From the IMG/VR virus record IMGVR_UViG_3300036828_000363, positions 29,236-93,235 of that record: a DNA stretch of 64,000 bases; one strand, given 5' to 3'. The notes under the pieces are model-generated. The model was given only the letters and a program-made list of their open reading frames with translations. It did not search any database and was not told the DNA's origin. Numbering within the stretch: position 1 is the stretch's first letter; every line of letters starts with the position of its first letter. The translations under genes were made by a program, and so were the position numbers. Source of the DNA: a virus. Of this stretch, positions 1 through 64,000 are shown one piece after another.

Positions 1-58
1 TTGTAGTTCGGAAAGACGTTGATGGTAGCAAGGTTCTTCGGGTAGCAGGGATGGCGAA

Positions 59-511
59 TTGATTCAACTATTTGCTATTCGATTGAAGGGGACGGAAGAT
101 TATCTACCTGCGCTTCCTGTCAGGCGTAAGCATGGTTATAGTTTCACCGTTCCTATGTCGATGAGTAAGAACATGCCACGATGGTTCACAGATCGTGAAT
201 CTGCGGAGCGTGCTTTGACTTCGTGGTTGCAGGGTGAACACGTGGTTCATAGAAAATTTGGTGTTAGCTATTTTGGTGATGATGAGTCTGAAGAGTACGC
301 AGTCAAAACCCGGAAACCAGAACGTAAGCGCGAGCTAATGGAGATAGTTGCGTTTGATCTAACTGAAGTTGAAGAGCGGGAACCTGTACCATGTTTGAAT
401 TGTGCTCAAAGGCAGGAAAATCACCGTGACGGGAAATATTGTTTCCCCGAGAATTTTTATTTTATGTATACTCCTGTGAACCATGAAATACATTCAAGAG
501 TTGGTCGATGA
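59..511 (+). CDS. Hypothetical phage protein
   Basis: 150-aa ORF overlapping the next gene; no recognisable family. Confidence 0.6.
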   Translation: MIQLFAIRLKGTEDYLPALPVRRKHGYSFTVPMSMSKNMPRWFTDRESAERALTSWLQGEHVVHRKFGVSYFGDDESEEYAVKTRKPERKRELMEIVAFDLTEVEEREPVPCLNCAQRQENHRDGKYCFPENFYFMYTPVNHEIHSRVGR

Positions 512-989
512 CAAGTCGGAAGCGATCTTTAGGTTTGAAGGGAAGTGGGACTTCCTATCAAATTTTTATATCGATCCTTTTGATGGCTATTGTGCCGAGA
601 TGGACTATCAGTCTCGCAAGGCCATGAACGAAGTTGATCGAGAAAGAATTCTCACTCAATTTGATCCGCGTGAGGCCAAGAAGATAGGTAACAAGATACG
701 TTGCAGGCCCGACTGGGAGTCGATAAGGGTTGATGAGATGGAGAAGGTCATCGACAGGAAGTTCTCTTCATTAGTCATGCAAAAGCTGTTACTGACGACT
801 TTAAATCGGATACTGATTGAGGGTAACTGGTGGCATGATGTCTTCTGGGGAATTTGTACCGGGAGTGGACGAACCAAAAAATGTCACGGTAAGCACGAAC
901 CATTTGGAAATAACCACTTGGGAATTGCTCTGATGAAAAAGCGAACATACTTAGAGCAGATACCCGATAGAGTTTGGTTGCTCAAATGA
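483..989 (+). CDS. NADAR/YbiA-family protein (ADP-ribose/N-glycosidase processing)
   Basis: FLSNFY, AKKIG...RPDWE, LIEGNWWHDVFWG, GNNHLGIALM motifs typical of NADAR. Confidence 0.9.
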   Translation: MKYIQELVDDKSEAIFRFEGKWDFLSNFYIDPFDGYCAEMDYQSRKAMNEVDRERILTQFDPREAKKIGNKIRCRPDWESIRVDEMEKVIDRKFSSLVMQKLLLTTLNRILIEGNWWHDVFWGICTGSGRTKKCHGKHEPFGNNHLGIALMKKRTYLEQIPDRVWLLK

Positions 990-1184
990 TGAGGACAGAG
1001 AGAGACTGCGTTTACTTATCTTCGGTTATGGCTGAACTGAATGAGACGCAAGCTTTTCTACTCTTGGGTTTGCTTTTAGGCACGTATACGAAACATCCCG
1101 ACGCTTTATTTTGGGATGTCATGATCGATTTTTCGAAGAATCATCTTCACGCTAACAGAATAATAAAACCATAGGAGATTAGTC

Positions 1185-1439
1185 ATGGCAACTTCTTCAC
1201 TGGAAATTGGTACTGGCTGGCTTCACGCGATGGATAAAACCGGGGATACCAAAGTCATGTGGGATCGTAGCAAACCGGATGAGGTCGCAACCGCTCGTGA
1301 GATGTATGACAAGCTCAGGAAAAAAGGTTACCGTGGTTATTCGGTGACCGGGAAAGATGGGGAGAAGGGAACCGTCTTGAATGAGTTTGACCCGAGCGCA
1401 GAACGTATCATCATGGCGCTTCCGGTAGTTGGGGGTTAG
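1185..1439 (+). CDS. Small protein ending in di-glycine (ubiquitin-like candidate)
   Basis: RBS AGGAG; 84 aa ending ...RIIMALPVVGG. Confidence 0.65.
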   Translation: MATSSLEIGTGWLHAMDKTGDTKVMWDRSKPDEVATAREMYDKLRKKGYRGYSVTGKDGEKGTVLNEFDPSAERIIMALPVVGG

Positions 1440-1441
1440 TC

Positions 1442-2077
1442 ATGACGATGACTATGAATGGCACAGGCGTGACTAACTGTGACGCTTGGTTTATGTGGAA
1501 TGACGTGTACGTCAATCAGACGGCTACTACTATTACCACGTATCCGAATAACCTTGTTTGGGCGAATTGGTACGCGAATTCCATTGGTACTGGTGATGAT
1601 CAACTTGCCATGCAGCAAAAAGCGAGGGAGCAAGAAGCGAGTTGGTACGGTACTGGTACTGGCTGTGTGACTTATTGCTGGAGAGTTTGGAATGCAGACT
1701 ACCAAGTTAAAACTGAGGTAATTACTCAGGAAGCAATTGAACTTGCTCGCCAACGTGCCGCGGAGCTAGAGAAGAAGAAAAAAGACGCTTTGGATAATGC
1801 TGAAGCTCTGCTTTTCCTTTGTCTCACCGCGACTCAAAAAGCACAGTACAAGGAACACGGCTACTTTGAAACGGTAGTCAATGATCGTATCTTTCGCATA
1901 ACCAAAGGTTGGGCAGGAAACGTCCATGAGTACAAGGACGGTAAGAAGATCAAAAGCTATTGTATTCATCCGATGGAAGATGTGCCATTGCAGGATAACA
2001 TGCTCACGCAAAAACTATTGCTTGAGACACAACTAGACGTGTTTTTGAGAACTGCGAACATGACTACATACAACTAA
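1442..2077 (+). CDS. Hypothetical protein with C-terminal C-x-H-P...D domain, paralog of 4415-5200
   Basis: YCIHPMEDVPLQDNML...FLRTAN aligns by eye with LCMHP...PSDDVL...FWKNSN. Confidence 0.7.
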   Translation: MTMTMNGTGVTNCDAWFMWNDVYVNQTATTITTYPNNLVWANWYANSIGTGDDQLAMQQKAREQEASWYGTGTGCVTYCWRVWNADYQVKTEVITQEAIELARQRAAELEKKKKDALDNAEALLFLCLTATQKAQYKEHGYFETVVNDRIFRITKGWAGNVHEYKDGKKIKSYCIHPMEDVPLQDNMLTQKLLLETQLDVFLRTANMTTYN

Positions 2078-2107
2078 TTTTTGGGGAGAATAGAATAGGA
2101 GAGAGCA

Positions 2108-2836
2108 GTGAGCATTAATAATATTGACGTGGAACCGGAGACAGACATGGAGCGGGAAGAGAGACTTAGTAGCGCAATTGTTATACATCCTGAGTATAAA
2201 TTGCGCGATGGTCTGCCACCGTTACCTGTCCGTATTCAGCGACTTCCTATAGACGAACGTGGTTACCCGGTGCCATGGTTCGTCTCATGGGTGAATGGGA
2301 AGCCAGAGTTTCGGGCGATGGACGGGAGAAAGCTAAAACGAGCGGTTGAAGAGTCCCGGTGCTGGGTGTGTGGTGATTTACTGGGAAAGTTCAAAACGTT
2401 CGTTATAGGGCCAATGTGTGCGATTAATCGCATATCCTCTGAGCCGTCATCTCACTTTGACTGCGCTGAATTTTCCACCAAAGCTTGCCCGTTTTTGACC
2501 AAACCTCAGATGGTTCGCAGAGAGAATGACCTGCCGGAAGGAATTAAAGACCCGGTTGGTGTTGGCGTAAGACGGAACCCCGGTGTCACCCTGCTGTGGA
2601 CTACCTATAGCTTTACTATTAAACGGGTAGACGGCGGAGTTCTTTTTGAGATTGGAGAACCTACTCGTGTTCTCTGTTACCGTGAAGGTCGCCTCGCGAC
2701 TAAACGTGAGATTGAGGAAAGCATCGTGTCCGGTTTACCACTTCTTGAGGACTACGCGGCTATCGATGGTGGTAACGCGATGATAGAACTTAAATCGAAG
2801 ACCAAAGACGCGTATAAACTTTTAGGGTTGACCTGA
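2108..2836 (+). CDS. Conserved phage hypothetical protein (Cys-containing)
   Basis: 242-aa ORF; GYPVPWFV, CWVCG, HFDCAEFS...CPFL motifs. Confidence 0.7.
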   Translation: MSINNIDVEPETDMEREERLSSAIVIHPEYKLRDGLPPLPVRIQRLPIDERGYPVPWFVSWVNGKPEFRAMDGRKLKRAVEESRCWVCGDLLGKFKTFVIGPMCAINRISSEPSSHFDCAEFSTKACPFLTKPQMVRRENDLPEGIKDPVGVGVRRNPGVTLLWTTYSFTIKRVDGGVLFEIGEPTRVLCYREGRLATKREIEESIVSGLPLLEDYAAIDGGNAMIELKSKTKDAYKLLGLT

Positions 2837-3270
2837 TGAAACCTGTGCGCACTACCATAACCAGACTACACGATATATCGTGTGGCCATCGGGTATTTGG
2901 TCATGAGGGTGCCTGCTCTCGCCTTCATGGACATAACTATCGTGTGAAGATGGTGTGCGCGTCATTGAATAACAAGTTAGACGATGTTGGCCGAGTGATT
3001 GATTTTTCCGAAATTAAAGATCGTCTTTGTAAGTGGTTGGATGACTGTTGGGATCATCGCTTTTTGGTATGGTGCGATGACCCGCTTGCTTTGAAGCTTC
3101 AGTCTCTTGATCACACGGTAGTTGTCGTTCCGTTTAACCCTACAGCAGAGAATTTGGCAATGCATCTTGTAAAGGTGGTCGCACCAGAAAGATTTGTCGG
3201 AACAGGAGTCGAGCTAGTCGCGTGTGAAGTTCAAGAGACGCGTAAGTGTTCGGCGTGGTACACGATATGA
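2836..3270 (+). CDS. queD: 6-carboxytetrahydropterin synthase (QueD/PTPS family)
   Basis: GHRV..HEGACSRLHGHNY, IDFSEIK, WDHRFL, NPTAENLA, VQET motifs. Confidence 0.93.
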   Translation: MKPVRTTITRLHDISCGHRVFGHEGACSRLHGHNYRVKMVCASLNNKLDDVGRVIDFSEIKDRLCKWLDDCWDHRFLVWCDDPLALKLQSLDHTVVVVPFNPTAENLAMHLVKVVAPERFVGTGVELVACEVQETRKCSAWYTI

Positions 3271-3455
3271 TGGACGAAAAAACTTTTAGGAAAATTCAGA
3301 CTCAGCTCGAAGTAGTTGAGGAAGAACTTGACCGTCTCACCGAATGGGAGCGGGAAGAATTCATCCCCAGTATTTCAGATCAGTTCACCCGGAACGGTAC
3401 GTTGACGGTGCCTCAGCAGGATAAGCTGCAACAGATATATGACAAGGTTGCTTGA
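3267..3455 (+). CDS. Small hypothetical protein
   Basis: LTEWEREEFI...LTVPQQDKLQQIY; ATGA overlap with queD. Confidence 0.6.
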   Translation: MMDEKTFRKIQTQLEVVEEELDRLTEWEREEFIPSISDQFTRNGTLTVPQQDKLQQIYDKVA

Positions 3456-3596
3456 TGGATTATCCTCAATATTGCCCGACTTGTGGCGGTGAGCATAACA
3501 ATCCAAAGTTCATGCCGGACTATGGTGCAATGGGGCAGGGATTCGGGGAAGTTCACGGTTCAACTTGTACAGACAAATTTCACGATAGGCGCGACA

Positions 3597-3857
3597 ATGA
3601 CTAAAGCAGAAGCGGAACGCCTTGTTCTTCTAGTTGAAGAAATGGGTGAGTCGATACAAGCTGCAAGTAAAATCCTGCGCCACGGGTATGAATCTAGTGG
3701 TTACGATAACCGTGGTGAGCTTGAAAAGGAACTTGGGCATGTACTTTTTTCAATCGGCCTATTGGATTTGAGCAATGACATTAATCTCGATAGGATAGTT
3801 AAGCATAAGAACGAAAAGGCAGATACTATCGCGCCTTATTTGCATCATCAAGGTTGA
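3597..3857 (+). CDS. MazG-like nucleotide pyrophosphohydrolase
   Basis: LVEEMGESIQAASKILRHG...LEKELGHV acidic helical motif; start re-chosen at ATG 3597. Confidence 0.7.
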   Translation: MTKAEAERLVLLVEEMGESIQAASKILRHGYESSGYDNRGELEKELGHVLFSIGLLDLSNDINLDRIVKHKNEKADTIAPYLHHQG

Positions 3858-3915
3858 GTCATGAAATTCGTGGAGTTCATGGATTTAATAGGGTTGTTCT
3901 TCCCGAGGAAACGCA

Positions 3916-4218
3916 ATGATATACGCGATGGAAGTGCTCAATAATTTTGACGGTGATAAAAGCATTCAACTCGATCCGGACACCGACGAAGGTAAACAGA
4001 AAATCGCGGAGTTATTTCATAGCCTGCTTCTACAGGGTACGGCTGTATTCTTTGAGCGTGGTAACGAAACGTACAAGGTCAAGGGATATGACCCGAAGGA
4101 ATACAAGTTGCGTATCGAAGTTCCCGCGAAGCGCGGACGGAAGAGAAAAGTTGTAGCGGTTCATCCTCAACAACAAAGAGACAGAGTTACCGCAGTTGCT
4201 CCGCGCTCAGGTGGATAG
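3916..4218 (+). CDS. Small protein ending in di-glycine (second ubiquitin-like candidate)
   Basis: 100 aa ending ...RVTAVAPRSGG. Confidence 0.6.
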   Translation: MIYAMEVLNNFDGDKSIQLDPDTDEGKQKIAELFHSLLLQGTAVFFERGNETYKVKGYDPKEYKLRIEVPAKRGRKRKVVAVHPQQQRDRVTAVAPRSGG

Positions 4219-4229
4219 GAAGGTCAATT

Positions 4230-4412
4230 ATGGATGTAGATACATCTAACGCTCAGTTAGTGGGTGTGAATGCCGGGGACATTGTCATTCTAGTACCAAA
4301 GCGAAGAATGACGAAGGATGAAGCTATAGCTCACGCAGCTTGGTTGATCGCCTTAGCTGATCCACATAAAGAAAAGTTTGATGACGTTCTTCAAGCGATA
4401 TTGAATTCGTAG
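4230..4412 (+). CDS. Small hypothetical protein
   Basis: 60-aa ORF with RBS (AGGAAGG). Confidence 0.6.
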   Translation: MDVDTSNAQLVGVNAGDIVILVPKRRMTKDEAIAHAAWLIALADPHKEKFDDVLQAILNS

Positions 4413-4414
4413 TT

Positions 4415-5200
4415 ATGACAAACGGACATCCAATTCATGAACCGATACCACCTCACAAAGAGATAACCCATGAGCAACTATGTCGGGGATTATCCAGATG
4501 GGCGGAATCTCAGGGATGGCCTTTCGGTTGTCCGATACCATCCATTGGCGCAGTTAAATGTCGTCTAGTCATAGCTAAACGTGCTCCGTTCGGTGACCGT
4601 GAAGTTCCTATTCTTTCCATGCCAGAACTACTTGGTGAGATTCCTATCCGGGAGATAAAAGAAGAAGCAGACAGGAAAGCTAATCCGAATTTGAAATTAA
4701 TAAATTCGTGGTATCAAACCAATGGTATACTTGTCGGGATCATTCAAGATGACGATGGAAAAAGGTTCGCCTGTCAACTAAGTCATCCTATTTTGGAGCG
4801 ACTACCTAGATTAATTGAAACCGCAGCTTGTAGGTATGGTGCGGTAACAGCCCGAGCAGAAGCAAGAGCAATGATGAATCTAGCTGATCGTTTGTCCGAA
4901 GTACAAGCAGACAGTTACGTTCTCAATGGTTCTTTTGTTGAAACTAGCAAAAGAAGTAAAGTCAAATACATTTTTCGTAAAGGTTATCCTACTATTGCGA
5001 TGGTGCAAAAGGGTGAGCTTATGCAGTTTCTAGCCGCGCTTTGTATGCACCCTTTAGCTTACTACGAAAACACTCATTGTGGCGCGATGACACCGTCAGA
5101 TGACGTACTCGCTCACTTGTTGTTCATGAGAGCGGACGAACATGGATTTTGGAAAAACAGTAACCAGCATCCACTTTGGGATACCCGGAGCGGGATATAA
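4415..5200 (+). CDS. Hypothetical protein with C-x-H-P...D domain, paralog of 1442-2077
   Basis: C-terminal ~100 aa align by eye with the C-terminus of 1442-2077. Confidence 0.7.
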   Translation: MTNGHPIHEPIPPHKEITHEQLCRGLSRWAESQGWPFGCPIPSIGAVKCRLVIAKRAPFGDREVPILSMPELLGEIPIREIKEEADRKANPNLKLINSWYQTNGILVGIIQDDDGKRFACQLSHPILERLPRLIETAACRYGAVTARAEARAMMNLADRLSEVQADSYVLNGSFVETSKRSKVKYIFRKGYPTIAMVQKGELMQFLAALCMHPLAYYENTHCGAMTPSDDVLAHLLFMRADEHGFWKNSNQHPLWDTRSGI

Positions 5201-5208
5201 GAGGGAAC

Positions 5209-5916
5209 ATGGACATCTACCCGGTAGCTGAGTGCTTCGATAGTCTGCAAGGTGAAGGTGTTTACGCCGGACAAAGGCAATTCTTCATCAGGTTGGCGGG
5301 TTGTTCGGTTGGGAAACCGTTTCCGAAAGAACGGTACAGTGTAAATAGCGAAGGTTCTAAAGCACTCCCGATATACACGGAGCAGTGTACAACTTGGGAT
5401 GGTAGAAAATTCGAGTGCGATACTGACTATCGCGTGAAGCAACATTTGAGTGTGGAAGAGTTGGTTGCACTGGTGCCTGAGGATTGTTACAACGTTTGTC
5501 TGACTGGTGGGGAACCGTTCATTCACGATTTGGTTCCGTTGGTCTACGCGCTTTGGATGAAGCAAATAAAAACCCACATTGAAACATCGGGAACCCGTCA
5601 TCTGAATGATGCATTTCCCAGTAGTAACAATGACCACGTTGAAAGAGACGTGTGGATTACCGTTAGTCCTAAGCTAAACGTTCTCGATGGAATGTTGAGA
5701 CGAGCGGATGAAATCAAGTTGCTGGTGGACGTGAACTTCCCAGTGAAGAATGATCTTCTGAAAAAACTTGCTAACAAGAAGAATGTATTCTTGCAGCCGA
5801 TAAACCATGAGAACACCGTGGACTCGCGCAACCTGAAAGTTTGCCACGAGCTTTTGAAAAATTATCCTGACTGGAAACTATCCATTCAGTTGCACAAGGT
5901 GATGGGAATTCGATGA
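5209..5916 (+). CDS. queE: 7-carboxy-7-deazaguanine synthase (QueE-like radical SAM)
   Basis: ECFDSLQGEG, FIRLAGC, CDTD, VCLTGGEP, IETSG, ITVSPK, FLQP, WKLSIQLHK. Confidence 0.92.
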   Translation: MDIYPVAECFDSLQGEGVYAGQRQFFIRLAGCSVGKPFPKERYSVNSEGSKALPIYTEQCTTWDGRKFECDTDYRVKQHLSVEELVALVPEDCYNVCLTGGEPFIHDLVPLVYALWMKQIKTHIETSGTRHLNDAFPSSNNDHVERDVWITVSPKLNVLDGMLRRADEIKLLVDVNFPVKNDLLKKLANKKNVFLQPINHENTVDSRNLKVCHELLKNYPDWKLSIQLHKVMGIR

Positions 5917-6026
5917 CTAATTAAGCGGTAGAAAGGTTTGGGTGCCTTATCATAAGCGTTGGAGCTTTAGAGGAAGGTGTACTGACTCTACTGGTTCATT
6001 CCAAAGAAAATGCCTCTCTAATAGCG

Positions 6027-7331
6027 ATGAAAGTAGAGCCCGCTCTATTTACTAACCGTGTAAACCAACTCATAGCGAAAACAGCGTTAGCCTACCTAAA
6101 AGAATACCGTGAGCCACCCGGTAATCAAATGGAGTATCTTCTCGAAATGGAGTTGATACGAGGCGACGATGGTAAACTTCTCCGTCAAACTTTAGAGATA
6201 CTAGACAAGCAAAAAGATCAAATTCAACCCGCATTCATACTTAATCAGCTTACCCGTTTTGTCGAAATCCAGTCACTCTCATCTTCCCTGCAAAGTGCAA
6301 TAGAATCGTTAGGCAGGGGAGAACTAGAAGACGCAAGAAAAGCAATCTATAGCTCGGCAGTTCCAGAAGTTGAATCATCCGGTATATGGCTACATGACCC
6401 GAAGAAAATGCTTTCGTGGTTGGATGATGAACAAGAAGAGTTTTTCTCATCCGGGATTGGAGTACTTGATAGAGCGAAGGTGACACCAGCCCGGAAGACT
6501 TTAGTCTTCATGATCGCCGCGGCGAAGAAGGGAAAAACTTGGTGGCTGGTTCAGGTTGGAAAAAGCAATTTATTGTATCGGCACACCGTCCTGCATATCA
6601 CTCTTGAAGTCAGTGAAAAAGTAGTTGCTAGACGGTATGTTCAATCGATGTTTTCGCTCACAAAGAGTCAGGCGCGAGAAATCAAGGTTCCGTATTTCCA
6701 GAAGACAGAAACCGGAACCGCGATAGACTTTCAGACCTTCCAACGGGAAGGTGTTCCCAGTAGACGCAAAGAGGTCTCAGAACGTCTCGCGTCGATGAAA
6801 GGTCGTTACCCCCGTCTACTCATCAAGGAATTCCCTACAGGGGCGTTAACGACTGAGCAATTGGATATGTACCTTGATCAGTTGGACAAGACAGAAAACT
6901 TCAGGCCAGACGTAATAATTCTTGATTATCCGGACTTGATGAAAATTGATTCTGCTCAAATGAGAATCGATACCGGGAGACAGTTTCGTGATCTTCGCGG
7001 AATAGCAGTGAAGAGAAATTCTGCAATGGTCGCGGTCACTCAGGGAAACCGGGAAGCGGATACAGCGAAGGTAGTCGATAAGAGGAACGTTGCTGAAGAC
7101 TGGAGCAAGATTGGTACGGCTGACGCGGTCTACACGTATAGTCAGACGGAAGCGGAAAAAGCATTAGGACTCGCCCGGTTCTTTGTCGCAGCAGGCCGAG
7201 ATGAGGTGGACAGGTTCATGGTGCTTATATCCCAGTCTTACGACATAGGACAATTTTGCATCGATTCAATTATGATGTCCGCTGACATTCGTCAGCAGTT
7301 GGAAGGTGGAGCACCCAAAGAAGTTGAGTGA
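6027..7331 (+). CDS. dnaB: Replicative helicase, DnaB/T4 gp41-like
   Basis: Walker A variant AAAKKGKTW, HITLEVSE, IKEFPTG, IILDYPDLM, VTQGNR; reading frame stays open upstream to about 5950. Confidence 0.88.
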   Translation: MKVEPALFTNRVNQLIAKTALAYLKEYREPPGNQMEYLLEMELIRGDDGKLLRQTLEILDKQKDQIQPAFILNQLTRFVEIQSLSSSLQSAIESLGRGELEDARKAIYSSAVPEVESSGIWLHDPKKMLSWLDDEQEEFFSSGIGVLDRAKVTPARKTLVFMIAAAKKGKTWWLVQVGKSNLLYRHTVLHITLEVSEKVVARRYVQSMFSLTKSQAREIKVPYFQKTETGTAIDFQTFQREGVPSRRKEVSERLASMKGRYPRLLIKEFPTGALTTEQLDMYLDQLDKTENFRPDVIILDYPDLMKIDSAQMRIDTGRQFRDLRGIAVKRNSAMVAVTQGNREADTAKVVDKRNVAEDWSKIGTADAVYTYSQTEAEKALGLARFFVAAGRDEVDRFMVLISQSYDIGQFCIDSIMMSADIRQQLEGGAPKEVE

Positions 7332-7537
7332 CGTTTGCCGGCGTCACGTTTGTCAGCGTCAGCGATCGCTCGTTCCAATCCGTTAGCTACGTTGTGATAT
7401 GTCGCGCAGCGGACGGAATGAGTGATACCTGTTTTGTAGACTTCATACCAGTTGGGTGCTCTTTGCAGCACCCAGTGTGTGGCATTTTCGTAAGCGATTT
7501 GGGATTCGTTATACATTAATTTCTCCGTGGTGACCAC
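7292..7537 (-). CDS. Hypothetical protein
   Basis: Follows 7541-8398 on the minus strand. Confidence 0.5.
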   Translation of the reverse strand: MVTTEKLMYNESQIAYENATHWVLQRAPNWYEVYKTGITHSVRCATYHNVANGLERAIADADKRDAGKRHSTSLGAPPSNC

Positions 7538-7540
7538 CCT

Positions 7541-8398
7541 TTACAGGGTGACCACCTTTGAGGGCCGTTTGAAGAATCCGAATTTCGAATCGTCTTTTGA
7601 AGGTTCCACGGTTGCCATGAAGGAAAGTCTTGCACCTTTGTCAACGTTTGAACCCGAAGGGCGAGTTCCCCAGACTTTGAAACCGGAGTCATCTACCACG
7701 AGCATCTTAGTACAAGGCCCGTAGAACCCGTCCTGAACCTTCACAGTGAGCACCGTTCCGGTGATGGTCACCTTACCAGTCGGAACCGGGGCCGCGGCGT
7801 CAGTTGCGGCTTTCTGAGCGGCTTCACGTTCTGCCCGAGTGTCGATTTTTTCCAGAAGCACTTTCAGGAAGTTTGTGGCCTTAGGTGAGATTGAACCGTA
7901 TTTCACCAGTTTGCCGACGATATCCGCGATGGTTCTTTCCTCATACTGGTATCCACCACGGTCACTGGCGTTGTAGATGTCGTAGCAACTGAGCAACCCG
8001 GATTCCTCAAGAGTCGCCTGCGCTTTTTTCTTGCCAGTCATGAATTCGATACCGTTGCGAACCCCAGTCCGGAAAAGATTCATGTTCCCGATGGACAAGT
8101 CCATTTTCTCCGCACAGTCGGAACCCGTCACGATATAGGTGTTTGTTTTCTCGTGGTAGAATTTGCAGGTATAGGTGACGTTGACACAACCACAAACGTG
8201 ACAGACTCCACCGTGTTCATGCTGACTGTATTTTCCACCCGTCATTTTCATATGTTCTTGAAACCGGGCACGTTCAGATGACACCGTCATAATCGCGCCT
8301 AGGTCACTTGAACCCAGATAATCGAATGACACAAACGTGTAATCTTCAGGAGTGATCGCTGATGGGCGGTGGATATCGGTTCTAAGTAAGTTCGTCAT
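7541..8398 (-). CDS. Early phage protein with Zn-binding Cys motifs and OB-fold-like C-terminus
   Basis: CHVCG...GSDCA; VTITGTVLTVKVQDGFYG...FKRPS; own promoter. Confidence 0.7.
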   Translation of the reverse strand: MTNLLRTDIHRPSAITPEDYTFVSFDYLGSSDLGAIMTVSSERARFQEHMKMTGGKYSQHEHGGVCHVCGCVNVTYTCKFYHEKTNTYIVTGSDCAEKMDLSIGNMNLFRTGVRNGIEFMTGKKKAQATLEESGLLSCYDIYNASDRGGYQYEERTIADIVGKLVKYGSISPKATNFLKVLLEKIDTRAEREAAQKAATDAAAPVPTGKVTITGTVLTVKVQDGFYGPCTKMLVVDDSGFKVWGTRPSGSNVDKGARLSFMATVEPSKDDSKFGFFKRPSKVVTL

Positions 8399-8404
8399 GA
8401 GTTA

Positions 8405-8433
8405 ATAATATCAATAGTGCTCATTCAAGTCAA
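8405..8433 (-). promoter_or_regulatory. Sigma70-like promoter, leaderless transcript
   Basis: TTGACT-17-TATTAT, about 6 nt before ATG of 7541-8398. Confidence 0.7.
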
Positions 8434-8445
8434 GGAAATTATATA

Positions 8446-8505
8446 AAAAAAGGAGCGGAAACCCCGGATGGTTCCGCTCCTGCCCGGTTTCCCGAGTCTT
8501 TAAAC
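8446..8505 (-). terminator. Rho-independent terminator, repeat copy 1
   Basis: Minus strand TTTAAAGACTCGGGAAACCG...GGAGCGGAA/TTCCGCTCC stem followed by poly-T. Confidence 0.8.
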
Positions 8506-8506
8506 T

Positions 8507-8944
8507 TTACGCGCTCTTTTCCAGTTGAGCAATCCGCGCCTTCAGTTCGTCATATGTGGGCGTCCGATTGGTATGGACGAACCCTTTGTCCCATTTCCCG
8601 ATGTGCATGTGGGCGTAGAAACCAACGTGGAAGTGATCAGTCTGGATATCGCTCTTGTCAAAGTTCCCGGTATTCAGGGCGTCTTTGATCTTCAGCAGCG
8701 TTTTCAGAACTTCGCCCTGATACTGATTTTCGAGGTAATACTCGTTGAGCTGGATGTAATTGCGGTCACCCTTCCATTGTTCCGCTTGCGCGTGAAGTCC
8801 GATGAGGTCAACCGGGGCCGACATGATGGCGATGGTGATTGAAGAGTGATGTTGCACCGTCAGAGAGTACTTCCAATCTTTCGGAACAACCTTGTCCAGT
8901 TCCGCCTTGATGATCGCCTTTTTTTCTTGATTCATGAATGCCAT
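8507..8944 (-). CDS. LPD29-like (large polyvalent protein-associated domain) early protein
   Basis: NFDKSDIQTDHFHVGFY motif; HHSSITIAI. Confidence 0.7.
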   Translation of the reverse strand: MAFMNQEKKAIIKAELDKVVPKDWKYSLTVQHHSSITIAIMSAPVDLIGLHAQAEQWKGDRNYIQLNEYYLENQYQGEVLKTLLKIKDALNTGNFDKSDIQTDHFHVGFYAHMHIGKWDKGFVHTNRTPTYDELKARIAQLEKSA

Positions 8945-8967
8945 TTTGTGTTCCCCCTATGTCACTT

Positions 8968-8995
8968 ATTATATATAACCCGGTGCCGATGTCAA
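8968..8995 (-). promoter_or_regulatory. Sigma70-like promoter
   Basis: TTGACA-16-TATAAT, followed by RBS AGGGGGA. Confidence 0.8.
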
Positions 8996-9001
8996 GAGTT
9001 A

Positions 9002-9250
9002 TTAGGCGGCTTTTAAAACTCCGCCTTTGGATATGATAACCGCCTTGATGGATTCCAGTTCGGCCAGCAGTTCTGGGGTTTCACCGTGGTCGGACATTTC
9101 GTTTTCTATTCCGCACATGTCGTAACACTCGGCACAAAGACCAACGTTTTCGTTGTCGCCACGTCCGGTGGAGCGCGTCATGCGTTTGCAAACGCCACAG
9201 GGATAACAACCGCTTCTCTTTTCAAAACCGCTTCTTTTTGTCGTCTTCAT
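9002..9250 (-). CDS. Small Cys-rich (Zn-finger-like) early protein
   Basis: CYPCGVC...CAECYDMC; own promoter TTGACA-16-TATACT (9258-9285). Confidence 0.7.
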   Translation of the reverse strand: MKTTKRSGFEKRSGCYPCGVCKRMTRSTGRGDNENVGLCAECYDMCGIENEMSDHGETPELLAELESIKAVIISKGGVLKAA

Positions 9251-9299
9251 GTTAATAAGTATATATAATCTGGAGACAATGTCAAGAGTTATTTGAGCA

Positions 9300-9470
9300 C
9301 TATTTAGCGGGATACCAGAACAAGTCGAACCAGTCGGTCACATCGTCCCAAGCGAACCCGGAGAAGTCTTTACCGGACAGGAGCGCTTGTTCTTTCCACT
9401 GTTGCATGTCCAGTGTATGCAGTTTGACGAAGTTAGCGATTTTGAAGTTCGATGGTGGTGGGTTTTCCAT
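9300..9470 (-). CDS. Small hypothetical protein (56 aa, below ORF-track cutoff)
   Basis: MENPPPSNFK...WYPAK; TAATG overlap with 9470-9667. Confidence 0.55.
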   Translation of the reverse strand: MENPPPSNFKIANFVKLHTLDMQQWKEQALLSGKDFSGFAWDDVTDWFDLFWYPAK

Positions 9471-9667
9471 TAGTTACTCCAAGAGAATCGGAAAGTGGAG
9501 AATTCTTCCTTTTTTATCAGGCACTTAGAGTTGTCTTCAAACGTCACGGCACAGTAGTCCGGGCCTGTCGCGGTCACTGTTAACTCTGCTCCACTGGGAG
9601 TGACCCATTTTTGCCCAGCTTTAACCGCCGTTTTGTTTTTTCCTTTTTTGTTCATTCCCTTTGTCAT
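9470..9667 (-). CDS. Small hypothetical protein
   Basis: Own promoter TTGACA-16-TATAAT (9674-9701), leaderless. Confidence 0.65.
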   Translation of the reverse strand: MTKGMNKKGKNKTAVKAGQKWVTPSGAELTVTATGPDYCAVTFEDNSKCLIKKEEFSTFRFSWSN

Positions 9668-9702
9668 ATCTCTATTATATATACTACGGTTGGGATGTCA
9701 AG

Positions 9703-9765
9703 CAAAAAAGAAAAGGAACGGAACCCCCCGATTCCGTCCCCGCTCGGTTTCCCGAGTCTTTAAAA
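9703..9765 (-). terminator. Rho-independent terminator, repeat copy 2
   Basis: Shares GGTTTCCCGAGTCTTTAAA and the hairpin/poly-T layout with 8446-8505. Confidence 0.7.
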
Positions 9766-9780
9766 TTTGAGGTAACCCCT

Positions 9781-10020
9781 TTATTTTGAGGCTTTTACCA
9801 TTGCTTTCAGTTCCAACTTCACTCGTTTCGCGACTTCACCCTTCCAAGATGAAGCGTTGGACAGGAAGTACAGAACCACTGACTGACCCGAGTCGGCGAA
9901 ATAATTTTCGCTCACTGAGTTCAAAGAATCCATGGCGTCCAAGTAAGGAGCGGCTGCGTAGTTGACTTTCTTCCAATCTTTTCTTATTTCGGCGACGACT
10001 TCAGGTAAAGTTCTCGGCAT
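9781..10020 (-). CDS. Conserved small phage protein
   Basis: AAPYLDAM...VLYFLSNASSWKGE; promoter TTGACA-17-TATTAT (10044-10072) and RBS AGGGGGA. Confidence 0.75.
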   Translation of the reverse strand: MPRTLPEVVAEIRKDWKKVNYAAAPYLDAMDSLNSVSENYFADSGQSVVLYFLSNASSWKGEVAKRVKLELKAMVKASK

Positions 10021-10151
10021 CTTTGTTTCCCCCTATGTTTTAAATAATAGACTAAGCAGAAAATTTTGTCAACAGTTTTTTATATATAATCGTGATTTTT
10101 GATAAAATGCTGTCCCGGTAACCTGTTGATAACAAAGGTGATAAATAGGTA

Positions 10152-10180
10152 TTGACATTACCCAAAATTTTATATATGAT
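10152..10180 (+). promoter_or_regulatory. Sigma70-like promoter (divergent), leaderless
   Basis: TTGACA-17-TATGAT, ATG at 10187. Confidence 0.8.
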
Positions 10181-10186
10181 AGTAGT

Positions 10187-10486
10187 ATGAATAAAGGTCT
10201 CACAAGAAAACAATTCATGACTGAGGTCTCCCGGTATCCCGGAGTGAGTTTAGACCTTGAGTCTGAAAATGACGGCGATACCCTTATACTGGATTCAGCC
10301 GCTGGTAAGATATTCGCCGCGAATGATTGTCATTGTTTGGTTGAGCAGTACCGTAACTGGGGTGGCCAGTCGTGGAAACCGGAAGCTTACAAATTGATGA
10401 CTGAGCGACTGTCATATGGGTTGCGCGAATGCAATGACCCGGAGTGTGATACATGCCATCCGGTGGATGAGGTGGAAAATGGTTGA
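10187..10486 (+). CDS. Hypothetical protein
   Basis: C-terminal CNDPECDTC. Confidence 0.7.
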   Translation: MNKGLTRKQFMTEVSRYPGVSLDLESENDGDTLILDSAAGKIFAANDCHCLVEQYRNWGGQSWKPEAYKLMTERLSYGLRECNDPECDTCHPVDEVENG

Positions 10487-10871
10487 AAGAGTCAAGCTAG
10501 TCCCTGCGCGGGTGAAGTTGGTGACCGTACCCGTCCCGGAACGGGTGAAGTTGGTGAAGTTGGTGACCACGGTTCCGGTTCCAGTCCCAGCTCCGGTGAA
10601 GAAACCGCGAAGTAAAAAAGCGAAAGAACATGTCGTGGAGCACCCACCAATCCCGGTCAATTCCCTTGTCCACTACTACACCGCATCCGACAAAAAGGGT
10701 AACCAGTATGGTGAGCACTTTGGACGCGTACTGAGCTTTGATGGTTACCAGTACCATGTCACTCGCCCCAAGTACAAGAAAAATTCTGTCATCAAACTGT
10801 ACCCGAGCGAAATTGAGATGATCATTCAACCTGTGAAGAGAGTAGAGTTAAAAATTTCTGTTGACAAGTAA
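10479..10871 (+). CDS. Hypothetical protein with N-terminal (P)xRVKLV repeats
   Basis: RBS GAGGTGG; MVERVKLVPARVKLVTVPVPERVKLVKLV. Confidence 0.65.
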   Translation: MVERVKLVPARVKLVTVPVPERVKLVKLVTTVPVPVPAPVKKPRSKKAKEHVVEHPPIPVNSLVHYYTASDKKGNQYGEHFGRVLSFDGYQYHVTRPKYKKNSVIKLYPSEIEMIIQPVKRVELKISVDK

Positions 10872-11128
10872 TGTTTCTTTGGTTTATAAGAAATACCATG
10901 TCGAAATCTATTAGTCGGTATGGGAAGGTGCTGTTCAAAAATTCAATCGAGGTAACTCCCGCCAAGAGTGTATCATCTGTGCAATACATGTTGGCTGCGA
11001 ACACTCAGGCACAGAAAATGTACAAGAAGGATTATGATCGCCTGAATGATAAGCAGAAACAAGCGGTTCACTATGCTCTTCGCACCAAAGAAGAGTTAGA
11101 GACGCGCAAAAACCAAGAGAGGTTTTAA
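10871..11128 (+). CDS. Hypothetical protein
   Basis: Translationally coupled ORF. Confidence 0.5.
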   Translation: MFLWFIRNTMSKSISRYGKVLFKNSIEVTPAKSVSSVQYMLAANTQAQKMYKKDYDRLNDKQKQAVHYALRTKEELETRKNQERF

Positions 11129-11454
11129 TGTTTCCTGTCCATGACTTCACTGATGTTGATGTCGCTTTCCCCGCTCGTGTTGTCCAGTTCATGCCTGCCT
11201 ACAAAGATATCCCGGATGAATTCAGGACAGGTAATCATAAGTATGCCCAGTTCTTCCACGATTCGTTTTACTTCGGGCTGAGCAAACTTGAAATGAAACC
11301 GAGACCCGGTGTTGACCCGGAGAAGGCATTCAAACACATTCGGTGTGTCATGGGCAGTTTTGAACCTGCTCATGAACACAAAGAAGCATCCGTCGCGTTT
11401 CTCGTGAACGAATGGTTTGAAGACGTGGTATGGGAGAGACGCCCGCGTGCTTAA
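11128..11454 (+). CDS. Conserved phage hypothetical protein
   Basis: MPAYKDIPDEF...SFEPAHEHKEASVAFL. Confidence 0.7.
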   Translation: MFPVHDFTDVDVAFPARVVQFMPAYKDIPDEFRTGNHKYAQFFHDSFYFGLSKLEMKPRPGVDPEKAFKHIRCVMGSFEPAHEHKEASVAFLVNEWFEDVVWERRPRA

Positions 11455-11615
11455 ATTTAAAGTGGGGCAAGTTGTGTACGTCATCGAAGATCGTGTATAT
11501 GATCGTGTTCGAGCAGTGGACGCTACTAGCGAATATCCCTACAGCATGGACGGGGAGATTGGTGTGGAACACGAAGAATCTGATTTACGCGCTCTGACGG
11601 ATCAGGAGAAGGGTA

Positions 11616-12017
11616 ATGTTTGACGCGAGACAAAGCAATACTTTTACGGGAGATGACCGGGTAACGTTTGATTGGCTGTATGAAGTTACCCGCGATGGTA
11701 GCACCTCAACCTTGATTCATGGTATGGCTTTACGTGAAGCTGAAGAGTCTCCTGCGGATTCTTACATGAAGATTATGGCACGTGTACGCGACTTCATGAA
11801 AGCACACTTACGTATTGTTCACGCGCCTAGTCCGAAAGACAAAGTAGAAGGATTCCTTGAAGTCGGGGTAGAGGGTAACGAAATAGTAATCAATCACCCG
11901 GATTTGAAACCTGACGAAAATGGAGTCGGCCACATTGTTTTTTCACCGAATCAGGCGCGTGGTCTCGCAACTCTCTTGTTGAAGCACGCAGATGCCGCGG
12001 AGAAGAATCGAAGCTAG
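11616..12017 (+). CDS. Hypothetical protein
   Basis: 133-aa ORF with RBS. Confidence 0.6.
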   Translation: MFDARQSNTFTGDDRVTFDWLYEVTRDGSTSTLIHGMALREAEESPADSYMKIMARVRDFMKAHLRIVHAPSPKDKVEGFLEVGVEGNEIVINHPDLKPDENGVGHIVFSPNQARGLATLLLKHADAAEKNRS

Positions 12018-12051
12018 TCAAGTTTGTTTGTTAATCAAAGAGAGGATAAAA

Positions 12052-12351
12052 ATGTCAGTTCACCCTGCTTTTAAAGTCATGGCAAGACGGATTGGTCGCG
12101 GTTCACAACAAGTATCTTTGAGACCGTTGGTCGTGTCTCTTCAGGCGTTATTGAAAAAGTTGGATGTAACGCCCATGACTGTTTATAATTGGCGGTGTGG
12201 AGATGTAAGTTTTCCACCCCTGCCAATAGTTAAAATTTCCCAGTATCATGTTCGCTACAACCTTTTGGAAGTCAAAAATTGGCTTTTAAAGTATCGACCT
12301 AAACGTGAACGTGTCAAATCCTTTGGATCACCTTTTTTCATTGACCGCTAA
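12052..12351 (+). CDS. Excisionase/AlpA-like winged-HTH DNA-binding protein
   Basis: LDVTPMTVYNWR...FPPLP...VRYNLLEVKNWL; RBS GAGGA. Confidence 0.65.
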   Translation: MSVHPAFKVMARRIGRGSQQVSLRPLVVSLQALLKKLDVTPMTVYNWRCGDVSFPPLPIVKISQYHVRYNLLEVKNWLLKYRPKRERVKSFGSPFFIDR

Positions 12352-12403
12352 GTACAAGCAACGGTTTGTTTGTTAGTAAACAATCAGCAGAAGGAGTACC
12401 TTT

Positions 12404-13072
12404 ATGGTTAAAGTTCAAGTCGCTTTTAATTTCAACGGTTCCGGTTACATCGGATTGCCTTACTGGCCCGAGCGGAACACAATCATCGACATCGGAAAAG
12501 ACGTTCATCCTAAACTGGGCGCGACGAAGAAAGAGCAAGCTCTGCTCGCGGCTCTCGAAAAGCGCGGTCTCAACAAAGAGCAGTACGAAGAGATGCAGAA
12601 GAAAGCTGAGCGTCCTTTCTACACCGTGGACGGTTCCCGTGAAGGCACCATCGCCATTCCGGAACGAATCATTCAGAGCTTCATTAACAATGCATCTATG
12701 CAGGCACCCAAAGCAATTCCGCGTGTGTCTGACAAGGGTTTGACTTTCATCGGAGTCAAGATTGCAGACAAAATGATGGTCACTGAGAAGACTATCACCG
12801 ACGCGAAACTCTTCGAGCGGTTTGTCAAAATGGAAACGTCCAACCAGCGCAACTGGTGCTCCAGTTTCTACATCGATGACTTCATTGCCCGGGGCATATT
12901 CTCCGTCGATGAGGAAATCATCATGCCCGACGATTTGAAAAAGTTGATCGAGTGGGGCGGGAAACAAATTGGTATTGGTTCCGCTCGTCCTCAGGGATAT
13001 GGACGGTTTCAAGTTGCTGGCTGGGATTATCTGACTCCCGTGCCTGTGACCAAACCGATTGAAGAAGAATAA
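12404..13072 (+). CDS. Stand-alone RAMP-superfamily (Cas7/Csm3-like) protein
   Basis: N-terminal strand VKVQVAFNF...YIG; IAIPERIIQSFINNAS (equivalent of IPGSSLKG.LR); C-terminal Gly-rich loop GGKQIGIGSARPQGYGRF; RBS AAGGAG. Confidence 0.8.
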   Translation: MVKVQVAFNFNGSGYIGLPYWPERNTIIDIGKDVHPKLGATKKEQALLAALEKRGLNKEQYEEMQKKAERPFYTVDGSREGTIAIPERIIQSFINNASMQAPKAIPRVSDKGLTFIGVKIADKMMVTEKTITDAKLFERFVKMETSNQRNWCSSFYIDDFIARGIFSVDEEIIMPDDLKKLIEWGGKQIGIGSARPQGYGRFQVAGWDYLTPVPVTKPIEEE

Positions 13073-13073
13073 A

Positions 13074-13115
13074 GCCCGAGTCGGAGTCCCTGTCCCGGTT
13101 GAAGTTACAGTCAAA
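13074..13115 (+). repeat. Single hexamer-periodic unit (7 x GYYNNN) immediately after the RAMP stop codon
   Basis: gcccga gtcgga gtccct gtcccg gttgaa gttaca gtcaaa. Confidence 0.8.
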
Positions 13116-13247
13116 GAGTAAACTATGAATTATAGGCTAGCTACTTTTGCGATTATGTCTTCGAGCTTAACTTCTTCCCAGAAGGCGAAAGCACTGATGA
13201 GGTTGATGAAGCAGGCAAACCGCAAAAAGAAAAATAAATTTATACAC

Positions 13248-13277
13248 TTGACATCCGTTTCAGAAATTGATTAGGAT
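13248..13277 (+). promoter_or_regulatory. Sigma70-like promoter candidate
   Basis: TTGACA-18-TAGGAT, overlapped by inverted repeat TGACATCC/GGATGTCA. Confidence 0.5.
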
Positions 13278-13451
13278 GTCAGACTAGAACGTATTTCCGC
13301 GTTTTCTTTGACATCCAAGTAAACTGCCTCATGGGTAGTTCACGTTCCTTTTGTCGGTGTCGTAACGAAGGGAACTGTAGAGAGAAAACCTGATACGTTG
13401 GGGAGCGGGGGAAATTCGACCGCCTCTGCTCCCACCAATTTTCCTACCAAA

Positions 13452-13493
13452 GCCACAGCCACAGACTCAGTTTAAGTCGCAGACTACGCCGAT
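13452..13493 (+). repeat. Second isolated hexamer-periodic unit
   Basis: gccaca gccaca gactca gtttaa gtcgca gactac gccgat then gaa. Confidence 0.7.
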
Positions 13494-13755
13494 GAAATGG
13501 TATGAGTTCGATATCGAGAACGAGACACCAGCAGAAGCGCGTGATAGACGACTGATGCAGTGTCCGCCACTTAACCACGGTGAGCTAGAAGTCCTTCGCC
13601 AATGTAAAACTACGGTATGGGATGGCTACGTTATTAGTAAACAAGCGCGAGATAATCTATATAAGCGTGGGTTGATCCTTCGCTGGAACGGTTGGCAGAT
13701 AATCACGCTTGAAGGACTCGCTGTCCTTCATACACTTGGTGAGCTACGTGTCTGA
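13492..13755 (+). CDS. Hypothetical protein
   Basis: 87-aa ORF, winged-helix-like pattern (RDNLYKRGLI...WQIITLEG). Confidence 0.6.
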   Translation: MKWYEFDIENETPAEARDRRLMQCPPLNHGELEVLRQCKTTVWDGYVISKQARDNLYKRGLILRWNGWQIITLEGLAVLHTLGELRV

Positions 13756-14059
13756 TTATGTGAGCTACATGTCTGACTTTTGTAGAATCGAACGAGTCAA
13801 AGCGCGTAAGCGTTATCGGTGTATTGGTTGCTATGGCCCGATTCTCAAAGGTGAAATCCACCCGTATTATGTCGGTGTCTGGGAAGGTGACTGGGGAACG
13901 TGGAGAATGCACGAAGAGTGTTTTCAAGTCCAAGCAGATGACGATGACAGTCTTATTGCTGAAGGTGAGTTTCCTATACCACCACGGGTTAGAGTGATAA
14001 TGGATAAAGAACGAGCAGGTGTACCTATTTCCCCTCATGAATTGGTGAGTCAACTATGA
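13709..14059 (+). CDS. Small Zn-ribbon phage protein
   Basis: KARKRYRCIGC...MHEEC; true start probably near 13748-13769. Confidence 0.65.
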   Translation: MKDSLSFIHLVSYVSDYVSYMSDFCRIERVKARKRYRCIGCYGPILKGEIHPYYVGVWEGDWGTWRMHEECFQVQADDDDSLIAEGEFPIPPRVRVIMDKERAGVPISPHELVSQL

Positions 14060-14388
14060 AAACAGAAACTAGAATTAGGAAAAGAGAAACTAAAATTAGC
14101 GACCTTCGTAGCTCTATGGAGTGGTCTAACCTTAGGTATGGCCGTAATAGTCCCGATAGTAGGAGACTTCGTAGTGAACTACGCTCACTAGGTGTTAGTA
14201 GTGGGCTGTACGTGAGTCGCGAAAGTAAGATCAAAAATCTTCTTGATGCTCTTGATTGGTCTAATCATATCTACGGTTGCAGGAGCAACATCAGTAGAAG
14301 GTTCCGTATAGAGCTTCGTTCACTAGGTCACTGGGGTGGCCTATACAAGTTGAACCGTTTCAAAAAGCGGAGACAAAAACAAAGATGA
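14056..14388 (+). CDS. Basic protein with internal two-fold repeat
   Basis: MEWSNLRYG...RRLRSELRSLG / LDWSNHIYG...RRFRIELRSLG. Confidence 0.55.
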   Translation: MKTETRIRKRETKISDLRSSMEWSNLRYGRNSPDSRRLRSELRSLGVSSGLYVSRESKIKNLLDALDWSNHIYGCRSNISRRFRIELRSLGHWGGLYKLNRFKKRRQKQR

Positions 14389-14583
14389 AACTTTCACTCG
14401 CCGCGCAACAACTAGAGCAAATAAAGGCTGAGCGTAATCTTTTCGGGCCTATCCGGTCATATTTGAACTGGTGTTTGCATATGTCAAAGGCGGTTGATCT
14501 ATACGACCTGATTTGACATTTTCGCGAAGTTGTATCAACGTAGTAGTACCCACGGAAGAATCCGTGAACAAAGGAGTACCACA

Positions 14584-15675
14584 ATGGCAGCTAAAACTCT
14601 TAGTAAAGAGGCAGTTCTTCTGGCAGTAGCAGAAGAGAAGTTGGGTTTCTCATTCGGAAAACCAGATCGTCCATCCGAGAAATCTTTAGCTTGTATCCTT
14701 CCTATCCTTCGGGAAACCACATTTGTCCGTCAGTATGTCACCATGCCAGAGACAGAAAACGTTCTGGTGACCGACAGTGGAATGATCAACAAAATCAATA
14801 TCAAAAACACTGGGAAAGAAAACGTCTTCCTTCGCTCAGGTACTATCTTCGAAGGTAAAGGAACCCAGTCCAGAATTATTACCCGGAGCGCGGTATTGTT
14901 CCCCGGTTCGGAAGTCGCGCTCGATGCCCGGTGTGTTCACGCGAGTCATGGGATTCGTACTGGAAGCAATTTCAAGTACAGTGGCACCGTTCCAATGGAT
15001 GTTGAGAACGCGAGCTACACAGCAGGTTTCACTCCAGCAGATCAACACACGGTGTGGTCAAACGTCACCAGAACTACCACGGCCATGAATGCCATGCTGG
15101 GTGGTAAAAGAGTAAGCGCGGATATTTCAGGACGTATTCCCGGTGTTCGTCACACATTCACCTCAAGTCACGGTATGTTCGGTGCTTCAATATCTACTCC
15201 GCAAGAGGAACAAGGGGAACAAGAAAGAAGCTGGCCCGGATTCGCGCAAGACAACCTAAAAAAGAATTTTGATGAGTTCGCAGAGAACTTTGATGACATT
15301 CTTTCCAAGGCGCGCTTGCATGACAATCAGTGTGGGTTGTCTCTGATCACCGATACCGGATGCAAGACCATCGAATTGTTTGATGTCCCGTTGTCATGGG
15401 AGTCACTCCACAAAGACGCGGTCAAACGTATGGGCACAGAACTACTGAGAGGCGAAGACAAAACCAGTGTGTTCGAGTACAAACCCGAGCACGCAGTCAA
15501 CGCCGTCAAAAAAGTTCTGACGATGGACTTCAAAGCAAATATGATCTACGAGCACAAACCAGCAAACGGTGAACCACATGTCGCAATCTTCGGACTAACC
15601 TCGAAGCAGTACGTTGGTGAGGTGGTGGAGATGAGCGGGCAGATGATTCACTTGACCATTTTAGAAATGGCATAG
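14584..15675 (+). CDS. ARPP-1 (DUF6569)-like domain protein
   Basis: NTGKENVFLRSGTIFEGKGTQSRII...DARCVH, DQHTVW; RBS AAGGAG before ATG 14584. Confidence 0.75.
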   Translation: MAAKTLSKEAVLLAVAEEKLGFSFGKPDRPSEKSLACILPILRETTFVRQYVTMPETENVLVTDSGMINKINIKNTGKENVFLRSGTIFEGKGTQSRIITRSAVLFPGSEVALDARCVHASHGIRTGSNFKYSGTVPMDVENASYTAGFTPADQHTVWSNVTRTTTAMNAMLGGKRVSADISGRIPGVRHTFTSSHGMFGASISTPQEEQGEQERSWPGFAQDNLKKNFDEFAENFDDILSKARLHDNQCGLSLITDTGCKTIELFDVPLSWESLHKDAVKRMGTELLRGEDKTSVFEYKPEHAVNAVKKVLTMDFKANMIYEHKPANGEPHVAIFGLTSKQYVGEVVEMSGQMIHLTILEMA

Positions 15676-16169
15676 TCCAAGTCATTGACATGGTCAAAGT
15701 TGAAGCCGAAGTCCAAGAAGCCGGAGTCCCAGTTTTAGTTTAAGTCATTGCCAAAGTCGAAGTTTAAGAAGCCGAAGTTGAAGACGCAGTTTTAGTCCAA
15801 GTCTGGGCGCAGTCATAGAAGCCGAAGTCGCGGTCTATGTCGAAGTTATAGCCTTAGTCAAAGAAGCCGCAGTCAAAGTTTGAGTCCTTAGCAATGACAA
15901 GGTTTAAGTCGAAGTCTGAGAAGCCTGAGTCCGAGTCAAAGCTTGAGCTATGGTTGATGTTTAAGTCTGAGCTTAAGTCGAAGCAGCCGTAGTCTAAGTC
16001 CTAGCTAGGTCTAGGTTCTAGTCGAAGTCAAGGTCGTAGAAGCCGAAGTCGGAGTCACAGTTGCAGTTGAAGTCATAGCATGGACATAGACGAAGTCTAG
16101 GTTTGAGTCTAAGAAGCTAGTGTCAAAGTTCTAGTTGTAGTCGAAGTCGTAGTCTAAGTTGAAGTCGCA
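15675..16169 (+). ncRNA. Hexamer-periodic non-coding array, segment 1 (about 9 units), candidate guide-RNA array
   Basis: Runs of G(T/C/A)(C/T)NN(A>G,T) hexamers split by GAA; no ORF of 60 aa or more in six frames. Confidence 0.8.
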
Positions 16170-16187
16170 AAATCAGGAGTTTTTTTA

Positions 16188-16352
16188 ATGATCATGGATT
16201 TTACTGCAACTAAAAGATTTTTGGAATTGCTTCGTAAGCAAAATATGGATGGCAAGGTGTCCAAGTTGCAATTCGAACTTGAAGCATTACTTCTGCTTGC
16301 TGATGCTCAGAACAGTAAAAATTCCCAGCCCAAGTCGTGGTTAAAGTCATAG
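16188..16352 (+). CDS. 54-aa ORF embedded within the array
   Basis: RBS AGGAG at 16175; MIMDFTATKRFLELLRKQNMDGKVSKLQFELEALLLLADAQ...; non-repetitive island in the array. Confidence 0.6.
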   Translation: MIMDFTATKRFLELLRKQNMDGKVSKLQFELEALLLLADAQNSKNSQPKSWLKS

Positions 16353-17475
16353 TTACAGTCAAAGAAGCCATAGCCGAAGTCCGAGTTCAAGACAAAGCAA
16401 TGACTAAGTCTTAGAAGCCGGAGCGCGGTCACAGTTCATGTTTAAGCCGTAGTCACAGAAGTCGTAGTCGGTGTCAAAGTTTCAGGCACAGTCCTAGTTT
16501 TAGTCGAAGAAGCCGGAGTCGCAGTTATAGACCCAGACATAGACGTAGTCGAAGGAAAAGTCGAAGCATAGTCGTAGACTAAGCAAAGTCGAAGTAGCCG
16601 AAGTCAAAGCTTCAGTGGAGTCGAAGTCCAAGTCATAGTCTTTGGCGTTGTCATAGTCTCAGAAGCTGCTGTCCCAGTCTAAGTTGAAGACGTTGTCTAA
16701 GTCGTAGAAGCTTGAGTCACAGTCGAAGTTGCTGTTCTAGTCGGAGTCGTAGTCAGAGTCAAAGAAGCCAAAGTCTTTGCTTAAGTCTCGTTCCATGTCT
16801 AAGTCGTGGAAGCTGAAGTCGTAGTCGAAGTCAAGGCAATGTCGCGGTTATAGTCTTAGTCAAAGGCGCGGAAGTCGTAGCCGCAGTTGAAGACCGAGTC
16901 CCAGACTACGTTAAAGTCAAAGAAGCTGAAGTCAAAGCCTAGTCGTGGTCGTAGCTCAAGTCACAGTCGTAGTCAAAGAAGCCATAGTCGCAGTTGAAGT
17001 CGAAGTTCAAGTCACAGTCATAGAAGCCAAAGTCTGAGTCAAAGTTAGGGACGATGTTCAGGTCAATGTTTAAGAAGCTTAAGTCACAGTTATAGTCGAA
17101 GCTCAGTCAAGATCACTGTCCTAGTCAAAGAAGCCGAAGTCATAGTTGGAGTCGAAGTTATAGTTGAAGTCGTAGCTAGGTCATAGTCTCAGAAGCCATA
17201 GTCGAAGACAGAGACATGGTCGTAGTCTTAGTCGCAGTTGAAGTCGAAGAAGCCATAGCCAAAGTTCAAGTCGCGGATTCAGTCGAAGTCGAAGTTCTAG
17301 CACAGTTGCAGTCAAAGGCATAGTCCAAGAAGTCTAAGTCAAAGTCAAGGCCTTAGTCGAAGTCGAAGTCCTAGAAGTCTCAGTCTCAGTTAATGTTGCA
17401 GTCTATGGCTACGTCTCAGAAGCTGAAGTCACGGTCATAGTTCAAGTCAAAGTCTTAGTCATAGCCGAAGTCATG
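16328..17475 (+). ncRNA. Hexamer-periodic non-coding array, segment 2 (about 21-22 units), candidate guide-RNA array
   Basis: Same grammar; units of roughly 6-13 hexamers delimited by A-GAA-GCC/GCT/GTC. Confidence 0.8.
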
Positions 17476-18154
17476 GAAAAGTAATTTGTGTTCTAGCACC
17501 ATCTTCTGCCCATTTGATGATCGATGGTAGTCTGGATTCCAGTTTGAAATGTGATACCCATTTCAGCATTTTTTCTAACGTGTCCAGTACCCGAAGAGTA
17601 TTCTCTTCCGTCCTGTCCAGATGATGAGAACATAGCCCACCACGTGTTTTCATATCTGCTTGCATCATATTCCTAACTCCAGCTTTTTCCTGTCCACCAC
17701 TCAAAGTGAAAAATTCTTTCGGAACCATGAAATGCCTAAACCGAATACCTGCTGGATAGCTACAGTGAAATGGAATAGTAGTTGAGTATAGCTCACATCC
17801 ATAGTTTTCCCTGTTCAAATACTTGCAGTGTTCCTTTCCCGGTAAGCAGTTATCCATTACTGAGATAATAGGAAATTTCTCCCCGTTGAATTCAATCTGA
17901 CGTTCTACCCCGCCTTCGTGTTTCTCTCCCGGTAGCCAGTCCAGTGTCGCTCTACTACAACATGCTCCACACCCCAACTTACATTCAAAGCGAAGAAATA
18001 AATCCGGTTTGACGATTAGTTCCACTGGTTGAAAAGTTCTACCCGCATATCGAAATGGTTTTACTGCTAGCGCATGAAACCATACTTCAATCATTGATGC
18101 CACCATGTCGGATGGTTTACTGCCACCATTTCGAATTTGAATAAGTTCTAGCAT
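17471..18154 (-). CDS. YkgJ-like CxxxCxxCC cysteine-cluster protein
   Basis: FECKLGCGACCS...HCKYL...CELY...PFHCSYP. Confidence 0.75.
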   Translation of the reverse strand: MLELIQIRNGGSKPSDMVASMIEVWFHALAVKPFRYAGRTFQPVELIVKPDLFLRFECKLGCGACCSRATLDWLPGEKHEGGVERQIEFNGEKFPIISVMDNCLPGKEHCKYLNRENYGCELYSTTIPFHCSYPAGIRFRHFMVPKEFFTLSGGQEKAGVRNMMQADMKTRGGLCSHHLDRTEENTLRVLDTLEKMLKWVSHFKLESRLPSIIKWAEDGARTQITFP

Positions 18155-18341
18155 AGTTAAATCTTAGAATACTACCATTCTAAAACTAAGGTAATTTATT
18201 TTACCAGACACCCTCACTCGCACTTGACATCCCCTACGATCCGAGTACCATAATCTTCATCTAGACTTGTGTTTATTCACAATTATGTCTGGTTACAGAC
18301 ATAGCCAGATAATAGTTGGTTTATGAGCACTATCGGATTCT

Positions 18342-19247
18342 ATGGACAATTCGCCTCAAGAAACAAGATTTATTCCTCGTCGTGTCCCATTAGTCTTCTC
18401 GACTGAAAAACCAGTTACACCTCAAAAACAAGAGAAGTTCAAAAAATCCCGTCAAAATAGCATTAAGAAGGCGAGCGAGAAAAAGAGAGAAGCACGGAAA
18501 AAGCAAGAAATTTCAAATCAGTTTCTCTCAGTAGGTCAGGTTACCCAGTCCGGGAAGCTCACAGTTAGGCAATCTCTATTTGTCAGATACTTAGTTGAAG
18601 ACCCCAAGTTTTCAGCTACAGCTGCAGCAGAAAAAGTTGGCTATGCCAATCCAGCCGCAGTAGGTTCGAATCTACTTAAGCATCCCATAGTATCAGCAGA
18701 GATAAAACGCTTACTTAAGATCACCTCAAGGCATCTTGAAATCTCCGCTGAGAAAACCCTTTCAGAGATTGCTAATATCGCTTATTCCAATGTCTATGAT
18801 TACCTTTCGGTTAACCCAGATGGATCATGGACATTTGACCTGAAGAACATAAATCGTAATCAGGCATCGGCTATTCAGGAGATAGTTACAGAGGAAGAGA
18901 TACTCCGGGAACCCGTTACGATTGATGGAGTTAAACGATATACGAAGGTGCGCCGAACCAAGTTTAAACTCCATGACAAGCTGTCCGCGCTCAATACGTT
19001 GACTAAGTTCCAGCAACTCATGCCAAAAGAGGAACCTGAGTCTACCACCAACGTTACTATTAATGTACTAGACGCGATTATCAATGGCACAATCGGGAGC
19101 ATGAATGTCCAACAGTTGACAGAGGGAAGCGATCATCCAGCAAGGAAGTTGCCTAATGGTTTTGGTGCTCAAGCTCAGGCAGCTAGAAGAGCGATAGTTA
19201 ATGGAAGCAATGGTAATCCTCAGACTATCGAAGGTAGCTTACCATGA
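18342..19247 (+). CDS. terS: Terminase small subunit
   Basis: LTVRQSLFVRYL...SATAAAEKVGY...LLKHPIV; EIANIAYSN; KFKLHDKLSAL. Confidence 0.88.
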   Translation: MDNSPQETRFIPRRVPLVFSTEKPVTPQKQEKFKKSRQNSIKKASEKKREARKKQEISNQFLSVGQVTQSGKLTVRQSLFVRYLVEDPKFSATAAAEKVGYANPAAVGSNLLKHPIVSAEIKRLLKITSRHLEISAEKTLSEIANIAYSNVYDYLSVNPDGSWTFDLKNINRNQASAIQEIVTEEEILREPVTIDGVKRYTKVRRTKFKLHDKLSALNTLTKFQQLMPKEEPESTTNVTINVLDAIINGTIGSMNVQQLTEGSDHPARKLPNGFGAQAQAARRAIVNGSNGNPQTIEGSLP

Positions 19248-19469
19248 GCGTGACTTGTAAATTAAATGGCTATCATATTTTCGGTTTTACCCGGATAACC
19301 TCAATCTTCCACGGGGGGAAAATCAACGAAACGACAAATTTCCGAAATTTTGGACTGCTTATTAACTTTTTGGAGTAAGCAGTCATTTTTCGGACGATTT
19401 TCCAGATCAGAAACGGAAATTTTCCCCCCGGTGGAACTTTAACTTCGAAGTGATTTTTCGGAATTTATC

Positions 19470-19763
19470 ATGAGCAACGATGTAGTACTAAAAAGGCGAC
19501 CACTATGGAAACGAATACTTTCCATGCCCAGAATATTCCGGATGCACTACAGAGAATTTCGTCGCTATGGAAATGGAAGATGGGAAGCAGTAAAGATTGC
19601 GCGTAGACTAGCGTTCGACATACTGAAAGTTCCTAAGCCGTCTACTATTCCAGCAAAAGAAGTTGCTCAGATGAATGCAATAAGTTCTGGTGCAATGCAA
19701 CAAGTACCGAAACCTAATGGTCTCGATACAGAACATTTAAAATCGAGGAGTAACGTCACGTAG
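19470..19763 (+). CDS. Hypothetical protein
   Basis: 97-aa ORF. Confidence 0.45.
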   Translation: MSNDVVLKRRPLWKRILSMPRIFRMHYREFRRYGNGRWEAVKIARRLAFDILKVPKPSTIPAKEVAQMNAISSGAMQQVPKPNGLDTEHLKSRSNVT

Positions 19764-19878
19764 AGTCGTGGTTGTTGGTGATTGCTTGTCTCTCTGACGC
19801 GTTTGTAGGTATCGGGACATTAGGTAACATGGGGAAATTGACCACGATGAAGTAAAGGAAAAGAAAAGGAGAAAAAAG

Positions 19879-20502
19879 ATGCAACCATTCTTAGCCTTGA
19901 TAACTCCGATTGGTGGTGGTGGTGAGGGTGCTCATCCAGAACATCCGATTGCTTGGCCACCTTGGTGGCCCGGACACCCGGAACATCCAATTCCACCTAC
20001 TGTCTGGCCTACGCCGCCACCTTCTGGTGGTGGTGGTGTGCCGCCTTATCCGTCTCATCCTATTTACTATCCCGGCGCACGTCCGGAGCATCCAATCGCA
20101 CAACCGCCGTGGTGGCCCGGTTTCCCTGCCCATCCAATTCCACCCGGCATCTGGCCAACACCGCCTGAAGGTGGTGGTGGTGGTGGAGAGCCACCGCTCG
20201 GTTTCTGGGGCGGCTCATCTCCTTGGCCGGGGTATGCAACTCCGCCAATCTTTATTCCAATGCCAAATCCGCCTTGGTATCCCGGACATCCGGAACATCC
20301 AATCCCGCCAACCGTTTGGCCTAATCCCCCAGAGGGTGGCACACCGCCAGATGGTGGTGGCACACCTACAAGACCCCTCTTTGAGTGGAAAGTTGGATGG
20401 ACTCCAGCTACTGGCTGGGTTGTTGTTGCAGTTCCGAAGTTTGACGTTCCGACTCCGTCGAAACCCGCCGCGGCTGGCGAAGAAGAAGAAGCAGCAAGGT
20501 AA
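19879..20502 (+). CDS. Pro/Gly/Trp-rich repeat protein (HPEHPI repeats)
   Basis: Strong RBS AAGGAG; repeated PGHPEHPIPPTVWP. Confidence 0.8.
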   Translation: MQPFLALITPIGGGGEGAHPEHPIAWPPWWPGHPEHPIPPTVWPTPPPSGGGGVPPYPSHPIYYPGARPEHPIAQPPWWPGFPAHPIPPGIWPTPPEGGGGGGEPPLGFWGGSSPWPGYATPPIFIPMPNPPWYPGHPEHPIPPTVWPNPPEGGTPPDGGGTPTRPLFEWKVGWTPATGWVVVAVPKFDVPTPSKPAAAGEEEEAAR

Positions 20503-20510
20503 GTCTATCG

Positions 20511-20545
20511 GGACGCGCCAGACTATCGGCGCGTCTTTATTTTAA
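20511..20545 (+). terminator. Rho-independent terminator
   Basis: GACGCGCC-loop-GGCGCGTC followed by TTTATTTT. Confidence 0.75.
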
Positions 20546-20656
20546 ATTTTTTTGGGAAAGTAAGCAGGTAAGATTAATACTGGAATAAAACTACTGCGTA
20601 GTTTTACACTTTTTTTCGGGACTTGTCAAGAGAAAAATGTAAGATAGTTTAACGTC

Positions 20657-22423
20657 ATGAGCATACTTGAGAACTACATCCGAGCCGGAGCTTCAATGAA
20701 TGGTGGAGACACTGGTAATGCTCATCCCGACCATCAACACTTCGATGAATGCGCGCCTGATACAGAACAACAGTTTCATGAAGCTGCAAGCGCGTCTACT
20801 GATCAGGAGCACGAGAACGCGGCAAGCTATCATGACAGGGAAGCGAATATGTATGCGATTCGTCCCGGACTTAGTGCCGCAGAAAGACAAAGACAAAACG
20901 CTCATGAGAACGCGGCAGCACTTCATAGGCGTGTTATCACAGAAGGCACAAAGTATCCTCAGCTTAGACCGGGACTATCTAGTGACGCGAATAGTGCTTC
21001 TTTAGGAGTTCATGCTTTCCTAGTTAAACCTAAAGTGGAACCAACACAACTAAAACCCAGCGTGGTAGATAAGGCAGAGAAGGGGGAACGGAAAATGTCA
21101 AGTTTCGTTGAGCAATTCGTTAAATACTCTGGTGGCAATGCAAAAAAGTATGCGCCCGATCAACCCCGTACCGACGCTGGAAGCTTCCAAGCAGATCAAG
21201 TCGCGGCAGAGAATGCTCAGACAATCGATGCTCATAAGCGAGCGGGAAAATATCATCGAAGAGTAGGCGCGACACTTCAGACAGAAGGACATGAAGCTGA
21301 CGCGCAACAACACTTCAACGCAGCACACGCGCATGAAAGAGCAGTATCACTTGGTTCGGAAGGCGCGCAACCGCCTTCTTCACTCGCTCGACAAGCAAGT
21401 GCATCTGCTCATGGTAAGAAACCTACTCAAACATTCATGCAACAATGTTCAACGCCAGAAGTAAGTCTGGTGAAAGACTTCGTGAATGGCGAGAGGACTA
21501 ATCCATCGATTCCTTACAAGTCAGATGTTGAGCGATTCGTTCGAGCGGACAATATTCCTGCTGGAATCTCAGTTGAGAACATCGGAACTGGAATGTCGAA
21601 GGGTGGCCCCGGTTCCGGTAGATATCCTGCTGGAAGTGGTGGTAGTTCATCAGCGGGAGAAGCTGCGAGAGAACGAGTGATTCATAACGCCTTGGGCGCA
21701 GATAGCGCCAAAGCACATGCTGATGCCGCGCAACACCATCAGATCATGGCACGTGGTTCGCGGCAAATCGCAGAACGTACTGGGATGAAAGCATACAATG
21801 ACGCGGCTGATGCTCATCAAAATGCAGCCGATCTTCATGCCGCTGCCTACAAGGCACATTTAAAAACTGGAGCGGACACGCCTTCAAAAGATGAACTTGG
21901 TTCGATGAGTGAGAAGGCACGTGTCGCGTCAAGAGTCGCGCATGATTCATCATGGGATGCCCGCGACAAAGAACAATCTTCGCTCAAAGTGCAAACAGAC
22001 AACCTCGACAAAGGTGGCCCCGGAAGTGGACGATATCCTGCCGGAAGTGGTGGTAACTCTGAAAGCTCCGGAGATACCAAGCATGATTACTATGGTGAGC
22101 ATGGTATCCATCTCACCATGACACGTGACCAAGCGGACAGTGTCAGTGGCAGCGGTAAGCAGGATGAGAACGTTGCTGCGCTCGCGAGACATCCGGACAT
22201 CAAACCGCAACTGGACAACATTGACCCGGAGAAACTCCGCTCCGAGTTGAAAGGTTATGGTGCTTGGGACAAGTCGGAACTCGCAGACCATGACCAAAAC
22301 CTACATAGGATGCTTTGGCTCGCGGGTGGTCATATCAGTGATGAAGCAAAATCATCTGACAAAGCACAAGATGCGACTACTCTCTACAAGGCATCGACTG
22401 GCAAGGAAGAATTGGTGAAGTGA
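20657..22423 (+). CDS. His/Ala-rich modular protein, probably virion-associated
   Basis: Repeated AHxNAAxLH helices; two KGGPGSGRYPAGSGG motifs; one KYAPDQPRTDAGSF motif. Confidence 0.7.
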   Translation: MSILENYIRAGASMNGGDTGNAHPDHQHFDECAPDTEQQFHEAASASTDQEHENAASYHDREANMYAIRPGLSAAERQRQNAHENAAALHRRVITEGTKYPQLRPGLSSDANSASLGVHAFLVKPKVEPTQLKPSVVDKAEKGERKMSSFVEQFVKYSGGNAKKYAPDQPRTDAGSFQADQVAAENAQTIDAHKRAGKYHRRVGATLQTEGHEADAQQHFNAAHAHERAVSLGSEGAQPPSSLARQASASAHGKKPTQTFMQQCSTPEVSLVKDFVNGERTNPSIPYKSDVERFVRADNIPAGISVENIGTGMSKGGPGSGRYPAGSGGSSSAGEAARERVIHNALGADSAKAHADAAQHHQIMARGSRQIAERTGMKAYNDAADAHQNAADLHAAAYKAHLKTGADTPSKDELGSMSEKARVASRVAHDSSWDARDKEQSSLKVQTDNLDKGGPGSGRYPAGSGGNSESSGDTKHDYYGEHGIHLTMTRDQADSVSGSGKQDENVAALARHPDIKPQLDNIDPEKLRSELKGYGAWDKSELADHDQNLHRMLWLAGGHISDEAKSSDKAQDATTLYKASTGKEELVK

Positions 22424-22444
22424 TCGCATAGTTTCACATAGTAG

Positions 22445-22666
22445 GTGATCGCCATGAGAGCAATTGTTACCATAGCCGACCCGGATCAGATCAACTTCAA
22501 TTCTATTCTCGCCCTGAAGTTGAATGAGTTTGAAGCGGTAACGCAAAGAGCACTAAATGTGTGGGGAATTCTAGCTTCACACGTTCGTGATGGTGGAACC
22601 ATTATCTTGAGGGACAAGTATGGCTATCCAAGAGAGGTTCGACTTGAAGACTTAGCAAGGGATTAG
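22445..22666 (+). CDS. Hypothetical protein
   Basis: 73-aa ORF. Confidence 0.5.
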   Translation: MIAMRAIVTIADPDQINFNSILALKLNEFEAVTQRALNVWGILASHVRDGGTIILRDKYGYPREVRLEDLARD

Positions 22667-22952
22667 TGAATACTAGCTTAGGTTATTGGGATTCTACCTG
22701 AGCTAGTTGATGCTGAGATAACTTCTGCACCACGGCAGAAGTAAGTCCGCATCAGGAAAGGGGGTTTGGACAAGACGACACACCTTGTTACAAACCCCTT
22801 TCTACTTTTGGAGAAGAAGAAAATGGAACAAACTGATATAGAAATTTTGATGAATGATGTCAGACTTTCCCTCTTCCAGATTCTTGTAGAGATGTACAAC
22901 GAAGTAAAGCGACAAGAAGCTGTGACCAACTTGTACGCCGAGGCATTGAGTA

Positions 22953-24860
22953 TTGGCTATAGGTGATCAATACGTCAGAACGCAGTTAACACCAAACGGC
23001 GCGCCTATTCCTGCTCTAACCACGCCCATTGATCCCACCAAGATAACACCAGAACAAGCAGACAAAGTAAGAGAAACGCTTGTTGACTCAGTCCAGTTTA
23101 GTCGTGTGTGGCTAGATTCCGAACTATGGGAAAAGCAAGAAGAGATACTACGTTCCATCGACACGAATCGTAAGACTGCGGTACGCGCTTGTCACTCATC
23201 CGGAAAAACTTTTGTTGCTGCGCTTGCGACTCTTCACTTCTTAGCTAGATGGGAAGAAGCAATAGTAATCACTACTGCGCCTACGAAAAATCAAGTCGAA
23301 AAGTTACTTTGGGCAGAAATACATTCTGCGGTAGGCAGAAGTAAGTATCCGTTCCCCAAACCGATTCTTACTCAGCTAAAGATAGGGCCGAAACGCTACG
23401 CCTTAGGATTCACCACTAACATTGAGCATCAGGACGAAGGCGTTAAGTTCCAAGGTTTCCACGCAAAGAACATATTAGTCATCCTTGATGAAGCACCCGG
23501 AGTCGCGACTAAGATATGGAAAGCGATTGAAGGGTTGATGGCATCAGGTAATGTAAGACTGCTTGCTATCGGTAATCCGACAATCGTAGGCGGAGACTTC
23601 TACAACGCGTTTCACTCTGATCGTGAATTCTGGGATGCAAAGCTTACCATCTCTGCGTTTGACACGCCGAATCTATTAGGTATTACTCCTGCTCAACTAA
23701 TCAAGATGACACCAGACGAGCTAGATTACTGTCCGGTGCCACATCTGATATCCAGACGTTGGGTGTATCAGATGATCAAATCGCTGGGGATGAGTAATCC
23801 GTTTGTTCAGTCAAGAGTGTTTGGCGAATTCCCGGAACAAGCTGAAGACTCGCTCATATTCTTGTCATGGTTAGATCAAGCATCGAATCGTGAAGTAGAC
23901 AAGGACAAAGTCTGGGAGCAACTAAAAGCAGGGAAAATAAAGGCGAGTGCAGGTATTGATGTCGCTGGGCCGGGTGAGGACGAAACGACATTATGTATTC
24001 GAGCAGGAAACGATATCATGTTGTTGAAGGCGTGGCCTGATCCTGATCCACGTGGTGAACTGATACAGGAATTGATGCCATTTAAACCGTACCTCGATAA
24101 CGTCAATGTGGACTCAGCAGGAATTGGTTATTATCTAGCACGTCATCTTGAAGACGAAGGTTACCCGGTCTCAGATGTCAATGTAGGAGAATCGCCAGAA
24201 GACAAAGAGCATTTCTTTTTACTCAAGGCAGAATTGTACTGGGGACTTCGTCTACGCTTTGAAGAAGGCGACGTTAATGGATTGGATGACGATGTCGCGA
24301 AAGGCCAGTTGACTACAATACGTTGGAAGCCGAATCCACGTGGTCAAACAGTGATTGAGTCGAAGGCGGACGCGAAAGCACGTGGCATTAAATCTCCGGA
24401 TAGAGCGGAAGGTGTAATGTTGGCATTTGCAAAAAGTGGTATGCATGGATTGATTGAGTTGTGGGGACAGGACGCAGAGAAGATTAAGGACGAAGAACAA
24501 AGACAGGAAGCGAGAATTAAAGAAGCACACTCTGCTATTCAACCTGAGCATAACTTAGACCCGAGTGAACGCAGCACGGAACTAGCTAATTTGCAAAAGA
24601 ATGATGCTGGTGGCTGGATTGAAAAAATGGCAATAAGAGACAAAGAAGAAAGAGACAAAAACAAAGAAGCGTTACAAGCAAAGACTGGAATCAAATCTTT
24701 GGGCAAGGTGACTACGTCGAAAGAGCAACCTGATGTTTGTCCGAGATGTCCGAATAAGTTCCTGTCACAGTATGCAGACAACAGTTGGAAGTGTAACGCG
24801 TGTGGCGCGAGTGGTGTAGGCATGACTATTAAGGTTGGTAGCGATCTAATACCAATTTAG
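22953..24860 (+). CDS. terL: Terminase large subunit
   Basis: Walker A ACHSSGKT, Walker B VILDEA, GNPT, nuclease GIDVAGPGEDET, SPDRAEG; C-terminal Zn ribbon. Confidence 0.95.
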   Translation: MAIGDQYVRTQLTPNGAPIPALTTPIDPTKITPEQADKVRETLVDSVQFSRVWLDSELWEKQEEILRSIDTNRKTAVRACHSSGKTFVAALATLHFLARWEEAIVITTAPTKNQVEKLLWAEIHSAVGRSKYPFPKPILTQLKIGPKRYALGFTTNIEHQDEGVKFQGFHAKNILVILDEAPGVATKIWKAIEGLMASGNVRLLAIGNPTIVGGDFYNAFHSDREFWDAKLTISAFDTPNLLGITPAQLIKMTPDELDYCPVPHLISRRWVYQMIKSLGMSNPFVQSRVFGEFPEQAEDSLIFLSWLDQASNREVDKDKVWEQLKAGKIKASAGIDVAGPGEDETTLCIRAGNDIMLLKAWPDPDPRGELIQELMPFKPYLDNVNVDSAGIGYYLARHLEDEGYPVSDVNVGESPEDKEHFFLLKAELYWGLRLRFEEGDVNGLDDDVAKGQLTTIRWKPNPRGQTVIESKADAKARGIKSPDRAEGVMLAFAKSGMHGLIELWGQDAEKIKDEEQRQEARIKEAHSAIQPEHNLDPSERSTELANLQKNDAGGWIEKMAIRDKEERDKNKEALQAKTGIKSLGKVTTSKEQPDVCPRCPNKFLSQYADNSWKCNACGASGVGMTIKVGSDLIPI

Positions 24861-25135
24861 TTTTAATTCAAGTCGCTTATTATTGACTCTAAACTAGCGA
24901 CTTAGGTTTGAAGTAATACGTCTATGTAGCAGATGTAAACCAGCTACTCTTAGAGTCTGCTGGTGACTTCGTTTGTCGCCGAATGTAGGATTAGTGTCTA
25001 ATACAATGAACGTACACATTGACCCAGTGCGTTTAGAGAGAATCATGCTTCTACTTGACGGAATAGAAAGCTATCTCATTAGACAACAGGTTCCCCCGGT
25101 TGAATGGGTTCGAGAAATCAAAGAGTTGATGACTG

Positions 25136-25474
25136 ATGCGACTTACTCTACTTGAACCCCGGTATCTCAAAATTAGTTCTGATATAGGTATTAGCAGCGA
25201 GAATGTATCAAAAGAAGAATCAGATGGCATGTGGTTTTTCTGTCCGGTGTGTTACCTGAAAAATAGAGGGCCGGAAGGAACCCATATGATTATCGTATGG
25301 CGACCAAAGATTCAACCCGCGTCAAATCGTTCCGGCCCCGGTAGATGGGAACTGAGGGGCAATGGCTTTGAAGACATGACTTTGATAGGCAGTGACTCGA
25401 ATTCAATTATGTGTAAGGGTGGCTGCAACGCGCACTTTAGCATCGTTGATGGTGAGGTGATCATTCATGACTGA
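25136..25474 (+). CDS. DUF6527-like Zn-binding protein
   Basis: FFCPVC...H...RWELRG...CNAHFSIVDGEV. Confidence 0.6.
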   Translation: MRLTLLEPRYLKISSDIGISSENVSKEESDGMWFFCPVCYLKNRGPEGTHMIIVWRPKIQPASNRSGPGRWELRGNGFEDMTLIGSDSNSIMCKGGCNAHFSIVDGEVIIHD

Positions 25475-25700
25475 AGCTAAGAGAAAAAAGAAGTCTGAGC
25501 TTATGATGATTCTCAATCGTATGTCCATCGAGCGACGTTTTGGCTTCGAGTTTGAATTTCCTAAGGAGTGGAGAGCGTCACAGAAACCAATTGAGGAATT
25601 GACTACCGGAGAAATGCAACAGCTCATCGATGAAGGAAGACGCCAACTAAAATTAGTTGATGTGGAAGACGAAGAATTGAAATGTCAGTCTGTAAACTAA
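25467..25700 (+). CDS. Hypothetical protein
   Basis: Coupled ORF. Confidence 0.55.
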   Translation: MTEAKRKKKSELMMILNRMSIERRFGFEFEFPKEWRASQKPIEELTTGEMQQLIDEGRRQLKLVDVEDEELKCQSVN

Positions 25701-25927
25701 GGCATCGGGACATCAGACGTTGGGATACAACGGGTAGCTATCCAAACTGTCTTCACCACCATCATTGCAATCGTAATGAAGCAGATCAACTAGTCAGGAG
25801 TAATGACGCCTTTCCTATCGCGGGTAAATCTGCAATTGTGTTGTTTGATTCTAATTTCTACCAGTGGGCGAAGGTAGTAGATATAACTGGCATATCTGTA
25901 TTACAAATGGTGCCTATAACGGATTAA
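25682..25927 (+). CDS. Hypothetical protein
   Basis: Coupled ORF. Confidence 0.45.
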   Translation: MSVCKLRHRDIRRWDTTGSYPNCLHHHHCNRNEADQLVRSNDAFPIAGKSAIVLFDSNFYQWAKVVDITGISVLQMVPITD

Positions 25928-26439
25928 TCATGATTCCCCCTTCAAGATACGATTACGAAGCAATGTCAATACCGTTTATAATTCGTGTGAAAGATCGTGT
26001 GAAAGAATGGCGCGAGAAGACGTGGGAATATATCTGGCCTGTCTTAATATTTCTGCTTAGTCCATTTTTGTGGATCGCTCGTTTATTTCTTTCTATCTAC
26101 GTTCGAGTCTATATCCGCTTTTTTGCGATTCGTAGAGCGTCGGATAGAGCGACATGTCCCGCGTGTGGTATTCGTATGCCCCACAAGATGGCATACGATG
26201 GATTGTTTGAGCGATTGATCCATACATGTGCTAGATGTAATGCAGATTGGCCCGAAGCACCAGTACTACCCGCAGACAAGTGGAGAGTCGCTCGTCCAGA
26301 TTCGTTAATTCAAGCTCGTAGGCCAGATGTCCCAGAAATACCTTGGGGCACTAGTTCCCCAGAACCAGTTTCGATGACTACAACAAATGGTAGCTCGACA
26401 AATGGTACAGTGCCAAAGGTGGAAATTAAAGTCAACTAG
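25864..26439 (+). CDS. Membrane-anchored Zn-ribbon protein
   Basis: Hydrophobic segment, CPACG...CARC; probable start ATG 25930. Confidence 0.6.
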   Translation: MGEGSRYNWHICITNGAYNGLIMIPPSRYDYEAMSIPFIIRVKDRVKEWREKTWEYIWPVLIFLLSPFLWIARLFLSIYVRVYIRFFAIRRASDRATCPACGIRMPHKMAYDGLFERLIHTCARCNADWPEAPVLPADKWRVARPDSLIQARRPDVPEIPWGTSSPEPVSMTTTNGSSTNGTVPKVEIKVN

Positions 26440-26464
26440 AAGTGAAGAAGTAAAGGAGATTACT

Positions 26465-26716
26465 ATGCCCGTTCTCGTTAACTTGCTGATTTACTTTGTG
26501 ATTGCGGTGATCATCTTCGCCGTGGCTTTCTACTGCCTGCGTTTGCTGCCAGCAGAAGTTCAAAACATAGGTCGCATTGTTCTGTATGTAGTCGCGGCGA
26601 TAGTCGTGATCATACTTCTTTTGCAACTTGTGAATGGTGGCGGTGGTGCTTTGGGTGGTGCCCACCGAAAATTAGGACTAGTTTTAGAGTCGTGTGCTAC
26701 GTTACCTCTCACTTAG
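26465..26716 (+). CDS. Small two-TM membrane protein (holin-like)
   Basis: RBS AAGGAG; two hydrophobic helices. Confidence 0.6.
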   Translation: MPVLVNLLIYFVIAVIIFAVAFYCLRLLPAEVQNIGRIVLYVVAAIVVIILLLQLVNGGGGALGGAHRKLGLVLESCATLPLT

Positions 26717-26809
26717 GATTGCCATGGACGTAGCATCGATAAAGGGTGGGATAATCGGCATGGGAAAAGGCCTCTCACCCTTTCTTCTTTTCAAAAGAAT
26801 TGAGACCAT

Positions 26810-29701
26810 ATGGGCAAGAGTAATTTCAAAGACGCAGTCAAACAGCGACTGACTCCACAGGTACGCAGTCTGGGCGCTGCTCCCCCCGTAAGTGTACCTG
26901 CGAGCGCGCAACTCCTCGGGTTAGGGGAGATACTTGCGCCGGGCGGTAGCCAGACGGTTGAAGATATTGCGAATGAGTACTGGTTCTCCGCGCTTCAACC
27001 TATTAGGCCAATGGCGCCTACTAGCTACCGCCCAAGACAACGAGCGTTTACTCCCGGTGAAAATATCATTTGGACTCCGGGTGATGACAAAGGCGGAATT
27101 GACTACGACATTCTCAGAGTGCTCGCGGATTCTTGGGATATACTTCGCCTAGTTATCGAGACGCGTAAAGATCAGCTAGCTCGTGCTCCTTGGGAGATTC
27201 GTCTAAAGACTAAACCCGGAGATATGAAGGCAGACATAGAGAAAGCCGCTCAGACTGACAAAAACATTATAGCGTTGTCTCAATTCTTCGCGTGCCCAGA
27301 TGGTTACCACAACTATAGACAGTGGCAAAGAATGTGGATGGAAGATAGCTTTGTGATTGACGCAGTCGCGCTATATCTTGAACGGGATAAAAGCAAAAAG
27401 ATTGCTTCAGTCCATCCATTGGATGGTGGAACCATCAATCGTATCATTACCGATCAAGGTTTCACACCACCAGCACCAGATGTAGCATATCAGCAAGTCG
27501 TCTATGGCACGCCTGCATGTAATCTGTCTACAGATGACATGTTATATGTCATGCACAATGAGCGGACTCATCGTAGATATGGTTACAGCCCAGTTGAGCA
27601 GATACTTATTACCATTGGTCTCGCGTTAAAGAGGCAAGAGTTTCTAACCAAGTATTACACGGATGGCAATATACCAGAGGCGTTGTGTTTTCTTCCTGCA
27701 TCTCTTAATCCGAACCGCATTCGTGAGATTCAAGAATGGTTCGATTCCATCATGGTTGGTGACATAGCGAAGCGTAGGCGGTTAACCTTCCTTCCCGGCT
27801 ACGGTTCAGGACTACATGACGCTCATCCTAACCTAGTCTTCTCAAAAGAGACTTTGCTTAAAGACCCGATGGATGAGTGGCTAGCTCAGATAGTTTGCTA
27901 CGCGTTTTCTGTATCGGCACAAGCGTTCCAGAAAATGATGAATAGAGCAACTGCTCAAGTCGCGTCAGACAGCGCGTCAGAAGAAGGATTGGAACCCGCT
28001 TTAAACTTTGTCGCGGACGTTAACAACGACATCATTGCGAAAATGGGATTAGGGGATAAGTATGAGTTTGCCTACAAAGACAAACGGGAGACTGATCCAC
28101 TAAAGCAAGCACAGATCGATGGACTGCTAACTGGAAAGATCAACACCATAAACGAAACCAGAAAAAGACGTGGTGATGATCCATACAACAGTCCAAACGC
28201 GGATAAGCTCGGGGTGTTTGGAGTCAATGGTTTTATCCCATTAGATACTCCGCCACCACAACCACAACCGGGAGTGCCCGGTTCGTCTCCATTTGGTGGT
28301 CAACCGGGTAAACCCGGTGATCAACAACAAGAACAACAAGGTAAACAAGGTTCTGCGCCAAACCAACAAGGGGCTGGCTCAGATAAGGGGAAGAATCCAA
28401 AAGCGATATCCGGCGCAGATGGTTCTTCCCCTAAACAGCCCCAGAACGGTAAGCAGAAACAACCGCCACAACTTCAAGCTCCGGGGAAGAAACAACAGAC
28501 GCCCGGTGCAAATGTCAATGTAAATGTCAACGTTAAACATAAGCAGGAGAAAGTAGAAGGTATCGAACTATTCTCTGCATTCTCTGGTGCCTATGAACCA
28601 CTGATGAAATACTCCGAAGATGAAGCACGCGATGAACATGGCATGTGGACATCAGATGGTAGTAGTGGTGGAAGCAGTGAAGGTGAAGGTTCTTACGCCG
28701 CGTCTTACCATAATGAAGCAGACTTTCAATCGACTGAACCCGGTTCGCGTAGCAATCCAATCGCGTGTGGCGATGACATAGGAAAAGCGCAGCAGCTTAT
28801 ATCTGAAGGTAAACACGTCACCCTGAATCAACCAGATCAAATAGCGTCATTGGTTGAGAAGATGAAAACAGAAGGTGATGCTGCAAAAGCCGCAGGTAAG
28901 CCAGTTCCTAACTGGAATATAGCAGACGTTTCAGTTCCGGGAACCAACCTATTCGCGCAAGAAAACTTGGGGATTCCAAGAGTCAACATGCCTCAGTTTT
29001 CGGGACTCGCAGAACCCGGTTCACGTGCTGCGGCGCTTTTGCCTAAAGGCGCGGATATAAAGACTGCTCAAATTGATGTATCCTCTCAGTTCATCAAGTC
29101 GCTTGAAGATGAAGGAATCAAGTCCACTGATGAAACCGTGCTTGCGTCTCATCTTAGAGCGACACAAGGAGAATTGGATGGTTGGAAGGTTGGTTCAATT
29201 GCAGCTAGGATACAAGCAGGTCAACTACCAGAAGCACCTATCTTCGTAACCAAAGACAATTACATTCTTGATGGGCATCATAGGTGGGCTGCAATCATTG
29301 TCAATGACGTAAGGTCAAAATTTGGCACTACGACTATGCCAGTCCATCGCTTAAACATTGACATAGGTACTGCGCTAACTAAGTCGATGGACTTTCAGAA
29401 GGAATGGGGAATTGGTGCTAAAGGAATGGGACAGGTGATGAAGCGGTACGTTCTACAGAGTGATGGATCAGTCTTAGTAGAAGACTTCAGCACGAGGCAC
29501 ATGACCAAAATTATTCGGGTGAACGGCAACATGGAAAAAGGAAAATTTGTTCATCCTGAGTTAGGTGACCTAGCTAACTTTGAAAAGTTTTGTGCCTATG
29601 ACCCGGAGACAGGAACGATTTACATTCGAGGCGATGTTGATGAGAGAATTGCTTTCTCTCAACTAAAAACCGCTTATCCTCAATTGAATATTGAACTATG
29701 A
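26810..29701 (+). CDS. Portal protein fused to Q/P-rich linker and ParB/sulfiredoxin-like domain
   Basis: Position after terL; YGYSPVEQ, YYTDGNIP, TINETR; C-terminal LRATQGEL...YILDGHHRWAA. Confidence 0.88.
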   Translation: MGKSNFKDAVKQRLTPQVRSLGAAPPVSVPASAQLLGLGEILAPGGSQTVEDIANEYWFSALQPIRPMAPTSYRPRQRAFTPGENIIWTPGDDKGGIDYDILRVLADSWDILRLVIETRKDQLARAPWEIRLKTKPGDMKADIEKAAQTDKNIIALSQFFACPDGYHNYRQWQRMWMEDSFVIDAVALYLERDKSKKIASVHPLDGGTINRIITDQGFTPPAPDVAYQQVVYGTPACNLSTDDMLYVMHNERTHRRYGYSPVEQILITIGLALKRQEFLTKYYTDGNIPEALCFLPASLNPNRIREIQEWFDSIMVGDIAKRRRLTFLPGYGSGLHDAHPNLVFSKETLLKDPMDEWLAQIVCYAFSVSAQAFQKMMNRATAQVASDSASEEGLEPALNFVADVNNDIIAKMGLGDKYEFAYKDKRETDPLKQAQIDGLLTGKINTINETRKRRGDDPYNSPNADKLGVFGVNGFIPLDTPPPQPQPGVPGSSPFGGQPGKPGDQQQEQQGKQGSAPNQQGAGSDKGKNPKAISGADGSSPKQPQNGKQKQPPQLQAPGKKQQTPGANVNVNVNVKHKQEKVEGIELFSAFSGAYEPLMKYSEDEARDEHGMWTSDGSSGGSSEGEGSYAASYHNEADFQSTEPGSRSNPIACGDDIGKAQQLISEGKHVTLNQPDQIASLVEKMKTEGDAAKAAGKPVPNWNIADVSVPGTNLFAQENLGIPRVNMPQFSGLAEPGSRAAALLPKGADIKTAQIDVSSQFIKSLEDEGIKSTDETVLASHLRATQGELDGWKVGSIAARIQAGQLPEAPIFVTKDNYILDGHHRWAAIIVNDVRSKFGTTTMPVHRLNIDIGTALTKSMDFQKEWGIGAKGMGQVMKRYVLQSDGSVLVEDFSTRHMTKIIRVNGNMEKGKFVHPELGDLANFEKFCAYDPETGTIYIRGDVDERIAFSQLKTAYPQLNIEL

Positions 29702-32700
29702 GTTTATTCGCCGTCAATCTCGATTCTAAGGTTGTACCGTTTGCGGTAGCTTTGCATGAAGGTCTAGAGACAGTTGAAGGTTTAAAGGCAAGGACTAAAG
29801 CAATGTGCTTTAGGATTGTTGCGAAAGATTACAATGAAGATGAAGCACGTGATGAGCAAGGTAGATGGACATCGACTGGTTCGGTTGAACTGTATAGTCC
29901 TAATGTAGAGGAAAACCTGACATTTGCTGACGCTCAAAAACGTTTGGGTGGCGCAGATCAAGCACGTTTTCGCTCTATCGCGAATGGCATTGATAAACAG
30001 TTAGGACTTCAAACGAAGTCACAGAATGCGATTGGTGATTGGAAAGATGGTGCAGAGAATTCTGTAGTCACTTACGTGAAACCGGGAATGGACTTTGACA
30101 CCGTTCGGTATTCAACTGTCATCAAGGGACTATCAGCAAACCAAAAAGCAGTCGTCGCGTTCAACGTTCAACCCGGTGGTGAGGATTCCATATACCACTT
30201 TCACACAGACGGGAAAGCAAACGATGTACGGAACGTTTTAGATGTTAATGGATTGAGTTTCCGCACATTGGTTCCGGTAGAGAGTGGAACTGATGTTGTG
30301 ATCTTTGATCCCGGAAGAAAACTACAAGCGAATGTAGAGAAGGTAGCAGAGCATTATGGGACGCAAGTTGATCAATACGACGGAAAAGGCGAATACATCG
30401 GCGGAGACACCAGAGCAGAAGGTGCAAAGCAGTTTAAAGGAATCATCAAGTCCTACGAGCAGTCGCATACGCAACGTTACGTCGAACCAAAAGGGCGCCG
30501 CATGGCAGCTCTTAGGCGTGCCTACGACGAAGCCCGACTCCAAAAGCGACAGCTAATCATTCTCGGTAAATACTCCGAAGAGCAAGAGCGAGTACCCGCA
30601 GGTTCACCAGAAGGTGGACAGTTCGGTGCTGCGTGGGCGATGAGTCGCGATGAATACACGGGTGGATGGAAACCCGATGAGACGGATGATCAAAGACAGG
30701 AACGGCGCGACAAAGAACAAGTCTGGGAACAAAAAACACTTGCCGCAGTTTCAGAAGGGAAACTAGACCCAGCAATGGCGGAGGCGCGTGGTGCAGGTCT
30801 CAATGTATCCGGGAAAGTTTTTCAACCACTTCCTGATGTGCCTTTGTATCACGTTACTACTGCCGCAGATGCTGTTATAGCAGACGGTCTCAAGTCTAGG
30901 TTCGAACTAAACATGGGACAAGGAACCGGATTAGGTGGTGGTGATGACAAGAGCATAAGTTTCGCAGCTGATCCAAAAATTGGTGGTGAAATTCGTGATG
31001 CTATGTTAGAAGCTCACGATGTCGCGAATGGAAAAATCTCAGTTCAGGACATGCTAGATCAAGCAGCGAAAGGTGAAGGCACGCCTAGTCCTTATTTGAC
31101 GAATACTGTTCGTTGGGGTAGTGCTAATCTTGCTGGTAGTCCTGATTGGAATCCGGGTGATCCATATCCAATGGGATTAGACGCTTTGATTCATGGTAAT
31201 GAATTGAGTCCAACTAAATTTGGTGGATACTCAGAAGAAGATATGCCCGGTTGGACTCCGCGCAAAGACAGTTATAGTTGGATGGGTGGCGATGGTAAGA
31301 TGCGCTACAATACTTTCGAACGACCAATGAGCGCAGAACAATTACGCAGTGATACATTCGACTTCTACAAAACGTTTTCCGCAGTCAGAGAAGACGCGGG
31401 TGGCAGACTTAATCCACTTTTCTTTTCCTCAGACCTAAAGGCGTTTGCCGCGACTCCCAAAGATCAAATTCAGCTATTGGAGTTCAAAAAGCAACCCGGT
31501 GCTATGGGTGTTAGTTTGTCTGCTGGTGGTTTGGGTGAATGGCGTACTTATAGTGGTAAGGCAGTCAAGTATGTAGGTCGGGTGACTAAAGCATCGTTAC
31601 CAGAATTAGTCAAAAAGTTCAACGAGCGTTTCTTGATGGAGTTCGGAAAGGCGTTCGTATTTCTACCTGAGCTATCAAAATACTCAGAAGATCAAGCACG
31701 AGTACCAGCGGGTTCACCAGATGGCGGACAGTTCACCAGTGGTGAGGGTGGAGTTAGCTTTGACCCGAAGTCAGATCAGAAGACTATTGAAGCATACAAG
31801 AAAGAAAGTGGTTGGGTTCCATCCCGCTCAACGCTTCATGAGAAAATCATCAATAGTGATTTAGCTGGAAAGGAACCTATAAGTGATCCACCAGTCGCGA
31901 CAATCTTAGGTGGTGGAACCGCGTCAGGCAAATCTAGCTTATTTAGGGAGATGAGTAAAAACCCGAATGTAGTTCACATCGATTCTGATGACGTGATCAA
32001 GCAATTACCAGAGTGGGAAAAGCTTAGGATGGTTGATCCTCAGAACGCGGCACCCCGTTTGTATGATGAAGCGAAAGTCGTGTCCAAAGACTTGCTTGGG
32101 CGATCAGTTTCTCGGAACTTAGACTTGATCTATAACGGAGTGGGTTCAAAACCTACTACTTTAGCGATGGTGAAGACACTTAATGATGAAGGGTACAAAG
32201 TCAATGTCGCATATGTTGACCTTCCGGTAGATACTGCTATAGAGAGAATGTTTAGTAGGGCAGCTAATCCAAACGATGCGGATTTTGGTCGTCTCGTTCC
32301 ACTGGAATTAGTCAGATCGAGCAATCAGGGTGCTGCGGAAAACTTCATGAGGTTGAAAAACATGAATGAAGTCAGTTCCGCGACTCTGTATAGCAATATC
32401 AATAGACCCCGGACTCTAGTCTTCACCAAAGAAAATGGCAAAGAGACTATTCACGATCAGAAGCTATGGGATGACTTCGTCAAGAAGACATCGGGGATGA
32501 AAAAGGCTGCTGACAATCGGAAGTACGAAGATGAGCACGACATTTTCTCTGAACCAGAAGATGTAGAGGACTTGAAGCGTTATATCGAAAAAGAAAAGCA
32601 AAGACTAAAAGACAAAAAAGACAAAGGCAAAGAAAAAGAAGCGAAGAAAGTTTACAAGTCAGTTGATCCTGCTACCGGAGAGGTAACACACAAGTTCGGA

Positions 32701-35151
32701 CTAGTTCAGGTGATCATCCCGCAGGATTCGGACGTAGCACTTGGACTAAAAACGATTCAAGAACTAATTCCGGATAGCGACCTAATGGGTGAAGGGAAAG
32801 AAGACGAACCACATGTAACCGTTCGCTATGGAATACTACCCGGTGCTGACATATCTAAGCTACGTGATTACCTTGCTTCAGTTCAACCGTTTGAAGTGAC
32901 CACTGGTAAAATCACTGCCTTTTCCCCTAGTAAGAATTCAGACTGGGCGTGTCCATTAGTAGTTGAGATAGATTCCAGTCCGACGCTCACTAAGTACTCC
33001 GAAGATCAAGCAAGAGATGATCATGGTAGATTCGCAAGTGAAGACGGAGCGCCATCGACAGATAAACCAGTTACGCTGGTATTCAGTGGCACTTTCAATC
33101 CGCCTCATATGGGACACGTACAAGCTGTCACCGACGCGCTCAATCACATGAAAGACAATGGCTATGATGTCAAGAATGTGGTTGTGGTTCCCGCGCCACA
33201 GAGATTAGTCGATAAGAAGTTAGGTGATAAAGCGTATCCATTGGATGAACGTGTAGAGCTTGCTCGTCGTACATTTACAACTGACACGGTCAACCATCCT
33301 AACGTTACTGTAACTGGGGAACCATCTGATGCCGCAGACAAGTTGGAAGGAAAACTAAAGCGTACACACACCGCAGATTTTCTGCAATCGAAATACCCAG
33401 ATACTTCCGTGGTCACTATCACTGGTGAGGATTCCGCGCCAGGCGCGAATCCACCAAAGGCACCAGCTCTATACTCCGGTGACAAAGGAACGAGTCACGA
33501 AGGGCACTATTACTTCAACGCGCCACGCGCAACAGAAGGCGGTTTCAGTTCAACTGCAATTCGTAATGCAATCCGCGAAGGTAAAGAGTTACCAGCGGGT
33601 ACAATGCATCCCAACGCGGTTAGCTATCTTCCGTCTCTCTTTGAGCACCACCCCGGTATCAAGAAGGTTCTCAAATACTCGGAAGATCAAGCACGAGATG
33701 ATCATGGAAGGTTCGCGAGCGAAGGTATTGCCATAGACAAAGTCTCTGAGTTGAATAGTAGTCACGCACGTGGCCCGGAAGACAAAGAATTGAAGGGATG
33801 GGCAGAAACTTATGCTCACTTTCAAAACTCGAAAGACCCGAGAGAACAAAATGCCTACAACGCAAGTATACTCGGTGAGCATATTTCCGAAGAATTGATG
33901 GAACAACAACATTGGGAAGATGAGCATCCCGGCCCGCGTGGTACACACGTTCTGATTCTCAAGGATGATAAAAATACCATTGTAGGCGCGCTACAAACAT
34001 ATGATGGTAAGAGGGACGAACCATATACCGTGTCTTACCTCGCAACTAATCCTAAAATTATCATGGGCGATATGGCATACAAAGGTGTTGGTACTACACT
34101 CATGATTAAAGCTGCAAATGACGCAGCCGCATTAGGTAAGGGAGTAGAGCTTTATGCGCTTGAAGGTGCCGAAAGCTTTTATTCCAAACTGGGTATGGCG
34201 CGTAGCGTGACTAACATTGGACAGGTTAAGTTTAATTGGACACCGGAACAAGCTGCGTCTTTTGCGAAGCATGGTATGACTAAGTTCACGCAAGATGAAG
34301 TTAGGAAAATGATAGCTGCGGCAATAAAAGAGGAAGAGACTACACCGCCACTCGCGTCGATTCCGGAATCTAAAAAACTTGGTAAGTACTCCGAAGATCA
34401 AGCGAGAGACTATCATGGAAGGTTTGCGAGTGAAGACGCGACTCCAGAAGAGCATGACAATCATTTAGCATCCACTCCAATAAAAACCATCTCTACTCTG
34501 GGCGGTGGAGTCACTGACACTCGCATGGTTAATTTTGAAGATGGTACCAAAGGTGTATTTAAACCGGACAGTGGCGAGTCTAAAGGTCAACGCTTTGACA
34601 TCATGGAAGGTTATCAGTCAGCGCGTGAGGCGGGAGCATGGGAAGTCGCGAAGGCGGTTGGGTTAACTGATCTAGTTACGCCTGCTATCGTTCGTACCAT
34701 TGATGGAGAAAAAGGTGTGGTACTGGAATGGCAGAATGGAGATATAGCTCGGAACTTGACCAACACCAAAGCTTTTGATGGAGATGACGATTTAGCTAGA
34801 GCTGCAGCGTTCGATTATGTCATCGGTAACGAAGATCGGCACCCCGGAAACTGGATTGTGCAAAACGGAAAACTCAAGCTAATAGATCATAGTTTGTCAT
34901 TTCCCGACAGGATGTCTTATAGTTCCGGTGGCAATGGTATGTTTTTAGATATGGCTGAAAGACGGTTTGATCCCAACTTGGAAAAGACTCCATCTACCTA
35001 CGCCGCTGACTATGAAAAGGCATGGCCCAAGATTCAAGAAAGACTCAAGGCAGTTGGACTGAATGACCAAGCTATCGGTAGAGTGCAAGACCGTATTACT
35101 GATCTTGGAAAAACCGACAAGTGGGGAAAGTTGACACAAGTATGGCGTTAA
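29698..35151 (+). CDS. Large polyvalent head-associated protein (zeta-toxin-like P-loop kinase, half 2H phosphoesterase, HxGH nucleotidyltransferase, GNAT, PI3/4-kinase/HipA-like)
   Basis: GGGTASGKS; EPHVTVRYG; FSGTFNPPHMGH; YKGVGTTLM; VFKP...DYVIGNEDRHPGNW...LIDHSLSF; domains separated by KYSEDQARD motifs. Confidence 0.85.
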   Translation: MSLFAVNLDSKVVPFAVALHEGLETVEGLKARTKAMCFRIVAKDYNEDEARDEQGRWTSTGSVELYSPNVEENLTFADAQKRLGGADQARFRSIANGIDKQLGLQTKSQNAIGDWKDGAENSVVTYVKPGMDFDTVRYSTVIKGLSANQKAVVAFNVQPGGEDSIYHFHTDGKANDVRNVLDVNGLSFRTLVPVESGTDVVIFDPGRKLQANVEKVAEHYGTQVDQYDGKGEYIGGDTRAEGAKQFKGIIKSYEQSHTQRYVEPKGRRMAALRRAYDEARLQKRQLIILGKYSEEQERVPAGSPEGGQFGAAWAMSRDEYTGGWKPDETDDQRQERRDKEQVWEQKTLAAVSEGKLDPAMAEARGAGLNVSGKVFQPLPDVPLYHVTTAADAVIADGLKSRFELNMGQGTGLGGGDDKSISFAADPKIGGEIRDAMLEAHDVANGKISVQDMLDQAAKGEGTPSPYLTNTVRWGSANLAGSPDWNPGDPYPMGLDALIHGNELSPTKFGGYSEEDMPGWTPRKDSYSWMGGDGKMRYNTFERPMSAEQLRSDTFDFYKTFSAVREDAGGRLNPLFFSSDLKAFAATPKDQIQLLEFKKQPGAMGVSLSAGGLGEWRTYSGKAVKYVGRVTKASLPELVKKFNERFLMEFGKAFVFLPELSKYSEDQARVPAGSPDGGQFTSGEGGVSFDPKSDQKTIEAYKKESGWVPSRSTLHEKIINSDLAGKEPISDPPVATILGGGTASGKSSLFREMSKNPNVVHIDSDDVIKQLPEWEKLRMVDPQNAAPRLYDEAKVVSKDLLGRSVSRNLDLIYNGVGSKPTTLAMVKTLNDEGYKVNVAYVDLPVDTAIERMFSRAANPNDADFGRLVPLELVRSSNQGAAENFMRLKNMNEVSSATLYSNINRPRTLVFTKENGKETIHDQKLWDDFVKKTSGMKKAADNRKYEDEHDIFSEPEDVEDLKRYIEKEKQRLKDKKDKGKEKEAKKVYKSVDPATGEVTHKFGLVQVIIPQDSDVALGLKTIQELIPDSDLMGEGKEDEPHVTVRYGILPGADISKLRDYLASVQPFEVTTGKITAFSPSKNSDWACPLVVEIDSSPTLTKYSEDQARDDHGRFASEDGAPSTDKPVTLVFSGTFNPPHMGHVQAVTDALNHMKDNGYDVKNVVVVPAPQRLVDKKLGDKAYPLDERVELARRTFTTDTVNHPNVTVTGEPSDAADKLEGKLKRTHTADFLQSKYPDTSVVTITGEDSAPGANPPKAPALYSGDKGTSHEGHYYFNAPRATEGGFSSTAIRNAIREGKELPAGTMHPNAVSYLPSLFEHHPGIKKVLKYSEDQARDDHGRFASEGIAIDKVSELNSSHARGPEDKELKGWAETYAHFQNSKDPREQNAYNASILGEHISEELMEQQHWEDEHPGPRGTHVLILKDDKNTIVGALQTYDGKRDEPYTVSYLATNPKIIMGDMAYKGVGTTLMIKAANDAAALGKGVELYALEGAESFYSKLGMARSVTNIGQVKFNWTPEQAASFAKHGMTKFTQDEVRKMIAAAIKEEETTPPLASIPESKKLGKYSEDQARDYHGRFASEDATPEEHDNHLASTPIKTISTLGGGVTDTRMVNFEDGTKGVFKPDSGESKGQRFDIMEGYQSAREAGAWEVAKAVGLTDLVTPAIVRTIDGEKGVVLEWQNGDIARNLTNTKAFDGDDDLARAAAFDYVIGNEDRHPGNWIVQNGKLKLIDHSLSFPDRMSYSSGGNGMFLDMAERRFDPNLEKTPSTYAADYEKAWPKIQERLKAVGLNDQAIGRVQDRITDLGKTDKWGKLTQVWR

Positions 35152-35408
35152 CCTGTGAAATTCTCGTGACGAAGTTCAACAAACAAGTTTTAGCAGGTTT
35201 AGTTGTGTTGGATGGTCAGAAGGTTTCACTATCGAAGGTAGCCAAAGACTATCAACTTCTCATGGACTCAGTGCTAAATGATCCAATCAAGCTCAATGGT
35301 CGTCAGGTCACAGCGCGAAGTGACCCTGAAGAGTGGTTTCGCGCTTTGCCTTCTGTTTTAAATGGGACGTATCTACGTGCTCGTATTACTGATGCTGGTA
35401 CAAAGTGA
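35142..35408 (+). CDS. Small protein downstream of kinase domain (immunity candidate)
   Basis: Homologous by eye to the N-terminal ~80 aa of 38311-39858. Confidence 0.7.
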   Translation: MALTCEILVTKFNKQVLAGLVVLDGQKVSLSKVAKDYQLLMDSVLNDPIKLNGRQVTARSDPEEWFRALPSVLNGTYLRARITDAGTK

Positions 35409-38314
35409 TGAATAGAGCAGTAGCAAAGTACTCCGAAGTGATGAATGATAATAGAGTAGCGAAGTACTCTGAAGATCAAGCACGTGATGACCACGGAAGG
35501 TTTGCGAGTGGTGGCGGTGAGGCACCTAAAGGTGACGTTGATGCCTTTGAAAAAGAGTTAGATGTAAAAGAGCTTAAATTGAGTCCTAATACTTCGTGGA
35601 TGTATGTCGATACACCGAAAGGACAAGCGGGATTAGACATTCATGATTTGCATAACTCCAATAAACCTGGCGTAGAGATTCATTGGTTGACTGCTCAGGA
35701 GCGTGGTTCGGGTAGAGCTGCTATGGAGAGAGTAACTGAGCTAGCAGATAAACATGGGATATACGTTAGTCTATGGGCACGTCCTTTGCCCGGACAAGGA
35801 GCAAACGAAGGTTTTACTCCAAAGAAAGCTCAGCTTGAAAATTTCTATAGAGGATTTGGATTTGAAGTTGATCGTCGTGATAATGGTAAGTATGCTTACA
35901 TGATTCGTGCTCCAAAGACTAATAACAAAGTTCAGAAGTACTCAGAAGATCAAGCGCGTGATGATCATGGTAGATTCGCGAGTGAAGATGAGACGCCGAC
36001 TGGATTCTATCCGGGAGAAGAAGGACATGGCGCAAAGGGCGCAGTAAAGCTTTCTTCTCTTGGTATATTACCGGAAGGTTGGATTACCAAAGACGGGGAG
36101 TTTATCATCAACCGGGATAATGGTGGATTTCACGCTCGCTCCGCGTTACAGAATGGATTACTGAATGAAGCTCAGGCGAAGAGAGTCGCGGTTAACGCAG
36201 GAGAAACTTCAAACATAGTCGGCTACGCCATTGACGCGGGAAACATTCGCGTGACTTCTGAGAATGGTATCGCTGGGATGCAAGGAGCAAAAGATGATTC
36301 GAGCACCTTAGAGCATATGAGAGACGGTATAGCTCATGTAACCAGTAAACATATCATCATTGAGCTATGGCCCAAGACTAATGTTGCAACTAATATTGCT
36401 GCCCGATCAGCACAGGAAGGTGTCATTCGCGGGAGCTTCAGCGGAGAAACAGCGTCAGAGGACGCGGATAAATGGCTTGCTTCAGGTGCAACTCGTAGTG
36501 TGGTCAAGCTCACAAAGCAACGTCCACTTGAAGATCGTCTCGAATTCCAAGGGATGAAAATCTCCATCGAGAATGGTAAGGGTTCGACTAGATCAGGTGT
36601 AGGCAAAGATGGTAAACCGTGGTCTATAACCATGACGTATCCATATGGCTACATTCGCGGGACGGAAGGAGTAGATGGTGACCATGTGGACTGCTTTATT
36701 GGCCCAAGTAAAGACGCGGCTTTCGCTTATGTTATTCATACTAAGGAGCCTTCTACTGGGGACTACGACGAAGATAAAGTAATGCTTGGGTGGGATTCTG
36801 CTGCTGAAGCTAAGAAAGCATTTTTGGATAACTACACCAGCCCAGACTTCTACCAGTCGATGGACGTTTTACCGATGGATGAATTCAAGGAAAAAGCGTT
36901 CGCGACAGCAGATGAACCTGCAATGATCAAAGACGCGACTACATCCGGTATCTCAACTCAGACTGGATTGAACGCCTACAACTTTGAAGTGGATGGTGAC
37001 AGGAGAAAGAATAAGCGGAGAAAAGATAGAAGTCTACAGAAAGACTTGAGTCCACTTGAGCTAATCAATCAGGAAGTAGCAGACTACGCAGAATTTAAAC
37101 CTGCAACGTTTGACTTCCATCCTCATATGACTATCGCCTACCTAAAGCCTGACTGTGATAGCATGAAGTTAGTAGGCAATCAGATTTTATCCGGACAAAA
37201 AGTCTTAATTGATTCTCTTACAATTACCAAAGCAGATGGTACGAGTGAAGTAATCAAGTTAGGTACTGCGGTCAAGAAGTTGTTTGATACTGCCTATACG
37301 GTTCCTGAACGTGTAAAGTTGTTCAATACAGCGTGTAAGGTTCCCGCTCGTGTCAAGATATTTTTGAACGATGAAAAAACGTTAGAATATTGCAAACGCA
37401 AATTCGAGAATGGTGGCATATTTAAAGGTGACCCGTTCATTCCGCCACCGCCAATCAATAAGTATTCCGATGATCAACCTCGTGATTATCATGGTCGCTT
37501 TTCCAGTGAGGGTGGTGAAGGTGGTGGTGAGACGAAGCAGATAGTTTCGATGACTCCACAAGAAAGAGAATCGCGCCTCGCGTCTTCAAAGGTAAGTGAC
37601 GTACATGACTTAGGTGGCGGAGTCAGTGACACTCGGGTGTTGACATACGATGACGGAAGCAAGGCAGTCTTTAAACCCGGCGCAGGAGAAGCACCGGGGA
37701 TGAGACGGAACATAACCAACGGATTCCAGACGGAAAGAGAAGCAGGAGCGTGGCAGGTAGCGAAAATCGTTGGAATGGATGACATAGTCACCCCAGTTGC
37801 GATTACCACTGTCTTAGGTCAACGTGGCGCGGTGTTAGAGTGGCAGAATGGTGATGTTGCAGCAAACGTAGACGGTCATCGCATGTTTGATGGTGAGGAA
37901 GACTTAGGTCGTGCTGCAGCCTTTGATTACATCATAGGTAATGAAGATCGCCATAGTGGCAACTGGATTGTTTCTGACGATGGTAAGCTACACTTGATTG
38001 ACCACGGCCTTTCATTTCCAGATAAGTCTGCCTACTTAACCAGTAACGATGAATTCATTACCGCGGCACACGATACACTTGACAAGATGCCTCATGAGTT
38101 TTCTGAACCCTATGTAGAAAACAGTGACAAAATCAATAAGGCGTTGACTAATCTTGGTTTGCCTCAAGGTGCAATTGATGGTGTGAATAGGCGCATCATG
38201 GAACTTGCGAACTATAACAACTGGACGCAACTAAAGAATGACAGCTCGTCAGATTACGCGCAGCAGTGGTTAGCAGGAGAAAGTGATCGTACTAAGCACG
38301 GACAGTTTTCATGA
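35405..38314 (+). CDS. Polyvalent protein (GNAT, inorganic pyrophosphatase-like, second half of 2H phosphoesterase, PI3/4-kinase-like)
   Basis: ERGSGRAAM...LENFYRGFGF; YGYIRGTEGVDGDHVDCF...DEDKVMLG; FHPHMTIAY; DYIIGNEDRHSGNW...IDHGLSF. Confidence 0.85.
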   Translation: MMNRAVAKYSEVMNDNRVAKYSEDQARDDHGRFASGGGEAPKGDVDAFEKELDVKELKLSPNTSWMYVDTPKGQAGLDIHDLHNSNKPGVEIHWLTAQERGSGRAAMERVTELADKHGIYVSLWARPLPGQGANEGFTPKKAQLENFYRGFGFEVDRRDNGKYAYMIRAPKTNNKVQKYSEDQARDDHGRFASEDETPTGFYPGEEGHGAKGAVKLSSLGILPEGWITKDGEFIINRDNGGFHARSALQNGLLNEAQAKRVAVNAGETSNIVGYAIDAGNIRVTSENGIAGMQGAKDDSSTLEHMRDGIAHVTSKHIIIELWPKTNVATNIAARSAQEGVIRGSFSGETASEDADKWLASGATRSVVKLTKQRPLEDRLEFQGMKISIENGKGSTRSGVGKDGKPWSITMTYPYGYIRGTEGVDGDHVDCFIGPSKDAAFAYVIHTKEPSTGDYDEDKVMLGWDSAAEAKKAFLDNYTSPDFYQSMDVLPMDEFKEKAFATADEPAMIKDATTSGISTQTGLNAYNFEVDGDRRKNKRRKDRSLQKDLSPLELINQEVADYAEFKPATFDFHPHMTIAYLKPDCDSMKLVGNQILSGQKVLIDSLTITKADGTSEVIKLGTAVKKLFDTAYTVPERVKLFNTACKVPARVKIFLNDEKTLEYCKRKFENGGIFKGDPFIPPPPINKYSDDQPRDYHGRFSSEGGEGGGETKQIVSMTPQERESRLASSKVSDVHDLGGGVSDTRVLTYDDGSKAVFKPGAGEAPGMRRNITNGFQTEREAGAWQVAKIVGMDDIVTPVAITTVLGQRGAVLEWQNGDVAANVDGHRMFDGEEDLGRAAAFDYIIGNEDRHSGNWIVSDDGKLHLIDHGLSFPDKSAYLTSNDEFITAAHDTLDKMPHEFSEPYVENSDKINKALTNLGLPQGAIDGVNRRIMELANYNNWTQLKNDSSSDYAQQWLAGESDRTKHGQFS

Positions 38315-39858
38315 AATGTGAGTTACTAGTTACGACGCCATCAGGACAGGTAGTTGCAGGAACAATTACCCTATTGGGCGACCAACTATCCGTTGATTCA
38401 AAGGACGGGTACAGTCGCCTCGTAAAGAACATTCTCACTACTTCAGTTTGGTCTGATGACGTGAGGATAAGCGCGACTAATAATCCGCAGGAATGGATCA
38501 AGGCGTTACCAAAGATGTTTAATGGTAGCTACATGAGAGCGAAGATGGTGGATGATCCAACCGATGTCAATCGCTACACAACGACGCCAAAAAATCTAGT
38601 AGTTCCTGCTCGCGTGAAGTTAGTCACTGTTGCGAAGTATTCCGAAGATCAAGCTAGAGATGATCATGGTCGCTTTTCTGGTGATGCTGTACATGGTCAA
38701 TCAGACACGAAGGACAACGAAGACTGGGCACGCGCAAAACGTAACTTAGGTTTGCCACCGGACGCGCCTTATTCCTCTGCAATATCCGCAGAAGCTACAC
38801 GGTTGAAGTCAGAGCGAACAAAGAAAGTCATGATTGCAAAGGCACATAAGATCAAGATTGATCCCGACTATAAACACCCTGTACTTACAGTAGCTCAATC
38901 TAAGCTACAGAATACTATTTCATCTACCTTCAAAAAGCAACAGGGTAGGTTGATTGCAATCATTCGTAAGCATATAAACAAGTTGAAACCACTTCGGGTG
39001 AAGAAATCCCGCAAAATATTTAAGGCAGATGAGTCATCTTTCTTAGACGCTCTCATTCAACGTTATTTAAATTTAGCACCAGCAAGATATAACGCTCTTC
39101 CTTCTCCGCTTCAGACTGGATTGTTGTCAGAAGCGTCAACACAAACTCCGCTTACCGATGATCAACTACTTGAGCTGTTGAAACAAGCGGAAGATAATGC
39201 TGATGCGATGCGTGATGTTCTCAAGGAAGTAGGTGAGACAGAAGACGCGGAGTTAAGTTCACAGTCCGGGGCCGAGCAGTTAAATGACGCGCAAAACGCG
39301 TTAGAGAGTGCTGCGAGCGTTGGCGCAGACAAAGGAATCACCGAACTCAATATCACCAACAACGATGTGATTGCTAGCGCAGACGCTGCGTCTCAGGCAT
39401 GGGCACAAGATCGTGCGGCGGAAATGGTCGGGATGAAATGGGTTGACGGTGAGCTAGTAGATAACCCAAACGCGAAGTGGGTAATCTCGGATACCACCCG
39501 GTCAGATATTAATCGCATAGTTACTGACGCGTTCTCTAAACCTACATCGATACAAGATGTGACTCAAGCGATACAGGACGCGGGAACTTTTTCAGATGAA
39601 CGAGCAGCGAACATCGCGAGAACCGAAATAGGTAATGCTCAGGTACAAGCGAATTTCCTCGCGTGGCAAGAAGCAGGCAACATAGCAAAGCTTAATTTTT
39701 TAACTACCAATGAGTCTGACGTTTGTGAAGTTTGCTTAGACTTTGAGGATGACAATCCTTATGACTTTTCTGAGGCACCGATTCCAATTGAGGACACTCA
39801 CCCGTCTTGCAGGTGTATTCTAGTTCCGGTATTTGGGGATGGTCAAGAAGAAGAATAA
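38311..39858 (+). CDS. MuF / SPP1 gp7-like head morphogenesis protein
   Basis: RAANIARTE...VCEVC...HPSCRC. Confidence 0.88.
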   Translation: MKCELLVTTPSGQVVAGTITLLGDQLSVDSKDGYSRLVKNILTTSVWSDDVRISATNNPQEWIKALPKMFNGSYMRAKMVDDPTDVNRYTTTPKNLVVPARVKLVTVAKYSEDQARDDHGRFSGDAVHGQSDTKDNEDWARAKRNLGLPPDAPYSSAISAEATRLKSERTKKVMIAKAHKIKIDPDYKHPVLTVAQSKLQNTISSTFKKQQGRLIAIIRKHINKLKPLRVKKSRKIFKADESSFLDALIQRYLNLAPARYNALPSPLQTGLLSEASTQTPLTDDQLLELLKQAEDNADAMRDVLKEVGETEDAELSSQSGAEQLNDAQNALESAASVGADKGITELNITNNDVIASADAASQAWAQDRAAEMVGMKWVDGELVDNPNAKWVISDTTRSDINRIVTDAFSKPTSIQDVTQAIQDAGTFSDERAANIARTEIGNAQVQANFLAWQEAGNIAKLNFLTTNESDVCEVCLDFEDDNPYDFSEAPIPIEDTHPSCRCILVPVFGDGQEEE

Positions 39859-41243
39859 TGGCGTTTCAAACTAGAACGGTTGCGTCATTCACAGCGCATA
39901 ATGTATCAAATTCTTCTGGCTACAATCAAGCAAACCATTCTGATTTGTTCACTGGTTCAACAAACCATGATGGTAATATCATTGCAGTAAATCCTGCTTT
40001 GTGTGATGACTCGGAAAATGCTGCGGCTCCAATGGTCATCAGCAAAGAGACAGTTCGTAACTTGATGCCCGTTGGTTGGACTGGACGTATTGCCATTCAT
40101 TCTATGTTGTGGTGGGGAAGAGCGAACCATCCGAACATCGGAATAGACGACAGTGATCCCGCTACGATTGCGAAGATAGTGCAAGATATAATTGACCGTG
40201 GTTATGACATTCTCATTCCAGACTGGTATCACCCAACAAAAACTACTGTCACGAATGACGCTCTTGTAGATTTGTGGTTCACTGCCGCAAACAACCTTGG
40301 TTTGAATATCATGCTCATGATTGATCAACAGTATTTTGGTAATCAGGGGAGTACAGCCGCGACGATGCAGGCAGACATAATCTCTGCAATCAATCATCTG
40401 ATGGATCGTTATGCTTCAAATCCTCAGTATGAGTGGTTTACATTCAACGGAGTATCACGTCCAATGCTTTTGTTGTGGGATGTCGCGGCGGTTGCTGGTG
40501 CAAACGTCGATTGGAATGCAGTTAGTGCAGCAGTAATTCCTCACTCGAATCCACTCTTGATTCAGTATCAGAATAGTGGATTCACTGTGGCTAAGAGTGA
40601 TGGTAGTCTGTCTTGGATAGATTCGAATGCAGATTCAGTATCCAGTCCGTCCGGCATTTTGTACCTTACGAATAGCTGGTTCCCTGCTTGTAACTCTCAT
40701 CCCAGTTTGATTCATGTTAGCTCTTGTTGGCCCGGATTCAATGGGACTCTTACAAGGCAAACATCGTGGTCACTGGGAAAATACATCAGTCAAAATGGCG
40801 GTCAAACGTGGCTAGATACTTGGGGTGCAAATGCAAGTTACGTAAGTGGTGGTGGACGAATTGATTTTCTCGCTACTATCATTCTTGATGACTTTCAAGA
40901 AGGTTCCGCAATTCAAGGCGGTATCAGGACAGATGTTGTAGTAACTGCTAGTATCGCTGGTAGTCTGGTAACCTTCACTATCACAGGCACAGAAAATACT
41001 GTCCGACAATATAATTTGTGGGGAACTACAGATGGCACAACTGCCTATCTACTTTCTACGGTTCTTCCGGGTGCCACGAAGCAATTTGATTTGAGAAACA
41101 TGCTAGTTCCTTCGACTGGCGTCTATACGCTTTATGTTGAAGCTCAAGGAATGCCGTGTCTGCAAAATAAGATGGCACCACAAACATTCTCAGGTGTCTC
41201 TCTTGGTACTGGGCAACTTTTGGAATTCTTTACTCCCGCGTAG
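39858..41243 (+). CDS. Glycoside hydrolase-like protein (GH99/GH71-like), paralog 1
   Basis: HSMLWWG, DPATI..IVQD..DRGYD..IPDWY, WPGFN, DDFQEG; start re-chosen at MAFQTR. Confidence 0.65.
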
Positions 41244-41248
41244 TTGAT

Positions 41249-43840
41249 ATGGCTACAGGTTCAAATACACCTAATCTAGACCTATTCAAACCCACAAATG
41301 ATTCTTTTGACTGGGGTGATCAGGTCAACGCGAACTTTGATAAGCTAGATACAGCTTATGCAGAGAACTTGGCGGGTGTTACTGGCCCGACTGGTTACAC
41401 GGGAAATGTTGGCCCACAAGGTAATCCGGGCGCACAAGGTACACCGGGTGTACAAGGTAATCCGGGAGTACCGGGAACTCAAGGCCCGACAGGAGCACCG
41501 GGAGCACCGGGTATTCAAGGCAACAAGGGTGATCAGGGTATTCAAGGAATTCCGGGTATTCAAGGAATTCAGGGTAGCCAAGGCCCACAAGGTTCACAAG
41601 GTACGGTTGGAACTCAAGGTGCAACTGGCCCAACTGGTTACACCGGGAGTCAAGGTACACCGGGAACTCAAGGTGCGAGTGGAAATACTGGCTACACAGG
41701 TTACACTGGAGCGACAGGTTACACCGGAAGTCAAGGTACTGCTGGAATTCAAGGTGTAAGTGGAAATACTGGTTATACTGGCTACACTGGAGCGACAGGC
41801 TACACCGGATTAGCTTCGAATGTGACTGGGCCAACTGGATACACCGGAAGAACTGGTTACACTGGCTACACGGGTTACACCGGAATTCAAGGTACGGCAG
41901 GTTCAACTGGCCCCGCAGGTTCCGCGTCATCGACTGGTGCAACAGGATACACCGGATACACCGGAGCGACTGGTGCTGCGGGAGTAGCTTCAGCTACTGG
42001 TGCGACTGGATACACCGGGCCTCAGGGTGGCGCGTCATCGACTGGATCAACTGGTTACACCGGGACACCGGGAACTACCGGGCCAACTGGTTACACTGGT
42101 GCTCAAGGAGTAACTGGTTATACAGGTTATACCGGAACTCAAGGTGCAACTGGTTTTACGGGTTACACCGGAACTCCGGGTACTACTGGCTACACTGGTT
42201 ACACTGGTGCTCAAGGAGTAACTGGTTATACAGGTTACACCGGAACTATCGGTACTACTGGCTACACCGGGTACACCGGAAGTCAAGGTATACCGGGAGC
42301 GACAGGCCCGACTGGTTACACTGGATTACCATCAACTGTGGCAGGGCCAGCGGGGCCAGCAGGTTCACAAGGTGCACAAGGTTTACAAGGTGCAGCAGGG
42401 CCACAAGGCCCACAAGGTAATCAGGGAGTACAAGGTAATCAAGGAGTACAAGGCCCAGCAGGTTCGACTGGCCCACAAGGTTCGATTGGTGTTACGGGTT
42501 CGACTGGTTATACTGGACTTGGCGCAGATAATTTCAGTAACTTAGTTTCAGCAGTAGTTGGAAAGCCAAGCGTTAGTCAACTGGTGATGATCTATACCGC
42601 TGCGACTTCAATGCAGTTTCCAGCGAACTTCGCGACTCCAAATTCGAAGGGTTCTGTTGGTGCGAATCCAACAGCCACCGCAACTTACATAGTTAGCAAG
42701 AACGGTACTCAGGTAGGCACAGTAGCAATTTCAACAACTGGTGTCTTCACTTTTAGTACAACTGGTGGCACTGTTGTAACGTTGAATCCGGGTGACAGAC
42801 TAACGGTTACAGCACCAGCTACGCAAGACTCAACATTATCCGATGTAAGTATCACCTTGGCTGCAACTAGATCGGGAGTTGTATCACCGGGAACGCCAAT
42901 TCCAATTGTAACTTGGAGAGGGGCGTATGCAAGTGGTACTGCTTACGGAATAAATGACGCAGTCTCCTATCAGGGTTCTAGTTATATTTGCATTGCTCCT
43001 ACCACGGGTAACGTACCGACTAATGTTTCCTTCTGGAATATACTAGCACAAAGTGGTTTTACTGGGTACACCGGGTACACCGGGCCATCAGGTTCAGCCT
43101 CTGCTACTGGTGCAACTGGCCCAGCGGGTGCAGCAGGTTCTACTGGCCCCGCAGGTGTTGGTTCGACTGGCCCTTCAGGAAGTCCGGGCGCGACTGGTTA
43201 CACTGGGTATACTGGTGCCGCAGGATCAGGGGGAGTAACGGGCGCAGAATTGACTGCTAACAAAGATCAAGCGGGTGGTTATGCAGGACTAGATAGTAGT
43301 GCAAACCTGCTTGATCAAGAGCAATCAGTTTATGTTCGTGATGTGAAGGTTACGACTACGACTGCTGCGACTTCAACCGTCAATGATCAAACCTTGTATG
43401 CCGGCCCAGTTGTTTCCGCAGGTTATTTTGATGCTGTTGGTAGAGGTATGAAGTTTCGTGCCTTTGGAACGGTTAATGTTGCAGTTAATACAACGACCTT
43501 TCAAATAAGGTTAGTTGTGCAGGGAGTCACAACCCTGCTTATGTTTGCAGCTCAGACTTTACCTGTCGCAGGAACTAGTTATCCGTGGGAAGCAGAATTC
43601 TCACTTGTTCGTCGCACTACCGGAACAACTGGTGTTTGCTCAGTGTTTGGTAGACTAACGGTAGCTCAGTCTCCGGTTGGTACAGCAGGTGTACCGAAGG
43701 TTGATATTAATCAAGTGGTAACTAATCCAGTTGATTTTACTGTCCAGCAGACAGTGTCGATTGTCGGTACTTTCAATGTGGCATCAGCGAGCAATGTTTA
43801 CACCGTGAATGGTGGAGAGGTAGTACGGTTTGGCAGCTAG
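41249..43840 (+). CDS. Collagen-like (Gly-X-Y, GYT-rich) fibre protein with CBM5/12-like domain
   Basis: Long G-X-Y tracts; [24 protein letters not shown]. Confidence 0.88.
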
Positions 43841-44495
43841 AATTCAACAAGTAGCAGCAGTTACTAGTGGAGCTGCAACACTAACAGCAACTATTGCTGC
43901 TTCAAAAGCTAACAGTTTGATTGTTGCTTATCTAACTGTACTAGGAACATCGGGTGCAATTACAGTTAAAACTAATTCAGGCACCAGCTTAACGATTGCG
44001 AAGAATTTAACAACGCCGTTTCTGGCTGGTGTTTACTTTCTTCCTGCTTCACCAGCAGGTGTGACTAGTATTGCTACAACGTTTACATTTAATCAAGCAA
44101 GTTTAATCGTAGCAGAATACTCTGGTATTCTCGCATCTCCATTGGATCAAGCAGCAGGTAAAGACAATGGGTTTGATACTGGAGCACCAAACTGGACTTC
44201 TGGTGCAACCGCTGCTCTCGCACAATCCGGCGATTTAGTTTTAGGTTTTGCCTCAGAGGTTAGAAAAGGTACTAGAACATTCACGCCGGGTTCTGGTTTT
44301 ACTTCAGTTATTACTACTTCTGATGGAATTGCTTACATGGAAGAAATGTTAGCTTATGGAAGTACAACTGGAATTGCTGCGACTGGTACTTTTTCTCCAA
44401 CGACTACAGACTATGAAGTAATGGCGTTTGTAGTTGCGTTTAAACAAGCTGTTGTCGCAACACCACCACCGATTTTGATGTACATATCAAGTTAA
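43830..44495 (+). CDS. Ala/Thr-rich virion structural protein
   Basis: Beta-rich; IVAEYSG motif; lies between fibre genes. Confidence 0.6.
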
Positions 44496-44508
44496 GAGGG
44501 TTTACTAA

Positions 44509-47500
44509 GTGGCATCTGGTACAACAACCCCGTTTTTAAGTCTCTATAAACCTTTCCGTGGTGAGGTTGGTTGGGACGCGGCAGTAAACCAGAATTTTGA
44601 TCTAATCGATACCTTTGCAGAAGAGAACTCTCAAGGTTCGACAGGTGGAGCAGGTAGTACTGGATCAACTGGCTACACCGGATACACTGGCTATACTGGC
44701 CCTGCCGGGAGTGGTGGAACTGGTTCGGGTTCTACTGGAGCGACTGGATATACCGGAACACCGGGAGCTACTGGTGCAACTGGTTACACGGGTTACACCG
44801 GAAGGACTGGCTACACGGGTTATACCGGGAGCCAAGGTACTGCTGGAACTATAGGCGCGACTGGATATACAGGGTACACCGGAACCGGAACCATTGGTGC
44901 AACAGGATATACCGGGTACACCGGGTCTCAAGGTTCAACTGGTTACACTGGCCCCGCTGGAGTAGCAGCGAATACCGGGCCAACAGGTTACACCGGGCCA
45001 GCAGGTGTTGGTTCAACTGGTGCAACCGGATACACTGGCCCCGCAGGTTCAGGTTCTGCTACTACCGGGCCGACTGGTTACACTGGTGCTCAAGGCGCGA
45101 CTGGTTACACCGGGAGTCAAGGTAATCAGGGAGCAACTGGCCCAACTGGTTACACCGGGAGTCAAGGTACTGCTGGAAGTCAAGGTATACCGGGAACTAC
45201 GGGTGCAACTGGATTTACAGGTTACACTGGAAGTCAAGGTACTGCTGGAACCATTGGCCCGACTGGTTACACGGGTTATACCGGGAGTCAAGGTACTGCT
45301 GGAACTCAGGGGGCGACTGGATATACAGGATACACCGGGAATACTGGTGCTCAAGGTTCTCAGGGGATTGTAGGGGTTACTGGGCCTCAAGGTGTCACCG
45401 GATACACCGGATACACTGGTGCGGGTGCTTTTACTGGTTACACAGGTTATACCGGACAGTCATCCACGGTCACCGGGCCAACTGGATACACCGGAACTCA
45501 AGGTACTGCTGGAACTCAAGGTGCAACTGGATACACTGGCTACACGGGATACACTGGGTACACCGGGAGTCAAGGTACTGCCGGAACACCAAGTACGGTA
45601 ACTGGGCCAACTGGTTATACAGGTTACACCGGGACTGCTGGAACCATAGGCGCGACTGGTTACACCGGATACACTGGTGCTCAAGGTTCAACTGGCTACA
45701 CGGGTTACACCGGAACTCCGGGTGGTGCTTCATCGACTGGTTCTACCGGGCCAACTGGTTACACTGGCGCTGCTGGTAGTGGTGGCGGTGGTTTTATAAA
45801 TATTCAGAGCCAACTACCTCAAGTTACTGGTACTGCTGCTGATGCAACATTATTCACCGCTTCGCTTACTGCTGGGGTGCTGACAAGTTCAACTAAGGTC
45901 ATAATCAAGTTTTCAATTTCTCACGTTGGTTCAGCTTCGTGTATCTATAAACTCAAATGGGGAACTGATTCTTTTACCATTTTAACTAGCACTGCTGCAG
46001 CAGTGGTCGGAGAAATAGGAATCACACTCGGTCTTCAAGGTCAACCCACTCAACAAGTGGTTTCTAGCAGTGTGCAACAAAATGCGCTTTCACCAACACT
46101 TACAGTTAATGCCGGAACTCAAGCTGCTGGTAGTGCAATTACTGTTACGATTACAGGGAATGTTGCAGCGACTGATAGTTTCACTCCACAACAGTTTGCG
46201 ATGGTTAGTGTTCTAGCTCAAGGGATAACTGGTTCCACTGGTTATACTGGTGCTCAAGGTACACCGGGAGCTACTGGTGCAACTGGTTATACAGGTTACA
46301 CTGGTGCTCAAGGTACTGCCGGAACTCAAGGTACTACTGGCTACACTGGTTACACGGGTTCTGTAGGCGCAGCTTCAACAGTAACCGGGCCAACTGGTTA
46401 TACAGGTTACACCGGAAGTCAAGGTACAGCGGGAACTCAAGGCCCAACCGGATACACCGGATATACAGGTGCTCAGGGAATTCAGGGTGTAGTAGGAGCG
46501 ACTGGATACACCGGATACACCGGAACTCAAGGTATTGTTGGAACTCAAGGTGCTACTGGTTACACCGGGTACACCGGGACTGCCGGAACTCAAGGAGTCA
46601 CCGGATATACTGGCTACACCGGATACACTGGAGCAGGAAATTTCACTGGCTACACCGGATACACTGGGCCAGCGGGTGCTGCGTCAACCGTTACCGGATA
46701 CACTGGCTACACTGGTTACACCGGATCAGCGGGTACTGCTTCAACCGTAACCGGGCCAACCGGATACACTGGAGCTTCATCTACCGTAACCGGGCCAACT
46801 GGTTACACTGGACTTATAGGCCCGACTGGTACTACTGGTTACACCGGAAGGACTGGCTACACTGGTTACACTGGAGCAGGAAACTTCACTGGTTATACTG
46901 GTTACACCGGGCCAACTGGTTACACTGGAGCAGGGAATTTCACTGGCTATACCGGCCCGACTGGTTACACGGGATTAGGCACTGATAATTTTACGCATGT
47001 TGTTTCTGCTGTTGCAGGAAAACCTACCGCCAGTCAACTAGTTTGTATTAGTACGGTAGCTGCTCCTGCTCAATTTCCTGCTGACTTCAACACTCCAACT
47101 TCTCAGGCATCAGTAGGTACTAATCCAACTGCAACTGCCGTCTACACCATCTACAAGAATGGAGTGCAAATTGGAACTTGCACATTCAATACATCAGGGG
47201 TAGAAACATTTTCTTCCAGTGGTTTAGTGGTAACTGCTAATCCGGGTGATAGATTAACAATTCTTGCACCAGCTACTCCAGATGCTACGATGGCAGATGT
47301 AAGTATTAACCTTGTCGCAACTCGTTCTGGTGTAGTCGCGCCAAGTACTCCAATTCCGATTTTAACTTGGAGAGGTGCTTACAATGCAGGCACCACGTAT
47401 GGAGTCAATGATGTAGTTAGCTACCAGAATTCAAGCTACGTTTGTATTGCTCCGTCTACTGGAAATCTTCCGACCAATACTTCGTTCTGGGCTTTGATGG

Positions 47501-48261
47501 CTCAAGCAGGTGCGACTGGTTATACGGGTTACACCGGATACACTGGAGCTTCATCTACCGTAACCGGGCCAACTGGTTACACTGGGTCTGCTGGAACACC
47601 AAGTACAGTAACTGGCCCGACTGGATATACTGGCCCTGCCGGAACTCAAGGTACGACTGGTTATACTGGTTACACTGGTGTTGCAGGTTCCGCGTCAGCT
47701 ACTGGTGCGACTGGTTATACTGGTGCTGGTGTCGGTACGGGCGGAGCTGCGCTACTTTCGGCGACTGCCGCAATCAGTCAAACGGAAACAATTGCAGTAA
47801 AAACTCCTGCACTTGCTGCAAATAGATTAATTGCAGGTACTGTTCTTCAGTGTCATATGCTGGGTACTGCTACTGGTGGTAATGCTTCCCAGCCGGTGTT
47901 TACAATGCGTTGGGGAACTTTGGGTACGACATCAGATACAGCAGTATGTACTTTTACATTCGCCGTTCAAGCTACAACAGGAACTAGCATTCCTTGGGCT
48001 ATCCAAATCATGTTCACGGTTAGAACCGTTGGTGCTGCTGGCACAGGAATGGCGATGGCCATATTGTTAAATACAAGCGGTGCGGCAGTTGGTACAGCTT
48101 GTACTGGTATATCTCTTGTTCCCGTTCAGATTATTCAACCAGCGATGAGTGCCTTCGACACGACAATAGCGAATGGCATCTTATCATTTTCTATTAAAAC
48201 TGGTAATGCTTCAAATACAATCACTGCTAGTGAAGCAATCATAGAGGTAGTGAATAACTAA
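44509..48261 (+). CDS. Collagen-like (GYT-rich) fibre protein 2
   Basis: Two long G-X-Y tracts; shares its N-terminal motif and internal globular domains with 41249-43840. Confidence 0.88.
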
Positions 48262-48287
48262 GACTTTCAATGGATAAGGTATAGAAT

Positions 48288-50246
48288 ATGGCATTCAAAA
48301 CTAGAACCGTAAAATCCTTTACAGCACACAACGTCACAACGGCTCCTGATTACAACAAGGCAAACTATCCAGACTTGTTTACTGGCAGAACAAACCATGA
48401 TGGGAATTGGTTATCTGTTGATTCGAAATGGTTTGATGACTCGGAGAACGCAGCAGCACCGATGACTATCAGCAAAGAATCTGTCCGAAATTTGATGCCT
48501 TCAGGTTGGACAGGGCGTATTGCGATGCATTCGATGTTGTGGTGGGGGCGTTCAAATCATCCTGATATCGGGGTGAATGATACTGATCCTGCTACAATCA
48601 AAAACATCGTGCAGGACATGATTGACCGTGGCTATGACGTTCTCATCCCGGATTGGTATCACCCAACGAAAACCACTTGCACAAATGATGCAACAGTTGA
48701 TCTATGGGTGACTGAGTGTAACAATCTGGGTTTGAATTTTATGATCATGATTGACCAGCAGTATTTCGGCAATCAAGGTAGTACATCCGCCACAATGCAA
48801 GCGGATATCATCATGGCAATCAACCATGTGATGGATCGCTACGCTTCAAATCCGAAGTATGAGCACTACATGTTCAACGGTGAATCCCGTCCCATGCTCT
48901 TACTTTGGAATGTAGCTTCAGTTGCTGGTAAGAATGTGGATTGGAATAAAGTAAGCGATGGAGTTAGATCACATTCCAATCCTCTCTTGATCCATTATCA
49001 AGCGAATGGATTCAACGTAGCAAAGAGTGACGGAAGTCTGTCTTGGCTCGATTCAAATGCAGATAGTGCTGCGAGTCCGTCTGGTAGTGACTACTTAACA
49101 AAAAGCTTTCTGCCAGCTTGTACTTCACACCCTAATCAAATTCACATCAGCTCCTGCTGGCCGGGGTTTAATGGAACACTTACAGGGAGTGTTAATTGGT
49201 CGCTGGAAAAATATATCAGTCAGAACGGCGGACAGACTTGGCTGGATACTTGGAAAGTGAATGCGGACTATGTTGAGAACGGTGGGCGGATTGATTTTCT
49301 TGCCACCATCATACTTGATGACTTTGAAGAAGGTTCAGCCGTCCAAGGTGGTATCAGAACAAAGCTTGGGATAAATACAAGTTTGTCTGGTGATCTATTG
49401 AGTTTTACAGTCACCGGAAATGAAAACACCGTTCGCCAGTATAACTTGTGGGGAACTACTGACGGTGAAACCGCTTACCTACTTGCTACAGTCATGCCCG
49501 GAGATGCGAAGCAATTTGATTTGAGTAAAGTCTCGGTTCCTGTAGCTGGTAACTACACGTTGTATGTCGAAGTTCAGGGCATGCCTAGTTTGGAGAGTAA
49601 GATGGCACAAGAAAAGTTCGAGAATATTCCTCTCGGTGATTCGACTGGCCCAACTGGCCCTAATCCTAGTCCGATTGGCCCTACAGGCCCAACTGGTTAC
49701 ACCGGATATACTGGGCCAGCGGGTTCAGGTGGTTCAGGTGGAACTGATAGTTTAGATGTGAAGACTTCGACTACAACCGCTTCTGCGTCAACCACTAAAG
49801 ATCAAAACTTATATGTTGGGCCGGCTATGCCTGCGGGTTACTTGGATGTAGTTGGCAGAGGTTTGAAAGTCCATGCTTTCGGGACGGTTCGTGCTTCGAC
49901 ATCTTTTCAGATGAGATTAGTGGTACAGAATGTTACAACACTACTTAGCTTCTCCCCTCAAACTGTGCCATCATCGTCAAGTGATTATCCGTGGGAAGCT
50001 GACTTCACAATCATTCGCCGCTCAACTGGGCCTAAGGGTGTTTGCTCTGTAGCCGGCAATCTGATGCTTGCTCAAGCATCTAGTGGTAAGACGAATGTAC
50101 CAAAGGCCGATGTCAATCAAGTGGTGACCAACCCGGTTGACTTATCCGTCCAGCAAACAATCATGATCGTAGGCACCTTCAGTTCCTCGTCTAGTAATAA
50201 TTCCTTCACCGTGAATGGCGGGGAGATGGTAAAGTTTGGTAACTAG
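48288..50246 (+). CDS. Glycoside hydrolase-like protein, paralog 2, fused to fibre C-terminal domain
   Basis: Highly similar to 39858-41243; short collagen linker; C-terminus homologous to that of 41249-43840. Confidence 0.7.
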   Translation: MAFKTRTVKSFTAHNVTTAPDYNKANYPDLFTGRTNHDGNWLSVDSKWFDDSENAAAPMTISKESVRNLMPSGWTGRIAMHSMLWWGRSNHPDIGVNDTDPATIKNIVQDMIDRGYDVLIPDWYHPTKTTCTNDATVDLWVTECNNLGLNFMIMIDQQYFGNQGSTSATMQADIIMAINHVMDRYASNPKYEHYMFNGESRPMLLLWNVASVAGKNVDWNKVSDGVRSHSNPLLIHYQANGFNVAKSDGSLSWLDSNADSAASPSGSDYLTKSFLPACTSHPNQIHISSCWPGFNGTLTGSVNWSLEKYISQNGGQTWLDTWKVNADYVENGGRIDFLATIILDDFEEGSAVQGGIRTKLGINTSLSGDLLSFTVTGNENTVRQYNLWGTTDGETAYLLATVMPGDAKQFDLSKVSVPVAGNYTLYVEVQGMPSLESKMAQEKFENIPLGDSTGPTGPNPSPIGPTGPTGYTGYTGPAGSGGSGGTDSLDVKTSTTTASASTTKDQNLYVGPAMPAGYLDVVGRGLKVHAFGTVRASTSFQMRLVVQNVTTLLSFSPQTVPSSSSDYPWEADFTIIRRSTGPKGVCSVAGNLMLAQASSGKTNVPKADVNQVVTNPVDLSVQQTIMIVGTFSSSSSNNSFTVNGGEMVKFGN

Positions 50247-50263
50247 GAAATGAGGTTAACTAA

Positions 50264-53200
50264 TTGAATCCCCTTTTTAGTATTGTGCTAATCGCAAAAA
50301 ATGAAGTGAGTAGTCTGCCTCGTTTACTTTCTTCACTGAGTGATTTTCAAGCAAGGCAAGGAGAAGTAGTCCTTGTGGATACCGGGTCAACCGATGGAAC
50401 ACCGGATAAAGCGCGTTCTCTCGGTTGTATCGTGTTTGAAGTAGGCGATCAATTTATCACTACCATCAATACGAATTTCGCGAAGCAGATAAACCATAAG
50501 TTCGTTGTGGGTGGAGAAGCTCCGGTAGTGAATCCCGGAGATAAGATATTCAACTTTTCTGCGGCGCGTAATTTTGCTGCGTCCTGCGCGACTACAGACT
50601 ACGTATCTTTCGCGGATTGCGATGAGAAGTTTACGACATTGGATATCGATGCTATCAATGAACTGATTCAAAAAGGCATCGGACAGTTCGAGTATAACTT
50701 CTGCTTCAGTCATGATCAGTTTGGCAACCCTGCAATGAAATTCATCCAGAGCAAATTCTATGACCGTAGATTGCTGCAATGGAGAAACATAGTTCATGAG
50801 GTACTTTCCCCTCGGGATGTTTCGGTAGGAGATGCGAAAAGAGCTTTGTTACCGGAAAGCACTCTCTATCTAGAGCATTGGCAGGAGCCGAATCGTGATC
50901 ATCGTCCAAAATATCTGGTAGGACTCGCGTATGACGCTTTTATGAATCCGTCAGAAGATCGCCAGAGTCATTATCTTGGTCGTGAACTACTTTGGACAGG
51001 TCATCCGAAGTCAGCTATTCATGAGTTAACTCGGCATGTAGCTATGAATCGTTGGGATGCTGAGCGTGCTCAGAGTTTGATTTTTATGGGAGATGCCTAT
51101 GGCATTATTAACCAGCCGGAGAAACAGGTCGAAGCTTACAACAAGGCGTTCTATATCGATTGCAGTCGTAGAGAATCCTTACTACGACTCGCCAACTTCT
51201 ACAAACACAATCAAAACTTTCAGGCCACTGCCTGCTATGCTTCCGCCGCTTTGGAGATTCCTTGGAACGGATACTACGCAAATGACCATCGTCACTATAC
51301 CTCGGAACCTCACGCGCTTCTTTACTGGGCAAACGGTTGGATGGGGAAAATAGACAAGGCGAAGGAGCATCTGATGAAAGCTCTTGAATACGAACCGTTC
51401 AACCCGGATTTTCATCGTGATACGAGGTTTTACTTTGCTTACGCTGATCCTTGTATTGAAGGTTGGATGACTTACTCGGAGCTTTTGTGGCTCTATGAGA
51501 CTGCGTCTACTGTGCAGTCTATCGTGGAACTGGGAAGTTGGCAGGGTAAGTCTACTCATGCTTTATGCTCTGGGTGTCCTCACGGTTTGATTACTGCTAT
51601 CGATCATTTTCAGGGTTCGGATGACGAACGGGACTTGACGAAAGAAGCAGCGAAGACAATGGATGTGTACGGTAACTTTCTTAAGAACATGGCACCATTT
51701 CGTAACATCAAGGTCAATGCGAAGAATGTGGAATGGGCAGCGGGAGATTATCCGGATGGCGCGTTCGACATGGTGTTCATTGATGCGGAGCACTCTTATT
51801 CTGCGGTTCGTCGTGATATTCGGTTGTGGAAACCGAAGGCGAGGAAGATTCTTTGTGGACATGACTACAGCGACACTTGGCCAGAATTAAAGCAAGCGGT
51901 CAAGGATGAACTGGGGGAAGTAGAAGTTCACGCTACCATTTGGATAAAGAGGTTTAATCCGCCAACGCTAACTATCGATGAACTGACTGACAAGATCAGG
52001 AACAAAATTCCTTTCTCTTTTGTCAAACGTGGTGATGGAGAACAAGCCTGCATGAGAGGTGACACCGGACAAAATGTGGACGGTCAATCGTACTCAATTG
52101 AACTTGCAGAGAAGCTACGCGAGTCATTCCGCTATCTACAAGGTCGTGCTTATGTTGTAGACTTCGATAATCAACAAGAATACAACATGCTTCTTCATCG
52201 GACTGACTCTAATCTTGACGCGGTCAAAAACTTTTGGATGACAGTCAAAGATCGTGATCCAAAAAAGAAAGTATTCGTTGGCCCGATTGATTTGTATCGA
52301 GGTGGTGTTGGCGATCTACTACAAATTGAGAAGCTCGTAGCAGTTAGTCCTCATGACGCGTTTGGGCAAAATAGCTCGGTGATGCAATCATTAGTTAAGT
52401 GCTTAATTGAGATAGGAGATGACGTAATTTTCATTTTCTGTGCGGGACTCGCGTCCAAAGTTTGGATTGCGGAGCTTATGAAGATTCATCCCGTTACCTG
52501 TATTGATGCAGGTAGTAGCTTCGATCCAATTTTCCTGTATCAAAGTAGAACATACCAAGCAGATAGGGAAACGCTACATAGGTTGTACGGTTTGTCAGAA
52601 ACACCACAAAGTCCAGTCCGGGTAAAGCTTATTAAAAAAGAGCCGAGAGTTTCAATCGTAAAAGAGCCGATGGTTTCAATCGTGATTCCGACTGTCCAGC
52701 CGGAGAGAAAAGAAAAATGGCTTCGACTACTCGCGCACTTACCGGGAACCGTGGGTTACCAAAACTATGAAGTGATAACCATGCAGGATTCTCTTGAAGA
52801 TCGTAAGGGTTGCCCAGTCATGGTTGCACAAGGTGTGGAGAAAGCTACCGGAGAATTGATATTGTTTCTAGGCGACGATGTAGTACCGGAACAAAACTTT
52901 CTCCGTTACGCGGTTGACGCGATGATTAAACACTTCCCGGACTTCGATGGCCTGATAGGTTTGAATGACGGTAACTGGGGTGATCGCCTCGCGACTCACT
53001 GGCTGGCTGGTAAAAAGTTGCTTCCACTGATAGGTGGAGAGTTTTTCCACACTGGTTACAATCATGTCGGGTGTGACAATGAGCTAACTGGCCGTGCCCG
53101 CAAACTTGGTAAATACTTCTGGTGCAAAGAATCAATGGTACAGCACCACCATCCTTTGCACACCGGACACATGGAAGAAATGGACGAAGTGTACAAGGTT

Positions 53201-53284
53201 GCGTGGAATGAAGAGTCGGTGAGACGGGACAGGGAGTTACTTAAGCAACGGTCTGAGGAATTTGGATTTGAATTGATCGTATGA
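50264..53284 (+). CDS. Multidomain glycosyltransferase (GT2-TPR-methyltransferase-GT-D-like-GT2)
   Basis: LVDTGSTDGT, NFSAARN, DCDE; TPRs; VELGSWQGKS, FIDAEHSY; FVKRGDGE, IDAGS; FLGDDV. Confidence 0.88.
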   Translation: MNPLFSIVLIAKNEVSSLPRLLSSLSDFQARQGEVVLVDTGSTDGTPDKARSLGCIVFEVGDQFITTINTNFAKQINHKFVVGGEAPVVNPGDKIFNFSAARNFAASCATTDYVSFADCDEKFTTLDIDAINELIQKGIGQFEYNFCFSHDQFGNPAMKFIQSKFYDRRLLQWRNIVHEVLSPRDVSVGDAKRALLPESTLYLEHWQEPNRDHRPKYLVGLAYDAFMNPSEDRQSHYLGRELLWTGHPKSAIHELTRHVAMNRWDAERAQSLIFMGDAYGIINQPEKQVEAYNKAFYIDCSRRESLLRLANFYKHNQNFQATACYASAALEIPWNGYYANDHRHYTSEPHALLYWANGWMGKIDKAKEHLMKALEYEPFNPDFHRDTRFYFAYADPCIEGWMTYSELLWLYETASTVQSIVELGSWQGKSTHALCSGCPHGLITAIDHFQGSDDERDLTKEAAKTMDVYGNFLKNMAPFRNIKVNAKNVEWAAGDYPDGAFDMVFIDAEHSYSAVRRDIRLWKPKARKILCGHDYSDTWPELKQAVKDELGEVEVHATIWIKRFNPPTLTIDELTDKIRNKIPFSFVKRGDGEQACMRGDTGQNVDGQSYSIELAEKLRESFRYLQGRAYVVDFDNQQEYNMLLHRTDSNLDAVKNFWMTVKDRDPKKKVFVGPIDLYRGGVGDLLQIEKLVAVSPHDAFGQNSSVMQSLVKCLIEIGDDVIFIFCAGLASKVWIAELMKIHPVTCIDAGSSFDPIFLYQSRTYQADRETLHRLYGLSETPQSPVRVKLIKKEPRVSIVKEPMVSIVIPTVQPERKEKWLRLLAHLPGTVGYQNYEVITMQDSLEDRKGCPVMVAQGVEKATGELILFLGDDVVPEQNFLRYAVDAMIKHFPDFDGLIGLNDGNWGDRLATHWLAGKKLLPLIGGEFFHTGYNHVGCDNELTGRARKLGKYFWCKESMVQHHHPLHTGHMEEMDEVYKVAWNEESVRRDRELLKQRSEEFGFELIV

Positions 53285-53619
53285 GCGCGTGGGGATCATC
53301 AGCGTGGAGTTCTTCTGCGTGGAGTTCCGTAGAAGCGGGTTTAACGTTTGGCTACGGTGTTGAGCAGTGGGGTTTAACTCCTTGGGGTGGAACCGTAATA
53401 ATAGTTCCAGCTAAGTTCTTATCTGCGGTTTTTGTTGATGAGCAAGTACTAGATATGCAACTAGATGTCATTCACTTCTTGTCAGCTAGCTTTGTTGATG
53501 AGCAAGTACTAGATATGCAACTAGACATAATCCACGCTGTAATGATGTATTCGATGGACTTTCAATCGCTTCAAATTTCGGAACTGGAAGACGCCTTCAC
53601 TAATCCTAAAGGAAACTAA
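53281..53619 (+). CDS. Hypothetical protein with 60-nt-spaced internal duplication
   Basis: FVDEQVLDMQLD twice (53431 and 53491). Confidence 0.55.
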   Translation: MSAWGSSAWSSSAWSSVEAGLTFGYGVEQWGLTPWGGTVIIVPAKFLSAVFVDEQVLDMQLDVIHFLSASFVDEQVLDMQLDIIHAVMMYSMDFQSLQISELEDAFTNPKGN

Positions 53620-53620
53620 A

Positions 53621-53962
53621 GTGCTTTACTGGAATAATGACGATAAAGTTGCAGTCAAAATCACGGATTTGAGTACCGGACTTCCTGTCACCGATGCACA
53701 AGTACTAGTGAGCTATTACATTGGTCGTGACCGGAATCATCCCGAAAAAGCGCCGGGAGAAGTGCTTCCCGGACTACAAGACTTGTTTCTATCGGCTGAC
53801 ACTACTCTCGGTGATGGTTGGTACTCAACTCAAGTTGAAAGTGCGTCAGTTCCCGCGCCCGGTGCCTATGTCAGAGTTACAGTTGCAACTACTCCGGCAG
53901 GTGCGAATGGTCACTGGGAAGACTTTGTTACAGTCGCTGTGAGAAGGAATACGGATAATTAA
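53621..53962 (+). CDS. Hypothetical Ig-like protein
   Basis: RBS AAGGA; beta-rich. Confidence 0.6.
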   Translation: MLYWNNDDKVAVKITDLSTGLPVTDAQVLVSYYIGRDRNHPEKAPGEVLPGLQDLFLSADTTLGDGWYSTQVESASVPAPGAYVRVTVATTPAGANGHWEDFVTVAVRRNTDN

Positions 53963-53967
53963 TTTCT

Positions 53968-54345
53968 ATGACCGCCCAAGAAGGATGGTACGGAGTTGAT
54001 TTTGATGGTACTCTAGTAACGATTCCGGATAAAGACATACGTGACGATCCTAGTTATGTTGGTGATCCTATTTGGCCAACTATCTACCGTGTACAACAAC
54101 GGTTAGCTGCTGGTCAAATAGTTAAAATCTTCACTGCCCGAGTCTGGAATGATGGTTCTGAAGAAAGACTGAAGGCGGTGATGATAGGTTATTCTGTCGT
54201 CTCCGCCTTTTGTCTGGAATTTTTTGGTGAAGTGTTACCGATTACCAATGAAAAAGACCCGTGGATGATTGAGCTAGAGGACGATAGGGTGGTTCAAGTA
54301 GGTAGGAACACCGGCTATCCGGTTGGTTGGAACAATGAATGGTAA
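53968..54345 (+). CDS. HAD-superfamily phosphatase-like protein
   Basis: GVDFDGTL, KIFTAR, ITNEKD, LEDDR. Confidence 0.8.
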   Translation: MTAQEGWYGVDFDGTLVTIPDKDIRDDPSYVGDPIWPTIYRVQQRLAAGQIVKIFTARVWNDGSEERLKAVMIGYSVVSAFCLEFFGEVLPITNEKDPWMIELEDDRVVQVGRNTGYPVGWNNEW

Positions 54346-56501
54346 TGAATGGCGAGGATACTATGGAAAAGGCAGAAAGAGTTCCGCTTTCAATTTCAAT
54401 GGGATCATTTCGTAAGATTGTACCGATAACGAAGATTGATTCTGCATTGCGAGAGGTATCCGGAATAGTTACCTCTGAAACACCGGATAAGACGGGTGAG
54501 ATTTGCGACTATGCTAAGTCTAAACCGTACTATCAAGCATGGTCACATGAATTCGCGAAGGCAACGAGTGGAAACTCACTGGGTAACCTTCGCGAAATGC
54601 ACAAGCTAATCGCCGTGGGTAAGTTGACCAACCTGCTCTATGATGACGACTCGAAAATCATCTATTGCACTGCGAAGGTCGTGGATGAACCCGCCTGGCA
54701 AAAGTGTCTACAAGGTGTTTACACCGGCTTTTCTCACGGTGGCGAGTATATTGGTGGAATAGTCACCGATGGTGAATTCAAACGCTACGTTGCGAAACCT
54801 TCCGAAGTTTCCCTTGTCGATAATCCCTGCAATCCTGATGCCCATTTCGAATTCGTCAAAACAGATGGATCAGTCGAGCTTCGCAAGTTCAAAAGCGTTC
54901 AAGCAGAGAAGACTGTGAAGGGCGCGAAAGATTGGTCGGACTTACCTTCCGTGATCAAGCACTACAGAGATGCGGTTGACAATGGCTACAAACCATCCGT
55001 GGAAAAGAAGTCGCCGGAAGGTTGGGAAGGCACCGTCGAAGCCATGAAAGATCATCCGGAGATTGACAACCCGTGGGCACTTGCGAACTGGATGAATGAC
55101 GAAGGGTATGAAGCTCACAAAGTCACGGAAGGACTGGCAATGAAAACCACTGAAGCGGTTTTTACCAAGGCGGAAGTTAAAGACATGCTGAAGACTCACC
55201 ACCTTGAAATTGGACGGTTAGTTCTTGCTGCTTTGAACAAGAAGGTCGTTCCGACAGATGGACTCAAGAAAGAAGACGGCAACGAGAACGGTTGTGAGTG
55301 TGACTGTGAGAGCTGCAAGGACAATGACTGTGAAGACTGTCCCGGTTGTGATGACGAGCACTGTCTCGGTAAAGCGAAGAAGGCAGCGAAGACGGTTGAA
55401 GCTGATCTAGTCGTGAAGCTCGCAAACAGGGCGATGATCAAGAAGGAACTTGCGACTTTCCATAAGGTCAAGTTCGAAGATGACAAGGCGAAGGAAACCG
55501 CGTGGAGCAATCTTCTTACTCGTGCGGTGGCAGTTGGCATCCACGTGGAAAAAGTGAATGATCAGGTGATGGATATCCTGCGTACTTCACTGGGAAAGAA
55601 ATTGGGCAAGTCAAAAGACGAAGTCAAGACTTTGCTTGTCGAACTGGAAAAGCGGGATGTGTCCGACAAGGAACGTGAAAAGCTCGCGGATAAGGGACAC
55701 GCGATGCCCGATGGTTCCTATCCAATTGCGAATACTTCCGATCTTAGCAACGCTATCCAAGCTATAGGTCGGGCGAAGAATCCAGACGCAGTCAAGCAAC
55801 ACATCAAGAGACGGGCGAAAGACCTTGGCGCGACTGACTCTCTACCTGATACTTGGAAGGTGGAAGCAACAACGGGTGGACTCAAAAAAGGATTGAATGA
55901 AGTCGCCCGTCTTGCGTCTTTGATTCTGCAAATGTCGTGGCTGAAGTGGTCGGTTCAGAATGAGCAGACGTATGAAGAAGATACCGCGTCTACTCTTCCT
56001 GCTGATCTTCAATCAGACATTGAAAGTATGGCTGAGACCTTCTTGTCAATGGCGAAGGAAGAGATTGATGAACTACTCGCCCAAGTCAAGACGGATAAGT
56101 ATCCGGATGAAGCTACGGGTGGTTGTTGTTCGCCCATACCTAGTTGCTGTAATTCAGTCGGACTAATTTGCGCGTCCGAGCTAACCGATCTTGAGAAGGC
56201 AGTGATTCAGGCTGTCGAGCTTGAGAAAGCCGAATTTGAAAAGGAGATTACCATCTACAAGGCGTCACAAAAAAACGGCACCGATGACGACTCAGATTTC
56301 GATGAGGCGACTGATGGAAAGGCACCCAACAATGAAGACGATGGTTATTGTGGTGTGAGTAAGCTTGTAGAAGGTTTGTACAAAGCTTCGCAGGAACCCA
56401 GTGAGGGTTTGTATCTCGCTGCAACGAACTCTATCAACCATAAACCCAAACCCAACCGCCAGTTGGCGGGGAAAGGTAACGTCCGAAATGAATCATCTTG
56501 A
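54339..56501 (+). CDS. Prohead maturation protease with long C-terminal extension
   Basis: LREMH, YTGFSHGG, EVSLVDNPCNPDA; internal AMPDGSYPI...NAIQAIGRA domain. Confidence 0.85.
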   Translation: MVMNGEDTMEKAERVPLSISMGSFRKIVPITKIDSALREVSGIVTSETPDKTGEICDYAKSKPYYQAWSHEFAKATSGNSLGNLREMHKLIAVGKLTNLLYDDDSKIIYCTAKVVDEPAWQKCLQGVYTGFSHGGEYIGGIVTDGEFKRYVAKPSEVSLVDNPCNPDAHFEFVKTDGSVELRKFKSVQAEKTVKGAKDWSDLPSVIKHYRDAVDNGYKPSVEKKSPEGWEGTVEAMKDHPEIDNPWALANWMNDEGYEAHKVTEGLAMKTTEAVFTKAEVKDMLKTHHLEIGRLVLAALNKKVVPTDGLKKEDGNENGCECDCESCKDNDCEDCPGCDDEHCLGKAKKAAKTVEADLVVKLANRAMIKKELATFHKVKFEDDKAKETAWSNLLTRAVAVGIHVEKVNDQVMDILRTSLGKKLGKSKDEVKTLLVELEKRDVSDKEREKLADKGHAMPDGSYPIANTSDLSNAIQAIGRAKNPDAVKQHIKRRAKDLGATDSLPDTWKVEATTGGLKKGLNEVARLASLILQMSWLKWSVQNEQTYEEDTASTLPADLQSDIESMAETFLSMAKEEIDELLAQVKTDKYPDEATGGCCSPIPSCCNSVGLICASELTDLEKAVIQAVELEKAEFEKEITIYKASQKNGTDDDSDFDEATDGKAPNNEDDGYCGVSKLVEGLYKASQEPSEGLYLAATNSINHKPKPNRQLAGKGNVRNESS

Positions 56502-57270
56502 AAAAGCGAAGTCGGCAGCCACCCAATTGGCGCGTATGACAAAGGCGGTTGCGGATTTTCATCAAAAAACATCCGATCTTCACAATAACCACATGGCGAA
56601 AGTTTCCGCGCTTCATAAGGCACACGCGGACGACATGAGCGCAGCCATCGGGAATGTTCACAAAATTCTCGGTGACGAAAGTGGTGAGTTGAAGTCCATC
56701 GATCTTGAAGCGGGTGGAACGAAGAACCTTCAGGACTTTGGCGCGAACAAAGCGGCTGGCGCAGCCAATGATGCAGGTGCAACCAACGGTAAAGGCGCGA
56801 CTGCAACCAACGGCAAGGGTGAAACCGTTGATGAAGCAAACGGAAAAGGAGAGAAGACCATGAAGGCATCAGACATCCAAGAGATGATCCAGAAGTCGGT
56901 GGAAACCTCTATGGGTTCTTTCATGGAAGAATTCGTCAAGGCACTCACTGGTGCAGACGATGAGCAGTTGGCCAATTTGAAGAAAGATCAGGGTGGCGAC
57001 GGCAACGGCAACGGGGCCACTGTGGAGAAAGCGATGAATGGCGTCGGTAGTCGTGAAACGGTTGTTCGTCCAATCGTTCGGGCAGGTGGCGGCACAGTCG
57101 TGACGAAAGCAAATGACGCGACTGATGTGAAACCAGTAGCTGCGGAGCCGGTTGATGTTCAAAAAGCGTTGGGCGGTGATCAGGAAGAAGCGCTCAAGTT
57201 GATGCGCGGCGCGAAAAAATCCAATGACATTCCCCCGACTTTGATTGAACCAATGTCAAAGCTCCACTGA
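56488..57270 (+). CDS. Scaffolding-like protein
   Basis: Between protease and capsid; helical, low complexity; start re-chosen at MNHLEK. Confidence 0.6.
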   Translation: MNHLEKAKSAATQLARMTKAVADFHQKTSDLHNNHMAKVSALHKAHADDMSAAIGNVHKILGDESGELKSIDLEAGGTKNLQDFGANKAAGAANDAGATNGKGATATNGKGETVDEANGKGEKTMKASDIQEMIQKSVETSMGSFMEEFVKALTGADDEQLANLKKDQGGDGNGNGATVEKAMNGVGSRETVVRPIVRAGGGTVVTKANDATDVKPVAAEPVDVQKALGGDQEEALKLMRGAKKSNDIPPTLIEPMSKLH

Positions 57271-57389
57271 TTCAATTTCGCGGGACGGTTAAAGTATAAT
57301 CGTCCCGTCAAGTTTGAACTATAACAAAATCGGGTCAGAAAGCTTTAGTTTAGCTTGAGTCTGACGAGCCGATAAAGAGGAAAGAGAAA

Positions 57390-58979
57390 ATGATTAACCC
57401 AGCGATATTGGATTTAATCAAAGGTCTCAGGAAAGATGCGACCACCACGGGCATCTCTACTGGCACGGGCCTTAACTTCTACAACTTGGAAGCACAAGCG
57501 AAGAATATCTATCCGGTATTCTATCCGCTCCTTGCGTCCATCCCTCGCAAAAACCCGATGTTCAATGGGCAACGGGTAGGCGGTTTGGGAATCAACTGGA
57601 AAGCAATCACTGGAATCGATTCCGGTGGCTATCCAGCCGTGTCAGAAGGAAACCGCAACTCCTATCTCAGCTTCACTGAGAAGGACTACTATGCTCCTTA
57701 CAAATTTCTGGGAAAGGATGTTGAGGTATCTTTCCAAGCGCAAGCAACTGGTTTGGGATTTGATGACAATGTCGCACTTGCTCAGCTTTCCCAGTTGAAC
57801 GCTCTGCTCATGGGCGAAGAGAGAATGATTCTCTTCGGTAACTCAGGCACTCCCGGAGTAGGTGGAACCTATGGATTCCTTTTGGGAACTGTAGGGACAC
57901 CAGTCGCGCTCGGTGTTACTACCGTTGTCGATCAAAGAGGTGGAACCGGATTTCCAAACGCGACGAACGTTTCAGCGTTCTGTGTCGCGTTAACCGCGTG
58001 GGGTCAATATCTCGCGACTCCAACCGGAGTAAAACTTCCATTTCGCCGTGTCAACGCGGATTCTTCAACTGACGATATCAACGGTGGCACGTCAGTAGTT
58101 TCCGCCGCGTCTAACATTGTTGCTTCCAGCTCAGGCACAAGCAAACAATCCATTCAGTTCACGGTTCCCGCGATTGCTGGCGCCGTTGCCTACGCGTGGT
58201 TTGTTGACATCGTTGATGCAACAACTCCTGTAACCTCGAACTCCGTCTTCTGGGGAGTCACGGCAACACCAGTCGCGGTAATTTCAGGCGCGCCTCCGGG
58301 ATCAAACCAAAAAGCAAACGCGACTGATGCAGTCACCACCAAAGGATTGTCAACGGATAATTCCTACAACAACCTCGATTTTGACGGTTTGATGACTTGG
58401 GGTTTCAGTAACGCGAATGCCGCGCAACCGTCTTATTGGAAGGACATGGGCGGAGCCGGCTTCACTGCAAACGGTGATGGCACGATCAAAGAGTTTGAAG
58501 ATATCATGGACTTCTTTTGGCTCAACTACAAATTGACCTTCGACAAAATCTATGTCGGTGGCAATTTGATTTCCGCGATTTCCCGCGCCATTGTTCAGTC
58601 AAGTGGCACCAATGACCTTGCGCAGAGAATCGTGTTTGATCGCAACTCGGACGGAACCCTGTCCGGTGGCACCAAGTTAGTCGAGTACCGTTCCAAGTAC
58701 TCGAACACGGGCGCGCCCAAGGTTCTTCCCGTTCTCACTCACCCGTGGATGCCCCAAGGTTGCATCTACTTTGATTTGATCAACAACCCGTATCCTGCCG
58801 CGGGCGGAACCATTCCGACTGTGCGTCAGATCATGTCCCTCGAAGACCATTTCTCCATCAAATGGCCATATCGGAAGCTCCAGCATGAGTTGGGCACCTA
58901 TTGTTTCGAAACGCTTCAGCACTATATCCCGTTCGGGATTGCAGTGTTGACTGGCGCGTCGAACACAGTGAACCCGTAA
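57390..58979 (+). CDS. Major capsid protein
   Basis: Position after protease/scaffold; strong RBS; VSEGNR, EERMILFGN, DFDGL, HPWMPQG. Confidence 0.85.
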   Translation: MINPAILDLIKGLRKDATTTGISTGTGLNFYNLEAQAKNIYPVFYPLLASIPRKNPMFNGQRVGGLGINWKAITGIDSGGYPAVSEGNRNSYLSFTEKDYYAPYKFLGKDVEVSFQAQATGLGFDDNVALAQLSQLNALLMGEERMILFGNSGTPGVGGTYGFLLGTVGTPVALGVTTVVDQRGGTGFPNATNVSAFCVALTAWGQYLATPTGVKLPFRRVNADSSTDDINGGTSVVSAASNIVASSSGTSKQSIQFTVPAIAGAVAYAWFVDIVDATTPVTSNSVFWGVTATPVAVISGAPPGSNQKANATDAVTTKGLSTDNSYNNLDFDGLMTWGFSNANAAQPSYWKDMGGAGFTANGDGTIKEFEDIMDFFWLNYKLTFDKIYVGGNLISAISRAIVQSSGTNDLAQRIVFDRNSDGTLSGGTKLVEYRSKYSNTGAPKVLPVLTHPWMPQGCIYFDLINNPYPAAGGTIPTVRQIMSLEDHFSIKWPYRKLQHELGTYCFETLQHYIPFGIAVLTGASNTVNP

Positions 58980-58988
58980 CCAGTTTTT

Positions 58989-59028
58989 CCCTCATTAGTG
59001 TGGTTCTTAGCATCATACTAATGAGGGG
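58989..59028 (+). terminator. Hairpin after capsid gene
   Basis: CCCTCATTAGT...ACTAATGAGGG inverted repeat. Confidence 0.55.
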
Positions 59029-59063
59029 TTAGTGAGTAAATCTAACTTGAAAGGATTTTTGAA

Positions 59064-59534
59064 ATGACTGACCAAGTTGAAAAACACGGTACAGGACACG
59101 GTGCGGAGCATAGTGCAGGAGCAACTGGGACTTCGGCTACTGTTACTACTCGTAAAACTACGATTAAGCAAAGAGGGGCGTCGGCGTCACCTGCGCCCGC
59201 GTCTACCACGCAACCTACCATTGAAAAAGTCGATCCAGACGTTGCCAAGGTTGGAGATGAAATTATTATTACCGGAGTCAACTTTGGCACTGAGGTTGGT
59301 TCAGTGGTAATTGGCGGAGTGATCGCAGGCGTGGTAATGAATGAAGACACTGAGCAGAGTCCTATCCAGAGCGCACCTGCCTGGAGCGACACTGAGGTGA
59401 CGGTTGTCGTTCCTGAAGTCAACATACTGAAATACGCGGGGCAAGGAATGGCACGTCATCATGCCATCCTTACCACTGGTGATCCGGATACTCCGCTTAC
59501 CAGTGCTCCATTTCAGTTTATTGTGGTTGCTTGA
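59064..59534 (+). CDS. IPT/TIG-domain (Ig-like) capsid decoration candidate
   Basis: VGDEIIITGVNFG...WSDTEVTVVVP. Confidence 0.7.
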   Translation: MTDQVEKHGTGHGAEHSAGATGTSATVTTRKTTIKQRGASASPAPASTTQPTIEKVDPDVAKVGDEIIITGVNFGTEVGSVVIGGVIAGVVMNEDTEQSPIQSAPAWSDTEVTVVVPEVNILKYAGQGMARHHAILTTGDPDTPLTSAPFQFIVVA

Positions 59535-59588
59535 TCAGGCCGGCTATTGAGAGATGCTTCTCCGGAAGCATCTCTTCATTCTTAGTTT

Positions 59589-60272
59589 ATGTTAGTTACT
59601 TGCATAATGCCTACGGCGGACAGACGTGATCATATTTCATTCGCGCTACAGTGCTATCAAAAACAAGACTGGCAGGAAAAGGAATTGATAGTAGTGGATG
59701 ACGGGATGGATGCAGTCAGAGATTTGTTTGCAGATATACCGGGGGTTACCTATTACCGTCCTGTCCTGTCTGAGTTTTATCCTAACAGGCAGTCGATAGG
59801 TACGAAGCGTAATTTAGCTAACCGTCTAGGCAAGGGTTCCATTTTCATTCATTTTGACGATGACGATTGGTCTGCTAGTGATCGTATTACAAGGCAAGTT
59901 AAAATGATGGAGTCATCCGGGAAGAGCGTGGTTGGTTTTCGTTCGCTTTTATTTTTTCATTCACGAGAAAAGCAACTCTACAGATACAGTCATCCTAGTA
60001 GCGAATATTCATGTGGTTCTAGTCTTTGCTACACGCGTGAGTTTTGGGAACAGCATAACTTCGAATGTACTAACGTGGGAGAAGACAATGCGTTTGTAGT
60101 TAAGGCGCGTTTACACAATCAGATTTATGGTGGTGATGGAGATAAGACAATGGTAGCTCGTATTCATGAAAATAATACGACTACCTATAGGCTGATGGAT
60201 GGTTATTGGTGGACGCAACTACCTTTGGAAGACCTTCCGGTAGGTTTTGTTGAAGCACAATATGAAAGTTAA
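59589..60272 (+). CDS. Glycosyltransferase family 2
   Basis: TCIMPT, ELIVVDDG, IGTKRN, HFDDDDW, GED. Confidence 0.9.
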   Translation: MLVTCIMPTADRRDHISFALQCYQKQDWQEKELIVVDDGMDAVRDLFADIPGVTYYRPVLSEFYPNRQSIGTKRNLANRLGKGSIFIHFDDDDWSASDRITRQVKMMESSGKSVVGFRSLLFFHSREKQLYRYSHPSSEYSCGSSLCYTREFWEQHNFECTNVGEDNAFVVKARLHNQIYGGDGDKTMVARIHENNTTTYRLMDGYWWTQLPLEDLPVGFVEAQYES

Positions 60273-61170
60273 CATCATATCGAACTTGACGAACGGTGTC
60301 GGGCTACAGAGAGACTGTGAAATGCTCGGTAAGGAATTGTCCGCTCGCGGTATGGATGTAACCAAGGTGATGTGGAACGATACCATGTGTTCCGAAGCGG
60401 ATATTAATATATTTGTTGAGCTAGTTTCTCCGACTTTATTCAAGTTCGCTCGTGAACAATGGGTGATACCTAATGCTGAGTGGTGGTACTTTGACAATCA
60501 GCTTCCGAACATAGATAAGATATTCGCAAAGACTCAGGACTGTGTGAATATTTTTAGTGAGAAGCGACGGTTGGACTGGCAGAATCAATCAAGCTGTAAG
60601 TTCAGCATAGATTATCTTGGTTGGAAAGCGATAGACTTTTACGAACCTTCTATTGAACGGGAGAGAAAGTTTCTACACATAGCAGGAAAATCCCAGTTCA
60701 AGAATACAGATTCTATATTGAGTGCTTGGGAGAATATTGATGCAGAGCTAACTATTGTGTCAGAGCATTACCGTCCACAACAGTCACACGTAACTTGGCA
60801 TAGAAGAGTCAGTGACGAAGATATGCTGGGATTACAGAACAGCCACTTATTTCATATCATGCCATCTGCGTATGAAGGTTACGGTCATGTGCTTCACGAA
60901 GGTTTAGGAGTGGGAGCGGTGGTGATTACTACTGATGCCGCGCCAATGAATGAATGTGCTGCTGCAATCTTTGTTCCCTATGATAGGACTAAGAACTATA
61001 ATTCGGCACCTCTTTACCATGTGTCACCGAGCGCGATAATGGATTCAGTTTCGACAGCACTCAAAATGAATGATGAGCAGATCAAAGTGTTTCAAGAGTT
61101 AGCTCGAAAACAGTTTTGTGCTGACAAGGAAGAGTTTTCAAAGAATCTTGATAAGTTAGCAGGTATTTAG
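60262..61170 (+). CDS. Glycosyltransferase (GT-B/GT4-like)
   Basis: PSAYEGYGHVLHEG...TTDAAPMNE. Confidence 0.85.
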   Translation: MKVNIISNLTNGVGLQRDCEMLGKELSARGMDVTKVMWNDTMCSEADINIFVELVSPTLFKFAREQWVIPNAEWWYFDNQLPNIDKIFAKTQDCVNIFSEKRRLDWQNQSSCKFSIDYLGWKAIDFYEPSIERERKFLHIAGKSQFKNTDSILSAWENIDAELTIVSEHYRPQQSHVTWHRRVSDEDMLGLQNSHLFHIMPSAYEGYGHVLHEGLGVGAVVITTDAAPMNECAAAIFVPYDRTKNYNSAPLYHVSPSAIMDSVSTALKMNDEQIKVFQELARKQFCADKEEFSKNLDKLAGI

Positions 61171-61716
61171 GTGGAACTGGTTTGGAAATGGTCGGGGACT
61201 CCGGGGGAAGACCTTAACGATGCCCTTTGCTTCGCGTGTAAAGTCCTCACCCCGAATAGTTACCTCGAAATTGGAGTAGACGGCGGCGGTTCTCTGTTGA
61301 CCGTCCTACGTCATGCAAAACCGGAAAGAATCGTGTTGTGTGATATCTGGAATCCTAAGTACTGTGATCATGGTTTGTCTAATCATGAGCATATCGTCCA
61401 GCTTTTAGATTCGTTTAATGCTCACGCGACTTTCTTAGATGGAGATTCAACAGTTTTAGTTCCTAGTCTAAGCGAGGAATTCGATTTAATTACGGTAGAC
61501 GGTGACCATAGTGAAAGTGTTGCGAGCACTGATTTAATTCACGCGTGGTCTCTGTTAAAACGTGGTGGCATGTTAGTGTTCGATGACGTTGGGCATCATG
61601 TTTTTCCGCAGCTTAAAAAAGTTTTCACGGATTTCTTACAGTCGCACATTGACGCTGTGTTGATAAAAGAAGCAACTTCTGATTGGAAAAATACTGCGAT
61701 AGTGGTTAAGCGATGA
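61171..61716 (+). CDS. Class I SAM-dependent methyltransferase
   Basis: YLEIGVDGGGS, VDGDHS, LVFDD. Confidence 0.88.
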   Translation: MELVWKWSGTPGEDLNDALCFACKVLTPNSYLEIGVDGGGSLLTVLRHAKPERIVLCDIWNPKYCDHGLSNHEHIVQLLDSFNAHATFLDGDSTVLVPSLSEEFDLITVDGDHSESVASTDLIHAWSLLKRGGMLVFDDVGHHVFPQLKKVFTDFLQSHIDAVLIKEATSDWKNTAIVVKR

Positions 61717-62174
61717 AACTTGAACTGGGTTGTGGGAACAAACCGACTGACGGTTACACGCATCATGATAAGTGGAAGCATGATTACTTTGTGGATGTTG
61801 CGTGGGACTTACAAGCGGTTCCGTGGCCACTTGAAGACGGTTCAATCGATGAAATACTCGCGATAGATGTGTTTGAGCATCTAAAAATAGATGTCAGAGT
61901 ATGGCTAGATGAGTGTTATCGATTGTTAAAGCAGGATGGCATTCTTGACATGAGACTTCCTGCTTGGGATAACCCTTACTCGTACCGTGATCCTACTCAC
62001 TATCGGGTTTTCCATCCGGAGAGTTTTCTTTATTGGTGCCCGGGGAAGGAGTCAGGGACGGTGTGGCAGGACTTTGGTCGTTACTACTTTGGGGAAACCT
62101 ATTCGAAGTGGTGGCGACAATTGGAAGTGAAGCGGGAGTTTGATGATCTTCGCTTTAAGCTGGTGAAGCTATGA
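61713..62174 (+). CDS. Class I SAM-dependent methyltransferase
   Basis: LELGCG, VFEHL, ECYRLLKQDG, DPTH. Confidence 0.88.
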   Translation: MKLELGCGNKPTDGYTHHDKWKHDYFVDVAWDLQAVPWPLEDGSIDEILAIDVFEHLKIDVRVWLDECYRLLKQDGILDMRLPAWDNPYSYRDPTHYRVFHPESFLYWCPGKESGTVWQDFGRYYFGETYSKWWRQLEVKREFDDLRFKLVKL

Positions 62175-63010
62175 GTGAAAAAGACATTTTGATTATTCCG
62201 ACTTTCAGTCGTCCCGAGATGTTATGGGTTTGTCTTGACTACATCGCGAAATGTCCTGAAGCGAACCTTTTAGACATACGTGTTTGTGTTGACACTCACG
62301 AGAATAATTTTCGTCATCCGGATTTGCGGGATATCGCGACTGTACTTTCAAAGTTTCCTACTTTGCATGTTGATATGACCGTTCGTTCACCTCATGGTTA
62401 TTACGGTAATAGCTACAATGTGTTGTCTGCTTATCGTGATGCCTATGACACTCACGCGCAATATGTCTTCATGGTTGAAGATGACATAATGGTAGCGAAG
62501 GATTTCTTTGAGTGGCACTACTCAGTTCAAAAAGAACTTCGTAACTGCTTCTGTTCTATTGGGACATTGAATCAGCGTAGTCCAATTCCTAATATTCCAG
62601 TGACGGAGAAGGGTTTCTACACAAGCTACAAAGACTACGCGTCATGGGGAGTTTGCTTCAGGCGTGAGGTATTGAGAAACATCATTAGGCACGCTCATCC
62701 GGATTATTTTTCTCACATGGAATACTACATTCGTCACCATCTATCAGGGTTCGGGTTTGACAGTGAATACTGTGAGCAGGATGGATTGATAGTTAGGGAA
62801 ATGGGACGGGAAAAAGGTTTTTCCATCTATCCGACAAAAGCTCACGCGCAACACGTTGGTTGGTACGGATACCATCGTACTGCGAGTGTTCGCCCAGAGG
62901 GTAGTCTTGAAGAACGTTATCACCATGTCAAAAAAGTCGTTAGCGATCCAGTTGAACTAAAAAAGCATGTTCACGATTTCTATGACATAGAAGTTTTGCG
63001 GGTGGATTGA
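62171..63010 (+). CDS. Glycosyltransferase (GT-A fold)
   Basis: IIPTFSRPE, FMVEDD, EQDG, QHVG. Confidence 0.8.
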   Translation: MSEKDILIIPTFSRPEMLWVCLDYIAKCPEANLLDIRVCVDTHENNFRHPDLRDIATVLSKFPTLHVDMTVRSPHGYYGNSYNVLSAYRDAYDTHAQYVFMVEDDIMVAKDFFEWHYSVQKELRNCFCSIGTLNQRSPIPNIPVTEKGFYTSYKDYASWGVCFRREVLRNIIRHAHPDYFSHMEYYIRHHLSGFGFDSEYCEQDGLIVREMGREKGFSIYPTKAHAQHVGWYGYHRTASVRPEGSLEERYHHVKKVVSDPVELKKHVHDFYDIEVLRVD

Positions 63011-63011
63011 T

Positions 63012-63659
63012 ATGGGAATCGAATTAACTACCGTTGATGCCGTCAAGAGTTGGTTATCAGGCCAAGGTAAGTCACCTTCCGCGTCTACTGACGATGATAA
63101 TATCCAAGCTTGCATAACGATGTGGAGTTGGATATTTCTTTGCAAGTCCGGTTTTACCACGGATAGTGATGTACCCGAAGATAGCCCGTTTAATACTCCA
63201 ATCGAATACGATGAGGTGTATGACGGAACCGGGCACGGTATGATGTTTCTACGCAATTCGCCTATCCAAACTGTTACGTCACTTTCTATAAATGGTAGTC
63301 CGGTTACTCTGTCTTCGGGTTATGGTAGCACAGGATTCTTGATTAATACAGCAAGGACTGCGCTTGTAATCTCTGGTGGCTCTGGTGTCGCGTACTCAGG
63401 TGTTGGTGGCGGTGCTTGTTTTAATGAAGGCGTACAGAACATTCACATAGTTTATACGGCGGGTTACACTCGAACACCACCGGATATTGAACGCGCTTGT
63501 GTCAAGCAAGTTGCGCTTACATATAAGCGACGTGACTGGATAGGTTTGAAGAGCAAGACTATGTCGGGTGGTGCTGGAACTACTTCCTATCAAGATTATG
63601 AGTGTGATGCAGAAGTGGAAGGAATTCTTGGATACTACCAAAAGGTTATACCAGTTTGA
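63012..63659 (+). CDS. Head-tail connector / head completion protein
   Basis: LTTVDAVKSWL, EVYDG, NIHIVYTAGY...PPDIERAC. Confidence 0.8.
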   Translation: MGIELTTVDAVKSWLSGQGKSPSASTDDDNIQACITMWSWIFLCKSGFTTDSDVPEDSPFNTPIEYDEVYDGTGHGMMFLRNSPIQTVTSLSINGSPVTLSSGYGSTGFLINTARTALVISGGSGVAYSGVGGGACFNEGVQNIHIVYTAGYTRTPPDIERACVKQVALTYKRRDWIGLKSKTMSGGAGTTSYQDYECDAEVEGILGYYQKVIPV

Positions 63660-64000
63660 TAACGCTTACATTCAGTTCGAATTCGGAGCAGGTCATCGCG
63701 AGACTTCGCGAGCGTTTAGCTAGAGTACTTGTGCGAGCAGAAGAGACTATGGTTAGTGAGACGGATAGACTCGCTGCATACATAGTCACGGAGAAACTGT
63801 CCGGTCAAGTTCTGATGAGAAGATCAGGTTCACTCGCTCGTTCTGTTAAGAGACTTCCGGTTGTAAATACTGGCAACGTGATTACGGGCGGGGTTGAAGC
63901 GGGTGGTGGATTACCCTATGCCGCGGTTCAAGAATACGGGGGAAAAGGTTGGTATAGCATCTATCCAAAGGATAAAAGAGCACTTGCTTTCTTTCCCACG
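63656..64000 (+). CDS. Virion morphogenesis / neck protein (partial, runs off window)
   Basis: Open frame from TTG 63656: ...RRSGSLARSV...PYAAVQEYGG...IYPKDKRALAF. Confidence 0.7.
   Translation, partial: MITLTFSSNSEQVIARLRERLARVLVRAEETMVSETDRLAAYIVTEKLSGQVLMRRSGSLARSVKRLPVVNTGNVITGGVEAGGGLPYAAVQEYGGKGWYSIYPKDKRALAFFPT

What the first reader, a model, noticed from the sequence alone, without database searches (positions are those of the whole stretch)
12404..17475. Stand-alone Cas7/RAMP-like gene with a hexamer-grammar non-coding array: candidate non-CRISPR RNA-guided phage system
Seen: a 222-aa ORF with RAMP hallmarks (IAIPERIIQSFI; Gly loop GIGSARPQGYGRF) and no cas1/2/3/5/6/10 or CRISPR array in the window. 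Nearby are about 1.6 kb of ORF-free DNA (15675-16169 and 16328-17475) made almost entirely of hexamers, each a near-constant triplet (GTC>GTT,GCC,GAC,GCT) plus a variable triplet usually ending in A. An extra GAA (A-GAA-GCC/GCT/GTC) splits the run into about 30 units of roughly 6-13 hexamers, and I saw no two identical units. Established: Cas7-family subunits polymerise on RNA at 6 nt per subunit, matching the array period. Inference: each unit is a guide RNA on which the RAMP oligomerises, gripping the constant bases and displaying the variable ones, with the GAA junction as the unit boundary. From memory and unverified, this resembles reported phage RAMP systems with alternating constant/variable motif RNAs (VIPR, pentameric GGY/NN); the hexameric (A)GYY/NN grammar here would be a different variant.
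Basis: partly seen in the sequence, partly recalled or inferred. Interest (0 to 1): 0.97.

Follow-up and report, generated by a model that had tools for sequence, protein, structure and literature searches.

The report
Six-base VIPR-like phage guide arrays
An uncultured soil phage carries a lone CRISPR-type (Cas7/Vipr-like) RNA-binding protein and about 32 compact guide-like units built from six-base repeats (four constrained letters, two free), most likely a six-base version of the RNA-guided VIPR silencers described in 2026, which are reported only with five-base repeats.

Summary
Window 15675-16169 and 16328-17475 are non-coding. They have a strong 6-nt period: lag-6 identity is 0.51-0.52 against about 0.19 at other lags. 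The repeat is A-G-Y-C-N-N, four constrained bases and two free.

A 3-nt AGA insertion cuts the arrays into 30 different units of 5-14 repeats. Two further solitary units lie at 13073-13114 and 13451-13486.

The link between gene and array is conserved:
- All 23 testable close homologs have a same-strand hexamer run within 300 nt of the gene end.
- All 17 loci of a distant clade (29-46% identity to that clade's own query, A3) have CGYC/NN period-6 arrays.
- None of these loci shows period 5. The SUSP1 control does.

A sister phage shares 6 units with conserved NN strings but degenerate constant bases, in shuffled order.

VIPR papers held here describe only pentanucleotide repeats. I read this as a new six-base variant of VIPR. 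Expression, RNA binding and the target rule remain untested; one in-frame 18/18 match to a phage DUF3606 gene is only a lead.

This scan noted six-base VIPR-like arrays before on other DNA (e1-5802627, e1-5802622).

The parts
12404..13072 (+). Vipr-like stand-alone RAMP gene (222 aa). G-loop GIGSARPQGYGRF at residues 190-202.
13073..13117 (+). Solitary guide-like unit of 7 hexamers, starting 1 nt after the RAMP stop codon and followed by AGAG.
   Evidence: Read directly. Regex run 13073-13114 (0-2 such runs in 20 shuffled genomes). Single-unit loci L002 and L012 show the same layout.
13451..13486 (+). Second solitary unit of 6 hexamers, just upstream of ORF 13492.
13492..14516 (+). Four small ORFs (87, 116, 110 and 43 aa) lying between the RAMP gene and the arrays. 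Function unknown.
   Evidence: ORF list. Only weak PHROG matches of unknown function. No family among them is conserved across the related loci; only the RAMP gene is. blastn of the two phage genomes shows no block of 300 nt or more between 13044 and 14551.
14530..15675 (+). ARPP-1 domain protein (381 aa). Its stop abuts array block A. Present only here and in the sister phage.
   Evidence: PF20208 E 1e-21. Homolog in L001 at 11554-12672. ARPP is a predicted conflict-system enzyme (PMC9503650).
15675..16169 (+). Array block A: 9 units of AGYC/NN hexamers separated by AGA. Ends in a T-run.
16188..16352 (+). Small ORF (54 aa) with an AGGAG Shine-Dalgarno sequence, embedded between the array blocks.
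   Evidence: and the sequence. Its first 33 residues are 64% identical to an ORF inside the sister phage's array, E 4e-7.
16328..17475 (+). Array block B: 21 units of AGYC/NN hexamers separated by AGA.
17471..18154 (-). Convergent gene (227 aa, CxxCxxCC-type) that bounds the locus. Not part of the system.
   Evidence: PF03692 E 1.6e-4, just below cut-off.

Best explanation
The region 12404-17475 is a phage-borne, VIPR-type RNA-guided system that works in a six-nucleotide register.

Proposed mechanism:
1. The arrays are transcribed on the + strand, the strand of the RAMP gene.
2. Copies of the 222-aa Vipr-like RAMP line up along each unit, one protomer per AGYC/NN repeat. They hold the four constrained bases and expose the two free bases.
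3. The exposed dinucleotides of 5-14 successive repeats together specify a gapped target, most likely double-stranded DNA of a competing phage or other mobile element. That target is then silenced, as shown for SUSP1 VIPR.
4. The 3-nt AGA insertion shifts the register by half a repeat. It therefore ends one filament and starts the next, so about 32 guides fit into less than 2 kb without the structured 3' tails of type II vrRNAs.

Shown here: the RAMP fold and its Vipr homology; the 4+2 hexamer grammar; the conserved gene-array linkage and co-orientation across two distant clades; unit-wise turnover with conserved NN strings.

Inferred: transcription, processing at AGA, protein binding, DNA rather than RNA as the target, and the number of skipped target bases.
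For: Protein.
- The only PDB sequence hit of profile A1 is SUSP1 Vipr; hhalign 94.7%.
- The model has three helices (22-68) between strand 1 and the RRM helix. Going by the residue numbers the paper gives (H17 in the RRM sheet, K33 in the bundle), the Vipr alpha-bundle lies in the same N-terminal stretch.
- The two G-loop residues that read the guanines in SUSP1 (D177, W178) align to S193 and A194 here. This fits a different constant motif.

Array.
- Period 6 occurs only in these stretches. The logo is 4 constrained plus 2 free positions.

Linkage.
- 23 of 23 close-clade loci that hold the gene end and downstream DNA have a + strand run of at least 5 hexamers within 300 nt of it.
- 17 of 17 distant-clade IMG/VR loci have period-6 arrays beside the gene.
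- The dominant 4-mers are AGTC/AGCC, TGCC or CGCC, always on the gene strand.
- No locus shows period 5. The SUSP1 control shows period 5 and not 6.
- No other gene is conserved across the loci.

Selection on NN.
- Six units are shared with the sister phage, against about 0.2 expected from shuffles at 6 or more matches.
- In these units, positions 1, 3 and 4 differ at 40 of 123 sites, while NN differ at 3 of 82.
- The shared units stand in a different order, and the remaining 24 units are unique.

Context.
- The virus record carries a terminase. No Cas1, Pfam RAMPs or CRISPR repeat was found.
Against: - No RNA data exist for this sequence, so transcription, processing and binding are unproven.
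- Homology to Vipr covers only the C-terminal 57 columns. The distant-clade profile scores type VII Cas7 (E 0.012) slightly better than SUSP1 Vipr (E 0.065), so placement inside the Vipr clade is open.
- No target was established. There is no excess of matches for skip 0-5 in about 470 kb of local phage DNA. Three exact 1-nt-skip scans of IMG/VR found nothing.
- The one perfect hit could be chance.
- The shared units were picked by NN identity, which inflates the NN conservation figure.
- In this window the main arrays lie 2.6 kb from the gene with five ORFs in between, unlike most relatives.
Confidence: 0.8

Rival explanations
1. Same RNP, but it recognises RNA rather than double-stranded DNA. 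The protein would act like a type III or type VII Cas7 backbone that binds, and perhaps cleaves, transcripts of competitors.
For: The closest solved folds are Csm3 and type VII Cas7, which are RNA-targeting backbones. The distant-clade profile scores type VII Cas7 at E 0.012. The 6-nt register is that of Cas7 filaments (established knowledge, restated in the VIPR papers).
Against: In the AGYC clade the NN composition follows the sense strand of codon positions 1-2 (r 0.70-0.86). The only perfect match is also sense. A guide of the same sense cannot pair with the mRNA. Only two bases per repeat are free to pair, as in DNA-binding VIPR. No nuclease partner such as Cas10 or Cas14 is nearby.
Confidence: 0.1
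2. The arrays are not guides. They would be a repetitive scaffold on which the RAMP assembles for another purpose, for example an RNA or DNA decoy, a sponge, or a structural or regulatory filament. The free dinucleotides would then be merely unconstrained.
For: No target was found. The unit right after the stop codon (13073-13117) could be a cis-regulatory binding site. The NN composition of the distant clade does not resemble coding sequence (r -0.38).
Against: Unconstrained positions should drift fastest. In units shared by the two phages they are the most conserved: 3 of 82 differences against 40 of 123 at positions 1, 3 and 4. Units are all different yet discrete, and they turn over as cassettes, the pattern of a specificity library. 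The homologous SUSP1 system is a proven guide system.
Confidence: 0.06
3. The periodic DNA is coding or formerly coding sequence (a hexapeptide-like or dipeptide repeat, possibly under another genetic code) or a chance low-complexity tract next to an unrelated RAMP-like gene.
For: Unit lengths are multiples of three and lag 3 is slightly raised.
Against: Each of the six frames has 10-30 stops. Each + strand frame holds all three stop types over the two blocks together, so no single reassignment opens a + strand frame; - strand stop types were not tabulated. The same grammar follows the gene in 40 independent loci with different base composition.
Confidence: 0.02

Closest known systems
VIPR systems, type II exemplar Escherichia phage SUSP1 (Vipr plus vrRNA; bioRxiv 10.64898/2026.04.26.720920 and 10.64898/2026.04.26.720927)
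   Same: Both are phage-encoded and pair a lone small RAMP with flanking non-coding arrays on its strand. Both lack cas genes and a CRISPR array. In both, repeats alternate a constrained block with a hypervariable NN. The G-loop region is homologous. A helical insertion lies in the same N-terminal stretch. Guide sets differ between related phages.
   Different: - The repeat is 6 nt (AGYC/NN) rather than 5 nt (GGY/NN); the SUSP1 control shows period 5.
- The guanine-reading G-loop residues D177/W178 are S/A here, and the loop is one residue longer.
- Units abut through a 3-nt AGA instead of carrying a structured 3' tail.
- About 32 guides are present instead of 4.
- No conserved vap gene was found.
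- The N-terminal two thirds are not alignable by sequence.
Non-canonical and staggered VIPR arrays (NNNGG, YNNNG, NNNNG; GAC/NN, CAC/NN, WGT/NN; bioRxiv 10.64898/2026.04.26.720920 and 10.64898/2026.10.21.760802)
   Same: The constant block may differ from GGY. [quoted passage not shown] A Vipr-like fold lies nearby.
   Different: All of those are pentamers. The language-model survey removed clusters whose period was a multiple of 3 and that also showed a lag-3 peak, which could hide period 6. Here the unit boundary is a half-repeat insertion, not a 1-nt overlap.
Cas7/Csm3 backbone subunits of class 1 CRISPR effectors (types III and VII)
   Different: This locus has no CRISPR repeats, spacers, Cas1 or other cas genes. 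Only 2 of 6 bases are free, against 5 of 6 paired in crRNA. The Pfam RAMPs model does not match.

Membership tests
VIPR (Vipr + vrRNA) | Sequence homology to a characterised Vipr protein | tested here: met
   Profile A1 against PDB: the only hit is SUSP1 Vipr, E 8.7e-5. hhalign 94.7%, E 5.8e-8. This covers the C-terminal 57 columns only.
VIPR (Vipr + vrRNA) | Branches within the Vipr clade rather than with the CRISPR RAMPs | tested here: inconclusive
   The distant-clade profile A2 scores type VII Cas7 at E 0.012 and SUSP1 Vipr at E 0.065. No tree could be built, because the published Vipr set is not available here.
VIPR (Vipr + vrRNA) | Minimal locus in a virus or provirus, without cas genes or a CRISPR array | tested here: met
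   G000 is an IMG/VR virus record with a terminase. No Cas1 or Pfam RAMPs match in G000 or G003. No CRISPR-like tandem repeat.
VIPR (Vipr + vrRNA) | Flanking non-coding tandem repeats that alternate a constrained block with a hypervariable NN, on the gene's strand | tested here: met
   Logos. Found in 23/23 close and 17/17 distant loci. The strand follows from the dominant 4-mers.
VIPR (Vipr + vrRNA) | The repeat unit is a pentanucleotide (GGY/NN or a related 5-mer) | tested here: not met
   Period 6 in the window and in all 40 related loci with arrays, and period 5 in none. The same scan finds period 5 at the SUSP1 locus.
VIPR (Vipr + vrRNA) | Conserved structured 3' tail after each repeat tract (type II) | tested here: not met
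   Units are separated only by AGA. No Rfam match at E of 1 or less.
VIPR (Vipr + vrRNA) | Associated vap accessory gene | tested here: inconclusive
   No gene other than the RAMP gene is shared across 12 loci at blastp 1e-5. The weak HTH-like ORF 11992-12351 and the ARPP-1 gene are local candidates only.
VIPR (Vipr + vrRNA) | vrRNAs are expressed and co-purify with the protein | not testable with these tools
   No RNA run was listed for this sequence.
VIPR (Vipr + vrRNA) | Gapped recognition of double-stranded DNA with one skipped target base per repeat | tested here: inconclusive
   No excess for any skip of 0-5 in local DNA. One in-frame 18/18 match at skip 1. Three other exact scans were empty.
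Class 1 CRISPR-Cas | CRISPR array of repeats of about 25-40 nt with spacers, plus adaptation and effector cas genes | tested here: not met
   No PADLOC hit for the locus proteins.

The most novel reading that the evidence does not exclude
The six-base clade is not just a variant inside VIPR. It would be the lineage that links VIPR to CRISPR: a phage RAMP that already binds RNA in the 6-nt register of Cas7 backbones while still using the gapped two-base code. This would place the origin of the class 1 register in phage guide arrays. A weaker form is that it uses a different gapped code (a skip length other than one), which would give a second programmable DNA-reading geometry.
Probability: 0.15. 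Interest if true: 0.92.

Novelty: new variant of a known kind. Interest (0 to 1): 0.8.

Why it matters
VIPR was described in 2026 as a new logic of RNA-guided DNA recognition and as a possible ancestor of CRISPR. Every published array has a five-base repeat, and the cryo-EM model explains that register residue by residue.

This locus belongs to a large, diverse phage clade: 119 clusters at 50% identity, found mostly in metagenome and IMG/VR virus contigs, with the only named relatives being two Acidobacteriota MAGs. That clade uses a six-base repeat with a different constant motif and a different way of delimiting guides. This has three consequences:
- The noncontiguous code is not tied to one geometry.
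- It offers a natural comparison for how G-loop and thumb residues set the register.
- It shares the 6-nt period of Cas7 filaments, which bears on the proposed VIPR-to-CRISPR path.

The AGA-delimited format packs a guide into about 50 nt, which may also be of practical interest for multiplexed repression.

Tried and rejected
Related DNA came from the search for related loci and the genome search instead.
- No RNA holder was listed for 12404-17475.
- Complex prediction with three copies of the protein gave no verdict (score 0.00). It is not used as evidence either way.
- Rfam: no match at E of 1 or less.
- Promoter and terminator scans were at background.
- The broad alignment A2 was too diverse for the search for related loci. 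An HMM search with A2 of 401 Acidobacteriota genomes found the family only in G001, which was already held.
- tblastn of the window protein and of distant member P0143 against 50,697 deposited phage genomes found no match, so no cultured phage with this system was found.
- Target searches:
  - Guides from 19 loci against 286-472 kb of local phage and prophage DNA, at skip 0-5, gave no excess over shuffled guides and no self-targets.
  - Exact IMG/VR scans at skip 1 of two conserved guides and one further guide (20, 24 and 20 specified bases) gave 0 hits.
  - The skip-4 scan found only the sister phage's own array, which serves as a positive control for the scan.
  - Guide 16709 (18 bases) hit one DUF3606 gene in frame. 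No other guide converges on that 52-kb contig or its relative. Chromosomal DUF3606 genes of Acidobacteriota match only 4-12 of 18. The collection's size is not stated, so chance cannot be excluded.
  - The single guide of prophage L002 hit a 305-aa ORF that I recognised from memory as DUF1080-like (not scanned against Pfam) in its own MAG with 1 mismatch, in frame. Rough chance is 0.05-0.3, so it is not used.
- NN composition as a proxy for codon positions 1-2 holds in the AGYC clade (r 0.70-0.86) but fails in the CGCC clade (r -0.38). It is rejected as general evidence.


Full report
**The observation**

Lags 12, 18 and 24 decay from that value, and all non-multiples give 0.14-0.25. The RAMP gene and the 381-aa gene are flat at about 0.26-0.29. 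A sliding scan finds the signal nowhere else in the 64-kb window.

Each of the six frames holds 10-30 stop codons. Five of the six + strand frame-by-block counts hold TAA, TAG and TGA, and each + frame holds all three over the two blocks together, so no single stop reassignment opens a + strand frame; - strand stop types were not tabulated. Rfam has no match.

A phase-tracking model gives the repeat as A (0.81), G (0.99), T/C (0.74/0.16), C/T (0.75/0.24), followed by two positions with 0.17 and 0.29 bits. The unit is therefore four constrained bases plus a free dinucleotide, AGYC/NN.

**Units**

A 3-nt insertion, AGA in 24 of 26 cases, sits between an NN and the next AGYC. It cuts the arrays into 30 units of 5-14 repeats: 9 in block A and 21 in block B. 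Of 264 repeat tokens, 217 are hexamers, 28 are hexamer plus junction, and 16 are pentamers. Eleven of the pentamers read AGC+NN.

No two units are alike; the longest internal exact repeat is 21 nt.

One has seven hexamers and starts 1 nt after the RAMP stop (13073-13114). The other has six hexamers at 13451-13486. Twenty shuffled genomes gave 0-2 such runs.

**The protein**

ORF 12404-13072 has no Pfam, NCBIfam or PADLOC family. It has 96 close relatives and 119 clusters at 50% identity, almost all from metagenomes.

By sequence, the family profile finds one PDB entry only, 'SUSP1 Vipr protein', at E 8.7e-5. Against the SUSP1 protein read from KT454805, hhalign gives 94.7% probability and E 5.8e-8 over 57 C-terminal columns that include the G-loop.

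In that alignment the SUSP1 residues that read the two guanines, D177 and W178, correspond to S193 and A194 here. The loop is also one residue longer. I take this as consistent with a different constant motif; it is an inference.

The model also has three helices (22-68) between strand 1 and the RRM helix. Going by the residue numbers given for SUSP1 Vipr (H17 in the RRM sheet, K33 in the alpha-bundle), its bundle lies in the same N-terminal stretch. That too is an inference.

**Context**

The window is part of a 93-kb IMG/VR virus record with a small terminase at 18342-19247. Neither this record nor its sister has Cas1 or a match to Pfam RAMPs. Tandem Repeats Finder sees no CRISPR-like array.

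**Does the array go with the gene?**

Thirty loci encoding close relatives (48-94% identity) were fetched.
- Every one of the 23 that hold the gene's 3' end and at least 170 nt beyond it has a + strand run of five or more hexamers within 300 nt of the gene end, mostly within 60 nt.
- Array length ranges from one unit (L002, L012) to more than 190 hexamers (L015).
- The logos are the same AGYC/NN; three loci have TGCC/NN.
- The junction is again a 3-nt half-repeat: AGA in 115 of about 175 junctions, and TGA where repeats start with T.

A distant subgroup has the G-loop GIGASRKMGWGRF. Its representative clusters are about 27-40% identical to the window protein. It gave 17 IMG/VR loci, 29-46% identical to that subgroup's own query alignment A3. 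All 17 have period-6 arrays beside the gene, upstream, downstream or both, built of CGYC/NN.

No locus shows period 5. The same scan on the SUSP1 locus finds period 5 and not 6. In all but one locus the dominant 4-mers (AGTC/AGCC, TGCC, CGCC) are read on the gene strand and fit one XGYC grammar; L053 reads TGGC instead. The arrays are therefore co-oriented with the gene.

No other gene is conserved across the loci. The conserved module is the RAMP gene plus its array.

**Evidence that the free dinucleotides carry information**

The sister phage (G003, L001) is syntenic at 63-89% nucleotide identity over the aligned blocks, but the arrays do not align.
- At the level of NN strings, six of the 30 units recur in the sister: 6/6, 9/9, 9/9, 5/6, 7/7 and 6/7 dinucleotides identical. 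Shuffled guides reach six matches about 0.2 times.
- The shared units stand in a different order in the two phages. The other 24 units are unique.
- Within the shared units, positions 1, 3 and 4 differ at 40 of 123 sites, always within the allowed alphabet. The NN positions differ at 3 of 82 (Fisher p 1e-7).
- Caveat: the pairs were found by their NN strings, so the contrast is inflated. Even so, a third of the 'constant' sites have changed while whole NN strings survive, which is the reverse of neutral drift.

This is the behaviour of a library of specificity cassettes.

**Targets**

I could not establish the recognition rule.
- Guides from 19 loci, searched with 0-5 skipped bases against up to 472 kb of local phage and prophage DNA, do no better than shuffled guides. 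There are no self-targets.
- Exact scans of IMG/VR with three guides at one skipped base found nothing.
- A skip-4 scan found only the sister array, which shows that the scan works.
- Guide 16709 (TG AC GA GC CT GG GT AG AA) matches one 52-kb viral contig perfectly. The match reads TGG ACC GAT GCG CTC GGC GTC AGC AAG.
- That match lies in frame and in sense on the WTDALGVSK motif of a 67-aa DUF3606 protein, Pfam E 1.5e-18. A 95% relative of that gene matches at 17 of 18.
- This is the kind of target reported for VIPR: a coding sequence with the wobble base skipped. However, it is a single hit with 18 specified bases in a collection of unstated size.
- No other guide converges on that contig. 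Chromosomal DUF3606 genes match poorly. I treat it as a lead only.
- NN composition mimics codon positions 1-2 in the AGYC clade (r 0.70-0.86) but not in the CGCC clade (r -0.38). It is not general evidence.

**Comparison with what is known**

VIPR was published as preprints in 2026. It consists of Vipr, a minimal RAMP, together with vrRNAs of 9-16 YNNGG repeats. The GGY bases are flipped out and held by two adjacent protomers. The NN bases pair with double-stranded DNA, skipping one target base per repeat. The result is silencing of rival phages and satellites.

All seven types are described with a 'pentanucleotide motif'. The alternatives named (NNNGG, YNNNG, NNNNG) are also 5-mers. A later language-model survey recovered periods of 60-79, 18 and 5 nt. 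It found non-canonical 5-mers next to Vipr-like folds. It discarded clusters whose period was a multiple of three and that also showed a lag-3 peak, which could hide period 6.

I found no report of a six-base register in the papers held here. Earlier notes of this scan record six-base VIPR-like arrays (YGRC/NN) in another large phage. These agree with the present reading but are not independent evidence.

**Verdict**

The locus works like VIPR and is homologous to it, but it fails the defining pentamer feature and lacks the type II tail. I file it as a new six-base variant of a known kind, not as a member of a described type.

Its placement relative to Cas7 is open, because the distant-clade profile scores type VII Cas7 (E 0.012) and SUSP1 Vipr (E 0.065) about equally.

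My confidence is about 0.8 that this is a Vipr-type RAMP with cognate guide arrays. It is about 0.4 that the target rule is one skipped base on DNA.

Noticed in passing
window 14530-15675 (+): A 381-aa ARPP-1 domain protein (PF20208, E 1e-21) ends exactly where array block A begins. The same gene sits in the same place in the sister phage but in no other related locus. ARPP is a predicted enzyme of ADP-ribose-linked conflict systems (PMC9503650). It may be cargo or a local accessory of the system.
   Followed up: partly
window 16188-16352 (+): A 54-aa ORF with an AGGAG ribosome-binding site is embedded between the two array blocks, just after a T-run. Its first 33 residues are 64% identical to an ORF inside the sister phage's array (E 4e-7).
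   Followed up: partly
window arrays 15675-17475: Sixteen of 264 repeats are pentamers, and eleven of them read AGC+NN. That is the published 5-nt format (purine-G-Y/NN) occurring inside a 6-nt array, so the fourth constrained base may be dispensable.
   Followed up: no
L047:4640-4980 and L043:4631-5250: In the distant CGYC/NN clade the unit delimiter differs. L047 uses a recurrent 7-nt CGTTCGG, and L043 runs for more than 50 hexamers without any register break.
   Followed up: no
L003:10001-10629 (G001:C11:225566-226200): The RAMP gene of this Acidobacteriota MAG prophage is found as two overlapping pieces in different frames. This may be a frameshift or an assembly error, although its 1.1-kb array is intact.
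   Followed up: no
L003:11755-11775, L012:10695-10715, window 16160-16187: Array blocks tend to end with AAGG or AGGAG followed by a T-rich run without a clear hairpin. This may be a conserved 3' end signal.
   Followed up: no
window 41400-46970: Long runs of 9-nt-phased GGTTACACCGGAACTCAAGGT-type repeats (periods 18, 27, 54, 72 and 108) encode Gly-X-Y collagen-like repeats, probably in tail-fibre genes.
   Followed up: no
window 19879-20502 (+): A 207-aa ORF is rich in repeated PEHPIPP / WPxPP motifs (a proline-rich repeat protein), just downstream of the small terminase.
   Followed up: no
L063:1518-1721 (G404:C1:29738-29941): A DUF3606 gene of a 52-kb viral contig carries the only perfect 1-nt-skip match to a window guide (unit at 16709), in frame on the family's WTDALGVSK motif.
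   Followed up: partly

What the first reader, a model, noticed from the sequence alone, without database searches (positions are those of the whole stretch)
15675..17475. Variable triplets of array units read like codons: a gapped, wobble-insensitive target code
Seen: deleting the constant triplets and joining the variable ones gives protein-like text. 16461-16508 gta ggt aaa tca aca cta tta gaa = VGKSTLLE (Walker A-like GKST). 16597-16661 = EKSGEQIFVIS (like the hhhhSH H-loop of SbcC/Rad50/gp46 ATPases). 15821-15862 = EAYEILK. The third base is mostly A, so taa/tga appear where Tyr or Cys/Trp would fit if only the first two bases carry information; for example 16665-16706 gc-cc-ta-ga-gt-ta-gt = A-P-Y-D/E-V-Y-V, like the PYDVYIGR motif of DUF4326 phage proteins. 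Inference: units specify targets as NNx-NNx-NNx, ignoring codon wobble positions, so conserved genes of competing phages or the host could not escape by synonymous mutation. Caveat: short degenerate peptides can mimic motifs by chance.
Basis: partly seen in the sequence, partly recalled or inferred. Interest (0 to 1): 0.9.

Follow-up and report, generated by a model that had tools for sequence, protein, structure and literature searches.

The report
Phage VIPR guide array, six-base repeats
The array is the guide-RNA store of a VIPR system, a CRISPR-like phage weapon first described in 2026 in which only two bases of each short repeat spell the target; here the repeat is six bases long, not the published five.

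Summary
Window 15675-17475 is a non-coding, + strand array of about 290 hexamers, NN-A-G-Y-C (G invariant, A 83%). The peptide-like strings stand at the stated coordinates.

Only the first two bases carry information. In units shared with the one related phage (L001), NN is unchanged while the third base and the Y-C bases differ at about the neutral rate. Examples are TAT/TAG, TGA/TGT and ATA/ATG.

The array is linked to a 222-aa Cas7-fold protein (12404-13072). That protein is followed by the same repeat grammar in this phage, its relative and two Acidobacteriota prophage-like loci. It aligns with the presumed Vipr of phage SUSP1.

Not shown here: expression, unit boundaries, the skip length for a hexamer repeat, and any natural target. 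One shared guide (APYDVYV) matches a DUF4326 gene of another phage exactly and in frame, but this is only a lead.

The papers I could read describe only 5-base repeats, so I class this as a new variant of a known kind. This scan has already reported VIPR loci in at least seven other genomes; those that give a repeat length are five-base.

The parts
12404..13072 (+). vipr-like gene: 222-aa single-RRM RAMP with a helical insert and a C-terminal glycine-rich loop (GIGSARPQGYGRF)
   Evidence: AlphaFold2 model pLDDT 88. Foldseek best hits are Csm3/Cas7 chains, E 4e-6. VIA-align Z 10-12 to Csm3, Cmr4, type VII Cas7 and gRAMP domains. hhalign to the SUSP1 195-aa protein: 95% probability, E 1.8e-8 over the last 58 residues.
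13074..13115 (+). single guide-like unit of seven hexamers, starting 1 nt after the vipr-like stop codon
   Evidence: The same placement, an array directly after the gene, is seen in L343 and L344.
13449..13490 (+). second isolated unit in the same grammar, just before the ORF at 13492
   Evidence: Whole-genome scan for the grammar, score 26.5 against a shuffled-genome maximum of 23; sequence.
15675..16170 (+). array part 1, about 88 repeat tokens; begins on the stop codon of the ARPP-1 gene
   Evidence: No ORF in six frames.
16188..16352 (+). 54-aa ORF with its own AGGAG ribosome site, embedded in the array; function unknown
   Evidence: Conserved in L001 at 74% amino-acid identity. No Pfam or NCBIfam family.
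16331..17475 (+). array part 2, about 203 repeat tokens; ends against the 3' end of a convergent gene
   Evidence: RNA folding is no better than shuffles (z -0.41) and no hairpin-type inverted repeats are present.
16039..16112 (+). unit shared with L001 (8038-8115): 12 of 12 NN identical (GA GG AC GC GA AT AT AT GA TA TG TA)
   Evidence: score 24 against a shuffled maximum of 14. Position 3 and the scaffold differ (ATA/ATG, TAG/TAA, TGA/TGT, GAC/GTC/GGC). WIN has a five-base unit where L001 has a hexamer.
15926..15988 (+). unit shared with L001 (8414-8476): 11 of 11 NN identical
   Evidence: score 22.
   Evidence: score 18.
   Evidence: score 14.
   Evidence: The NNx pattern matches a Pfam-confirmed DUF4326 gene exactly and in frame (L379:3366-3385).
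   Evidence: reading needs one five-base unit. It did not reach 6 of 8 NN against any L001 stretch.

Best explanation
This is the guide-RNA array of a VIPR-type system. The array is probably transcribed on the + strand with the vipr-like gene at 12404-13072 (inferred).

Proposed mechanism, by analogy with the solved SUSP1 complex (inferred): one protein copy binds each repeat, hides the near-constant A-G-Y-C bases, and presents the two variable bases. The NN string of a unit, typically 7-9 pairs between GAAGCY punctuation marks, then pairs with a gapped sequence in target DNA. In the characterised systems one target base is skipped per repeat and it falls on the codon wobble position, so synonymous mutation gives no escape.

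Shown here: the grammar, the link between protein and array, the homology, and the fact that NN is the conserved part.

Not shown here: transcription, processing, the skip length and the targets.

The six-base period, the AGYC scaffold and the long tail-less array differ from every VIPR described in the papers I could read.
For: Grammar: lag-6 self-identity 0.50; G at position 4 in 244 of 247 hexamers; positions 1-2 nearly free.

Not coding: no open frame and no depletion of stops.

Link to the protein: the 222-aa gene is followed by the same grammar in this phage (unit 1 nt after the stop), in a Terracidiphilus genome (L343, short array 39 nt after the stop) and in another Acidobacteriota genome (L344, 1.1-kb array 15 nt after the stop). 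Both cellular loci sit beside phage integrases. The relative phage (L345/L001) carries a 94%-identical gene and a homologous main array. Only this gene is shared among the loci.

Protein: Cas7/Csm3 fold, Z 10-12. Profile match to the SUSP1 protein that lies between GGY-NN arrays, 95% probability.

Information sits in NN. Shared runs of identical NN score 24, 22, 18, 16 and 14, against a shuffled mean of 9.7 and maximum of 14. Within them, mismatches are 0/47 and 0/47 at positions 1 and 2, against 15/47, 17/40 and 9/40 at positions 3, 5 and 6. Fourfold-degenerate sites of flanking genes differ by 0.29-0.36.

A partly held-out test gives NN 2/54 against scaffold 24/71, Fisher p 3e-5.

Units are reordered, gained and lost: a global token alignment scores within about 2.6 shuffle standard deviations of the shuffled mean and shows no excess of identical NN.

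No self-targets, as the VIPR paper reports for its own systems.

NN composition fits sense codon positions 1-2 best in all three arrays.

Published mechanism.
Against: The repeat is six bases and the scaffold is AGYC. The papers state a pentanucleotide motif across all seven types, and a survey of periodic arrays places VIPR at period 5.

The SUSP1 G-loop residues that hold the two guanines (D177, W178) appear as S and A in the aligned P0001 stretch, so binding geometry and skip length may differ.

No structured 3' tail, pseudoknot or ribozyme separates the units.

The profile match to SUSP1 covers only the C-terminal 58 residues, and the SUSP1 gene is identified by position, not by annotation.

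No target was found in IMG/VR, in three genomes or records (this phage, G001, G002), or in 391 Acidobacteriota genomes.

The held-out test restricted to tokens never used as seeds is too small to be significant (2/16 against 6/20, p 0.26).

The composition test is weak and partly reflects purine richness at position 1.
Confidence: 0.85

Rival explanations
1. It is a VIPR-like guide array, but the six-base repeat reads its target by a different rule from NNx: a skip of 0, 2, 3 or 4 bases, or RNA targets rather than DNA. The codon-like look would then be partly coincidental.
For: Four bases, not three, are held constant per repeat. The G-loop residues that contact GG in SUSP1 differ. Cas7 backbones of CRISPR complexes pair guide and target at the same 6-nt period. 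No NNx target was found.
Against: NN composition fits codon positions 1-2 better than positions 2-3, positions 3-1 or their reverse complements in three independent arrays. A six-base skip pattern would still land on alternate codons, so the composition test does not separate it cleanly. One shared guide matches a DUF4326 gene 7/7 in frame under NNx. In SUSP1 the target pocket for one skipped base is formed by thumb and bundle, not by the guide scaffold length.
Confidence: 0.2
2. It is the decayed remnant of a repeat-protein gene on the minus strand (Thr-x or Asp-aromatic repeats), and the NN pattern is leftover codon structure.
For: Many other IMG/VR arrays with a similar (NNN-GTN)n look are fully open on the opposite strand and encode T-x-T-x repeats. 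Frameshifts and stops are scattered through the array.
Against: Stops show no depletion in any frame. The same non-coding state persists in the phages (relative L001) and the two prophage-like loci, always downstream of the same RAMP gene and on its strand. In either minus-strand frame the conserved bases would be codon positions 2-3 or 1-2 of the variable codon, while the scaffold codon drifts, which fits no protein constraint. A one-base loss in WIN relative to L001 does not end NN conservation downstream. All 13 one-base losses fall after a GCN triplet.
Confidence: 0.03
3. It is an RNA scaffold or decoy that merely nucleates a Cas7-like filament, for example to soak up host type III CRISPR proteins, and the NN bases have no guide role.
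For: Cas7 fold and a 6-nt period equal to the Cas7 footprint. RNA anti-CRISPRs exist (my own knowledge, not checked here).
Against: A decoy needs no conserved NN order, yet shared units keep NN unchanged while scaffold bases drift. Units differ from each other and turn over like guides. The protein matches Vipr in its G-loop region.
Confidence: 0.07
4. The peptide-like strings are chance products of a degenerate GAAGTC satellite with no information content.
For: Positions 1 and 2 are close to statistically independent, and GA is the commonest pair at 27%. Short peptides mimic motifs easily. Matches in 2.9 Mb of fetched DNA equal shuffled controls.
Against: Runs of 7-12 identical NN between the two phages far exceed shuffles: 9 seeds against 0.76 expected, and 7 diagonals against 0.92. 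This holds although neutral sites have diverged by about 30%.
Confidence: 0.03

Closest known systems
VIPR systems, type II of Escherichia phage SUSP1 and a Pseudomonas fulva prophage (bioRxiv 10.64898/2026.04.26.720920; structures in 10.64898/2026.04.26.720927)
   Same: A small lone RAMP next to tandem short repeats on its own strand. Fixed bases alternate with a variable NN. The system is carried by phages or prophages. There are no self-targets. NN is the conserved, information-bearing part. The G-loop region is alignable.
   Different: The period is 6 (NN-AGYC), not 5 (GGY-NN). Units have about 7-9 repeats between GAAGCY marks, not 9-16 repeats followed by a structured tail or pseudoknot. 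The array is continuous over 1.8 kb with about 290 repeats. S and A replace the D and W that hold the two guanines. No recognisable vap gene. Targets and skip rule are unknown.
VIPR 'staggered' arrays and non-canonical repeat motifs (NNNGG, YNNNG, NNNNG; GAC/NN, CAC/NN, WGT/NN, TGH/NN in bioRxiv 10.64898/2026.10.21.760802)
   Same: Continuous arrays without tails, in which one guide ends where the next begins. The scaffold motif can depart from GGY.
   Different: All are described as five-base repeats. That survey lists periods of 5, 7, 8, 10, 18 and 60-79 but not 6. I could not see the supplementary tables, so I cannot exclude that this lineage is among the 667 loci.
Cas7 backbone subunits of type III, VII and III-E CRISPR complexes (Csm3, Cmr4, Cas7-11 domains)
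   Same: Best structural matches, Z 10-12. One subunit per 6 nt of guide is the known footprint (stated).
   Different: No CRISPR repeats or spacers here. The guide is read at 2 of 6 bases, not 5 of 6. The gene is solitary in the loci compared.
Thr-x / Asn-x repeat protein genes of phages and giant viruses, which give (NNN-GTN)n on the opposite strand
   Same: Six-base periodicity with GT at fixed places; they were retrieved by the same pattern scan.
   Different: They are fully open reading frames, have no GAAGCY punctuation and have no linked RAMP gene.

Membership tests
VIPR (Vipr + vrRNA) | A small stand-alone RAMP (single RRM, glycine-rich loop, thumb, helical bundle) homologous to Vipr | tested here: met
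   Model pLDDT 88 with three helices inserted after strand 1 and a C-terminal G-rich loop. Cas7-family matches at Z 10-12. hhalign to the SUSP1 195-aa protein gives 95.4% probability, E 1.8e-8, but over 58 C-terminal residues only. The SUSP1 gene was identified by its position between GGY-NN arrays, not by annotation.
VIPR (Vipr + vrRNA) | Tandem short repeats next to the gene, on its strand, alternating fixed bases with a variable NN | tested here: met
   The same holds in L343 and L344, and L001 has a homologous main array.
VIPR (Vipr + vrRNA) | Pentanucleotide repeat with GGY or a related trinucleotide scaffold | tested here: not met
   The period is 6 (lag-6 identity 0.50 against 0.21 at lag 5). 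The scaffold is A-G-Y-C. Only 13-14 of about 290 units are five-base (NNAGC).
VIPR (Vipr + vrRNA) | NN carries the specificity while scaffold bases are interchangeable within their class | tested here: met
   Mismatches 0/47 and 0/47 at NN against 32%, 42% and 23% at positions 3, 5 and 6 in shared units. Neutral benchmark 0.29-0.36. Partly held-out test p 3e-5.
VIPR (Vipr + vrRNA) | Target read with a one-base skip that falls on codon wobble positions | tested here: inconclusive
   NN composition fits sense codon positions 1-2 best. One guide matches a DUF4326 gene 7/7 in frame. No target was found for the two longest shared guides, and skips of 2 and 6 did no worse than 3 in the phage's own genome.
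VIPR (Vipr + vrRNA) | Each guide capped by a conserved structured 3' tail, a ribozyme, or staggered processing | tested here: inconclusive
   No Rfam family, folding z -0.41 and no hairpin-type inverted repeats. This rules out a tail or ribozyme of the type II or type I/V kind. Staggered processing cannot be tested without RNA data.
VIPR (Vipr + vrRNA) | No self-targeting by the guides | tested here: met
   Best matches in the 93-kb genome equal shuffled-unit controls at spacings 2, 3 and 6.
VIPR (Vipr + vrRNA) | Accessory vap gene (DNA-binding protein, nuclease or helicase) | tested here: inconclusive
   Only the vipr-like gene is shared with L343 and L344. The small ORFs and the ARPP-1 gene between gene and array have no DNA-binding family hits. 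The paper notes that some systems are minimal.
VIPR (Vipr + vrRNA) | Expression of about 100-nt guide RNAs that co-purify with the protein | not testable with these tools
   No RNA run holds the stretch.
CRISPR-Cas type III | CRISPR array of 25-40-nt direct repeats with unique spacers | tested here: not met
   Tandem and inverted repeat searches show only the six-base array.

The most novel reading that the evidence does not exclude
This is a previously undescribed VIPR lineage in soil Acidobacteriota phages and prophage-like elements, with a six-base repeat in which each protomer would hold four bases (A-G-Y-C). It shares its period with Cas7-crRNA filaments of Class 1 CRISPR. It stores about 30 guides in one tail-less 1.8-kb array whose units are shuffled, gained and lost like CRISPR spacers. 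It could be a structural intermediate between five-base VIPR and six-base CRISPR backbones, and it may use a different skip rule.
Probability: 0.5. Interest if true: 0.7.

Novelty: new variant of a known kind. Interest (0 to 1): 0.55.

Why it matters

What may be new is a six-base version. It shows that the Vipr scaffold is not tied to five bases. It gives a natural test of what sets the skip length. It also has the same period as the Cas7 backbone of CRISPR complexes, which bears on the proposal that CRISPR RAMPs descend from Vipr.

Two features would interest people building programmable DNA binders: the long array of short guides (14-18 informative bases each), and the unit turnover seen between two phages whose neutral sites differ by about 30%.

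Tried and rejected
- **Translation in any frame or alternative code.** Rejected: all three stop codons occur in every frame at the expected rate.
- **Minus-strand repeat protein.** Rejected.
- **More relatives by DNA pattern.** In IMG/VR only the L001 contig has multiple matches.
- **800 Acidobacteriota genomes.** Only the genome already in hand carries the gene.
- **Collinear alignment of the two arrays.** Within about 2.6 shuffle standard deviations of the shuffled mean, with no excess of identical NN.
- **Target searches.**
  - Own genome at spacings 2, 3 and 6: no excess.
  - 2.9 Mb of fetched loci at spacing 3: no excess.
  - Exact NNx scans of IMG/VR for the two longest shared guides: 0 hits.
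  - Up to 3 mismatches in G000-G002: 0 hits.
  - 391 genomes: one 2-mismatch hit, in frame in a chromosomal 174-aa ORF beside NmrA and TetR genes, and one 3-mismatch hit. About 0.4 hits at 2 mismatches or fewer are expected by chance, so I treat this as chance.
- **APYDVYV guide.** 97 exact IMG/VR matches, fewer than a uniform-composition estimate. One lies in a DUF4326 gene. About 30 lie in one unannotated phage protein family (YAPYDVYVN) with no PHROG match.
- **DUF4326 in the relevant genomes.** Absent from this phage, its relative and both Acidobacteriota genomes.
- **RNA evidence.** No RNA holder listed.
- **tblastn of the protein against GenBank phages.** Nothing.
- **ARPP-1 as part of the system.** Not conserved with the module.
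Full report
**What is there**

Window 15675-17475 is a one-strand array of six-base units. Self-identity is 0.50 at lag 6, against about 0.2 at lags 1-5. Secondary peaks stand at 39, 45, 51 and 57. AGTC occurs 24-58 times per kb inside the array and about 4 times per kb elsewhere. In the whole 93,235-base phage contig nothing comparable exists.

A dynamic-programming parse gives 247 clean hexamers:

| Position | Commonest base | Count or information |
|---|---|---|
| 1 | variable | 0.18 bits |
| 2 | variable | 0.30 bits |
| 3 | A | 205 of 247 |
| 4 | G | 244 of 247 |
| 5 | T | 175 of 247 (C in 49) |
| 6 | C | 175 of 247 (T in 64) |

Units are punctuated by an extra triplet followed by GAAGCY. 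This gives blocks of mostly 45, 51 or 57 bases holding 7-9 variable pairs. Thirteen or fourteen units are five bases long (NNAGC), always after a GCN triplet.

A 54-codon ORF with its own ribosome site splits the array at 16188-16352. Two isolated single units lie upstream at 13074-13115 and 13449-13490, both on the + strand.

The four peptide-like strings are at the coordinates given. EKSGEQIFVIS needs one five-base unit to be read through.

The array is not translated. No frame on either strand is open beyond 55 codons. TAA, TAG and TGA occur in every frame. Stop-like variable triplets (24 of 247) are as frequent as independent base frequencies predict.

Similar-looking arrays pulled from IMG/VR by a pattern scan are a different thing. 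They are fully open on the opposite strand and encode Thr-x repeats.

**Only NN carries information**

One related phage, IMGVR_UViG_3300036791_000458 (L001, L345), has an array of the same grammar downstream of the orthologous ARPP-1 gene, the same position as the window's main array. Its flanking genes are 87-94% identical in protein. Fourfold-degenerate sites differ by 0.29-0.36.

The two arrays are not collinear. A global alignment of the NN strings scores within about 2.6 shuffle standard deviations of the shuffled mean and shows no excess of identical NN.

Local alignment finds five shared units, in a different order, with runs of 7-12 identical NN. Their scores are 24, 22, 18, 16 and 14, against a shuffled mean of 9.7 and maximum of 14. 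A looser search finds seven shared stretches against 0.92 expected; six lie in or beside those five units and one is new.

Mismatches inside the five blocks:

| Position | Mismatches |
|---|---|
| 1 | 0/47 |
| 2 | 0/47 |
| 3 | 15/47 |
| 4 | 1/40 |
| 5 | 17/40 |
| 6 | 9/40 |

The drifting positions have therefore diverged about as much as neutral sites. The exchanges include TAT/TAG, TGA/TGT, ATA/ATG/ATT, GAA/GAT and AAA/AAT. The third base is free even where it would change or end a codon.

Because blocks were chosen on NN, I repeated the count on tokens lying between seed tokens. NN gives 2/54 against scaffold 24/71, p 3e-5. On the few tokens never used as seeds the result is 2/16 against 6/20, which is not significant.

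A one-base loss in the window relative to L001 does not interrupt NN conservation downstream. This excludes triplet reading of the array itself.

**The protein partner**

It has no Pfam or NCBIfam family. Its model (pLDDT 88) matches Csm3, Cmr4, type VII Cas7 and gRAMP Cas7 domains first. Foldseek gives E 4e-6 and VIA-align gives Z 10-12.

Homologues are common in Acidobacteriota metagenomes. The only two found in species-representative genomes are each followed on the same strand by the same repeat grammar:
- a short unit in L343;
- a 1.1-kb array in L344, with 177 hexamers and G at position 4 in 174.

Both loci sit beside phage integrases. Only this gene is shared among the loci; the ARPP-1 gene that abuts the window's array is not.

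**Comparison with what is known**

A literature search found the VIPR preprints. VIPR systems pair a minimal RAMP (Vipr) with vrRNAs made of 9-16 YNNGG repeats plus a structured tail. One protomer binds each repeat, hides GGY and presents NN. NN pairs with double-stranded DNA while one target base per repeat is skipped, and that base falls overwhelmingly on the codon wobble position. Natural targets are rival phages and satellites, and guides do not hit their own contig.

I fetched phage SUSP1 (KT454805). GGY-NN pentamers flank a 195-aa gene there. The profile of the window's protein family aligns with that gene's C-terminal 58 residues, including the G-loop, at 95% probability.

The SUSP1 residues reported to hold the two guanines (D177, W178) are S and A here. 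That fits a different scaffold motif.

**Where this locus departs from the description**

- The papers give a pentanucleotide motif for all seven types, with variants NNNGG, YNNNG and NNNNG.
- A survey of periodic intergenic arrays places VIPR at period 5 and lists no period-6 class.
- A third VIPR preprint mentions no six-base repeat.
- Here the period is six and the scaffold is A-G-Y-C.
- Units hold fewer repeats.
- Nothing structured separates them: no Rfam family, folding z -0.41, no hairpin-type inverted repeats.

The supplementary tables were not available, so I cannot exclude that the lineage is among the published loci.

**Tests of the target code**

NN composition fits sense-strand codon positions 1-2 of this phage's genes better than positions 2-3, positions 3-1, their reverse complements or a uniform model. 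This holds in all three arrays, with and without the common GA pair. It is a weak test.

Matches within the phage's own genome and in 2.9 Mb of fetched DNA equal shuffled-unit controls. The two longest shared guides have no exact NNx match in IMG/VR. They have none within three mismatches in three genomes or records (this phage, G001, G002).

In 391 Acidobacteriota genomes one of them has a single two-mismatch hit. It is in frame in a chromosomal ORF, which is about what chance gives.

Its NNx pattern has 97 exact matches in IMG/VR. One lies in frame on the APYDVYVGRPSKWGNPF signature of a Pfam-confirmed DUF4326 gene. DUF4326 is absent from this phage and its relative. This is a lead, not a target call.

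The Walker A and H-loop readings could not be tested further.

**Data quality**

Logan contigs of the probable source sample reproduce the array without a difference. A second soil sample holds an identical 151-base piece that includes a five-base unit.

L344 shows single-base insertions in its array and a frame break in its vipr-like gene. These may be assembly errors.

**Verdict**

Its specific target guesses remain open.

The kind of system is already known, and this scan has reported it in at least seven other genomes; those reports that give a repeat length describe five-base repeats. The six-base repeat makes this locus a new variant.

Noticed in passing
window 14530-15675: A phage-borne ARPP-1 (PF20208, E 1e-21) gene ends exactly where the array starts. 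Its nearest relatives (about 60-70% identity) are in Acidobacteriota. The family is proposed in PMC9503650 to act on ADP-ribose-derived sugars. It is not part of the conserved Vipr-array module.
   Followed up: partly
window 13240-13450: Between the two isolated units lie two TTGACAT promoter-like boxes and about 170 bases with G-rich and C-rich runs that could be a structured RNA. No Rfam family or tRNA was called.
   Followed up: no
L001 7249-7515: The relative's array holds a second embedded ORF, absent from the window, whose last codons run into the array in the E-V-K-E-A frame. Small genes seem to be inserted into, or born within, these arrays.
   Followed up: no
L344 10001-10629 and 10650-11765: The vipr-like gene of this Acidobacteriota genome matches in two pieces in different frames, and its array has seven single-base insertions. 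This is either a decaying copy or indel errors of the assembly.
   Followed up: no
L359 8480-9790, L376 5457-11387 and about 30 further IMG/VR loci: An unannotated phage protein family carries an invariant YAPYDVYVN motif that matches the shared guide 7/7 in frame. It has no PHROG match and many copies come from one metagenome.
   Followed up: partly
L015, L019, L026, L072, L076, L119: Long (NNN-GTN)n tracts in other viral contigs are open on the opposite strand and encode hundreds of Thr-x or Asn-x repeats. They look like this array but are not.
   Followed up: partly
window 17471-18154 (minus strand): A 227-aa ORF with a weak CxxCxxCC zinc/iron-chelating domain hit (E 1.6e-4) converges on the array end. 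The small terminase subunit gene follows at 18342-19247.
   Followed up: no
L343 3245-3300: The only guide-like unit of this Terracidiphilus locus reads almost entirely GA and TT pairs (GA GA TT GA TT GA AA AA GA). It may be a degenerate or placeholder guide.
   Followed up: no
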